Assembly: GCA_030390025.1 (NCBI GenBank)
Contig: CM059427.1
Span: 19,096,001 to 19,160,000, forward strand
DNA: 64,000 bases
Reading direction: 5' to 3'
DNA from: Squalus acanthias
Lineage: Eukaryota
The first letter of the stretch is position 1, and each line of letters begins with the position of its first letter. Shown piece by piece: positions 1 to 64,000 of this stretch. The position numbers and the translations under genes were made by a program. A model generated the notes under the pieces. It made no database searches and was not told the origin of the DNA. It worked only from the letters and a program-made list of their open reading frames with translations.

Positions 1-716
1 TGTTCCGCAAAGCGGTCACCCAATCTGCGTTTGGTCTTCCCAATGTCGAGGAGACCGCATAGTGAGCAGCGAATACAGTATATTAAATTGCAAGAAGTGC
101 AAGTAAATCGCTGTTTCACCTGGAAGGAGTGTTTGGGTCCCTGGACAGTGGGAAAGGTGGAGGTAAAAGGGCATGTGTTGCACCTCCTGCGCTTGCATGG
201 AAAGGTGCCGGGCGAAGGGGTGTTGGGGGTGATAGAGGAGTGGACCAGGGTGTCGCGGAGGGAGCGGTCCTTTCGGAATGCTGAAAGGAGAGGTGAGGGG
301 AAGATGTGTTTGGTGGTGGGATCACGCTGGAGGTGGCGGAAATGGCGGAGGATGATCCGTTGAATGTGGAGGCTAGTGGGGTGAAAGATGAGGACAAGGG
401 GAACCCTATCGTGGTTCCGGAAGGGGTAGGGGTGAGAGCAGAAGTGCGGGAAATAGAACGGACACGGTCAAGGGCCGTGTCAGCCACGGTAGAGGGGAAT
501 CCTCGGTTGAGGGAAAAGGAAGACATGTCGGAAGCACTGGTATGGAAGGTGGCATCGTCAGAGCAGATGCGGTGGAGACCGAGAAACTGGGAGAATGGAA
601 TAGAGTCCTTACAGGAGGCGGGGTGGGAGGAAGTGTAGTCCAGGTGGCTGTGGGAGTCAGTGGGCTTGTAGTGAATGATTGTCAATAGCCTACCCCCAGA
701 GATGGAGACAGAGAAG
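1..716 (-). mobile_element. Penelope-like element, family A: RT C-terminus and start of GIY-YIG endonuclease; runs off the left edge of the window
   Basis: ORF 116..685(-) reads YKPTDSHSHLDYTSSHPASCKDSIPFSQFLGLHRICSD, typical of the PLE RT thumb. The reverse complement of 1-150 encodes the GIY-YIG start and matches 717-848. Confidence 0.85.
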
Positions 717-1440
717 TCCCACTGTCCAGGTGAAACAGCGATTTACTTGTACTACTTGCAATTTAGTATACTGTATTCACTGCTCATGATGCGCTCTCCT
801 CTACATTGGGGAGACCAGACGCAGATTGGGTGACCGCTTTGCGGAACACCTCCGTTCAGTCCGTAAGGGTGACCCCGAGCTTCCGGTCTCCTGTCAATTT
901 AATTCTCCGCTCCACTCCCACTCTGACCTCTCCGTCCTCGGCCTCTTGCACTGTTCCAATGAAGCTCGGCGTAAGCTCGAGGAACAGCACCTCATCTTTC
1001 AATTCGGCACTTTACAGCCTTCTGGACTCAACATTGAGTTCAACAATTTCAGATCATAACCTCTGCCCCATCTCTTTTCCATTTATTTTATTTATTATAT
1101 ATTTTTTTCTCTCCCACATGGCAGCTGTCTCTCCTTCTGCCAGTGCCATTTACACTTCATCTAGAGCCATCTTTTGTTTCTTAACTTGTCCCATTACCAT
1201 CTCCTTTTGCCTTGCACCATCTCTTAATCTCTCCTGCCTTCCATCCTATCACAGACCTTCCCTTTTGTTCTTTCCTCCCCTCCCACCTTCCCTGTCCCTA
1301 CACTTGCTTAAAAACCTGTTCGATCTCCAGCTTTTTCCAGTTCTGACGAAGGGTCGTCGACCTGAAACGTTAACTGTTTCTCTCTCCACAGATGCTGCCT
1401 GACCTGCTGAGTATTTCCAGCATTTTCTGTTCTTATTTCC
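717..1440 (+). mobile_element. Penelope-like element, family A: inverted arm (GIY-YIG C-terminus plus 3' pLTR)
   Basis: ORF 826..1059 reads GDRFAEHLRSV...PVSCQFNS...RKLEEQHLIFQFGTLQPSGLNIEF. It is an inverted copy of 1-150, and its 3' end matches 27264-27400 and 28120-28213. Confidence 0.85.
1338..1376 (+). ncRNA. Minimal type I hammerhead ribozyme (PLE family A)
   Basis: CAGTT-CTGACGA-A-GGGTC-gtc-GACCT-GAAA-CGT-T-AACTG: CUGANGA and GAAA cores, stem I CAGUU/AACUG, 5-bp stem II, palindromic AACGUU in place of stem III. Confidence 0.85.
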
Positions 1441-2063
1441 TTCCTATAGTGTTGAGCCCGAAACTGTACACAGTACTCGAACTGTACTCAAAGTTTTGTA
1501 TAGATTCACCATTGCATCTCAACTTTTATATTCTGTATCTCTTGCCATAAAACATTCGTATTCCATTTTATGGCCTTATCCTTGTACATGTCTGGACTTG
1601 ATGGGAAGAATTACCTTTTCTTGCTCCACAATTTTCACGTTAATTCAGATGCTGGAGGGGGAAAAAGTCCTGGGTGGCATGGTGTGTGAATACACAGTTC
1701 TTTCACCTCTGGGATAACTTTAAACTGTTTTGAAGTTTAATAGCTTGCAGTAAGCTAGTTTAGTCAGTAATTTTTACATTTAAAAATAAAAATGGGTGGA
1801 CTTGAGATGCAGCACTTTTTGTGATCATGGCCCACTCAGTCTTGAGGAGAGGAGCAGAGAAAAATCCAGCTGCCCACCTGTTCATTGTCTGTTATGAGCA
1901 ACAGATATTTTATCATAACCTTCAATGTATCATTTTAAGATATTTTGTACCTTTTGAACATTTATAATATTGCTCGAGGATACGCTGTCAGAATTTTGCA
2001 AGAGTTAATTTAAGTGTTACATTTAGGGTTAAGTTTCAGTCCAGTTTCCCTGCCTTTCTATAG

Positions 2064-2191
2064 GTACTCGATTGTATCCATTTAAGTGAAGAAACAACAA
2101 CATCTTCCAGCAGAATCTTTGTGAAGATCCTTTTTCAAGAGCTCTGTGAATATATGGGGCTTCCCAAACTAAATCAAAGGCTACAGGACAT
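2064..2191 (+). CDS. CWC22: CWC22 coding exon (MA3/MI domain region)
   Basis: tag|GTA...GAC AT|gtaagt. Translates [42 protein letters not shown], recognisable as vertebrate CWC22. Its phase-2 end joins the G at 4616. Confidence 0.95.
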
Positions 2192-3788
2192 GTAAGTGTA
2201 AACTGAGTTGTGTGACTGTTTATTTTTGTGATCGTTGAGTCCTTGGTGTGATTACCAAAACCAAGCAACTGACTCAGTACTCCAAAATTTACGTTTTGTT
2301 TTTAACTATTTTCAATTGAGACATCATGTTGTAACATCTACTGTTTATCAGACAACAATGATGTGCCTGCTGGTTCAAAAGCAGACCATTGTGAAATAGA
2401 ACTTAACTTTTAGAGAACCAATAATTTAATTTTCCATATTCTTGAAATATGCTTAAAATAGTTCCCTTAGTTTTATTTTTGTTCAAACTAAAACATCTGC
2501 AAATGCTTTGAAAAAGTTTAATTGCTGAATTTGTTTCAATTGGCTGCAAAATTGTGATAGTTTTTTTTTTAGTTTTGTCCTGGCAAAGTTTCGGGATAGA
2601 AATAGTAATTAGTGTTTTTAATGGGTTTATGATTATTGTTGCAATAGTTCAGCTAAACTGTTGCATGAAGTAAGTGGTCTGACTGAGCCATTTGGCTCAG
2701 GACCCCCTCCACTAGAAATTAGGTTGGAATTGCCTGCACTCAAATCATAACTTTTACAGCCAGCAGAGAGAGGAGACTTGCAGAAATACCAAGTATTTTC
2801 TTACAGCCTTGAAAGAGCAGGAAAGTCCCTGGTAATAATGGTTCGAGTACGCACTCATTTTGGTTATGAAAATTATGGTATGAACAGATTTTTAAATTAG
2901 AAAAAACAGTTTCTTACCAATATAGAGAGACCTTTGAGTCAAGTGTCTTTACTGTTAGGCCACACCAGAGATGTCAGTGAGAAGTAACCCTGTGTGTCCT
3001 GGAGCAACTCCATAGTAAACAGCATGGGTAGTGACTTCACATGATTCTGAAAGTTGCTCTGGAGTCACCCAACCCTGGGAATCCACTCTAGGTTGCATCA
3101 TGGTATTATAGGGTCACAGAACTCCAAAACAGTGCTCAGGCTGATTTGAAGTTGCATATCCTGCGACTTACGGAGAAGCTGATCTGGGACTCCTGCTGCA
3201 CCTCAAAATATTTTACTCATAAAAAGCAGAACGTCTGATGGAAGTTTCCACTTTAAATTTTAAAAAAAAGAAGTTGTAAATGGTTCCTTCGTGAACTACA
3301 GAAGCATGTAAAACATTCTTTACGATACTTTGTATGGCTCCCAAGGATTGTATAATTGCTGTATTTTGAACTACACCGTTTACATACAAAAGGGCTTGCA
3401 GTGGGTCACACCTGTTAAAATGCCAACAAACTTCCATTGGAATGAAAAGTAACTTTTCCACTTGTGTAAAAAAGATTTTCAAATATTGCTAAGACACTAT
3501 AAAATATATCAAGGATTGGATTGAAACAAAATTACATTTGAAGCTGTATTTGTATAAAACTTCAAATTAATCACTTGTTTCCCATCTCCATTATGTAAAT
3601 AGGCAGATTATAGTTGACTTGACAAAACCAAATAAATGAAATTTGATTAATTGTTTAGTATTTGAATATTTATCACAACTTATTTTTGTGAATACTTTTT
3701 TGAAATGAAATGTATAATTTTATTATCTGTAGTGTGACTCCGGGACCGCAAACACATTGACACAACTTGTATAATTTGAGATTATATT

Positions 3789-4538
3789 GGCCGAGAAATT
3801 AGACTTCGATGGTTGCCGCGGGGGTAAGGATCGTGCGCGATCTTACCTACCGCGCCTGCCTTTATGGTTCGGGCCCACACGAACTTCTGCTCCTGGACCT
3901 CTCCCTGGTGCCGGCGTGCAGTGTGTGTGTGTCCCAGAGGCGCAGTTAGTTCGATGTGACCTCTGGGATCACGTGGGCCAGTTAGAGCCAATGGCAGCAC
4001 ACCATCTTTCATTCATAGTTTTGACAGGAGAACTGTCAAAACTATGAATACAACTTGCCCCCAAAAGAACAGGTAAACCTCAATTAAATTTTTTTAAAAA
4101 CCCATCACATTAATAAAATAACTATAGTTAAATAAATTAACCACTTTAAACAAAAATTTTAATTTTTGAAAAAATTTAAATTCTTTTTAAAAGTTATAAA
4201 AATAAACTTACCTTTCTTTAAAGTCTCTAAAAAAGATAAACCTGTTGAAATTTTTTTTTAAATAATACTTAATTAACTACTTGTTAAAAGGGGGTCTTAC
4301 GCCTCCTTTTTTCATGTGTAAAATCTTCCATACTTACCCTCGCGTTCAAACCTGAAAAAAAACCGAAGTGTGCTGCGTGCGCACAGCCTGTAGTGTGCAC
4401 GCGGTTCACTTAGGAACCGCCCCCTTCGCAATATCGGAAGTGCCGGTTTCCCGTGCATGCAGGAAACCGGCACTTCGGGACCGAATATGGGTGAGTACAC
4501 AGTGCGTACTCTCCCGTATTCGGCCGAATTTCTGGGCC
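3789..4538. mobile_element. MITE (PIF/Harbinger-like) in a CWC22 intron
   Basis: TIR GGCCGAGAAATT / AATTTCTGGGCC (11/12), flanked by ATT on both sides (3786-88, 4539-41). Internal 15-bp inverted repeat at 4437-4476; AT-rich core. Confidence 0.75.
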
Positions 4539-4615
4539 ATTGTGTTAAAAAAGTTTGCATTTCTTCAAAATTTGACATTGGTTTTTAAGAGTTTTTTTAT
4601 GCATGGCTTTTACAG

Positions 4616-4717
4616 GACACTACAGCCTTTCTTTGAAGGTCTCTTTCCCAGGGATAATCCACGCAATACTCGATTTGCTATCAATTTCTTTACCTCTATT
4701 GGTCTTGGAGGACTAAC
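4616..4717 (+). CDS. CWC22: CWC22 coding exon
   Basis: tacag|G ACA CTA...CTA AC|gtatgt; [34 protein letters not shown], a highly conserved CWC22 motif. Confidence 0.97.
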
Positions 4718-4809
4718 GTATGTATACTTTCATATTTTTGTTTGCTTCACAATAGTTCATTTATTTTGTATTTGGTTCCAATAATATTGGTTATATTTTT
4801 CCAATTCAG

Positions 4810-5042
4810 AGATGAATTGCGAGAACACTTGAAAAATGCACCAAAAATAATAATGACCCAGCGGCAAGATGTCGAATCATCAGATTCTTCTTCATCCTCT
4901 TCCTCCTCTGGTTCGGATTCAGATTCTTCCTCTGATTCAGGATCTGAAAGTAGCAGTAGCAGCAGTAGTGGCAGTGATAGCAGCTCTGGATCATCTAGTG
5001 ACAGTGACTCCTCCTCCTCCAGCAGCAGCAGTGGTGGCTCAG
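4810..5042 (+). CDS. CWC22: CWC22 coding exon (DELREHLK plus Ser/Asp-rich tract)
   Basis: ttcag|A GAT GAA TTG CGA... after a 92-bp intron; DELREHLKNAPKIIMTQ...SSSSDSD; ends TCA G|gtacgt (phase 1). Confidence 0.95.
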
Positions 5043-5221
5043 GTACGTACTTTATGGTGTGTTTTTGTCCCCTGCCCCATACTTCTATGAATACACACAC
5101 ACTTCAATCAAAGTAATTCTGCCCCATGCATCTCTTCACTCTTAAACACATAAGCAACCTTTTTTCAGGCCTCTGCTAATTTTGTTGTTGAATTTATCCC
5201 TAGAAGGTGCATGAGAACAGT

Positions 5222-6490
5222 CATAAGAACATAAGAAATAGGAGCAGGAGTAGGCCATTCGGCCCCTCGATCCTGCTCCGCCATTCAATGAGATCATGGC
5301 TGATCTGATCTTGGCCTCAACTCCACTTTCTTGCCCGCTCCCCATAACCCTTGATTCCCCTGTTTATCAAAATTCTGTCTATCTCCGCCTTGAATATATT
5401 CAATGACTCAGCCTCCACCACTCTCTGGGATAGGGCATTCCAAAGATTCACGACCCTCTGAGAAGAAATTCCTCCTCATCTCCGTTTTAAATGGGCGACC
5501 CCTTATTCTGAAACTATGCCCCCCTAGTTCTAGATTGCCCCACGAGGGGAAACATCCTCCCTGCATCTACCCTGTTAAGCCCCCTCAGAATCTTGTATGT
5601 TTCAATAAGATCACCTCTCATTCTTCTAAACTCCAATGAGTATAGGCCCAACCTGCTCAACCTTTCTTAAGACAACCCCTTCAACCTGGTGAACCTTCTC
5701 TGAACTGTCTCCAATGCAAGTATGTCCTTCCTTAAATAAGGAGACCAAAACTGTACGCAGTACTTCAGGTGTGGTCTCACCAATGCCCTGTACAGTTGTA
5801 GCAAGACTTCCCAACTTTTATACTCCATCCCCCTTGCAATAAAGGCCAATATTCTATTTGCCTTCCTAATTACTTGCTGTACCTGCATGCTAACTTTGTG
5901 TTTCATGTACGAGGACACCCAGATCCCTCTGTACTGCAGCATTCTCTCCATTTAAATATTTTTCTTTTTTATTCTTGCTACCAAAGTGGATAACCTCACA
6001 TTTTCCCACATTATACTCCATCTGCCAAATTTTTGCCCACTCACTTAACCTATCTATATCCCTTTGCAGACTCTGTGTCCTCCTCACAACTTGCTTTCCC
6101 ACCTATCTTTGTATCATCAGCAAATTTGGCTACAGTACACTCGGTACAGGTCACTTCATCCAAGTCATTAATATAGATTGTAAATAGCTGAGGCCCAGCA
6201 CTGATCCCTGTGGCACCCCACTAGTTACAGTTTGCCAACCTGAAAAAGACCCATTTATTCCGACTCTCTGTTTTCTGTCCGTTAGCCAATCCTCTATCCA
6301 GTCTAATATATTACCCCTAACACCGTGAGCTCTTATCTTGTGCAGTAACCTTTTATGCGGCACCTTATCGAATGCCTTCTGGAAATCCAAATACACTACA
6401 TCTACTGGTTCCCCTTTATCCACCCTGCTCGTTACATCCTCAAAGAACTCTAATAAATTTGTCAAATACGATTTCCCTTTCATAAAACCA
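5222..6490 (-). mobile_element. CR1 LINE, 5'-truncated (RT and 3' tail)
   Basis: ORFs 6151..6516, 5890..6102 and 5667..5951 give YLDFQKAFDKVPH, GVPQGSVLG and HLKYCVQFWSP. Tail GGCCTACTCCTGCTCCTATTTCTTATGTTCTTATG. Confidence 0.92.
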
Positions 6491-9409
6491 CCTGTGGGGA
6501 AGTTCCTGACTTTCACCTTCCCTGGTGATAGAGCATTTCTCTTTTTTTCCCCTCATTGGGAAAGTACAACTATAATGGGAAACCCACAGTTTTGTTGATG
6601 TAAGGAAAAATCCATATTCTTTAATTTGGTTTATCCATCATCAATTTTGCTAAATACCAACATTGGTAACTGGTTGAGAAGCAACACTATACATTTGGTG
6701 ACTGGATCTCTGTTGTGGCATTCAAGGTCTTCCAATTAACTGTTAAATTGAGGTGTGATGTATTTTGGAAATTAGCAATTTCAGTAGACATTTAAGACCT
6801 TAGTAATGTTGAAGCTAAAATCTTGTGGGACGTATTTTGGAAAGACAGATGTGTTAAGATGCAGCAACTTCGGTCTATACTGATCAGAGTTATGGGAGAA
6901 AAGCTGTACAAACATGATTTTTTTTTTTCATTGTAACATTTTTTGATGACATAGGCTGAAGGTTATGGAAACATTTTTGCAACCCATATGCAAAGTCCTG
7001 TGAGATTAAAATGTGCATCTTCAGACCTCATGTAAGATTAGATAACCACTAGATATTTCATTTTTTTCCTTATCCAATTTTCTCCCCTCCCCTTGCCCAC
7101 TTAGCTGAACGTGTTGACTGCTTGCTGAGGTACAGTTCCATGGGTAGCTTTGCATTCTGGTATGTTGCTCAAGTGGCCTCTAGTTTGTGAGCCTGGTGTA
7201 GTGAGTGTCAGCGGTTACTGGAGATTGGGGACATGGTGGTCAACCCTGGGTCTATTCTTGGCCAAAGTTCAAACACATGCACTTCTAGGAAGGGTCACCA
7301 GATAACAATCTGAAAAGTGAAACCAGTTGATTTAGCCCTCCTTAGTCTAGAGGCACAGAGACCAATTTATTGCCTGTACCAGCATTCTGGCTGGGATCAG
7401 TGAACTTGGCACATTGTTTTCTTTTGGCACATCTTACCATTCCAGACTATTAATGTTTGTGATGATCTCTGAACGGCTTTGGTCTTCTATCTTTTATTTA
7501 TTGACACTCACCTATTTGGATGTTGTTTAGGGTACTTTTATTAGTTGTATAATGGACAGGTTTTTCATTTAGTGCAGTAAACTGAAGTCTCATAAGGTCT
7601 TACTTGGAATCAGAATGCCAATATACAAATGACAAGCATATGAGTAGATATTGCTTTTGGCCTTGTTTGAATTAACAACATCTTTTCCATGTAATCCAGT
7701 TTGTCAGCCTATAATACTGAGAGCAGGTGTTGAACACAGCAGGTAACTTTGACAGTTGCATTAAATGGTTTTGACATTTTTTTCAGTTCAGAGGAATCAT
7801 TAACAATTTGAATCACTAACAGGTTTTCATTAGCTTTAGAGAAATTGATAATGCATGTGCAGTGCAGTGTTGGCGAATATAACCGTTCTTCCCTCTTTTT
7901 AGTCAAAGCAACAATTTGCATTTATGTAGCACCTTTTAGTGTCGAGAAACATCCCAAGGCATAATCAGACACACATCCCAGTTATTTAACTTGTTCCAAA
8001 TGTACATAAATGCAATTTTAAGCAATGATAAAGTAAAGTGAACTAATGTCAACTTAAATGAAACGTTTTCATCCACCAATAGTTTTGGATAAATAAATAG
8101 CTTTAGCTTAACTAAGCTACTAGAATACTGAAGAGCGAAGTAGGAAAAATTCAAGAGGTGTCACTTCAACCAAGAGACAGATGGCTGCTACATGGACAGC
8201 TGCAGGTCTGTGGAGCTGTTTGATATGACCTGAACAGACAGGTCCTTAACAACCAACTGATTTTTGTAGCCTGCCAAGCTAAGCATGGATGGGCTTCCTT
8301 ATTATGGTTTTTTTTTGTACACTGAATCATATTGATTTTCTAATGTACCCTTGGATTGATGTTCCCAATTTCTTCTGAATTGTTTAAACAGTTACTGGAG
8401 AGTATAATAATTTACTGTTAAGACAGCTAAATTTCTTTTCAGATATCTGGCTGATTTTATATTTAATATTTAGGGTGAGAATTTAACTGAAGGATGATAA
8501 AATGCAGCAAGTATGTAAATTCGCCCCAAGAGGCGCAACATTATTCTCAACAGATAAATTCCATCCACTTCTGGTGTGATTGAAATTGAAGAAAACAGAT
8601 TGAAAACTCATTAAATACTGATAAGTTTTGGGATTAAATAGGCACTCAGGATATGAAGGAAGCGATATTAAATTTGTACATGTACACACAAAGAGATTAT
8701 CTAATGGTTCTGAATAGCTGCAAGCAATCTGTCGAAACTGCTGTTCATATCTGCTGTCTTAATAAAACGAAGCCATTGGGAGAATACTGTGTTGTAGAAG
8801 ATTTTATTTCTCCTGCTTCCCCAAATGCACTTAATTAACATGCAAGTTATTGTTGCATCGAATCTGCATTTTATCCCAGGTTTTAGACTGAGTGTAGCCT
8901 CTTTTTTTCCGAACCATGTTCCAGCGATCCATATTTCTTTCAAATTGCCCTGGTTGGACATTGTAAAATCCAGATTTAAGGCTTTGGTGGTCCATTACAA
9001 TGATAATACAGGGTTTGTTATTTCTCCAGTTATGGGGTGATAAAATGGAAACAATTTGTTATTGCATGTTGAGTTGTGGTGCCCTAGTTATTTCTTCTGT
9101 TTGTCAATTTTAATTGAAATTGTGATTAAAATGATACAATTACCACCAGCAGTTAGATTGAATATGCAAATTAACAGGCAAACCACTCTGTACTAAATGC
9201 CAACTCCTAACACATCATTGTAAAATTCATATAATTTAGCGTTAAGAATTGTGCAACTCCCAATTTCATTTGAAATAAACCCTATGTAGATGTATCTGTA
9301 TATTTTAAGGTAAATATACCTCTATTTGTGAAAAGATATAGCCAACAAGAAAATATTTAAAACCTACACATTTATAGTGATTGAGTATATACTAAATTTT
9401 TCTTCACAG

Positions 9410-10008
9410 ATTTAAATTCAAAGAGCAAGAAGGTACAGAATAAAAAGAGAGAGCGAGATCAAGAAAAGATGGACAGTGGAAAACGACTAAATGTGGGAGA
9501 GCGATCTCGAAAAGAGCAGGAAAGCAGGTATCGAGGCAGCAGTGAGGAGCAGGAAAGAAAACTGGATAGAAATAGTGGCAGAACTTCTAGACAATCTGGA
9601 GAGAGAAGAGATGAATCAGCCAGGTATAATAGAGAGGAGACACATGAACGAGATCGGAAACGCAGTGATCGGGACAAGGAACGTGACAGAAACAGAGACT
9701 TTACAGATAAACACGCTGAATACAGAAAAGATGACACAAGGAACCATTCTCGCTCTGAAAATGATAGAAACCGCTCCAGGAGCAAAGATGGCAATGATCA
9801 CTACAGTCGGAGAAGAGAAAAGTCAAAATCTAGAGAGAAAAGTCGCAAAGAAATGACCTCCAGAAACAGTGAGGAGGACCGCCCAAAAAATGGTGTAGAT
9901 AAGCGATCTGGAAAGCATGATCGTCAGGAGGGCAGATATTCAGAGCGCTCTAAGGATTACAGAAAGGATGAAGACAGGTGCAGAGAAAGTTCCCCAAGAA
10001 GACACTGA
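9410..10008 (+). CDS. CWC22: CWC22 terminal coding exon (Arg/Ser/Asp/Glu-rich C-terminus)
   Basis: ttcacag|AT TTA AAT TCA is phase-compatible with the G at 5042 and in frame with ORF 9469..10008, which ends RESSPRRH*. Confidence 0.88.
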
Positions 10009-10181
10009 ATAACATTTACAGTGCTGTTATTTGGAAAAACTGCATTGCCAAAGCTCTTGGGGCAATACAAATGCCACAATTAAAGGAGAAGAAACGACGT
10101 CTTGCATAGAACTGCTGATCTGTACGTAGTTTCCACTGGAACCTTACAAACTGCTATTTCCAGTTGTCATCTTTTGTAATT

Positions 10182-10542
10182 AATAAAATCTGCATTTAAA
10201 ACAAATGCTGAGGAAATACCTTCAAGCAATTCTTCCTTTTGGACAAATCTGAAAGGTGTGCAGATTTATTTTGTGGACAGTGATATCTTTGATAATGCAT
10301 TTATAGAGGATTTGACATTCTCTTGTTTCATGTAAATGTTTTGTTTGTCAACTCAAATAAAAATCGTGCAGATATGTCACTTCTTTGAAGGATTTTATCA
10401 ATTACCAATACAGTTCAGTTTATACCACATTTTGGTTTAACATTAACAAGTCAGGTTAAAAATCAATGTTCAACAAATAGACCCTTGACTTTGATAAGTA
10501 GTTACATAGTTTTTTTATTTAAAAAAAAAGTACCTTAATAAA
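10182..10542 (+). terminator. Candidate polyadenylation signals of CWC22
   Basis: AATAAA at 10182-10187, 10356-10361 and 10537-10542, downstream of the stop codon. Confidence 0.55.
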
Positions 10543-11304
10543 GTTAATTGTTTAAATATAATAAGAACTATGCATAACAGTAATTTGATATATAGAATGG
10601 AAAATTTATCTACATGAAAATTTGCTATGCTCAGTCTATATGTATAATAGAATTACAAATTAGTACTTCAAAGTGCCTTTTCTGAAGTATTGGTAATTAG
10701 CATTAACTGGTGTGTAGTAATATGGACAGGTTGTTCTGGTCAGTATAAGTCCGTTTAATACCCTAACACTGCATTAAAGCTTAAACTTAAGGTATTAATA
10801 ATTCAAAACTGCAACTGTAAAATGCAATCCAGCTCATTTTATTATTTCACTGGAAAGTTTAAAGCTTAATTTTACTTGTACAAATTTAAAATTTGCTGCA
10901 TGTTCAGAACAGCACTGTAGAATGCACAATGTTCCCATTTACTGTATTCTGTGATTTTTATTAACCAAACTATATCTTGGTAATAATATGTCATTAGTGC
11001 CCAAGACTTTAAGCCCTAACATGCTGGTTGCTTTGCAGTAGGTACAAGGTAGGTGTATTATTGACTTAAGCTCACTATGTCATTGAACTACTTAAGACTA
11101 AATCTATAGATTGGCAGTTGTGAAAGGTTATATCAAATCTAGTTGTGGTGGTAATATTAAATAGGTTTATGACCAGCTGAATTGGCATTATTCAAATAGT
11201 TATAGTTAAGTATGTGATTGAAATTACCAAAATATTATCTACTTGTACCTGTGACAAAACTGATCTGTTGCACTATTTGCTCATTTAAAAAAAAAAAAAA
11301 TTCT

Positions 11305-13400
11305 CTAGATGTGGGTGATGCTGGCAAGACCACATTTATTGTTCATCCCTAGTACCCTGAGAAAATGATGATGGGAATTCTTCTTGAACCACTGCAGTCC
11401 TTGCAGTGATGCTGCTCTCTCAATGGTGTTAGGTCGGGAATTCTGGAATATTGACCCAGCATCAATATAGGAATGTCGGTATCCGTCCAGGTCGGGATGG
11501 TGAGAGACTAGAGGAGAAGTTGGAAGTGATGGTACTCTCATAATCTTGCTGCTGTTTTTCTCCTTTTTTCGAAGTTGGGGCTGAGAGGTGCTTTTGAAGT
11601 GAGTTTGCCGAGTTGCTGTAGTGCATCTTGATTGTACATACTGCAGCCAAAGCACACGGGTGGAGATTGAGTTCAGTGGCTAGGGTGCCGATCAAGCATA
11701 CTGCTTTGTCCAGGATGGTGTCGAGCTTCTTGACTGGTGTTGTGGCTGTACCAATCCAGATGAGTGCCAAGTAAGCCATCATACTCCTGTCGAGCCTTGT
11801 TGATGGTGGAGAGCCATTGACAGGTCAGGAAGTGGCCACTTGTTGCAGAATATCAGCCTGTACCTTGCCATGTGTTAATATGGCTGCTCCAGTTGAGCAT
11901 CTCCAAGATGATGGTGTAAGATTTGGTAATGGGTTACCTTTACAGTTCAGGCCAAGATGGTTTTGCTGCCTTTTTTTGGAGATGGTCATTGCCTGGCACT
12001 TATGTGGCACTTTTTTTTATCTTCCACGTGTCAACCCAAGTCTGGCTATTGTACAGGTCCTGCTGTTAGCTGGCATGGAGTTTGTCATTGTCAGAAGAGT
12101 TTAGAATGGAGCTGAACATTGTAAAATCATCTGCAAACAGCCCGACTCAACTAATGTCAGACCATTGATGGAGCAGCCCTGAGGAGCTCTAGCAGAGATG
12201 TTCTGGAGCTGTAATGGTTTGCCTCCAACAGTCATGGCAATTTTTCTGTGTGTCTTCTGAAGAATTGCCCCGTTGACCTCTGTTTTACTTGGACTCCTGG
12301 ATGCCATACTTAGTCGAATGTTATTTTGATGTAGAGGGCAGCTACTCTCGTTTTTCTTCTGGTGTTCAGCTCTCGTGTCTATGTCTGGAACAAGGCTGTC
12401 ATGAGGTTTGGGTTTGAGTGATGCTGGTGGAACCTGAACTGAGTGTCGTTAAATAGGTGTCACTTGATGGCACAATTAATGACTCCTTCCATCACTTTAT
12501 TGATTGGGTGGAAACTCATGAGTTAATAATTGTCCAGGTTAGACTTATCCTGCATTTTTGGAAAAGATCCAGGTAGTTTTCCACATTGTTGGTAAATGTC
12601 AGTGTAATAGCTTTTCTGGAATAGCTTGGCTAGATAGTTTTGATGCACAGGTCTTCAGCATTTTTGCTCAGATGTTAGCAGGGCCCATAGCCATCACTGT
12701 CCAGTATACTCGGCTACTTAAAGTGTCATGGATTGGCATCTATGATGGTGGAGACGAGAGGAGGTCGAGTAGGATCATCCACTCAGCAATTGTCTCTTGC
12801 ACTCATGTTAGGCTCTGCTGCTTTTCAAGATGGGCATGCTTGTGGTGCACCCTCCTGTTGCATGATTGTCCACCACCATTTTCAAACTGGTTATGGCAGG
12901 ATTACAGAACTTTGCTCTGGTCCATTAGTTGTGCACTCACTTGTCTCTGATAGCCTGCTGCTTTTGATGTTTAACATGCAGGTAGCCCAGTTTAGTAGTT
13001 TCACTAGTTTGGTGTCTCATTCTAAGGTATGCCTGGTGCTGCTCCTGACATGCCCTTCTACACACTCCAGTGAACCAGGATCGATCTCCTTGATGGCGAG
13101 TGAAGGATATGCCAGGTTATAACGTTACAGATTGTGGTAATGTACAACTCTGCTGCTGCTGATGGCTGTCTTTATCGGATGTCCAATTTTGGAATACTAG
13201 ATTTGTCTTTACTCTGTCAAACGTACCATGATCTTAGTCCTCAAGGTGAAAACAAGACTTTGTCTTCACATGGACTTTGCAGTGGTCACTCCGACCAGTG
13301 CTGTCATTGACAAATGTGTCTGCGACAGGTATGTTGGTGAGGACAAGGTCAGAGTTATTCTATCGTGTTGATGTTCTCACCACCTGATGCCATCTGGCAG
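11305..13400 (-). mobile_element. Old CR1-group LINE (distinct family), heavily decayed
   Basis: Minus-strand fragments ATTPVKKLDTILDKAVCLIG and ISARAPQG...SGCL(FADD). The 3' tail ...TTGCCAGCATCACCCACATC is shared with the SINE at 54766. Confidence 0.65.
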
Positions 13401-13848
13401 CATTTGAAGGTGGTCCTGTATATACATGAAATGGCACTAGTGTCTCTGAAGGAACCAACACCATCCTCAAATTGGATATACAAAAGGCTCTGAAGGCAAT
13501 GGCAGCTCAGAGAATTGTGTACATAGCTGCCTGCAATATCTTTGGATCCACATACAGTCTGAGCTCTCAGCTAACCTATTCAGACTAACATTTGTTTGTA
13601 TTGGTCTGCTTGAACCATCTGTGGCTCAAGGAAAAATATATGGCCAGGGACTTAATTCAAATGATACTTTTGAACAACTGCATGCTCGGCGCTCAGGATG
13701 CTCGGTTTTTGTTACCATTGGTGTTTCGGATCTTCCCAATACAAATGCAGTGAAATCAAAACAGCAGTTGCCTCACAACATTGCAGAATCGCCTCCATTG
13801 GATGTAACATAGCAAAGAATGTCTATATAGTTCAAACTGATTCTAAAC

Positions 13849-15035
13849 CAGGGGTATCAAACGTAGAGTACACGGAACAGTTTCATGCAGCCCACTGTGT
13901 GCTTTGCTTAGGTTTGCCGAATTTCCCGGGCACTGCTTCTAATAGCCCATGGGAACAGCACCTTTTTAAATTTCGCACCACTGCAGCACCTGCCCCCTGC
14001 CACTACAGAGAACTGCCCCCCCCCCCCCCCCCCCCACACTCAGCGGTGAACGGAGCTGGCTGGTACACGAGAGAGAAACTGAGTGGGGAGAGGTGCAGGG
14101 CTCGGCTGGGCTGGACTGGACGAGGGTGACCAGAGACTCGGGGGGGCGGGAGAGGGGTGATGGAAGATTGGGACTTCGGGCAGGGGGAGAGGTGACCACA
14201 ATGGGGGTCGAGGAGAGGGTGATGGGGGAGAAAGGGAGACTGGCGAATAGGGGTTGGGAAATGGGGACTCGGGACGGTCAGGGTGGGGAGAGAGACGAGG
14301 GAATGGGAGTCGGGAGATTGTAGCTCGGGCGGGAAGAAAGGGAAACGGGATGGGGGTATTGGGGCTTGGGCGAGGGTGGGGAGCGAGCAATGGGGTAGGC
14401 TGGATGTGGGGCCCAGCGTTCCCTGCAGAGTTGGGAGCAGCAGGAACTTGAGTGGGAGCGGTACCGAGAGAGGAGCAGTCAGTAAAGGGATGAGTGAAAC
14501 CTAGGGACCTCACTGTGGGTAAATAGTGAGAGATTGTTTTCACTGGTAGGTAAATGGGGAACAAGGGTACGGAGACCGAGCCGCATGCCCTGATTCTATA
14601 TTGCAAGCTCCAATACATGGTGAGATGCAGAGGGGCTAGCAGTGGCCCACAGTAGAGCTGTGGAGCTTGGAGGAACATTCCTGCTCCTCTACACTCCACA
14701 AAAGGGGATGTAAAAAAAACTTTTCTGACTATTTCTCCAGCGACCTCCAGCATGGTGCATACTCCTCCTGGGTTTACATGTATTTTGCAGAAGGGTCCTG
14801 AAACCGGCATAGGACCCTTCTTTACATACATAGATTGATCCACCGCTGATTTCAGACAGATGCCTGAAAACCGTGAGGACCAGTAGCGCGCCCAGAAATT
14901 GGGATATGTTGTGCCCATTTTACACCCAAAAAACGAGTGAAACACGTAGTAATTTCTACCCCAGTGTCCGCAAATAATTTTTGCTGAAAGAGGCATTTGA
15001 CAAGTGCCAGGATGTAAATTGAGTTTAACACCCTG
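13849..15035. mobile_element. Non-autonomous hAT (Charlie/Buster-like) DNA transposon
   Basis: Ends CAGGGGTATCAAAC...GTTTAACACCCTG with a perfect 8-bp TSD TTCTAAAC (13841-13848, 15036-15043) resembling the NTCTAGAN hAT target. No transposase; G-rich interior. Confidence 0.85.
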
Positions 15036-17689
15036 TTCTAAACTATCTAGAAATGAGAATTATTTCCTTTTAATAAATAGAAAATTAATGTGCATTGAGA
15101 GGGCAACGAATTTTAATTTATCAATCTTTTCATCTTCAAAATAGTAACATTGCATTTTTCAATGTTGCTAGAAGTTGAAGTTGGAAAATGCAGGCAGCAT
15201 TATCTAATTCTTTGGGCAAGCTGGGCAATTGCATGATCCTGCAAACTTGATAAATTGTGATTTTGGTCATTACTCTGCTGGGATTTATTTGTCTCTAAGT
15301 AAAACTGAAACTTTACATGCCTAAATTCATTATATATTTGTATGTATGGTGATGTTTTATGTAGTTAGGTGCTGCAGTGGTTTTAGAAAGCCCAGATCTT
15401 TTAGGGTTTCATTTGTTTTTGTTTCCTGAGAATGCTGTAATGAGGAATGGTTGGTTTACGACGAATTTAAAAAGGATGATCTCCTAGATTCCGTCAGTCA
15501 GACCATAATGGTCTGCTTAAGTAACTTTGAGAAGCATGTATGTATTAATTTTGTATTAAAATGTGATTGTTTTGCAGTGATTATGATAGTCTGTCTGTGC
15601 ATTTAAGAATTGTAGGCATGGATAATGCAGGTTACATAGAAACTGATGACCTACTTAGTATGTAATAATTATGTATGTATCCAAGCATTCAGAATTGTAT
15701 AGTTACCATTAAGAAATGTTGCTGAATTAATCATGTTAATTTGTAGGTTTTTTTAATTAAAGGAGCTGTAGGCTTTAATTTGTGCCTTACTATCCTTTTT
15801 AAACTGAAGGCTTTGTAGGGATTCATGTCTTCAGCTTTGTCCAATAGCAGGATCTGTTTTTCAGGAACTTAATAAATCATTGTTTAAAGTATGGGTTACT
15901 GTCAAGTTATACTAAATGTCTAAGATATTGCATAAAAATGGTTTATCCACACAACGCCTAATATGTTTTAATTATTGCATGGTGTCCCTTTTAAGATTGA
16001 TTTATGGTTGCTCCTTGGTTTATCTTTTTTTAAGTGAAAATAGGGCAATGTGGTTTGATTCTCTGCTCGTCTTACTTCATTGAGTTCCTGATCTCAACCA
16101 CACTGTGCACAGAAAGCACCAAGTGGAGCCAGCCTTGGATGTGTGTTTAAACAAAGCTGCTTTATGTGCTTCCTAAAAGCTGTTGATAAACAGCATTAGC
16201 AGCAATCCAAGAATATACCACCACCCCTGTACCTACAGGAAGTGCATAGTATGGTAGAGGACCTGACGGGGGCAGGATCAAGAGGAAAGTAGAACACGTA
16301 GCCCTCCAAAAAAAAAATGTATCAGTTAAGATATTTCCAGCTTCCTTGGCATGTTTTAGTATTGTAACACATTGAAAATGAGCTCAACATTACAGATGTA
16401 AACTGTTAATTGGCTATCGAATACAGTACATCCAATTGATTGTTGTTACTAAAATGACACTTCAGAACATTGAGTTGCAGGCTATTAGACATAAGATCAG
16501 CACCAAGTCGCACATGTGATGTGGCAGTCATTTATTATTAAAGATTTGCAATGTGTTGTAATGCTGACCTGACACACACTTAATTTATACAGTTTGTGAT
16601 ACACGAGAATAAGCATATATAAAAGCATACAGCTCCTTTACATCAACAAATTATAAATGAGCATTGTGAGCCTTTCCCTGGTATTTGCCATTTCCTAATG
16701 TTAAAACTTTAACAATGTTATTTGCTTTGTCAAAAGTTAGTATTTAGTATTTTTTGTGAGATGAACAGGATAATATGCCTGACCAAGATAGAGGTGGCAT
16801 AAATAATCAACACTGAGACATCAAAGGCTGAACAGGTTGGTTTGCTCTCCTGCTTTACTCTGTTCTTGTTGGTAACCTGAAATTAAGATGTAGGCTGAGA
16901 TATATTTGTTATAACCTCTACAGGTGCAGTTTTTTGCATGTGTGGATGACTCTCCATTTATTGATGCTGTGTTTAAATTTCTGGAAATGCTTTTATATAA
17001 ATGCAAAAGATGGATTTGGTGTCGAGTGTCAAGAATTTGGAAGCGAACGTAGGGCTGATGGTGTGATGTTCAGCATCTATAGAGCTGCCTCTCACAGTTA
17101 CTGGCATCCTGCATTATTGGATGTCGGGTCCTTCTTGTTGCACAGTATTGCAGTGGGGTAGCAACTGCAGTGAGGAGAACCTCTACACGTGTGCTGGGCT
17201 TGTTGATGCCCCCAAAAATGTTAAGCTAATGAGCCATAATGTAGTTGAAGCACCTGAACAGAAATCCAGACTACTTGGAAAAAGCAAGGGATGTTCCGTT
17301 CAATATGCTGGGTCCTTTCTCTGAAAGTGGATTCATTTTAATGGACCCGTCGTAAGTAGCTGTTTTGGGTACTAGTTTGGTGTTTAACTACTTCGCCAAA
17401 AATCAGTTTACTGTCAGCTAGACCCAATTTGCTACATGTGATAAATTTCCTTAAGATATTTCATTGAATGGTGCCTTTGTATGACCTATGGTTATCTCTC
17501 TGGACATCCTTTTGTATTTATAGCTTGTGGAAGAGGGGGATCGGAGGCGGCATGCCAAACAGGTGAATTTGCACCATAGGCGGCGATTAGTTTGCCTTTA
17601 CGTTGGCACCAGTGTTTGCAGGGCCAGACAAACTGAGCTGGACAGATCCAAAGAAAGCTCATAGAGAGAAAATCCTCCAAAGAGGTCAT

Positions 17690-18305
17690 CAGAACTGCAA
17701 ATTCCTGCAGTCAGACCTCACAATCACTTCCAGGACATGGGTACCTCTGTTACTGGCTATCGAGGTAACTGTATTGATCATTTACATTACTGGGCCCTTC
17801 CAAGCATCAGCAGTAGATATCTGTGCAATTTTCTAACCTGGAGTGCACAGTTGCATTATCACATTGCAAATACCTTGTTTGCCTGGGCTACTCAATTCAA
17901 CTTTTACCTCATGGAAAACACAAGAGGACCCTACAATTTTACCACCTGGCTGGGTTCCCTAAAGTGCAGGGTAGGGAATAATTGATGGCATGAAAGTGGC
18001 CATAGCCCTTGGCTCCAATGCCATCCTCTTCATGACCATAAAGGGCTTCCACTCCAAGAATGTGCACTTAATCTGTGATCATCGGTTCAGAATAAGGCAC
18101 ATGAATGCCTGCTAGCCTGGCAGTTCCCACGATTCATTCATTTTGTCAATCTGCAGTGCCACCATTATTTTCAAGGCCAGGAAGACTGGATCCAGAATGA
18201 AGGATATTCATGACCATTTACCCCCTTGAGAACTGAAGACCAATATAATGCGACGCATGCTGTATTGGTGGAGCAGATCTTCTGCACCCTGAAGCAAGGT
18301 TCAGG
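17690..18305 (+). pseudogene. Decayed Harbinger DDE transposase (HARBI1-like)
   Basis: Manual translation across stops and frameshifts: YITGPFQASAVDICAIF, LAGFPKVQG/IIDGMKVAI, FMTIKGFHSKNVHLICDHRFRIRHMNAC*PGSSHDSFIL, YNATHAVLVEQIFCTLKQ. These motifs are colinear with Harbinger transposases. Confidence 0.8.
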
Positions 18306-19004
18306 ACACAACTTCATCCTGTAAAGGTTCCTTGTCAAGGTGCAGGCCGGAGATTACAGACTGCAGCAAATAGAAGACAACCTTGATCAGGAGATTGAAA
18401 GCTTATCTGCAGACATGAATGAATTGTAAGGCAGGCTGTAATCAAGGACACATTTAATTACCTGAAATATCCAGTACACAGCAGTCATCTACACATGCCC
18501 CAAATCCTTGCCAACTAACACACTATTTCATTTGGGCATAGTTGTATGTCAAAACCCATGAAAACATCATTTTTTCAACACCCTTAATCAGCATTATAAC
18601 AGAAGAACTGAAGACATTTTCCAATATCAGTGAGCCCAACTTTTATTTACTCTTGCAGTTTATGGTGCAGGTGTGTTCACTGTGCTGTGCTCCAGTGCTT
18701 TCCCCTCAGTGAAATGTTCTTGCGGTGCTGGATGAAGTGAGTTGGATAGCTGCAGGATGTCCGTATCTGCCTGAAGTAATGGAAGTGGCCCAGTATCCCA
18801 ATGTACTGGCTCAATAGATAGCCCTGCAGCTACAGGCACCACAGGTATTGATGTAGTGCCTGCCAGGGTTGTATGCTTAGGGTCACATTTGTAGTCATTT
18901 GAACGAGGCAACAAGGTGATGTGAATCTAACTTCACCCTCCGAAACATCTGTGCCATCTTCCATCATTCCTCTACTACTGGGCACTCTTATCAGCATAAA
19001 AGAA

Positions 19005-19436
19005 AGACTTGTATTTATATAGTGCCTTTCACGACCTCAAGAAGTGCCAAATAGTTTTACAGCCAATTAAGTGCTTTTGAAGTGTAGTCACTGTTGTAAT
19101 GTAGGAAACGTAGCAGCCAATTTGTACACAGCGAGGTCCCACAAACAGCCATGTAATAATGACCAGATAATCTGTTTTAGTGATGTTGGTTGAGTGATAA
19201 ATGTTGGCCAGGACACACGGGAGACCTCCCTGATCTTCTAAGAGTGCCATGGGATCTTTAATGTCCATCTGAGATGTTCACGCCTCGTCCAAAAGATGGC
19301 ACTTCCAACAATGTAGCACTCCCTCAGTAATGCACTGAAGTGTTAGCCTAGATTGTGTTCAAGTCTCTGGTGTGGGTCTTGAATCCACCATTTCTGGCTC
19401 AGGCAAGATTGCAACCATTGAGCCATGGCTGACGCA
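19005..19436 (-). mobile_element. Deu-domain SINE (SacSINE1-like): tRNA head, Deu core, L2-type tail
   Basis: Minus strand has a tRNA-like head (GGTGGATTCAAGACCC), the Deu core AAAGATCCCATGGCACT...GTGTCCTGGCCAACATTTATC, and an L2 tail CACTATATAAATACAAGT. Confidence 0.75.
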
Positions 19437-20214
19437 TAGCTAAAGATCTATCTGGGACAAGATTGTTGGGTGTATATGAGTTTGTTGATGAGCTTTATCT
19501 AATGCGTTTCCCAACATGTTGAATGCACAGAAGACAAGATTGGAGCCTAAGATCTGTAGAGCCCCAATCATTGCATTTGTTGAGGAAACTTGGACTGACT
19601 TTAGCACCTTGGCCAATAGACTCTGCTGCAGAGAACTTTGGAGTGTCTCATGGTGATCTGTACATAATTTAGACTGTCGAGAGCTTCAGGTTACAGGTTT
19701 GGTACTCTGTCAACTCCACCCCCGTCCCCCCAAAATTGCTGCTTGGCGCACTCTCAAATGAGTGCACAAAATGCTCATGTTAAGCTACCAAACTGCATTT
19801 GTAAACAAACCTGTGAAACCTGAATCCCTGGGCTCCGTAACTGGACGAGTCCTCAGGCGAGCAGGTTGTGGCTCCCCTATTTCACCTGCCCTTGCTCCTC
19901 CTCATTCGTAGGGCTCACCACCTGAAACTCACCAACTGTGGCCCCAGACCAGATAAGTTGGGACTGGTGCTTGTCACTGTAGGAGGCTGTGACACTTGGT
20001 GTTGTCAGATGTTTGGGCCAGGGTGCACATTTCCCATTAGGGTCATCTTGTTGAGGGAACCTATGTTGTTCTCCTGATGTCTTACTGGCAGCATTGTCAT
20101 ATGTTAATACATAAAACACTGCTTATGTGGCAATAAATTGTGTTACGATGCCCCAGTATACATGTTGCATCAATCACATAATGAGTAGGGAGATGAAGAA
20201 TTAAAGAAAAATTG

Positions 20215-21500
20215 CTTTAGCCCTGCGTTGTAGGAAGGCCTCTGACTTCCCCTTTCCATTCCCCTCCCATTCTTTCGACTGCCTCCAGGCCCACAATCTG
20301 CAGCCTCGTCAGCGGTGAAGTCTTATGCTTGCTGTGCCCTCTATGTAATTGCTGGTGCCTGTTGTGTCCGTTCTCTGCAAGTAATAGAAAAGCAACATAT
20401 GTTGGAAGGAGAAAGATTAAAGATGTCACCCAACTGTGCTGCTAAATGATAACAGTGTGATTTGCTGAACATGCAGTATGCAACTAGCTTGTGTTGACAG
20501 TATTTGTTGTTTGTACCTTGCCATACTTCAACAACAACAACTTGTATTTATATAGTGCCTTTAACATAGTAAAACGTCCCAAGGCGCTTCACAGGAGTTT
20601 TACAAAACAAAATTTGGCACTGAACTACATAAGGAGAAATTAGGGCAGATGACCAAAAGCTTGGTCAAAGAGGGAGGCTTTAAGGAGCGTTTTAAAGGAC
20701 GAAAGAGAGGTAGAGAAGCTTAGGAAGGGAATTCCAGAGCTTGGGGCAGAGGCAGCTGAAGGCACGGCCACCACTGGTTGAACGATTAAAATCAGGGATG
20801 CTCAGGAGACCAGAATTAGAGGAGAGCAGATATCGCGAGGGGAGGTTGGTTATGGGGCTGGAGGAGATTAGAGATGGGGAAGGTCAAGGGATTTGAAAAC
20901 AAGGATGAGAACTTTAAAATCGGCGTTGCTTAACTGGGAGCCAATGTAGGTCAGCGAGCACAGGGGTGATGGGTGAACGGGACTTGGTGCAAGTTAGGAC
21001 ACGGGCAGCAGAGTTTTGGATGACCTCAAGTTTATGTAGGGTAGAATGTGGGAGGCCAGCCAGGAGTGCGTTGGGATAGTCAAGTCTAGAGGTAACAAAG
21101 GCATGGATGAGGGTTTCAGCAGCGGATGAGCTGAGGCAGGGGCGGAGACGGTCGATGTTACAGAGGTGGAAACACATTGACATGGCAACAATACAGTATA
21201 CAGCAAAAACATAGGCATGATTGTGCATTTGGGGAGTAGGTGAATGAGTGTGAGTCATTCTGTCTCTTGCGATCCTGTACCAAGAAGGCATTGAAATTCT
21301 GTGAGCATACCGTGTAAACTTGTGCACACGCTGCCACATTCTGTGGGCAGGTAAAGCGGCATTGACCGTTTCTGCCACCTCCATCTGAGTTCCTCTTCAC
21401 AGCATGGTAACTCTTGCTACCAAAAAAAAACCACCCTTCTAGCCAGCACCTCCTGAAGCATAACTTCCAGAGCTGCAATTTGAAATGATGCTCTCTAAGC
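20215..21500 (-). pseudogene. Decayed Harbinger Myb/SANT-like DNA-binding gene, convergent with the transposase and interrupted by an L2
   Basis: 21500-21300(-) gives AALEVMLQEVLARRVVF/GSKSYHAVKRNS/MEVAETVNAALPAHRMWQ..KF, a MSANTD/NAIF1-like pattern. A possible next exon follows ttgcag at about 20378 (NGHNRHQQ). Confidence 0.55.
20529..21173 (-). mobile_element. L2 LINE 3' fragment
   Basis: AAETLIHAFVTSRLDYPNALLAGLP...IQNSAARVLT...ITPVLADLHWLPV; tail CACTATATAAATACAAGTTGTTGTTG. Confidence 0.9.
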
Positions 21501-22003
21501 TTGGCTTTGCTGCAGGCATTTCTTCTCAGTTCAGTCTTTGAAGAGCTGCTGGTGCCAGGTAACCCACCCCTTGTCCCCTTTGCACTCCCAGAATATCTTG
21601 TGCTGAGAGCACCACAATAATATATAAATGAAGTGGCTTTCCATCATGCTGCAAGGACAGTGCCATGCACTGTGTGTTACGCCAAACGGCAACCCTTCCA
21701 GCACCACTGGATTTGGACGGTACTTATACATGGGTTTGGAAAGCAGCTGATGCTCATCATTCAGCTGGTGTTGATTTTTAATCTTGTGCATTTTACTGCA
21801 TCAGTTCGAGTTCATGTTATGCTGCACTTTTAATGACGTTATACCTATTGAATGACCTGGAGTATCTGGGGTGGCTTAATTTTAAGGCAAGGGAGAGGGG
21901 TGGGGAGGGCGGGGAGAAGCATTCCATTCACTTCACTTGCTATGGCATTAATTCCTGGTTTGATTACAGATTGCATTTTTTATGATTTCTTCTTAAAAAT
22001 AAT

Positions 22004-22680
22004 GGCCCGGGTTTTACGGGGCCTGTGACGCCATCGTAAGTGTCCTGCAAGTTCCGGGTTTCCGCGTGCAATGCGCATGCATGAAAACCCGGAACTTGCG
22101 AGCTGTCAAGGTTCGCCTTGAGAGATCATACGCATCCGCTGCAAAATCACTTTCGCTGACGCAGGGTTGGGCCCAGCGAATACCCATGAAACTCTTGTGC
22201 CTGGTAAAAGCATAAGGATATAAAAAGAGGTTAAAATAAAGTTTTTTAAATGATTTAAGCATTCACTTGCATTTAAAATTAGTTTCGGTCAATTTTGTCC
22301 CAATTAAAAATGTTTAAATCTATTTTTAAAATGTAATTTTTTATTTAAAATGTTTAATTAAATGGTATTTTAATTAATTTTGAACCTGTGATTTATTTTT
22401 ATTTTAGTGTTGTGAAATTGTATTTTTTAGCGGATTTCTATTATGCTTATGGGCATTCCGCATGTAAATGGAATCCCCATAAGCATAATCGGAATCTCCC
22501 TTTTCATTGGTTGGCCTGGCCCACGTAATCCCAGGGATGCTTGCGAATGGGTCTTTACACAGGCGTACGCCTGCAGGCCCAGGACCGCAAGAGTCCGAAG
22601 CTCCGGAGACGGCAGGTAAGTATGTACTTTTCTTGTGGTTCGGACCCAGGCGGCAAGTCTCTGACCGTAATTTCTAGGTC
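22004..22680 (+). mobile_element. MITE (Harbinger-like), same family as 26427-27015
   Basis: Imperfect TIR GGCCCGGGTTTTACGG / CCGTAATTTCTAGGTC with AAT/ATT flanks. Internal inverted repeats at 22047-22099 and 22441-22488. Colinear with the reverse complement of 26427-27015. Confidence 0.7.
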
Positions 22681-22986
22681 ATTGTATTCATTTTGCCTGT
22701 CTTCAATCAATGCAGTGTACTGTTACCATAACCATTTCAGCATTTTCTACACTGAAAATAATAGAGCAGACAATCAATGTTTTTGTGGGTCATCGTATGT
22801 TGCTTGTATTTTATGTTGTGATTTGAGTAAAACCCTATTGAACTGACTTAATTTTTATGTAAATTCTATGTTGCACTTAAACAGACAAGTCCAACTAGAA
22901 TACCCTACCCATTTAACTAATAGGTACCGCATCCATCTTAGATCATAGTATTCTATTCAATATGCAAGATGAAAGTATATTGTCCC

Positions 22987-23516
22987 TTCAGCAGCCAGGG
23001 ACATTCAGCCTCGGATCTGCGGGTAAGCGTCCTCCAAGGCGGCCTTCGGGATACACGACAGCGCAAAATCATAGAGCAGAAACTGATAGCCAAGTTCCGC
23101 ATTCATGAGGATGGCCTCAATCGCGATATCGGGTTCCTGTCACGATACAGAACGTGACTTGACATCATGGCCGGTCTTCCCAGGTGTTTTTTTTTAAAAA
23201 GACTAACACAAGAAACCAACACAAATTGACAGGATATGCAGCCAGCAGGTGGTTTGACACGTTGGACCCCCTGGGACACATCTCATTGTCTTGGCTGTGC
23301 TCTTAGTGTGTCTTTGATGTAGGGAAATATTTGAATAGATTTTGTCTGTGTTTAAATTGTGAATTCTGGGAGATTCTCTCACTGCTAACTTACCTGAGGA
23401 AGGAGCGACAGCTCCGAAAGCTTGTAAAATTAAATAAATCTGTTGGACTATAACCTGGTGTTGTGCGACTTCTCATTTTTGTCCACCCCAGTCCAACGCC
23501 GGCATCTCCACATCAT
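22987..23516 (+). mobile_element. Penelope-like element, family B: 5'-truncated copy (GIY-YIG end, pLTR, tail)
   Basis: FSSQGHSASDLRVSVLQGGLRDTRQRKIIEQKLIAKFRIHEDGLNRDIGF; near-identical to 52767-53281. Confidence 0.9.
23390..23427 (+). ncRNA. Minimal type I hammerhead ribozyme (PLE family B)
   Basis: TTAC-CTGAGGA-A-GGAGC-gaca-GCTCC-GAAA-GCTT-GTAA; palindromic AAGCUU in place of stem III. Confidence 0.85.
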
Positions 23517-24019
23517 AAAATTATTTTGTCCTGTTTCTACTTTTTTAATGCGCAGACATACTCTCCAAGAGTCCTGATTTATATTGGTTGAGGTAATTAG
23601 GCTGATTTTCATTTACAGAATTAACTGTAGTGTAAATTGAATGGAGATATGGTCTTATTTGGATTGACGTAATTATCTATTTACTAGAACAAATACCTGA
23701 GGGAAATTTTAAACAAGCAATTTCGAGATTGGAATTTTTCAGTTGCAGTTTTAAATAAATATCCTCCTGTTCTGCATTTGTCCGAAATGCACAAGTACCA
23801 TTTCTGGCATCCTCTGATAGCCATTTTGGCTGTTTGCAAATACACCAACCATTTGTATCCGGGCCAATTAAAATCCAAGATGCACTTTTACCTGCAGCAC
23901 ATGGCTTGGCATTCTAGCAGTCTTGGTTTGAAGCCCAACCTGACTCGTGTGAAGTAAATTGAGATTCCTTTGGGGCCCTCACTCCAGATTTATAACCCAA
24001 GTCACTTACATCTACACTT

Positions 24020-26120
24020 TCAAATTTCCAACTGCCGAGCCTTTGGCCGTCCGTTCACCACGAGATTTCTGCAGCTACCGATCTGCTGATTCTCACTATC
24101 AACTCCACCTTTGCCTTTGTCCCCATTAAAACCATTACTCTCTCTCACCCTGGTCATTCCCCCGGTACAACCCTCATTTCCCCCCCCCCCCCCTCCCTTA
24201 AGGCCAAGGGACACAGGCTTGAACGTTTATGGCGGACAACTGGTTTCTTCATTCATCGCCACATCGAGCTGGACCACATGAAGCACTTTCGGGTCCTACT
24301 TTCCTCTGCCAAAACTTCTGTACTCGAGGATCATCCTGCCCTGCCTCCTCCACCCTCCCCTCCAACAAGTGCGAGGAGCTCATAGACTTTTGTCACTAAG
24401 ATTGAGACCATACGTTCAGCTACCTCTGCCACTTCCCTCCTTTCCCCTAGCTCACCAGGCCAGACTTGCCCGAGTCCTGAGTTGCTCTCCTATCTCCTCT
24501 CATGCCTGCTCCAAGCTCCTCTTCTCCAAGAGACCCACCTCCTGCTCCCTCAACACTATTCCCACCAAACTGCTGATATTTCAACGTCCCTTCCTGGCCC
24601 CCAAAATGGCTGATACTGTTAACGGTTCTCTCTACTCGGGTACTGTCCCTCTCCCCTTCAAATCTGCCATCATCACCTCCCTCAAAAAAAAATCATCCTT
24701 GACCCCTCTGTCCTTGCAAACTACGGCCACATCTCCAACCTCCTGTTCCTCTCAAGTCTTTGAATGTGTTGTCACCTCCCAAATCCATGCCCATCTTTCC
24801 TGAAACTCCACGTTTGAATCCCTCCAATCATGTTCCCTCCCCTGCCCCAGTACTGAAACGGCTCTAATAAAAGTCACAAATGACATCCACTGTGATGGTG
24901 GTAAACTATCCCTCCTCCTCTTTCTTGACCTGTCTGCAGCCTTTGACACGGTTGACCACACCATCCTCCTCCAACGCCTCTCCTCCGTTGTCCAGTTGGG
25001 TGGGACTGCACTTGCCTGGTTCCATTCTTATCTATCTCGTCGTAGCCAGAGAATCCCCTGCAATGGCTTCTCTTCTCTTCTCCCTCTTGCACCATTACCT
25101 CTGGTGTCCCCCAAGGATCTATCCTTGGCCCCCTCCTGTTACTCAGCTATATGCTGCCCCTCGGCGACATCATCCAAAAACACAATGTCAGGTTCAACAT
25201 GTATGCTGATGACACGCAGCTCTAGCTCACCATCTCTCTCGACCCCGCCACTGTCTCCAATTTGTCACACTGCTTGTCTGACATCCAGCTCTGGATGAGT
25301 AGAAATCTCCTCCAACTAAATATTGGGAAGACCAAAACCATTGTCTTTGGTCCCCACCACAAACTCCGTTCTCTAGCCATCGACTCCATCCCTCTCACTG
25401 GCAACTATGAGGCTGAACTGGACTGTTCGCAATCTTGGTGTCGTATTTGTTCCTGAGATGAGCTTCCGACCACATGTCCTCTCTATCACCAAGACCGCCT
25501 ACTGCCACCTCCGTAACACTGGCCGACTCCGCCAGTGCCTCAGCTCGTATGCTGCTGAAACACTCAACCACACCTTTGTTACCTCTAGACTTGACTGTTT
25601 CAATGTTCTCCTGGCTACCCTCCCCTCTTCCACCTTACATAAACTTGAGGTCATCCAAAACTCTGCTGCCCGTATCCTAACTCGCACCAAATCACATTCA
25701 CCCATCACCCCTGTGCTCGCTGACCTACATTGGCTCTGGTCCAGCAATGCTTCAATTTTAAAATTCTCAGACTTGTTTTAAAATCCCTCCATGGCCTCGC
25801 CCCTCCCTATCTCTGCAACCTCCTCCAGCCCTACAACCCTCAGAGATCTCTGCATTCTTCCAATTCTGGCCTCTTGCACATCCCCAAATTTAATCGCTCC
25901 ACCATTGGCGGCCGTACCTTCAGTTGCCTAGGCCCTATGCTCTGGAATTCCATCCCTAAACTTCTACACCTTTCTCTTTTTTAAGGTGCTCCTTAAAACC
26001 GACCTCTTTCATCGGTCCTAATATCTCCGTGTCTCGGATCAAATTTGTTTAACGCTCCTGTTAAGTTCCTTGGGACGTTTTACTACGTTAAAGGCTCGAG
26101 AAAATGTGAGTTGTTGTTGC
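24020..26120 (+). mobile_element. L2 LINE, decayed ORF2 and 3' end
   Basis: Fragments PTSCSLNTIPTKLL, DLSAAFDTVDH, LSDIQLWMSRNLLQLNIGKTK, FVTSRLDCFNVLL; tail ends GTTGTTGTTG. Confidence 0.9.
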
Positions 26121-26426
26121 AACATTCCCTTTAAGATGCTGACTGACACACATCCAGCATTTTTTGTTGTTCCAAATTTCCAACATTGGTGTTATTTTTA
26201 CTTCTGTTCACTGACCAGTATAAATAGTGCCCAAGTACAAATTCACTTCCATTTTCTTAGCTTTTGCTACACAATACAGGAGTCATTATATATTAGTATC
26301 ACTGATCTCTTCTCACTACCCTTTCACCCCCCCCCCCCCCCCCCCGCGCTCTCTTCTCTCCCCCCCACCCCACACACGAATAAATGAAAGCTTTGATGTA
26401 CAGAAGTAGCACTTGGAATAACTTAT

Positions 26427-27015
26427 GGCCCGGAATTTGCAGTCGAAGGCGTACCTCCGGAGTACTGCCGAGACGTTGGGTCCTGGGCCTCCATGCGTAC
26501 GCCTGCTTAAAGACCCACGGATCCCAGGGACACGGGCAGTTCGGAAGCGTCCCTGGGGTCACGTGGGCCAGGTCCTCCAATCAGAAAGGAGGATTCCTAA
26601 TGCGCTTATACATTTACGAACAGAATTCCCATAAGCATATGAGGAATCCTCAAATATTAATGATTTATACAACTGGAATAAAAATAAATGTTCCCATTTT
26701 CAAATTTCATTAAAAGTCCCTTCAATAAAGCGTACAATAAAAATTTAATTTTTTGCAAAATAATTTTAAACATTTTCAACCAGGCCAAAATTTGCATAAA
26801 CTAATTTTAAATGCTTGCATGATTTTTAGTTTTTAATTTAAGATTTATATTAACCCTTACACTGGTGAAAGCAGGCCCTTGACCTGCTTTTACCAGGCGT
26901 AAGGGTTTCGTGGGCGTTGACAGATTGCAAGTTCCGGGTTTTTGCGCGCACGGAATCCTGGAACTTGCGGGGCCTTTTAGCAGGCTTATGACATCGGCAC
27001 CGCAAAATCCGGGCC
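26427..27015 (-). mobile_element. MITE (Harbinger-like)
   Basis: TIR GGCCCGGAATTTGC / GCAAAATCCGGGCC (13/14) with TAT/AAT flanks. Internal GCAAGTTCC...GGAACTTGC inverted repeat; homologous to 22004-22680. Confidence 0.78.
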
Positions 27016-27263
27016 AATCAGTTTAGACCTGTGGCATGATCAGTGCAATTACCTTAATTATTCACCCAAAGCCGACTTGGACCCCTTGCTCTTCTCTACT
27101 GACCACTTTGTACTGCAAGTACTGTTTTGCGACTGGAACCTAATATGGAGCTGTGCAAGTTTCACTCTGGCTCAGCAGCACTGTCACCAGCAAAGTGGAG
27201 CTCTGCGCCCAGATATTTAAAAGCTTCAGTCAACAGTGTCCGAGCACCAGTGATATTTTTAAT

Positions 27264-27463
27264 ACAAAAGCAAAATGCTGTGGATGCTGGAAATCTGAAA
27301 TAAAAACAGAAAATGCTGGAAATACTCAGCAGGTCAGGCAGCATCTGTGGAGAGAGAGACAGAGTTAACGTTTCAGGTCAATGACCTTTCGTCAGAACTG
27401 GAAAAAGTTATGGATATAACAGATTTTAAGCTTAAAATCTGTTACATTTCTAACTTTTTCCAG
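27264..27463 (-). mobile_element. Short Penelope family A insertion with a 33-bp fold-back
   Basis: Reverse complement of the 1310-1440 end plus tail. Palindrome 27398-27463 is centred on AAG|CTT. Flanked by TGATATTTTTAAT / TGAAATTTTTAAT (27251-63, 27464-76). Confidence 0.8.
27363..27399 (-). ncRNA. Minimal type I hammerhead ribozyme (PLE family A)
   Basis: Minus strand AGTT-CTGACGA-A-AGGTC-att-GACCT-GAAA-CGT-T-AACT. Confidence 0.85.
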
Positions 27464-27989
27464 TGAAATTTTTAATGTTGAAGAGCCAACTGTCCTCTCT
27501 GCTCTTCACTAACCTGAAAAGCTGACCATCTGGAATATTTTTTTTTAATTTTAAATTAAGTATGGCCCAATTTAGTTGCAGTTATCCTGAAACTGGTGTG
27601 CAGCTAAAGTGATTCCATGAAATGATTTTTGCACTGCTTGCCAAAGTTTTACATTGTAGTTTGTATATCAATGCAGTATGACTTGACTCGCAAATGCCGG
27701 TTTATTTGGAAGGTTAATTATGATGCCTTTCGCTTCATATCATTGGAAGCAGAATACAGATCTGTGAAATAATTTAAATATTTAACCAGCTATTTAATGG
27801 ATGGAGCTTTTCCCTCAACATTCATATGCAAAGAGAGCCCAATTCAAGTTACGGCTCATCTGAATGGCCAATTAATCTGGGTTTTTTCAAGACTTGGATA
27901 TAGCAAAGTTAAAGATTCCTTCAGATGTTATGTTGGTAAAATAATTCCCTGTGCTGAATTGCCAACATATCTGCCAGCTAATTTAATCA

Positions 27990-28213
27990 TCATCTGTCCT
28001 CCACCTAATCACAGACCATTTTTTTTCTCTCTCCACCCTCTTTTCCCTGGCTCTGTTCATTCATACCAGCTGTTCATGTGCAACGTCAGGTCATTAACTT
28101 CGAGGGTTATCCCTATCTTCATCTCCACAGATGCTTCCTGACCAGCTGAGTGTTTCCAGCATTTTCTGTTTTAATTTCAGATTTCCAGTACCTGCAGTAT
28201 TTTGCTTTTTGTT
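27990..28213 (+). mobile_element. Degenerate Penelope family A 3' end (hammerhead core lost)
   Basis: CTCCACAGATGCTTCCTGACCAGCTGAGTGTTTCCAGCATTTTCTGTTTTAATTTCAGATTTCCAG matches 1385-1438 and 27264-27350. Confidence 0.65.
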
Positions 28214-28601
28214 TTCCAGAATAGTGTTGTATACTGAGTTATGTTAGGGGTATTTTTTGAAAGTGGGCAGTGGGTAGCGAGAGGGAGAAATGACAGGTTC
28301 TGCATACTTCTCAAATGATATTGAACTGTTAAGTATCAACTTCTGTTTTTTGTATTGTTTCCCTGCAGAAAGGAACAATAAATAAGGTGGGGGAGACCGT
28401 GTTTATGGCGAGGTTAGAAATTTCTGAAGTAAGATCTCAGCACTGAGTGCATCGTTATTTTCATGGGGTGTCTCGGCCAATCACCCCCTCCCCTTAAAAA
28501 AAAAAAATACTTTTGACACTTTATTTGGTGAATTATCTAGCAGTTGCACCTATATATGTGTAAATATTCTATGTTCACATATCTTGGATCAGTGTTCGGA
28601 C

Positions 28602-28720
28602 TCTGGGGGAGGGTTTAAACTAATTTGGCATGGGGAGGGGAACCAGGACGTAGCAGCAGAGAGGAGCGACAAGGTGCATAGAAAACTAGGAGGGACAAAC
28701 AGCAACAGAATAAAGAGTAA
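28602..28720 (+). mobile_element. CR1 fragment (end of ORF1 / inter-ORF region)
   Basis: GGGGAGGGTTTAAACTAATTTGGCA...GGACGTAGCAGCAGAGAGGAG is homologous to the reverse complement of 63640-63750. Confidence 0.55.
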
Positions 28721-30915
28721 CAACATAAACAAATAGGAGCAGGAGTAGGCCGTTCGAGCCTGCTCTGCCATTCAATAAGATCATGGCTGAACTTCTACAT
28801 CAACTCCACTTTCCCGCCCTATCCCGATACCCATTGATTCCCGTAGTGCCCAAGAATCTAGCGATCTGAGTCTTGAATATACGGCGACTGAGCCTCCACA
28901 GCCCTTTGGGGTAGAGAATTCCAAAGATTCACCACCCTCTGAGTGAAGAAATTTCTCCCCATCTCAGTACTAAATGGGCGATCTCTCATCATGAGACTAT
29001 GACCACTAGTTCGAGACTCTTCACCCAGGGAAAACAGCCTCTCAGCATCTACCCTGACAAGCCCTCGAAGAATTTTATACGTTTTAATGAGGTCACCCCT
29101 CATTCTTAACTCCAGAGAATATAGGCCCATTCTACTCAATCTCTCCTCATAGGACAACCCTCTCATCCCAGGAATCAATCGAGTGAACCTTCATTGCACT
29201 TCCTCTAAGGGAAGTATATTCTTCTTTAGGTAAGGAGACCAAAAATGTACACAGTACTCCAGGTGTGGTCTCACCAAAGCCCTATATAATTGCAGCAAGA
29301 CTGCTTACTCTTGTACTCCAAATCCCTTGCAATAAAGGCTAACATACCATTTGCTTTACAAATTGCTTGCTGTACCTGCATGTTAACTTTCAGTGATTTG
29401 AGTACAAAGACACCCAAATCCCTCTGAATACCAACATTTACTTGTGTCTCACTTTTAAAAAATATTCTGTTTTCCATTCTTCCAACCAAAGTGGATAATT
29501 TCACATTTCCCCACATTATATTCCATCTGTCACCTCCTTGCCCAATCACTGAACTGGTCTATATCCCTTTGCAACCTCTTTGCATCCTCCTCACAGCCAT
29601 TTTCCCACCTAGCTTTGTATTTTCAGCAAATTTGGATATATTACACTCTGTTCCCTCATCCAAGTCATTGATATAGATTGTAAGTAGCTGAGGCCCAAGC
29701 ACTGATCATTGCGACACTCCACTAGTTATACCCTGCCATCCCAAAAATGACCCGTTTATTCCTCCTCTCTTTCTGTCCATTAACCAATCCTCAATCCATG
29801 CTAATATTTTACCCCAAATCCCATGAGCCCTAATCTTGTGCAACTACCTCTTGTGTGGCATTCTGAAAATCCAGATACACTACATCTATTGGTTCCCCCT
29901 TATCTACCCTGCTAGTTACAACCTCAAAAACTCCAATAGATTTGTTAAACATGATTTCCCTTTCCGAAAACTCTGTTGACTCTGCCTAATCATATTGTGA
30001 TTTTTCCAAGTGCCCTGTTACCACGTCCTTAATAATAGATCTAGCAGTTTCCCTACTACTGATGTCAGGCTAATAGGCCTATATTTCCCTGTTTTCTCTC
30101 TTCCTCCTTTCTTGAACAGTGGGGTTACGTTTGCTACCTTCCAATCAATGGGGACCGTTGTAGAATATAGGGAATTCTGGAAGATCAAAACCAATGCATC
30201 TACCATCTCTGCAGTCACCTCTTTTAAAACCCTAGGGTGTACGCCATCGGGTCCAGGGGATTGGTCAGCTTTTAGTCCCATTTAATTTCTCCAGTACTTT
30301 TTCTTTACGAATAATTATTTTAAGTTCCTCACTCTGATTAGAAATTTCTACTATTTTCTTTGTGTCTTGTACTGTGAAGGCAGATACAAATATTTGTCTA
30401 ACGTCTCTGCCATTTCCTTATTCCCAATTAAAATTTTTCCTGCCTCTGCCTTTAGGGGACCCATGTTTACTTTTGATAATCTCTTCCTTTTTACATACTT
30501 GTAAAAGCTCTTACAATTTTTATTTCTTGCTAGTTTACTCTCGTATTCTATTTTTTCCCTCTTGATCAAATTCTTGGTCATCCTTTGCTGATTTTTAAAA
30601 CCTTCCCAATCCTCAGGCTTGCTGCTCTTTTTGTCAACCTTGTAATCCTCTTCTTTAATCTAATACTACCCTTAACTTTGCTAGTTAGCCTTGGCTATAC
30701 CACTTTTCCAGTGGAGTTTTTATTCCTTAAGGGAATGTATATTCATTGAGAATTATGAATTATTTCTTTAAATGTGTGCCATTGCTTAAGTACCATCATC
30801 TTTTAATCTAATTTCCCAATCTACCTCCGCCAACTCTCCCCATATAGTGCCAAAATTGGATTTGTTTAAATTTAAGACCCGAGTTTTGGACATAATCACA
30901 TCACTCTGAAACTTT
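28721..30915 (-). mobile_element. CR1 LINE, decayed ORF2
   Basis: ORFs 30018..30281 (KADQSPGPDGVHPRVLKE...YRPISLTS) and 28858..29178; CR1 tail at about 28725-28750. Confidence 0.9.
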
Positions 30916-30939
30916 GTTTTTATGTTCTTAATTTCACAT

Positions 30940-32190
30940 TAATAGGAGCAGGAGTAGGCCATTCAGCCCTTCGAGCCTGCTCCGCCATTCAATAAGATCA
31001 TAGCTGATCTTCTATCTCAATTCCACCTTCCCGCACTATCCAGACATCCCTTGATTCCCTTAATATCCAAAAATCTATTGATCTCTGTCTTGAATATATT
31101 CAACGACTGAGCATCCACAGCATTCTGGGGTAGAGAATTCCAAAGATTCACAACCCTTTGAGTGAAGAAATTGCTCCTCATCTCAGTCCGAAATGGCTGA
31201 CCCCTTATCCTGAGACTGACCCCTAGTTCTGGACTCCCCAGGGGAAACATCCTCCCAGCATCTACCCTGTCAAGCACTAAGAATGTTATTTGTTTCAATG
31301 CGATCACATCTCATTTTTTAAATTCTCAGGAATATAGGCCTATTCTACTCGATCTCTCCTCATAGGACAATTCCCCCCATCCCAGGAATCAGTCTGGTGA
31401 ACCTTCATTTCACTTCCTCTAAGGCAAGTATATCCTTCCTTAGGCAAGGAGAGCAAAACAGTGTACAGTATTCCAGGTGCAGTCTCACCAAGGCCCTATA
31501 TAATTGCAGTAAGACTTCTTTACTCTTATACTCCAATCCTTTTGTAATAAAAGCGAACATACCATTTACTTTCCTAATTGCTTGCTACGTGGACCACAAC
31601 AACTGGATCCTCCCTCTCCTCCAAGTTCTTCTCCAGCCAAGAGGAGATTTCCTTAACCTTGGCACGGGCAGGCAACACAGCCTTTGCGACTCCCGGTCGC
31701 AGCTGCAGAGAACAGTATCTATCCCCCTGACTATACTGTCCCCTACCACATTCCGTTTCGCTCCCCCCAGTTGAATGGCCTCCTGTTCCAAGGTGCCGTG
31801 GTCAGTTTGCCCATCCTCCCTGCAGTCTTTGTTCTCATCCACACCGGTACAAGTACCTTGTACCTGTTGGGCAATGGCAAAGGCTGAGGCTCCTCCACCA
31901 CTGCATCTGTGGTCCCCTTACCTGCATGAGTCGCAGTCCCTGACCACGAACCAAATCTAAACCACTACCTAACCTAAGGGGTATGACTCCCTCCTCAGTC
32001 AAAATGTCCAAGTAATTCTCCCCCTTCCTGATGCATCGCAATGTCTGCTCCTCTGATTCCAGCTCAACAACTCTGAGCAGAAGTTCCTTGAGTGCAAACA
32101 CTTACTGCAGATGTGGTTGCTTAGGATCATGCTGCTCTCCACAAACTCGCAGATGCGGCACACCTCCTGCACTCATCTCTATCTAACCTT
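30940..32190 (-). mobile_element. CR1 LINE with a large internal deletion (ORF1 fused to the 3' end)
   Basis: 32190-31587 is ORF1 (KELLLRVVELESE; SGNH esterase VVGDSIVRGID...CCLP), joined at about 31586 to the RT C-terminus and tail (31017..31307). Confidence 0.8.
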
Positions 32191-32509
32191 GTTTTATATA
32201 TTTAATTAATTAAAGTTTAATGTAATCAATTCACTTGGTTTATTTTTAGTTTTTTTAAACTAATTAACTAGCTTAAATTATTAATTTAATAAAGTATTAG
32301 TTATAGGTTCCTAGTTTTAAATACTTACTGCCTCAAGCTTACACAAATGACTACAAGTGTTAAAGGCAAAAAGGAACACCTTCTTCCCCCTCGAATCAAA
32401 TTCTCACCTTCCCACTCTGTTTATGATGCATTGCGTTCATGTTGTGATCTGTGGTTACGCTCTGTGCCTCTTATGTAGAAAAACCAGGAATTGGAGGAAA
32501 AAATCAAAG

Positions 32510-35500
32510 TAGAGTAGCATGGTGCTGGATTGCATGTTTGTTATTGTGAGGTGTGTTACAAATAAGGTTGATGAGCTGCAGGTACAAGTTGCCACATGGG
32601 TTATGGTATTGTGGTTATAACAGAGACCTGGCAGGAATAGGAGCTAAACATTCCTGGCTACAATGTATACAGGAGGGATAGGGAATGAAGAAAGAAAGGA
32701 GGGGGGTTGGCAGTATTGATTAGGATAATATTACAATTCTACAGAGGGGACGATATACTAGAGGGTTCAAAGACTGAATCTATTTGGTTGAAGTTACGTA
32801 ACAGAAAAGGAGCTGTTACATTGCTGGGCGTTTACTATGGACTCCCAAATAGTGAGAAGGAGGTAGAGGAGCAAATCTGTAGGCAAATTTCAAAGAAATG
32901 TATATATAATTAAGCAGCAATAGTAGGGGACTTCAATTACCCTAAAGTAGACTGCGGAGAAAAACATGTTAAGGGCAAAGAGGGTGAAGAATTTTGAAAA
33001 TGTGTACAGGAGAACTTTCTTAATCAATGTTTCTAGCCCAACGAGGAAGGAAGCTGTGCTGGATGTCATTCTAGGGAATTCTGTCGGGCAAGTGAAGTGT
33101 GTTTCAGTGGGAGAACATCTGGGTAATAGTGATAATGTAATTAAGATTAAAGTGGTTATGGAAAGGGACAAAGAAAAATCAATGGTGAAAATACCCAACT
33201 GGAAGAGAACCAATTTCAGTCAGTTGAGAAGGGACAGGTGGACTGGAAGCAAAGATTGGCCAAGAAAACAGTAAATGAACAATGGCAGGCTTTCAAGGCA
33301 GAGATAGTTTGGGTCCAAATCAAGCATATTCACAGAGGAGGAAAGATAGGGCATCCAAAGCTAGAGCTCCCTGGATGACAAAGGAAATCGAGATTAAAAT
33401 AAAACATTAAAAAGGAGGTTTATGACACATGTCAGGTAAATAATACAATAGAAAACCAGGCAGAATACAGAGAGTGCAGGGGGGAATTGAAAAAGAATAT
33501 TATTAAGACAATGAGAATATGAGAAAAGATTAGCGGGTAACGTAAAAGGGAACCCAAAATGTTTTCTAAACATCTAAAAGGATAGAGGAATGGTGGGGCT
33601 GATTAGGGACAAAAAAGGCAACGTCTTGTGGAGGCAGACGGCATGACTGTGGAACTGAATGAGTGCTTTGCATCTGTCGTCACAAAAGAAGAGCAAGAAG
33701 TTAATGTCGCAGTAGAGGAGGAGGGCATAAAGATATTGGATAGGATAAATATAGATAGAAAGGAGGTGCTAAATAGATTTGCATTATTCAAAGTTAACAA
33801 GTCACCTAGTCCAGATGGGATGCATCCGAGGTTGATGAAGGTAAGAATGGAGATAGTAGAAGCTCTGACCAGAATCTTTCAATCCTCTTTGGACATGGGA
33901 GTGGTGCCAGAGGACTGGAGTATTGCAAATGTTATACTGTGGTGGATCGCCACCTAAAACGGGCATAATCCACTCTTCCGTCTGTGGACAAATTTCCAGC
34001 ACCTTCCCCTTTAAGGCACATTACCTTTAAGGCAGAAGGGGGCGGGGCCTCATGTTTTACCCAGAGAATTCTGGGAGTTTTTTTCCAGAGAATTCTGGGA
34101 GCAGCTTTCTCAGCCATTTTTGTGTGCCATGCAGTGAATAAAAGTTTCTTGTTTTCCACATATGGATTCAGCCTCCATTCGTGTTTCGCAGCAGCCTCAA
34201 CAATACCCCTATTCGAAAAAGTGGAGAGTGATAAACCCGACAACTACAGGCCAGTCAGTCTAACATCAACAGTGGGAAAACTATTAGAGACCATTGTCAA
34301 GGACAAAATTGATTCTCACTTGGAGAAGCATGGGTTACTAAGGGACAGCCAATATGGATTTGCTAAAGGCGAATTGTGTCTGACTAACCTGAGTGTGTTC
34401 TTTGAAGTAACAAAGGGTTGATGACAGTAGTACAGTAGATGTATATATGAACTTTGAAAAGGCACTTGATAAAGTACCACATTCGGAAAATAGAAGCACA
34501 TGGGATCAAAGGGATGGCAGTAACTTGGGTACATAATTGGCTGAGGGATAGGAGGCAGAGAGTAGTGGTGAAGGATGATTTTCTGACTGGAGCGAAGTAT
34601 GCAGTGGGGTCCCCCAGTGGTCGGTGTTAGGACCATTGCATTTCTTGTTATATAAAAGTGACCTGCACTTCGGTATAGGAGTGCAATTTTAACGTTTGTG
34701 GTTGATACAAAACTTTGCAATGTTGTAAATAGTGAGCAGGATAATAGACTTAAGGAGGACATAGACTGGTGAAATGGGCAGATGCAATTTAATGCGGTTA
34801 AGTGTGAAGTGATGCACTTTCGGAGGAACAACATGGAGAGGCAGTATAATCTAAATGGTCCTATTTTGAGGGGGGTGCAAGAGCAGAGGGACCTGGGGGT
34901 GCATATTCACAAATCTTTGAAGGTGGCAGGGCAAGTTGATGAGGCGGTTAAGAAAGCGTATGGGATACTTGGCTTTGTAAATAAGGGCATTGAATACAAA
35001 AACAAGGAAGTCATGCTGAACCTTTACAAATCACTGCTCAAGTCTCAGCTGGAATATTGTGTACAATCTGGGCATCACACTTTAGGAAGGATGTCAAGGC
35101 CTTGGCAAGGATAGAGAGGAGGTTTACCAGGATGATGCCCAGGGATGAGGGACTTCAGTTATGTGGAGAGATTGGAGAAGTTGGGATTGTTCTCTCCAGC
35201 GAAGGTGAATAGGAGACCTAATAGAGGTTTTCAAAATTATGATCGGTTTTGATAAAGCAAGCAGGAAGAAACTGTTGCCTCTGGCAAGTCGGTTGATAAC
35301 CAGACGTCACAAATTTAAAATAATTGGCAAAAGAAGTAATGGAGAAATGAGAATTATTTTCACGCAGAGGGTTGTTAAGATCTGGAACGCACGACCTGAA
35401 AGTGTGGTGGAATCAGATTCCATAGGAACTTTCAAAAGGGAATTGGACATGCACTTAAGGAGGACTAATTTACAGAGTGATGGGGGGGAAAAAGCTGGTG

Positions 35501-35590
35501 TGTGGGACTAAATTGGACAGCTCTTTCAAAGAATCAGCACAGGCACAACGGGCCGAATGGCCTCCTCCTGTGCTGTAAAATTCTATTATT
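32510..35590 (+). mobile_element. CR1 LINE ORF2 (APE endonuclease and RT), decayed, interrupted by a solo LTR
   Basis: ESIWLKLRN...GVYYGLPNS, PTRKEAVLDVIL, KSPSPDGMHPR, NYRPVSLTS, QFNAVKCEVMHF; tail at about 35550-35590. Confidence 0.9.
33938..34202 (+). mobile_element. Solo LTR (265 bp)
   Basis: TGTGG...CAACA termini with a 4-bp TSD ATAC (33934-37, 34203-06) splitting the CR1 codons ANVI|PLF. Internal AATAAA at about 34137. Confidence 0.85.
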
Positions 35591-35799
35591 CAAAGAGAAT
35601 ATACTCTAACGCGCCTCACAGAAACAACTACAATGGTAAATCATGTATGATTTCCTAATCTAATTGTAAAATAGTTCAGTTGCACACAGTTAGACATCAA
35701 GGGTTGTAACACAAAATTCAGTTGATGATGACTCTGGAAAACTTTTAAAATCTGTATGTCCAGTAAAAGTTCATCCTGTGGGTCATTTGTGATTTAAGG

Positions 35800-36510
35800 A
35801 AGACAGAAATAGGTTGGCAGATTGGGTGAACAGAAATTAGATGAAATTCAATGTGGAGAAATGCAAGGTGACCCATTTGGGAGAAAAAACAAGGAGAGGA
35901 CATGTACACTAAATAGCAAAACGTTAAAAGGAGAGGAACAGAAAGACGTAGGGGTTCAGATTCACACATCTTTAAACGTGGGAGGACAAGTTGATAAGGA
36001 TTTTAAAATGGGATCCAAGGTTTTCTAAATAGGGATATACAAAAGCAAAAACAAATCTTTGATTAGAACACAATGAGAATATTGCATCTCATTCTTGGTG
36101 CCCTACTTTAGGAAGGATGTTAAGACTGTGGAGAGTGTACAGAAGAGATTTATAAAGGTGATACGAGGGATGAGAGACTTTAGTGATGAGGAAAGACTAG
36201 AGATAGTGGAGCTCTGTTGACGAGAACAAAGAATGTTAAAAGTAGATCTAATAGAGGTTTTGATAAGGTAAAAAGGAAGAAACAATTTCCAGTGGTCGAT
36301 GGGTTAGTTACTAGAGGGCATCAATTTTATATCAGAATTGGAAAATGGAGAAGTTAGTAGAAATGTATTTTTTATGCTGTTAGCAGGACATGGAATGCCC
36401 AACCAAAAACAATGGTGGAAGTCTAATTCACAATTGCTTTTCTAAAAAAAGAGCTGGTACCGTGTGATTGGCCAAATGGTGGCATCCTGTGCTGTAAAGG
36501 TCTATCATTT
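35800..36510 (+). mobile_element. Older CR1 3' fragment
   Basis: ATGAAATTCAATGTGGAGAAATGC, CCCTACTTTAGGAAGGATG, tail CCTGTGCTGTAAAGGTCTAT. Confidence 0.75.
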
Positions 36511-37299
36511 TATTGCAAATGTTCCTTCCAAAGCAGCTGTGATGCTATCAATAATTTGCTTAAGTTAATCTCTTAATCTAGTGCTTGTTCACTGCTGAGT
36601 TAATGCTGCCCAATCTGTTTCTCCCTTTATGACTAAAAATTAATTTTTTAAACTAGGCCATTTAGGGGGAGAAAGGCAATTGTATTTTGCAACAGTTGTA
36701 CAAGTCAAGCACTGCAAACAAAAATATAATCTATGAATGATGGTATACCCATTTCAAATATTCCAAGGAGGAATCATTTTTGCAATATTAAATTTTTATG
36801 TTCACATTATTGTCCAAGTTAAATTTGGTATAAATAACAATCATATCTTAGCGTACTGAACCTCTTTATTTTGTTCACAAAGTTTGGATATGTTATGCTA
36901 CAGGCTAAAGATTGGGAAAACCACAAAGTATATTAACTTGCAGTATGCACAATAAACCTAGTCCCTTTTGATTATATTTATCAAGATCATTCTTCTAGAG
37001 TGTTGGGTGTCCTATTGCTACTTCAATTACTAAACATATAAAAAATATCAGTGGTACAAAGTTAAACTTTTAAGACTTCAGTAAGCAAAGTATGGAATGC
37101 ACAACTGTGATTTTACAGCCAAACAAATAGTTAATTGTCCAAGTCTTCTGCAATACACAGCAGCAGATAATGACATAACTAAGACACAATTTTACGGGCA
37201 ATATTGCCACACCCCTCCAAGTCTGCCACTGGGAAGGTTAGCAGATTCACAAAAATTATTCTGCTTCTGCTTCTTAATTTGGCCTAAGTAGACTTGAAC

Positions 37300-37770
37300 C
37301 AAAGATACTGATGAACGCTTTGTCATCGCCCAACCCAACATTTCCAGTGCCCTCCTCACTGGCCCCCAAAACTCCACTCTGCACATACTCCAATGTGTTC
37401 ACTGATCCACCACATGCTTCCAATCGCACTCATAAATCACCCCTATCCCTGCCGACTTCATTGGCTCTCCATACCCTAGTGTACAAACTTCAAAATCTGC
37501 ATCTTCAAATCCTTTGATGGCCTTGCCACCATGCCCCATCCAACTTTAAAGCCAGCTTGAGCCCTATATCTTTATCTGCACCCTTCATTCTTCCAACATT
37601 GATCTATTGTCCCTTTTCTTCTCTTTGTTCTGCTACCCAGGGGTACATGCTTTAGCCATCTTGGCCCCACACTCAAACTCCCTCCCCAAACCCCTTTTAT
37701 CTTTCTACATTTCTTTCTATCTTTAAAATCCTCCGTAAAACTTTATTCTTTGCCTGTGACTAAAGCCATC
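37300..37770 (+). mobile_element. Old L2 3' fragment
   Basis: GCTTTGTCATC...ATCACCCTATCCCTGCCGACTTCATTGGCTC is similar to 25570-25990. Confidence 0.55.
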
Positions 37771-39529
37771 TATCCTAACTCCCTACCCATCCTACTCCTT
37801 CTTGAATCTGACCTCCAACTTTGAAAGTAATAGAAAATTTGTCTCTTGGTACCCCAGTAAATCTTAAATTTTTGTCCTTCCAGTGTACTTTAATTTGTTT
37901 CCCCCAAAATCTTACATTTTAAAATGTCTTTATGCAGTAGTTACATATTATACTATGCAGTGTTTTTTTTTGTACTCATACAATCATTGTTGAATTCCAT
38001 AAAGTTCATATAGATTTAGTTTATATGCTAAGTAGGGTACAACTTGTATTTTGAGAGTTTGGAGTTGTTTACTCTCTTGCTTTTATTTTCTAATTGAGAA
38101 GCTGAAGGGAGTCACTCCGTTTAGTATCAATCTTTTCCGAGCAATAATCTGGTATGAGAAGCCATATTGACAGAAACTTGCTGTGTTCCAACTATACTGA
38201 AAGTAATATAGCAGGGTAAATCAACAATGTGTAAATTGCAAGAATCCGCTGAGGACTGTGTCCAGAAGGAGACTCAGCAGGAACTGATTTGGTTCCAACT
38301 ATCTTCCCAAATGGATGTGTTTTCCACCTTTTTAATACTTCTTACCAGAAGAAGCAACTGACAGTCCTAAAAATAAACTGTAATGTTACAGCATTCTTGC
38401 ACTGATCTTTCCTTTTATTCAATTATCTACCTTCGTAATCTTCTTTCTATTTGTTTTCAACTTTTTTCTATTTCAAGACCAACTCCGAGCGCATCAATCC
38501 AAACCCAGAAAAGCCACTGCTTGATATCCATTTTTTACACAGCATCTTTGCTCAAAGGAACTATGGTAGAGAAATATATTTGTAAATGCAGATCCACATA
38601 ACAAATGTTATTAAAGGTAGGTAATGTGGATCTTGAGCCAACAGAGGGTATTGCAAAAATGATCGTGCTTTCCTGTCGCATTCCTCATAGACAAAATTAA
38701 AATGTCTCTCCATTTAACTATCTCTTTGCTTGTTTCCCACTCATTATTTTTCTTTTCCTCTCTGTACTCTACTTTTTCTTTTTTTCATTGCCTCTCTCTC
38801 TCTGCCAGAGTCTGTCTCACTTTATGCAAGTCTTTCCTTTCTCTATCTCTTTCTTCATGACTTCAACTTTCTTTCTCTCTGCACGTTATTTCTCACTACA
38901 CATTATTCTGGATGTCTCCCATGCTGTAACCATCTCTCTCATCTCTTTCCTTTCACTTCCTGCAGAGACCTAGAGGCAGATTTTAGACTCTGACCTTAAT
39001 AATTACAGACATTATTTTGTTTCTCCCTGGATTGGAAGCCACAACTCTCGTGGGCATCGATGCAACCTTGGCACGTCCTTTGGAATATTTTGATAACAAC
39101 GAAAATATGTAATCAATTTATACACCAGGAAGTCGAGCTCATCTCAAGAGGCATCTCCTGATCCCATTTCCAACACTGCCTGATTTATCTGTTTATTCAC
39201 TACTTTTTCCTTAAAAAGTTGTCAGGCAAAAGGCTGGGGGAGAGCTGAAGTCGAACCCAATTATGATAACCTCTCTCCTGAAGAACTCCAAAGTGATTTG
39301 CAACATCCAACAATTTAAAAGCAATTGGTGGTGCTTACCCACTTGGGTGAGAAAGAAGTTGGCAGCCTGCTGCTGGGAGACGATGGGATGATATGAGGGA
39401 ATGAGGTATGGAAGCCAAGTGGAGCATCAGATTATGGGACCAAGATGGTGGCCAATAAATATTTCATGTATCCAGTCCATCCTATGCACATGCTTGGAAA
39501 GATAAAATTTCCATTTACATCATGCTGCA

Positions 39530-40430
39530 TTGCCAATATTGCATAGCCCAGTCCAACAAACAGCAAATGAGATTAATGACCAGCTTGTCTGTTTCTTGGG
39601 TGGTGGTGGTTGAAGAAGAATGTTAGCAGGATACCAGGATAATTCCTAATTCTTTTTTGATTAGTGCCACAGGATCTTTTATAAAAAAGTGAACAGGTAG
39701 GTGGGGCCCCAATTCAATGCCACATCCGAAACATAGCATCTATAACAATGCAACACTCCGAGTACTGCGCTGATATGCGGCTACAATGCTAACTTGTATT
39801 TATATTCTGTCTAATCTAAAGAAATGTCCCAAGGCATATACAGAGGCATAAGGGAATAAAAGGATAAAGAGCCAAAAAAGGAGATAGGAGGGATGATCAA
39901 AATCTTGGTAAAATAGGTAGGTTTTAAGGAGGGTTCTAGAGGTGGAGGAATTTAAGAATGCAATTCCAGAGCATAGGGCCCAGGGAGCTGAAGGCAGAAC
40001 TGGGAGAAGGGGGGCTGCACAAGAAGCCGGTGTCCCAAGAATGGAGAGTTGAGGGGGAAGGTTTGTGGCATGTTGGAAGTGGTCACAGAGATAGGGAGGA
40101 GGGCTGGCCTTGAAGGGATTTAAACATAAAGATGAGAATTTTAAATTTGAGACACTTGGGGTCTGGGAGCCAATATAGGTCAATGAGAATGGGGTAATTG
40201 GCGAGTAGCCCATGGTGCAGGATATGAATCGGCTGAAGTTTATTGATGGCAGAGGATCAAAGCATTAAAGTTGTTGAGTCTGGAGGTGACAAAGGCAGTT
40301 TCAGTGGTAGATAGGTGGAGGCAGACCATGTGATGGAAAGGATATGGGGTTGGAAGCTCCGCTCAAGGTCGAGTAGGACATTGAGCTTGGGAACAGTCTG
40401 GTTCAGTCTGTGACAGTAACTGGGAGGGTA
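39530..40430 (-). mobile_element. Degenerate Deu-SINE (39530-39790) adjoining an old L2 3' fragment (39790-40430)
   Basis: AGTGCCACAGGATCTTTT and ACAATGCAACACTCC resemble 19005-19436. AACTTGTATTTATAT...GTCCCAAGGC...GGGAGCCAATATAGGTCA resembles 20540-20960. Confidence 0.6.
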
Positions 40431-42163
40431 AAATAGTTTTTTTTTAAGAGCTGACACTTGTGTGTTCTTCACAATCTGGCTATAATCAACCAGACAAGCT
40501 GGCTCACGCCATCTGGTCTTACACCTGCAACTGTGAATAGCAATATTGACGATTTACTTGGTAACGGAAAGCTTGAAAAAACTCCTCCGTATTATTTGAT
40601 GGTAATCTTTCTAATCCAATGTCATGCATAAAAACTACCCCCCATAAAATCAAATGGTTTTACAAAAGCTTTTCTTGTGGCTGCAATGCACAATTATGAC
40701 ACATACTTTCTGCAACTGACCTTTGTGTTAAGTGAAAGGATCTATTTACAGTATCTATATTCTCATGTCTGTTCATGTTCCAGTAATTCTGGGTAGTCTA
40801 TCATTGCCAGACCTATGTGTATGTTATGATGGCAAACATAACATTTGCTAACTTTTTGAAAAAAGGTGAATTAATATTAACAAAAATACAATCCATTTTT
40901 TCTTGGAAAACTTAACTCTTTCCCACCCAAGTCCTTCAGAAATGGCCCTGTTATACACTTGTACAAGTTAGCCCCACTGTCACTAAAATCCTGTATCTCC
41001 CATAACACAATTTCTATTCTTCAAGGGAGAAGGCAATCTATCTCCTCCTGAGCCAATGATAAAGTTACTCTGGGTGAGCTAGTAGTGGATGCACAAGTGT
41101 ATTAATTGTCTTAATCTAATAATATATTACATTCCTTCCTTTCTCATGTTCAGTAGCTATCTTCCACGTGGTATCTCCCTGCATGGGATTTATTGTGTCG
41201 TGGAGGTAAAACCTGTGATGTAATGGACAGTTTGCAGTCTGCCAATGTGGAAATGTGTGATGCTACTAGGTAATTGACTTTTGATTAGTATTAATTGGCC
41301 ATATTTTGGCAGAGAAGGTTAAAGAAAAGAGGTAGGTTTTGCAATAATTAAATAAATACAATAATTGAGAATTCCAATTTATATCTTTCTAGTATCCATT
41401 ATTAGAATGTGTTGCTTTGATTGGTATAATGGTGTGCCATGAAAATAATTACTCTAATCAGGTGTCTATCCCTGTGTTCGTTAACAGTATTTTTCAATTG
41501 CTAGTAATTTCTTCCTATGCAAAGTTGCTAAAAAAAGCTGAATTCCCACTGAATATAAATTTTGGACTCTTTCTGGTGAGGTTACTATAAACTCAATTGT
41601 CAAAGCTCTGTTTATCCCACTTTTTTATCCAATCTTCAATTACTCTTAACAGAAGAGTATGGGATCATAGGCATTTTTTTAAAAACAATTTCAAAATGTC
41701 TTTGGTGAAGTGCTGCAGAGATGGCTGTTAAGTAAGGTTCCACCTTGTGGGTTCAGCAGCCAAATTTTAAGATGGATTGCAAATTGGCTACATTCACATA
41801 GGTAGATGATGATTATTAATGGTAGTGGCTCTGCCTGGGGTCCAGTCAATAGTCAAGACCTACAGGGAATCCATGTTGGAACTGTTGCTCTTCACCATCT
41901 TTATGAATGATTTGCATGAACGTATTGAGGGGGGGGGGGGCAGTAGAAATTGTTATGCATTGTGACTATTTTTCAGTCAAGCGCAAAGTATGCCAATTTA
42001 GCAGTAGGACTGCATGCACCCAATCTGTGCAGGTATTGGTCCCACTGCAAAATTCATGGCCCTTTTTTTAAGGTGTCAGGCCTAACGCCTACTGAAGGAC
42101 ACCTTGCTGAAATTACTCACTGATGAGTGCTTCGGATTCTTCAGCAGCCCTGGCAGCTGCCAA

Positions 42164-44260
42164 TGAATCATAGAATGGTGCAGCACAGAAGGAGGCCATT
42201 TGGCCCATCATGCCTGTGCCAACTCTTTGCTAGAGCTATCCAATTAATCACACTCCCCTGCTCTTTCCCCATAGCCCTGTTTTTAAAAAAAAAAAAAATT
42301 CTCCAAGTATTTCTAATTCTCTTTTGAATGTTACTACTGAATCTGCTTCCACCACCCTTTCAAGCAGTGCATTCCAGGTCACCACAACTCGCGGTGTTAA
42401 AAAAAAAAAAAAAAAAAAAGTTTCCTCATGTCGCCTCTGGTTCTTTTTCCAGTCAGCTTAAATCTGCGTCCTCTGGTTACCAGCCCTTCTGCCACTGGAA
42501 ATAGTTTCTCCTTATTTACTCTATCAAAACCCTTCATGATTTTGAACAATTCGGGGAACGTAGGGTCTAATGAGAGGGAGGAACTGAATGAAATCAGTAT
42601 TTGTAGGGAAATGGTGTTAGGGAAATTGACGGGATTGAAGGCCGATAAATCCCCAGGGCCTGATAATCTACATCCTAGGGTACCTAAGAAAGTGGCCCTA
42701 GAAATAGTAGATGCATTGCTGGTCATCTTTCAAAATTCTATAGACTCTGGAACAGTTCCCATGGATTGGAGGGCAGCTAATGTAACCCCACTACTTAAAA
42801 AAGGTGCTAGAGAGAAAACGGGGAATTATAGACCGGTAAGCCTGACATCGGTAGTGCGCAAAATGCTAGAGTCCATTATAAAAGATGTAATAGCAGAGCA
42901 ATTGGAAACCAGTGACCGGATCGGACAAAGTCAACATGGATTTACAAAAGGTAAATCGTGCTTGACTAATCTACTGGAATTTTTTGAGGATGTAACTGTT
43001 AGAGTAGATAAGGGAGAACCAGTGGATGTGGTGTATTTGGACTTTCAGAAGGCTTTCGTTAAGGTCCCGCATAAGAGATTAGCGTGCGAGGTTAAAGCAC
43101 ATGGAATTAGGGGTAAGGTACTGACTTGGATAGAGAACTGGTTGGCAGACAGGAAGCAAAGAGTTGGAATAAACGGGTCTTTTTCTGAGTGGCAGGCAGT
43201 GACTCGTGAGGTACTGCAGGGATCGGTGCTAGGACCCCAGCTATCCACAATATATATTAATGATCTGGACGAGGGGACTAGATGTAATATCTCCAAGTTT
43301 GCAGACGACACAAAGCTGGGTGGGCGTGTGTGTTGTGAGGAGGATGCCGAGAAACTCCAGTATGATTTGGACAGGTTAGGTGATTGGGCAGATGCATGGT
43401 AGGCGCAGTATAATGTGGATAAATGCGAGGTTATCCACTTTGGTGGCAAAAACAGGAAGGCAGATTATTATCTGAATGGCAATAGATTGGGAGAAGGGGA
43501 AGTGCAACGAGACCTGGGTGTCCTTGTGCACCAGTCGCTGAAGGTAAGCATGCAGGTGCAGCAGGCAGTTAAGAAGGCAAATGGTATGTTGGCCTTCATA
43601 GCGAGAGGATTCGAGTACAGGAGCAAGGATGTCTTGCTGCAGTTGTACAGGGCCTTGGTGAGACCACACCTTGAGTATTGTGCGCAGTTTTGGTCGCCTT
43701 ATCTGAGGAAGGATGTTCTTGCCATGGAGGGAGTGCAGCGAAGATTCACCAGACTGATACCTGGGATGGCAGGAATGACGTATGAAGAGAGATTGGGTCG
43801 ATTGGGTTTATATTCGTTGGAGTTTAGAAGAATGAGAGGGGATCTCATTGAAACTTATAAAATTCTAACAGGACTAGACAGACTAGATGCAGGAAGGATG
43901 TTCCCGATGGCGGGGGAGTCCAGAACCAGGGGTCACAGTCTAAAGATAAGGGGTAAGCCATTTAGGACAGAGATGAGTAGGAATTTCTTCACCCAGAGAG
44001 TGGTGAACCTGTGGAATTCTCTACCACAAAAGGCAGTTGAGGCCAATTCATTAAATATATTCAAGAAAGAGTTGGATATATTTCTTAAGGCTAAAGGGAT
44101 CAAGGGCTATGGGGAGAAAGCAGGGACAGGGTACTGAATTTGGATGATCAGCCATGATCTCATTAAATGGCAGCAGGCTCGAGGGGCCGAATGGCCTACT
44201 CCTGCTCCTATCTTCTATGTTTCTATGTATGTTTCTATCTCTAGCCAGTCTCCCCTTAAG
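42164..44260 (-). mobile_element. CR1 3' fragment split by a younger CR1
   Basis: 42164-42548 is a CR1 tail and RT end (LFKIMKGFDRVNKEKLFP). TTTTGAACA resumes as TCTCTAGCCAGTCTCCCCTTAA at 44238 (compare 61165-61192). Confidence 0.75.
42549..44237 (+). mobile_element. Young 5'-truncated CR1 LINE; RT open except for one stop
   Basis: ORFs 42428..43402 and 43415..44137 are in frame, separated by TAG at 43400. YLDFQKAF, YINDL, FADDTK; tail (TTCTATGT)n. Confidence 0.95.
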
Positions 44261-45494
44261 GGTAAGTTTAAAAATAACTCTTCCTGTCTAGTGAGCAAGA
44301 TTGCGCTCCCCCCCCCCCCCCCCCCCCCCCACCCTTGTATCTCGCATCAATTTCCCCTCCTTGGTCTTGCTTGAAGACAGCTTCCAGTGAGGCAGGTGGC
44401 CTGACATTGATCTCTTCGCTCAGGCGAGCTTCCTGTGGAGGAATGACCAGCAGCTCACGCTAAATATGCTGATTAGGCCCGAGGACCCATTTCCTTGCAG
44501 CCTCGTGCCCCTCAGTTCAGGCATGTGCTTGTCGAAGACGGGCCCCGACCAAAATCTACCCTTGGAAGTTCTTAAGTTTCCCGATTACACGAAGGTATAC
44601 GTGGGAGGTATGACTCTCGATGAACTAAATAGACTGTTGACTGATTTAGGTACATTGGGAGAATGGACCGGAGTGTGGAATTTGTCCTTCAATAAATGCA
44701 GCATGATATATTTGGGTCAGGGAAATTCTAGGCATGTGTATAGCATGAAGGCTTACTTTAAGTCTGCGGAGCATGAAAGGGAACTGGAGGTCATTGTTCA
44801 TGAAATACTGAAGGCTCCTGAACAGTGCCATAAGGCTGTAGAGAAAACAAATAAGGTTCTGGATGTGTAGCTAGGACAGTTATATACAAAACTGGAAATG
44901 AAATATTTACCCTGTACAAGACCCGCATCTACAATACTGTGCCCAGTTTCAGTCCCCTCACACGGTGGGACATATTGAACCCCGAGAGAAGCTCAAGATG
45001 AGAGCCATCAGAATAATATCCTATCAGAACTCTTAGTTCTCAGGACTTGGTCAAGGACCTGGGGCTTTATTTCTTTGGAGAATTGTAGACTTTGAGGGAA
45101 TATGATTGAGTCTTGAAAATGATGAAAGAATAGATTTTGCTTGGTTGGATAGATTATTTGAACTTTATAGAGAGATGAGGACTAGGGGGTATCAGTGCAA
45201 AAATAAGAAATCACAAATGTTTGGTTAGATGGCAGGAAGTACTTTTTGCAGAGAGTCACTGACCTCTGGAGTAGATTGCCAAAACATGCAATGAGTATGA
45301 ATTCATTTCAGGCCTTCAGTAGGGAGCTTGACCAATTCCTGTGAATGGAAGACATCTCAAGTTATAGAAGGTAGATGAGGTCAGCAATGACGAGTGTTAT
45401 CAGTTACGGCAGTCTCCTGGAGTTTCGCGATGACCTTTGGGGGTCTGAAAGGTCACCAGGAGTTAACTTAGGGTGAGTTGATGGTCATCGAGTT

Positions 45495-45645
45495 ATCGAG
45501 TCATAACGGCACAGAAGGAGGCCATTCGGCCCATCGAGTCCGTGCCAGCGCTCTCTAGAGCAATCCAGTCACTCCCATTCCCCCACTCTATCCCCATAGC
45601 CCTGCAAGTTTATTTCCCTCAAATGCCTATCCAGTCTCCCCTTAA
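45495..45645 (-). mobile_element. Short CR1 3' tail
   Basis: GGCACAGAAGGAGGCCATTCGGCCCATCGAGTC...CCCCATAGCCCTGCAA, as at 42180 and 60830. Confidence 0.75.
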
Positions 45646-45684
45646 AAACACTGGGGGGAATTTTGCCAGCCCTGGGGAGGTGGG

Positions 45685-45878
45685 TGTGGTAACACAATAC
45701 AGCTTCCTGTGACTCGAACTTTATTGCATCACTTCCTGTGATTAGTCCAGGATAAATACTGGACTGATCAGTTGGATCCTGGAGAGGCATAGAGTAAGAC
45801 CTCTTTTGTATGTAGCACCTTTTTAGTTGATTAAAGCTTACTTTAAGTTCACCACGCGTAAGGCTCATTCTTACGACA
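45685..45878 (+). repeat. 5' LTR
   Basis: Direct repeat of 49932-50125; ATTAAA at 45830-45835. Confidence 0.97.
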
Positions 45879-45879
45879 A

Positions 45880-45890
45880 TTTAATCAACT
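45880..45890 (+). promoter_or_regulatory. Putative self-complementary primer-binding site
   Basis: TTTAATCAACT lies 1 nt after the LTR and is the exact reverse complement of AGTTGATTAAA at 45825-45835. Confidence 0.7.
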
Positions 45891-45956
45891 TTGGAAAACT
45901 TCGCACTCAAACTTTTTGGACGAACTCGGAACTAAGGATCCAGGGAATCACCCATC

Positions 45957-48900
45957 ATGGAAAACATCCTTAAACCATCGCGTCTTGACTTGGACCCAAA
46001 CACCCCAGCAGCCGGTAAGGTGTGGAAACACTGGTATTGCACGTTTGACAATTTTCTGGAATATTGTAAGGCTGATGATGACTCAAAGTTGCGGATACTC
46101 ATCAACTGTGTCACCCCGAATGTATTTCAGTATGTGGAGGAATGGGGCAGTTACGAGGAGGCAATTCGGATGCTTAAGAGACTATATGCTAAGACACCGA
46201 ATGAGGTCTATGCCAGACATCTACTCGCTACAGCCCAACAAGGGCCGGAGGAATCCATTGATAAATTCCTCCAAGAGCTTCGCAGACTTAGTATGGACTG
46301 TAACTTTCAGGCGGCCTCAGCTGAGCTGTACCGTGAAGAAATGATCCGTGATGCTTTCATCTGCGGGCTTGCCTCCCCATTTATACACCAGCGTCTACTG
46401 GAAAGTAAGACACTTGAGCTTCACAGAGCTTATGACATGGCTTGCTCTCTAGATCTGGCAAAAAGAAATGCAGACCTTTTATACAGTGCCCAGACCTCGG
46501 TCTGCTGCCTTAACTACAGTCAGGCAATTTAAGAGGCCACAGGTGAACTCTATTAGGGAGGACTTTATCCCTGACGATCAATCTGATGACTTCACTGATG
46601 AAGAGGATGATGACCCCACTGTGGCAGCCTCTTGGCAATCTAAGAAATGCTTCTTTTGTGGTGATGAGTTTCACCCTTGGAAATTCTGCCCTGCTCGCAA
46701 TGCGTTTTGCAGTCATTGCAACAAAAAGGGTCATTTTGCAAAGGTTTGCCTATCAAGAGCCTTTACGAGGGCTTATCAAGCTAAGTCCTACTGAACTGCC
46801 CCGGTAAGGGCCTATCAAGATGTTCCGGCTAAAATCTATCGTGCTTCCTCTTGGGTTTCCTCTCGAAGAAACACACCTAGAGTTTCAGCCACTCTTTGTG
46901 CAACGACACCAATTACAGCTGCTTGTCCTCCGAACCTATTCCATGCAGCTACAAAAGCATCAATTAATGGACATACTTTAGATGCCTTAATTGACTCAGG
47001 TAGCACTGATAGTTTCATTAGGGAACAGATTGTTGCAGAGTTAAAGCTACATGTTTTCCCATCGGACCAGGCAATTGCGATGGCTCAGTCATCACTTAAT
47101 ACCAGAATTTCTGGCTTTTGTATGGTTGAAGTAACACTTAATGGTCACAGGTATCCCTCCACCCGGCTTTCGGTGCTCAGGGACTTATGTACTGATCTTA
47201 TCTTAGGGCTGGATTTTCAAAAGCAGCATAAGAAGCTCACCATTGAGTTCGGCGGATCCAAACCTGAACTCACTATTTCTAATATACTACCTCGATTACC
47301 GTTCTGTGCATTGTCAGCAGCTTCACTGGATGAACCCTCACTGTTTACCAGTATCCCTCCTCGATGCAAACCGATTATAACAAAGTCACGACGTTTCAGT
47401 CAGGAAGACCAGTCTTTTATTGCAGCTGAGATTTCTCGGCTTTTAGCAGAGGATATCATCGAGCCTTGTTCGTCGCCATGGCGCGCCCAGGTCGTTATTG
47501 TTAAGAACCCTCTACAACCTCACAAGAAACGGCTGTGCATTGACTATTCACAGACCATCAATCAATATACGGACTTGGACGCATACCCATTGCCGCGCAT
47601 CGATGATATGGTTAATAAACTGGCTGAGTACACGGTGTTCTCAACATATGATCTGAAAAGTGCCTATCATCAGGTACCCTTGAAGGTCTCAGACAAGCAG
47701 TATACGGCCTTTGAAGCCAATGGACGGCTGTATCAATTTCGTCGCCTCCCCTTTGGGGTCACTAATGGAGTGGCTGTCTTCCAGCGAGCAATGGATGACC
47801 TGGTCAAACAGGAAGACTTGAAGGATACGTTTCCTTATCTGGACAATATTACTGTCGCAGGTCGCAATCAGCGGGAACATGACGCCAATCTCCAACCATT
47901 TTGGGACGCACTCCAGCACCGTAATTTGACATTAAATGCGGCTAAATCCATTGAGTCACAACCAACCATCAACATCCTTGGCTATTGTGTGGGCAATGGC
48001 ATCATTAAACCTGACCCTGAAAGGCTTCGCCCACTCCAAGAACTCCCGCCACCTAAGAATCCGGCCTCCTTGCGCCGGGCCCTCGGCCTGTTTGCATACT
48101 ATGCTAAATGGATTCCTAACTTCTCGGACCGAATCCAACCTCTACTGAAGGCCAGCACATTCCCACTAGACACAGCGGCTGTTGCAGCCTTTAACCTCCT
48201 GAAAAAACAGTTGGAGTAAGCGGCTCTTCACTCCATCGATGAGAGTCTTCCTTTTGTCGTTGAGTGTGATGCCTCGGAGGTGGCGATCTCGGCCACTCTG
48301 AATCAGGAAGGTCGTCCGGTGGCATTTTTGTCCAGGACTTTTCAAGGGGCTGAGCTACATTATCCTCCAGTCGAGAAAGAAGCTACAGCCATCATAGAGG
48401 CAGTACGGAAGTGGAGTCATCTCCTAGCTCGCCAGCACTTTACCTTAATCACGGACCAGCAATCGGTCGCCTTCATGCTCGATAATCGAAAACGGACCAA
48501 AATTAAAAATAATAAAATCCAGCTTTGGCGGCTGGAATTGGCCTCTTTTGGTTACACCATCCACTATCGACCTGGCAAGGAGAATGTGGCTCCGGATACC
48601 CTCACACGAGCATTCTGCTCCGCCATGGCACCCTCTATGCTCGTAGACATCCATGATGGGTTGTGTCATCCGGGCGTTACTCGCATGCTACACTTCGTGC
48701 GGTCCCGAAATCTCCCATTCTCTACCGGGGATGTAAAGATGATGTGCTCGGACTGCAGAGTCTGTGCGGAATTGAAACCTCAGTTTTTCCGCCCCTCGGG
48801 TGGTATACTCATACATGCGACCCAGCCAATGCAACGGCTTAGCATCGATTTTAAGGGGCCGTTGCCCTCTTCAACTCGCAACACTTATCTGTTGACCATG

Positions 48901-49914
48901 GTCGATGAGTATTCCCGTTTTCCGTTTGCCTTTCCCTGCCCCGATATGCTGACGACCACGGTTATCAGCTGCCTTGAGCAGGTATTTGCTTTCTGTGGCA
49001 TGGCATCCTATGTTCATTCGGATCGGGGCCCTTCTTTTATGTCAGGAGAACTCAAGGCCTATCGCTCGGAATGGGGTATTGCTGCCAGCAGAACGACGCC
49101 TTATCATCCGGTCAGGAATGGGCAAGTCGAGCGTTTTAACGCTATCATCTGGAATGCGGTACGTCTGGCTTTGAGATCTCGGGGCCTACCCAACCAGCAA
49201 TGGGAAGCAGTACTTCCAGACGCATTACACTCCACACGGTCCCTCCTTTCGACCGCCACAAATACGACGCCTCATGAACGGTTCTTCCGATTTCAGCGTC
49301 GCTCATCCTATGGGATGTCTCTCCCGTCGTGGCTGACTGCACCGGGACCAGTGCTACTCCGAAGATATGTCCGGGCGTCTAAGAATGACCCCCTGGTAGA
49401 TGAAGTTGAGCTCACTGACGTCAACCCTACCTACGCCTATATTCGGTATCCTGACGGTCGGGAATCTACCGTGTCATTGCGGGATCTGGCTCCCTGCCCG
49501 CCGAAACATAGAGGGACACCAGGGGATGATATTGTACCAGGCACATCTCTGGGCTCGCCAGGTGCCTCTCATCACGATCTGGATCTGACGCCGGCTGGTA
49601 CCTCACTCCAGCGTGCCGACCTGGGGCAGACTGACTATGAGCCCGTCGGGGCTCGCACGCGCAGCCACGATCCACCCCGTACCGTACGCTCGGAAACGGA
49701 TCTGCCACAGCCCTGCCCGACACCCGTTCGGGCACCAGTACACCGTCAGGATCGTCCTGACCCCTCACAGAGCGGGCTGGATCACTCGGACTCTGGTCCA
49801 CGGCCCGCGGCGGGTAAACGGGCTAGGGGCCCTCTACCGCTACGTGAACCCAAACGGGTGCGGCTCTCCCTCGTCCAGCGGCTACGAAATGGAGGGAGCA
49901 TCCCGGCCTCCTAA
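45957..49914 (+). pseudogene. gag-pol polyprotein with one frameshift and two in-frame stops
   Basis: Gag WKHWYCTFDNFL; two CCHC knuckles (CFFCGDEFHPWKFC, CSHCNKKGHFAKVC); protease LIDSGS; RT LPFGV/YLDN; RNase H CDAS; integrase HHCC plus DFKGP/SDRG/VER. Frameshift at about 46480-46530, TGA at 46792, TAA at 48217. Confidence 0.92.
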
Positions 49915-49931
49915 TCTTTTGGGGGGGAGAA

Positions 49932-50125
49932 TGTGGTAACACAATACAGCTTCCTGTGACTCGAACTTTATTGCATCACTTCCTGTGATTAGTCCAGGAT
50001 AAATACTGGACTGATCAGTTGGATCCTGGAGAGGCATAGAGTAAGACCTCTTTTGTATGTAGCACCTTTTTAGTTGATTAAAGCTTACTTTAAGTTCACC
50101 ACGCGCAAGGCTCATTCTTACGACA
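49932..50125 (+). repeat. 3' LTR
   Basis: Preceded by the PPT and followed by the TSD GTGGG. Confidence 0.97.
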
Positions 50126-51284
50126 GTGGGTATGGAGGCGGGACTGCTGGGAAAATGGCAGAAACTGGGAGCGGGTACCGACCCCGCTCCCAACGCCGTG
50201 CCATCTTCCCAGGAGGCGGGTCCCCGACTCGCGCAGGGACCCGTCTCCTCGAAGCAGGAAGGGGATTACAGCCAATTAACTGCCTGTTAACAGGTAGTTA
50301 ACAGGCAGTTTTGAGGCTTATCCCCATTTTACCCCTGCAAGTGCGGGCTTCCCGACGGCTGCGAACCTCACCAGGGTCAGCAAGGCAAGCAGTGGGTCTA
50401 CGGGGGTGAGCGGGATCGAAAAGTCCGCTGTAGAGGTGAGTGATGGGTGCAAGTGTGGAGCGGTAAGTAGGAGAGGTGAGTGTAAACTGTATGAAAAAGT
50501 TTACTTACCTTTGCTTCTTCCTGCAGGCTTCAACCCTTGGGGATCCGGAGAGTCTCGATCTCACCGGCAGAGATGACAGAATGGCTGTTGTCTTCTCAGA
50601 TGCAGCAGCCATCTGCTTTCTGCTGAGGAGAGGGGTTCTGGTGAGTCATTGTGCGAGGGCTCACCTTAGAACAGAGATTCAGTGTTTGACAGCTTCTCAA
50701 AGCTGTCAAACGCTGACAATTCATTTGTCAAAAATCTTTTGACAAATGAAACATCATACGCTGATGTCCTCTGTCACCGGCTTTCCCTTAATTGGCCGGC
50801 TAAGCCCACAGGGCAGGCTTAACAAGGTCAATCAAGGGAAAATAGCGTGGGCTGGCCAGACGTCGTTGGGAGTGGGACTGAAACCTGAAAACCAGCAGTC
50901 CCGCCCCAACACACCCCCATTGAGAAATTCCAGCCCCTTCAGTGTTTCCGTTTCCACCACTTCTGTCGGCAGCGAGTTCCAGGACTGCACGAGTGCAAAG
51001 GCTGCACCATGTCTTGATGGAACAGACTCAATGGTCCAGTTGGTCTGTTGCCCTGTTTGGTATATTTACAAAGGAATTACAGAATGAGCTTTTGAAGTAT
51101 TGCAAGAATTTGACACTTCGATGTTATAATGTCTCTGCTAATCACTGCTGATCTGTACTAGAACGAATGGAAGCTTCTGGATAGCTGTATTCTCGTTCTG
51201 GAACTCTGCAGTCAGTATTTGTACTAATTTTGTTGGACAGAATCTCCCCCAGAATCATTTCCAATTTGTACAGGCCAATGAATG

Positions 51285-51410
51285 AACGAACTTACATTTA
51301 AATGGCGTCTTTCGCACCCACAAGACGTTCAAAAGCACTTCACAGCCAATGAAATACTTTTGAAATGTGGTTACTGTTGTAACGTAGGAAATCGGGACAG
51401 CCAACTTTAC
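51285..51410 (-). mobile_element. Deu-SINE 3' fragment
   Basis: CACAGCCAATGAAATACTTTTGAAATGTGGTTACTGTTGTAACGTAGGAAA matches 19058-19110. Confidence 0.65.
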
Positions 51411-51993
51411 CACATGCCCAGCAAGCACCACAATCCAGGAGAAGGTCTGCTGTCCTAAATCAACCTCAATAAAAGATGAATAAACTATTTCCAAGAGTAC
51501 GTAAGCTGTTGTATTACAAGCAGAATGCTAAAATGTCATCCAGCAAAGATTTCTTTTGGTTTTATAACTCTACATATGGTAATAGTGAAACTATAAATAC
51601 TTGTGAAAATATACTTGTGATTATAGTTCTCAATATTTAGCAGGTTTATGTTGCCTGTTTTATTCGGTTTCTGAAACCCCCTGAAATTTGAAGGAGAAAC
51701 CTGCCTTTGTGAAAGGCCAGTGCGGAATATTTGCCTTGCTTATCCAGTATCCACTGGTTTGCAAGGATTATGGTGACCATTTATTATACATTGCCACTTT
51801 TTAAATTGCATTGCTATACTGATTGTGGGTCAGTTTTCCCATCGCATTTAAGGAAGTTTGCAGGCTGGTGAGTTTTGACATGACAAATACTGGCCTGCTC
51901 TCAAAGATCTGCCCGGTTACTCCCCTGGGTAAGATGAGGTAAAAATGAGAAGTCGCACAACACCAGGTTATAGTCCAACAGATTTATTTAATT

Positions 51994-52031
51994 TTACAAG
52001 CTTTCGGAGCTGTCGCTCCTTCCTCAGGTAA
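51994..52031 (-). ncRNA. Minimal type I hammerhead ribozyme (PLE family B)
   Basis: Reverse complement is identical to 23390-23427. Confidence 0.85.
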
Positions 52032-53154
52032 GTTAGCAGTGAGAGAATCTCCCAGAATTCACAATTTAAACACAGACAAAATCTATTCAAATATTTCCCT
52101 ACATCAAAGACACACTAAGAGCACAGCCGAGACAATGAGATGTGTCCCAGGGGGTCCAACGTGTCAAACCACCTGCTGGCTGCATATCCTGTCAATTTGT
52201 GTTCTTGTGTTAGTCTTTTTAAAAAAAAAAACACCTGGGAAGACCGGCCATGATGTCAAGTCACGTTCTGTATCGTGACATGAACCCGATATCGCGATTG
52301 AGGCCATCCTCATGAGTGCGGAACTTGGCTATCAGTTTCTGCTCTATGATTTTGCGCTGTCGTGTATCTCGAAGGCCGCCTTGGAGAACGCTTACCCGCA
52401 TATCCGAGGCTGAATGCCCCTGGCTGCTGAAGTGTTCCCCGACTGGGAGGCAACCCTCCTGCCTGGCGATTGTTGCGCGGTGTCCGTTCATGCGTTGTCT
52501 CAGTGTCTGCATGGTCTCGCCGATGTACCATGCTCTGGAGCATCCTTTACTGCAACGTATCAGGTAGACAACGTTGGCCGAGTCACATGAGTATGTACGG
52601 TACATACTCATGTGACTCGGCCAACGTTGTCTAACTGATACGTTGCAGTAAAGGATGCTCCAGAGCATGGTACATCGGCGAGACCATGCAGACACTGAGA
52701 CAACGTATGAACGGACACCGCGCAACAATCGCCAGGCAGGAGGGTTCCCTCCCAGTCGGGGAACATTTCAGCAGCCAGGGGCATTCAGCCTCGGATCTGC
52801 GGGTAAGCGTTCTCCAGGGCGGCCTTCAGGATACACGACAGCGCAAAATCATAGAGCAGAAACTGATAGCCAAGTTCCGCACTCATGAGGATGGCCTCAA
52901 TCGCGATATCGGGTTCATGTCACGATACAGAACGTGACTTGACATCATGGCCGGTCTTCCCAGGTGGTTTTTTTTTAAAAGACTAACACAAGAACACAAA
53001 TTGACAGGATATGCAGCCAGCAGATGGTTTGACACGTTGGACCCCCTGGGACACATCTCATTGTCTTGGCTGTGCTCTTCGTGTGTCTTTGATGTAGGGA
53101 AATATTTGAATAGATTTTAAATTGTGAATTCTGGGAGATTCTCTCACTGCTAAC

Positions 53155-53192
53155 TTACCTGAGGAAGGAGCGACAGCTCCGAAAGCTTGTAA
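53155..53192 (+). ncRNA. Minimal type I hammerhead ribozyme (PLE family B)
   Basis: TTACCTGAGGAAGGAGCGACAGCTCCGAAAGCTTGTAA, identical to 23390-23427. Confidence 0.85.
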
Positions 53193-54699
53193 AATTAAAT
53201 AAATCTGTTGGACTATAACCTGGTGTTGTGCGACTTCTCATTTTTGTCCACCCCAGTCCAACGCCGGCATCTCCACATCATAAGATGAGGTACACTTCGC
53301 GTGCGAGGATAACAAAGCCATTTAAAAGGGTCATATTCTGCCATTAAATTAATGTTTTAAATTCCATTCTACCCATCTGGGATTGACCTATTTTTGATTA
53401 TCCTTACGGCACTGTGTGAAATAAAAGTTTAGCTAGAATGGATCTCCGTTTTAGTAACTTCCATGTCTCGAGCTGTAATTATCAATACGCGCGGGCAAGT
53501 TTCATTTTTTTTAAAATGCCAAATGTACAGCGATTGTAAGCAGAACTTAAAATGCTGTACAGATGTGTCACCAGTTACACATCGCACGATCAAAAAATGT
53601 GTTGCACTATACCGCAAACGGTGAAAATCGAAAGACTGAAGGATCGCTAACATTTAACCCTGGGTTGAGGGTGAATGAACAAGGTGTGTTTCTCAACTTG
53701 GGACCCAACTTCTGTATTCTATCTTGAAGATAATCTGATTCGTCTGCTTAACGGTAATTACGTTTCCATTGATACGAGCTTTTACTTGACTGACTTCAAA
53801 GTCCCTAGGTTTTCTTGCTGATTTGTTCATTTTAAACGGTTTTACGGAGGGAGGCGAAACTTTCTTTTCATTTGAGTTTGAAATAGTTTAACTTATCCGA
53901 GCAGTTTTGCGGCTGAAAAAACAATACCCCACCCCCTCTAAACGTGCGAAGTTTGTGCTTCTGTGCTTTTAGTGGAGTTCTGGAGAGACGGTAACGTCCA
54001 TTGTGAATGGGGAAAATCCGTGCACTGATCAACACAGTCGCTTCAGTTCGTGTCCCACTTATCACTTTGCCTTTGTAGCTCCCGTTAATAGATCTGCCTG
54101 GAATACTGAGAATTGGAAATTAATATCCTCTGACAATCTGAAGAGTTGATTAGTCACGTCCTCACGGTTTAGCCTGTAACCCATGTTCCTTGTTGGAGCA
54201 TCTGTAACGCTATCCGACTAGAACGGCCCTAAATAAATAAGCTGCATTCAGTCTGGATAAAACGGTTCGGCACGCCGCCATCGCCACTTGGACTGTACCC
54301 AGTATTGTCACTTTAATAAATACGTTGGCTGATGGGCCCATAAAGTGGAATGTGTGTTGGGATCTCTACTGTTTGTGATTGTATTTAAATGATCACTTAC
54401 ATTCAGAAACTAAATGCAAACTGACTAAATTAGGTGATAACAATCTTGAAGAGATGGCCACGGACTTATGAATAAATCAAACAATATGCCAGTGAGTCAA
54501 ACAGTAGCAGATGTCACTGAACAGGGACACCCGTGAAGTATTGCACATCCGAGGACAAGCTAGTGACCTACTGCTATTTCAGCAACATTCCGTGAATGTT
54601 GCTGAAATAGCAAGGATATTAGACTGTGCACTTAACATATCCAATAAGCAAGGCAAAATGAACTATGTAGCAAAAACAAACCACAAGTGGGAGAAATAA

Positions 54700-55370
54700 A
54701 TAATTTGCATTTATAGAGACGTTTCAGGTCATGTCCCAAAGAGTTTCACAGTCAATTATTTTTATTTATTGGATGTGGGCGTCGCTGGCAAGGCCAGCAT
54801 TTATTGCCCATCCCGAATTGCTCTTGAGAAGGTGATGGTGAGCCTCCATTTCAGAGGGCAGTTAAGAGTCAACCACGTATAGGCCGGACCAGGTAAGGAC
54901 ATTCGTAAACCAGATGGGTTTTTATGACAATCCGGTAGTTTTATGGTCACTATAACTGATACTTGCTTTTTATTCCAGATTTTTTTATTAACTGAATTTA
55001 ATTCCACAGCTGCCATGGTGGGGTTTGAACTCACGTCTCCGGATTATTACTCCAGGCCTCTGGATTACTCGTCCAGTAACATAACCACTATGCTACCGTT
55101 CCCAATATTAATGCAATTACATTTTTTTAAGTGTAGCTACTTTTGTTAGATTGTCAAATGCAGCAGACAATTAGAACACAGCAAGATTCCACAGACAGCC
55201 TTCAGACAAATGACCAGTTAATCTATTTTTAGTCATGATGGTTGAGGGATAAATATTGGCTGGAATACAGGGGGAACTCCCCTGCTGCTCTTATAATGGT
55301 GTAATGGGATCTTTTATGTCCACCTGTCTAGGTGGGTGGGGCTTCGGTTTAATATCCTATCCAACAGCCA
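54700..55370 (-). mobile_element. Deu-SINE split by a second SINE
   Basis: The tail at 54700-54758 resumes at about 55114 (CAATTA repeated on both sides). Deu core GGTTGAGGGATAAATATTGGC...ATGGGATCTTTTATGTCCACCTG. Confidence 0.65.
54766..55105 (-). mobile_element. tRNA-derived SINE with a tail from the LINE family at 11305
   Basis: Minus-strand head GGTAGCATAGTGGTTATGTTACTGGAC...GTGAGTTCAAACCC (A and B boxes). 3' end GGATGTGGGCGTCGCTGGCAAGGCCAGCATTTATTGCCCATCCC matches 11308-11350. Confidence 0.75.
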
Positions 55371-56099
55371 GCTGAGTAGGGGAATAGAGGCAAATCTCTT
55401 GCAATAATTTAAGAAACAGTGGGATACAGTGATGGGAGGAATGTATTTTTTTTTCTGGATGGATGAGCCTTGATGGGATAAAGGCCGTTCATCCGAATCT
55501 ATCTTGTATGAAAAATTAATAAACAGAACATTAGATGAGGACTAATCACTTTCTTTTTATTACGTCCCAAAAAATTAGTTGAAGTGGAAATGGATGTGAT
55601 GTAGGTTTACCTCTACTCCTGAAGTCAAATTGAAATGTGAACACTGGACGATTTAGTATTCTGAAGCTTGTAAAATACTGCAGGATGGGCAGATAAGTGA
55701 CATATATAATTTAATGTAGAAAAATACGGATATGTAAAGAAAATACCCCGTAAATGGTAAGCTTTTAAACAGAGGAGCAGAGAGGCCTTGTTGTGCAGTT
55801 ACAGGGATCATTAAAGGTGGCAGTGCGAATACATCAGGCCATAACAAAGCAAACCTAAGCATCGGTTTCTATCTATTTGTGGCTAATGGGGGGAGGAATG
55901 TGCAGACTTGATGGGCTGAATGTACTATTCCTGTGCCGTAGCATTGTGCTTCCATAAGTACTATTAACTGCTCGAATAATTTTGATGTAGTTACAATTAT
56001 ATTTATAATTGTGCTACAAATGTGTATAATTAACTTAGGGTATAAAGAAATCATATGCACAGCAGATGACAATAAAGAAATCATGTGCGCAGCAGATGA

Positions 56100-56650
56100 C
56101 TATCAGGTAACGCCTGCCGATATGAGATCAAGCATGTTGAAAGAACTGGGGCACACCAGCTTGTGCAGGTAAGCGGGGTCGTCCCTGGGCGAGATGTGCG
56201 CAGGCGCGCGAGCCTCCTGCCTGAATGTGTCGGTTCCTGAGAGCCTGATGGAGAAATCCCAGTAAAGTGGAGTCGGGAGCCGGAGCCGGTCCCTCTGAGT
56301 CAGCTGCACCATCCGGACAGACAACCGAAAGGTAATGGGAACGGAGAAGGGAGCCCGTCTCTTGTCCGCGTCTTGTGTCCGAGCTGCAGCCCGAAGGTGG
56401 CAGCTAACTGCGGGCACGAGGTATTTGCAGAGGACGAGGGGTTTTTTTTTGTGTGTGTGTGAGAGAGAAATTTTGCAATGTTTCGGAGCTGATCTTTCTG
56501 GCGCAGGTTGGATGTTTATTTTCCAGTTTGAGAGTCATTTCTTGCTGGTGTCTATTTTTAAGGTTGTTCTATTTTTCCCCCCCCCGATGGAACCTGTGCG
56601 CGGGGTCGCTGCCGGGTGGGCGGCCCGAGGGATCTTTTTATTCAGAGCTG
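56100..56650 (+). promoter_or_regulatory. CpG-rich promoter and probable non-coding first exon (ends 56331) of the next gene, possibly ZNF385B
   Basis: Non-repeat, CpG-dense. NRF1-like TGCGCAGGCGCG at 56197-56208, AP-1 TGAGTCA at 56296-56302, donor GAAAG|GTAATG at 56331/2. Gene identity rests on vertebrate synteny only. Confidence 0.55.
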
Positions 56651-57849
56651 TGGAAGTGGTTTAAAATTGTTGTGAATTGGAAGGAGTCTTGGTGTTAAAA
56701 CAGAAAGAATTCAAACTGAATTCGGAAGGGGCACGTGGAGAAGTGGCGTGATGGGAACTATTTTTAATCGGCGTTCTCCTGTTGTGGATTTTGCTGGGTT
56801 TCAGTCTCAGCAGTTTAACAATGTAACAGTTAGTCGGAAACGCGAAAGAAACTTTAAATACAGCAAAATGCTGCAACTTCTGCGTTTTACGATTCAGATG
56901 ACGTGACCTATATTGTTGCATTGTATTGTAATTTTTTAAACCTGAAGGATATACACACACAACAGGATTAAAAAAAATCATATATGGAAGTCGAGAACCT
57001 TTGACCTAAAAAGTGAGAATACTTACAAATGCTTTATTCATTTGCTCACTGCATATTTGTCGAACTAAGCACATTGGTGCGGGCTCTCAACACATCCTGG
57101 ATGTTAGCGCGTTAATAAAAATAAAAGGGACGTTGGCTAAAATGGGAAGGGGACCGTTACTTTCTGCAGCACCCTATTTAAGTTAGAAAGGAAACATTGT
57201 TACATCATGCCCCCAAAAAAACTCAAGGTAGAATTCATGTCCTGGTTCTCGTAATCGTGTCGCAGTTTTTCCAAAGGGATTGATCATTGTCTCTCTTCAG
57301 TATTGGAAGGTCCGTTCCTAACTCAGTTATAATGAGCTCTAGTTGAATTCCTAAGCGAATTTCATAAACAAAAATCACGTGAAATGCTCTTACTGATTTA
57401 GTCCAACGTGAGACCTCGATGCAGTAGAGTGAAGAAATAATTTGCTGCTTTCATAGATTCCTGTCAATCTGGTGGTTGGCTGTCAATCACATTTTATTTG
57501 TAATCCTCTTTAGTTCTATGTGGAACAATCAGGTCTAAATTTAGCACTGTCGCACAGAGAGAAAAATAACTTTAGAATGGTGAGTTTTGGCCTACTCCTG
57601 CTCCTATTTCTTATGTTATGTTTCCAGGTGGTCATGAATTGATAAACAGTCATTTTTTATTCTCCCTTTCTGTTGTTTTCTCCAGCCTCCATGAGTTCAT
57701 CCAATGTTCTGTGTCATTCATTAAAGAAAAGGGCTTCCTCAGACCCCTGGTTTAAAATCCGCCAGTAGGATATGTCTTCGAGCAACTTGGCTTGACCTGT
57801 TGTTCAGTTTGTCTCCTTTACTTTCCACCAATCAAAGTATCACACCTCC

Positions 57850-59100
57850 ACTTGATGGTTCTTTTGGATGGCACAGCTAAGATCAAGAGTTCATTTTTGT
57901 GTTGCGTTACTGGAGAGATCCTTTCTTGATAATGAGACATGAAGATGAAAGGTCAAGGCACCTGTGCAGGACACCACCAAGGTTATAAAGAGTTAAACAG
58001 AAGGCAGAGTAAACCAGAGATTTGTAATTGGGTGATGTCAAACTTGGTATTAAAATTTGAAGATTGTGGGACAGTTGAAAGACAGAGGGTGGTGAAGAGT
58101 TGCAGTTTTGATGTCCTAGGAAAACATGTTAAAACAAGAGAATAGTGAATCTTGATTTCAACACCATGCGAGTGTGTAGGCAAAAGGGAAGGGCATGCAG
58201 AATGATATATTTGGAGCTTAGAAGGAAGATGAGAAGGAGGTTCGGAAGTGTACTGATAACCATAGTATATCTGCTTAAAATGTAGACAGGCGAAGGTGCA
58301 ACAGAGAGGTTGATGGCCAAAGATAGTAAAACGATCACCAATTGGGAAAACAGCCTTTTCTGATAATCCTGTCCATGTGGTGAGGGAGATATTGGAAGAT
58401 CTTAGCTGGATAAAGGAGCACTACTGAAGTCTTGAACTTTATAGAGCCTCAAGAGTTCATGAAGGGAAAAGATATGTTTGGCATAAAATGAAACCACATT
58501 TCTTGGCGGTTGCAATGACAAAGATATGGGAATGGCACCTGAGGTGAGAGGAAATAGTGAGGGCAAGAAAGTTGATGAATGAAGAATGTCTTGGAGTACA
58601 GGCATTAAAGGGGAAAAAAAGCTGTTGGTTAGACATGACAAACATGAAGGAACAGTGTCTTTGAAGAATTGAGAAATGAGATTTTCCAGATTGAAGGGTA
58701 TACAGGAAATCGATAGTAGTTAAATCATTGCACTGCGAGGAATGGAAGTGTGTGATTGAAGAAAGATGACTGTGCTTGAATGATAGGTGGAGAAGGTCAC
58801 TGACATGAAGAAATTAAGTGGAAGGGAAAACCGAGCCATGGGAGCCCCCTGAATTAATGGAAATTGAGTCGGGTCATGATCTATTAACTGCAATACATGG
58901 GGCCATTTGTATGAAACTAGATAGTCATGAATTCAGCCGTCTGATTTTTTTTTAGAGCTATTGGATACCATCAAAAGGATAACTGATATCCCTGGCAATG
59001 ATAAATTACTCACGAAATTGTTTGTCATGCACCTTTGGAGCTCTGCTCATAGTTATTAGGATCAGCAATGGAAAGGTGATGCTGAAAACTCTCCTTGTGA
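57850..59100 (-). mobile_element. Ancient non-LTR retroelement remnant (CR1/L2 group)
   Basis: 58855-58740(-) resembles NSGVPQGSVL.P.LF...INDL (reads NSGGSHGSVFPST*FLHVSDLLHLS); otherwise heavily decayed. Confidence 0.4.
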
Positions 59101-59604
59101 TCATGGATTAGGGCACAACTTTCAAGGTTTAGTTTTTTATATAAAAAAATACTTAATTTAAAAGAGTTGCGCTTGTATACTTGGTACTTCAATAATATAT
59201 TTTGGTGAAATCAATCAAGTATAAATAGTAGTAGACCTAGATTTTTAAAAATTCTTTAGCAATAATTGTCTCAGTTTTTATTATGATAATCTGCCATGTC
59301 GCTCCCTGGAGTTGCACTTGGTGTACTGGACTTGTCTAGATGTGATTGTAGGCTTCATATTTGACATAAAACAGTGTTTACACAATTTAGAAAAAGGCAA
59401 AGAACCACAAAGCATAAGTATATTAGGAGTATTTATCACAAGTATGGAAACTTTACCAGTTTTTTGGTTTAAAATATTTCACTTAACAGGAGAGTAGATG
59501 TGTGCTTCAGTGACATGTTTGGATGCTACAGCAATCTTTCCTCAGTCTTTGTCAGCCGAGTCCTGCTTCCTTATAGCTGCTCTACCAATGTTTAAAAAGT
59601 AAAG

Positions 59605-60522
59605 AATTACATAGAATGTACAGCACAGAAACAGGCCTTTTGGCCCAACTGGTCTCCGCTCCACACGAGTCTCCTCCCACCTTACTTCATCTAATCCCAT
59701 CAACATATCCTTCTTTTCCTTTCTCCCTCATGTACTTATCTAGCTTCCCCTTCAATGCATCTATGCTATTCGCCTCAAATACTCGTTGTGGTGGTGAGTT
59801 CCACGTTCTAACCACACTCTGGGTAAAGAAGTTTCTCCTGAATTCCCTATTGGCTTTATTAGTGACTATCTTATATTTATGACCTCTAGTTTTGGACCCC
59901 CCCCCCCAAACAAGTGGAAACATCTTCTCTACGTCTACCCTATCACAGCCCTTCATAATTTTAAAGACCTCTTCGGTCATCCCTCTGCTTTTTTTATAGA
60001 GAAAAGAGCCCAGCCTGTTCAATATTTCCTGATAACTATAACCTCTTGGTTCTGGTATCATCCTTGTAAATCTCTTGCACCTGCTCCAGTGCCTCTATGT
60101 TGTTTATAATATGGAGACCAGAATTGTGCACAGTACTCAGTCTGGTCTAACCAAGGTTCTTTACAAGTTTAACATAACTTCTCTGATTTTGAATTCTATT
60201 CCTCTAGAAATGAACCCCAGTGCTTGTTTGCTTTTTTTATGGACTTTTTAACCTGTGTCGCTACTTTTGGTGATTTGTGTATCTATACTCCTGGATCCCT
60301 TTGGTCCTCTGCCCCATTTAGACTCTCTTATTTTCCAAGGAGTATGTGGCCTCCTTATTCTTCCTAACAAAATGCACCACCTCACACTTAGCTAAATTGA
60401 AATTCATTTGCCAATTACACAGCCACCCTGCAAGTTTATTCATGCCGTCTTGTATTTTGTCGCACTCTTAGTCAGTATTAGCTATACCCCCAATTTGGGG
60501 TCATCTGCAAATTTTGAAATTG
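59605..60522 (-). mobile_element. CR1 3' fragment
   Basis: ORF 59687..60061 (EVFKIMKG...RRNFFTQSVVRTWN); TTTGCAGATGAC (FADD) at about 60500-60512. Confidence 0.88.
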
Positions 60523-60809
60523 TTTAAATACACTTCACAAACCACGTGTATTTCCTTTTGTATGCCTAGCTTTTAGAACTAACAAAAGTGTGACTGCTTT
60601 AAACCACTCCAAAAAGAGTGACCAAGTCTAACATTTACATCAAAATGTAAACCATAAATCCTTTGTTAAATATTTATTTCCTGCATGTTCCGTTACATTT
60701 TTTTGTTTTTATTATGTAGTATAGAATCCATATGTCGTCATATTTGAAGTTTGGCTTTTGTTCATTTAGGGATATCTCTGAAAATTGCTTTCTATTAGCA
60801 AAACAATCT

Positions 60810-63800
60810 TCGAATCATAGAATGGTTACAGCACAGAAGGAGGCCATTGAGCCCGTGCCGGCTCTCTGCAAGAGCAGTTCAGCTAGTCCCCCTCTCCTGC
60901 CTTTCCCCGTAGCCCTGCAAATTTTTTTCCTGCAGGTACTTCTCCAATTCCCTTTTGAAAGCCAAGTTTGAATCTGCCTCCACCATCTTTTCAGGCAGTG
61001 CATTCCAGATCCGAGCCACTCGCTGTGTTTATAAAAAAAAAAAAGTTTTTCCTTATGTCGCCTTTGGTTCTTTTGCCAATCACCCAGTGTCCTCTGGTTC
61101 TCGACCCTTCCACCAATGGGCACAGTTTCTCTCTATCTACTCTGTCCAGACCCCTCATGCTTTTGTATACCTCTATCAAATCTCCTCTCAACCTTCTCTG
61201 CTCGAAGGAGAACAACCCCAGCTTCTCTCGTCTATCCACGTAACTGAAGTCCCTCATTCTTGGAATCATTCTCGTAAATCTTTTTTGCATCCTCTCAAAG
61301 GCCTTCACATCCTTCCTAAAGTGCAGTGCCCAGAATTGGACACTCTACTCCAGTTGAGGCTGAACCAGTGTTTTATAAAGGTGGTTCATAACTTCCTTGC
61401 TTTTGTACTCTATGCTCCTATTTATGAAGCCCAGTATCCTGTATGCTTTTTTAACCACTTTCTCAACCTGCCCTGCACATATGCCCCCAGGTGTTCTGTT
61501 CATGCACCCACTTTAGGGTTGTACCCGTTAGTTTATATTGCTTCTCCTCGTTCTTCCGAGCAAAATGTATCACTTCGCACTTTTCTGCGTTAAATTTCAT
61601 CTGCTACGTGTCCGCCCATTTCACCAGCCTGTTTGTCTCCTTGAAGTCTATCACTATACTTCCAAGTTTTGTCATATGCAAATTCTGAAATTGTGCCCTG
61701 TACACCCAAGTCCAAGTCATTAATATATATCAAGAAAAGCAGTAGTCCAAGTACCAACCCCTAGGGAACACCTTCCTCCAGTCCAAAAAATAACCGTTCA
61801 CCGCTACTCTCTGTTCCTGTCACTTAGTCAATTTCGTATCCATGCTAACACTGTTCCTTTTATTCCATGGGCTTCAACTTTGCTGGCACTTTATCAAACG
61901 CCTTTTGGAAGTCCGTATACACTACGTCAACTGCATTCCCCTCATTAACCCTCTGTTACCTCATCAAAAAACTCAATCAGGTTAGTTAAACACGATTTGC
62001 CTTTAACAAATTCGTGCTGGCTTTCCTTAATTAATCCACACTTGTCCAAGTGACTGTTAATTTTGCCCCTGATTATTGTTTCCAAAAGCTTCCCCACTAC
62101 CGAGGTTAAACTGACTGACCTGTAGTTGCTGGGTTTATCCTTACACCCTTTTTTGAACAAGGGTATAACATTTGCAATTCTCCAGTCCTCTGGCACCACC
62201 CCCGTATCTAAGGAGGATTGGAAGATTATGGCGAGTACCCCTGCGATTTCCTCCTTAACCTCCCTCCGCATCCTAGATGCATCCTATCCAGTCCTGGTGA
62301 CTTATCAACTTTAAGTTCAGACAGCCTTTCTAGTACCTCCTCTATCAATTCTTACCTCATCCAGTATCTCCACGACCTCCTCTTTCACTGACTTTGACAG
62401 CAGCATCTTCCTTGGTGAAGACAGATGCAAAGTACTCATTTAGTACCTCAGCTATGCCCTCTGCCTCCATGCGTAGGTCTCCTTTTTGGTCCCTAATCGT
62501 CCCCACCCTTCCTCTTGCTACCCGTTAATTATTTATGTCTATAGAAGACTTTTGAATTCCCTTTTATGTTAGCTGCCAATCTATTCTCATACTCTCTCTC
62601 TTTGCTCCTCTTATTTTCTTTTTCGCTTCCCCTCTGAACTTTCTATATTCAGCCTGATTCTCACTTGTATTCTCAACCTGACATCTGTCATACGTGCTCT
62701 TTTTCTGCTTCATCTTTCTCTCTCTTTCGTCATCCAGGGAGCTCTGGCTATTGTTGCCCTACTTTTCCCCCTCATGGGAATGTACCTCGACTGTACCCGA
62801 TCCATCTCCTCTTTAAAGGAAGCCCATTGTTTGATTACAGTTTTGTCTGCCAATCTTTGATTCCAATTTACCCAGGCCAGATCTGTTCTCAACCCACTGA
62901 AATTTGCCTTCCTCCAATTAAGTATTTTTACTCTGGATTGCTCCCTGTCCTTTTTCATAGCTAGTCTTAACCTTATGATACTATGATCAATGTTCCCCTA
63001 CTGACACTTGCTCCACTTGACCCACCTCATTCCCCAGAACCAGTTCCAGCAATGCCTCCTCCCTCGTTGGGCTGGAAATGTACTGATCAAAAAGTCCTCC
63101 TGAACACACTTCAGAAATTCTTCCCCACCTCTGCCCTTTACACTATTACTATCCTAGTCTATATTAGGATAATTGAAGTCCCCCATTATTACTACATAGT
63201 TCTTGCACCTCTCTGTAATTTCCCTGCAAATTTGCTCCTCCATATCTTTCCCACTATTTGGTGGCCTATAGAATACACCTAGTAATGGCACCTCTATTAT
63301 TTCTCAACTCTAACCAAATAGATTCTGTCCTTGACCCCTCCAGGACATCCTCTCTCTCCAGCACTATAACATTCTCCTTAACCAATATTGCCACTCCACC
63401 TCCTTTCTTTCCTTCCCTATCTTTCCTGAACACCTTATATCCAGGAATATTTAAAACCCAATCCTGCCCTTTTTGAGCCACGTCTCCGTTATTGCCATGA
63501 CATCATATTCCCATGTGGCTATTTGCATCTGCAGCTCACCAACCTTATTCACCACGCTTCATGTATTTACACACATGCACTGTGAACCTTTCTTAGACCT
63601 TCTTGTATTCTCTCTGTCTGACCCCACCTAATACCATACTCTTTCTTACTCTAGTGCTATCTGTCTCTCCCAATCCTTTGTGTACTTTGTTTCTCCTTTC
63701 TACTGCTACATCCTGATGCCCACCCCCCTGCTAAATTAGTTAAACCCCCCCCCCCCAACGAGGACATTGGTTCCGGCCCTGTTGAGGTGCAACCCGTCCG

Positions 63801-64000
63801 GCCTGTACAGGTCCCACCTCCCCCAGAACCGGTCCCAATGTCCCAGGAGTCTAAAGCCCTCTCTCCTGCACCATCTCTCCAGCCACGCATTCAACTGCTC
63901 TTTCCTCCTATTTCTATACTTTAGCTCGTGGTGCAGGGAGTAATCCAGAGATTATTACCTTTGAGGTCCTGCTTTTTAATCTCTTTGCTAGCTCCCTAAA
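60810..64000 (-). mobile_element. Long CR1 LINE (end of ORF1, APE, RT, tail), decayed; runs off the right edge
   Basis: ORFs 63266..63481 (WVLNIPGYKVFRKDREG..GGGVA), 61945..62271 (VPEDWRIANV...SCLTNLIEFF) and 60991..61308; ORF1 esterase end at 63750-64000. Confidence 0.92.

Follow-up and report, generated by a model that had tools for sequence, protein, structure and literature searches.

The window analysed here, a stretch of 64,000 nucleotides from the genome of Squalus acanthias, contains a copy of a retrotransposon that we class as Ty3/Gypsy, since its LTRs, target site duplication (TSD), polypurine tract and the pol order PR-RT-RH-IN are all present (Table 1). The two LTRs differ at a single position, 45859. 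The copy itself is broken: its gag is frameshifted near 46450-46530, and the reading frame is interrupted by stops that end at 46794 and 48219. The family to which it belongs is young and abundant: 40 scored matches to its LTR-leader are near-identical, and 3,158 junctions of the window type between LTR and primer-binding site (PBS) occur in the S. acanthias genome, sister families included.

Table 1. Features of the Ty3/Gypsy element, in positions of the window
Feature	Position	Strand	Remarks
5' TSD, GTGGG	45680..45684	+	Identical to 50126-50130
5' LTR, 194 bp, TG...CA	45685..45878	+	One mismatch against the 3' LTR
TATA-like U3 box, lying 74 nt upstream of the 11-mer	45751..45758	+	Possible upstream promoter, inferred
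Pair of UGUA motifs, upstream of poly(A) hexamer	45807..45814	+	Located by position
Initiator-like TTAGTT	45823..45828	+	A45825 is the predicted transcription start; Inr-like score, 20 families
Predicted self-primer arm, ending in hexamer ATTAAA (45830-35)	45825..45835	+	Pairing and covariation
Predicted 5-bp hairpin directly following the arm, next to the predicted cut	45836..45848	+	Fold
Predicted U5 hairpin just before the LTR end	45857..45875	+	Fold
Primer-binding site (lacks TGG), complement of the LTR arm	45880..45890	+	Sequence pairing
gag, frameshifted in the window copy	45957..46794	+	Twin CCHC knuckles at 46648-46689 and 46708-46749
Protease plus reverse transcriptase (with YLDN), between in-frame stops in the window copy	46795..48219	+	Pfam Asp_protease, RVT_1
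RNase H and integrase, no chromodomain match	48220..49914	+	Pfam RT_RNaseH, Integrase_H2C2, rve
Polypurine tract	49921..49931	+	Abuts the 3' LTR
3' LTR, 194 bp	49932..50125	+	Functional poly(A) signal predicted at its ATTAAA (50077-50082)
3' TSD, GTGGG	50126..50130	+	Matches the 5' TSD

Upstream of the element (42401-44137) lies what we take, from its translations, to be a LINE-type RT fragment, and downstream (52261-52937) there are two oppositely oriented ORFs that presumably carry a GIY-YIG-like motif. In the 5' LTR, the TATA-like box was recognized from GTCCAGG plus a TATA block common to families B and C of the S. acanthias genome; it sits in the loop of a 15-nt inverted repeat (45739-45770) that was not seen in these two families. 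The UGUA motifs may be upstream poly(A) enhancers. Elsewhere in the genome, one locus (L282; C1:566513, 570760 and 575007) carries copies of the family arranged head to tail, 4,247 bp apart and with single LTRs in common, and tandem pairs resembling this arrangement recur among the family matches.

Pairing between the LTR and the primer-binding site

An earlier note on this DNA had described the lack of a TGG site and, 1 nt after the LTR, an exact 11-nt complement of the LTR, and our check of the sequence agrees. TGG is absent at the primer position of the element, and TTTAATCAACT (45880-90) and AGTTGATTAAA (45825-35) are exact reverse complements of each other over 11 bp, with one spacer base (A45879) after the 194-bp LTR and a 44-nt loop between the arms. 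The inner edge of the pairing is a G.A mismatch and the outer edge consists of two T.T mismatches, followed by two G.U pairs and one A-T pair; the sharp stop of pairing that had been stated thus holds for Watson-Crick pairs. The twin CCHC knuckles, the 5-bp TSD and the lack of a chromodomain match, likewise described earlier, all hold for this copy.

At least 11 perfect pairs at offsets 0-5 were met by chance in 14 of 21,088 window 40-mers and in 39 of 100,000 shuffled leaders, and we estimate the chance of the window pairing at about 0.0005 (range about 4-7 in 10,000), with the LTR taken one base short at its 5' end in the script. The segment 45825-45900 folds with a z of -2.85 into the duplex plus two small stems. 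A sister variant of the LTR (45774-45850 region, runs X1-X9) has about ten differences around the arm and none inside it, and gains an A that would lengthen the pairing to 12 bp.

Relatives and covariation of the two arms

Relatives at E 1e-30 or better make up 1,004 of the 8,000 long proteins scored; of the best 120, those with a named source belong to cnidarians, crustaceans, a mussel and a catshark. None was found in viral contigs. The polyproteins of this clade measure 1,190-1,250 aa. At the RT motif, 89 of the best 120 relatives read YxDN, 27 YxDD and 4 show no motif; the replacement of the second aspartate of YxDD by asparagine occurs also in the young, abundant family of the window (47350-48216). 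Another Gypsy family of the S. acanthias genome (L152, L153, L154, L159, L160) has NQDD at this place, and NQDN in L154. Chromo and SH3_Tf2-1 domains are absent from all 24 full-length relatives scanned, as is any chromodomain match from the window copy.

A quick RT tree of 45 rows gathers 39 of them in one clade (SH-aLRT 98). The other rows are three Gypsy rows of the S. acanthias genome (L144, L155, L153) and three retrovirus-like ones, with no chromovirus; the latter three, used as outgroup only, come from a set of retrovirus-like RTs of the same genome (YVDD; L250, L253-L260, L262-L265), several of which are broken by stops. L144 and L155 have a TGG site and no self-pairing, and families of their kind are, by PBS and Gag, presumably Mag-type. 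The description of the element as Mag-like therefore divides: the Gag, with its twin CCHC, is homologous to that of L144 (hhalign 97%, 23% identity), but the RT is 30% identical to the L144 RT and belongs to the separate YLDN clade of 39 rows, so that in the phylogeny that had been called for it does not nest among the presumed Mag-type RTs of L144 and L155. An origin independent of Tf1/sushi is likely from domain content, in a comparison whose tree held no chromovirus. A DUF4939 search of the S. acanthias genome for chromovirus references, run with no positive control, returned no match, and SH3_Tf2-1 matches carrying an RT were rejected as such references, being retrovirus-like. The motifs YLDN and SPWRAQV were not found in the main texts and machine-readable supplements of two clade surveys (PMC6238403, PMC8556966), so far as these are accessible.

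We collected 80 metagenome loci, with a gag start in 37 and at least 200 nt upstream of gag in 33. At the place of the PBS, an inverted repeat of 11-17 bp is perfect in 24 of these 33, and its sequence differs between loci. Among the other nine, seven have decayed or wobble pairing in register (by eye), one (L095) is truncated and one (L033) has an arm-like motif without a complementary PBS. Loss of complementarity in relatives, one of the observations that the earlier note had named as speaking against its reading, may have occurred in L033. L033 is a single copy for which no second LTR was found; its gag start directly follows the arm-like motif and hexamer (L033:300-400) and begins ATGG, readable as a TGG site.

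Compensatory covariation of PBS and arm, proposed in the same note, is found across families. From 23 representatives, L039, L055 and L064 were left out as kin and L106 as mis-registered by the script; in the remaining 19 families, whose RTs are 43-79% identical to the window RT, on average 8.84 of the 9 PBS positions 4-12 pair with the family's own arm against 4.83 with the arms of other families, an excess reached by none of 100,000 permutations. The PBS 12-mers of these families fall into 17 distinct sequences. These 19 rows were picked for having a repeat, and the unbiased figure is thus the 24 of 33 given above. Close kin show changes on both sides at position 7 (L034/L039) and at position 11 (L088/L055). 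Two further families of the S. acanthias genome pair over 13 and 12 bp, and all three loci obtained after the main analysis over 13-14 bp, against 4-7 bp in the TGG-primed families of that genome and 4-7 bp in 3' flanks. The LTR end was fixed by a second LTR in families A, B, C, L034, L043/L044, L062, L304 and L305, and inferred from the CA before the PBS in about two thirds of families. Within the genome, 36 copies caught by one pattern show ten one-sided changes and no compensated one, which fits decay after insertion and lends no support to self-priming. LTR-PBS pairing is a trait of the whole clade, with nothing special to the window element.

Two side observations belong to these loci. 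In L105 (3425-3500), the loop between the arms of the 5' LTR has the opposite orientation to that in the 3' LTR, as would result from a stem-mediated inversion or from an error of assembly. L303, L304 and L305 are animal-type elements of the clade whose contigs are assigned to bacterial MAGs, probably as contamination from a host.

The primer and its possible sources

Because the site of primer binding determines the LTR end, the primer has to bind at the PBS; the only partner that tracks the PBS across families is the element's own LTR. That an RNA of the element serves as primer, summed over our best reading and the two other self-priming ones discussed below, we hold to be highly probable. 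The signature of tRNA-independent self-priming claimed for this copy is supported by the covariation across families and by the failure of a tRNA-fragment explanation in the PBS-variant count, and Tf1-like self-priming is likely in the window lineage. Our best reading is that this very young Ty3/Gypsy element of a widespread animal clade probably starts reverse transcription from a primer made of the 11 bases predicted to come first in its own transcript.

Several features agree with this reading. First of all, an Inr-like score over 20 families (L106 re-registered by hand) peaks with A exactly 11 nt away from the arm's 3' terminus, at 4.7 of 6 against 2.9 +/- 0.3 elsewhere (z 5.5 for the position 11 register), although the scored columns lie inside the paired arm and shared ancestry among the non-independent families may inflate the value. 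The score is at least 5 in 14 of the 20 families and below 5 in six. Position 10 of the arm is G in 18 of 20 families and position 7 takes all four bases; pairing alone thus does not freeze the arm sequence. Second, the last six bases of the arm are AATAAA or ATTAAA in 12 of the 19 families, in the register used, with variants in the others, and the initiator-like A and the poly(A)-type hexamer noticed at the two ends of the window 11-mer thereby gain comparative support (14/20 and 12/19). Third, stems that begin immediately 3' of the arm show enrichment in the 19 families (77 vs 59.4, p 0.0014); the overall stability of the loop is not enriched across families. A transcription start at A45825 is accordingly likely from comparison, and the Inr-like A 11 nt from the arm end favours, as far as sequence can tell, a primer of 11 nt that would end in the poly(A) hexamer.

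The proposed cycle would run as follows. Transcription would start at A45825, and bases 1-11 of the RNA would fold onto the PBS over the 44-nt loop, with a short stem from base 12. By analogy with Tf1, the element RNase H would cut after the last A of the hexamer, and RT would then copy 45879 back to 45836 (44 nt) and could jump to the 3' LTR via the roughly 16-19 nt between hexamer and poly(A) site, where the first 11 bases would be restored. Plus-strand synthesis would copy the primer into the new PBS, which would explain the joint change of arm and PBS. The hexamer of the 5' LTR would be buried in the duplex and then cut off, so that only the copy in the 3' LTR would direct polyadenylation.

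The primer could also be longer. Perfect pairing runs over 11-17 bp, longer than an 11-nt primer needs, and it is the 3' end of the arm that is fixed while its 5' extent varies over that range. A TATA block is kept in families A, B and C of the S. acanthias genome though the rest of U3 differs; at 74, 92 and 90 nt upstream of position 11 it is too far for a start at A45825 and points to a second possible start. Transcription from about 30 nt after this block (near 45781) would make the arm internal, and a single cut after the hexamer would release a capped piece, about 55-70 nt long, that primes with its 3' end. A fold begun at 45781 retains the duplex, both starts could coexist, and alternative starts have a precedent in Tf2 (PMC5341516, in its accessible text). 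On the other hand, no TATA-like motif occurs within about 190 nt upstream in 15 of 17 families outside the S. acanthias genome, the two others being L050 (26-28 nt) and L044 (153 nt), and the Inr-like signal stands at position 11. We thus consider a longer self-primer unlikely, if by no means negligible.

A second self-priming route would use the copy of the arm in the 3' LTR, with the RNA looped, its 3' end paired with the PBS and trimmed or cut to the hexamer. The arm does end in A residues at the poly(A) signal, and because it is present in both LTRs, covariation in DNA cannot tell which copy pairs. In this route, however, sequence downstream of the hexamer would be lost, strand transfer would need a start well upstream, and both the Inr-like A at position 11 and the stem at base 12 would go unexplained. 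We know of no precedent for priming from a 3' LTR copy, and regard it as quite improbable.

Alternatively, the pairing may only hide the poly(A) signal of the 5' LTR, as a poly(A) hairpin does in HIV-1, while a host RNA such as a tRNA fragment primes. The hexamer lies inside the duplex in most families. Furthermore, the arm plus the next two bases (45825-45837) matches at 11 of 13 positions a tRNA D-arm motif, which would pair with the window PBS through two G.U wobbles and has 55 matches in the S. acanthias genome; the six of these loci examined (L241-L246) include no tRNA gene by ARAGORN. The host tRNA set proved too small for a full fragment screen, with only Lys and Cys plus two doubtful long calls from an Rfam search and 50 stretches, and the count of PBS variants served as the test of a tRNA D-loop instead. 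Plus-strand synthesis copies the primer into the PBS, yet against 3,158 LTR-type junctions in the genome there are two with one tRNA-like change and none with both. A tRNA 3' end as primer needs TGG, absent here, and the 17 distinct PBSs in 19 families each track their own LTR. A host primer is thus, in our view, very unlikely.

Finally, an inverted repeat without function, arising by chance or template switching, hardly deserves credence: both arms are AT-rich, the family A LTR has another hairpin and L105 shows arms able to invert the loop, but the fixed register and the covariation across families with RTs 43-79% identical to that of the window, together with the pairing in 24 of 33 loci and in the three later ones, rule it out unless the relatives were mis-registered.

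With the 11-nt self-primer as the preferred reading, a broader statement can be put forward only tentatively, namely that a large animal Gypsy clade of cnidarians, crustaceans, molluscs and sharks may have acquired self-priming independently of Tf1/sushi, with the same 11-nt primer, and that in it one 11-mer may act as transcription start, primer and poly(A) signal, the fold silencing the poly(A) site of the 5' LTR.

Comparison with known systems

Self-priming has so far been taken as a mark of the Tf1/sushi chromoviruses, with one predicted case in plant Copia, and has been proven only in an unrelated yeast element. In a search of mainly open literature, with the Cigr-1 description outside its scope, we found no report of it in a non-chromovirus animal Gypsy clade, and the accessible parts of PMC2774666 and PMC3391268 hold nothing relevant. 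If our reading is true, the tRNA primer can be dropped repeatedly, including by a broad animal clade with other domains, and an RNase H product of 11 nt may be a constraint common to self-primed elements. In the S. acanthias genome, recent insertions numbering in the thousands would then depend neither on tRNA supply nor be exposed to silencing by tRNA fragments, and it would be clear why tools based on tRNA sites would record these elements as having no PBS. With the primer tied to the poly(A) hexamer, two problems that every LTR element faces would be solved by a single device. The predictions are exact to the base, with the start at 45825 and the cut at 45835/36.

Among animal elements, the Mag lineage (A, B, C/SURL clades) shares with the window clade the homologous twin-CCHC Gag, the 5-bp TSD and the lack of a chromodomain. 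It has a TGG-type tRNA PBS, unlike the window element, and the presumed Mag-type references differ in their TGG sites without self-pairing (L144, L155) and in an RT with 30% identity (L144). Cigr-1 of Ciona intestinalis is about 4.2 kb long and carries a single ORF (about 1,210 aa), with a capsid of SURL type and an RT outside the Mag lineage; by this size and domain mix, the window clade may be the Cigr-1 clade or one of the MolGy clades, which we offer as a lead. Cigr-1 and MolGy clades occur in molluscs and annelids, and the accessible text of the two surveys makes no mention of PBS or priming for them (PMC6238403, PMC8556966). Saci-2/lennie elements are likewise non-chromovirus animal Gypsy elements with a Gag-Pol fusion; they are described, in the available portions of PMC4558846 and PMC12471100, with a tRNA PBS and a mostly 4-bp TSD, and we rejected this identity for the window element on both grounds.

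Outside the chromoviruses, a parallel is the TAR lineage of Ty1/copia (Houba, Osr-1), for which self-priming is likewise predicted from sequence, alongside its occurrence in Tf1/sushi including Tcn1 (PMC6317226, as far as its text is accessible). The TAR lineage belongs to another superfamily, in plants, and self-priming there is predicted only; repeated origins would thus have a precedent.

It is with Tf1, Tf2, Tj1 and the Tf1/sushi group including Tcn1 that the window clade shares a PBS complementary to the own LTR in place of a tRNA site. A chromodomain at the integrase C terminus is usual, though not universal, in the Tf1/sushi chromoviruses; the window clade, in contrast, shows no match to a chromodomain or Tf2-type SH3 in the 24 full-length relatives and carries a twin-CCHC Gag, and its RT fits that of Ty3 no better than a TGG-primed family does (136.7 bits for the window RT vs 149 bits for L144). 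The fission-yeast elements all carry a chromodomain, and a three-duplex 'pretzel' structure is described, according to the portion available of bioRxiv 10.1101/2022.12.06.519325. The central duplex of this structure is present in the window clade. Pairing of the loop with bases downstream of the PBS shows no enrichment (104 vs 107, p 0.79), and a U5 stem ahead of the PBS, predicted for family A, does not recur in every family. The window clade arm ends in a poly(A)-type hexamer; in Sushi the AATAAA lies nearer the LTR end (PMC3601003, accessible part). Tf1 primes with its first 11 bases, and RNase H cuts between bases 11 and 12 (PMC7175516, in the text at hand); the primer predicted for the window clade has the same length, with a stem beside the predicted cut, and by every sequence test except the full pretzel the clade would work like Tf1.
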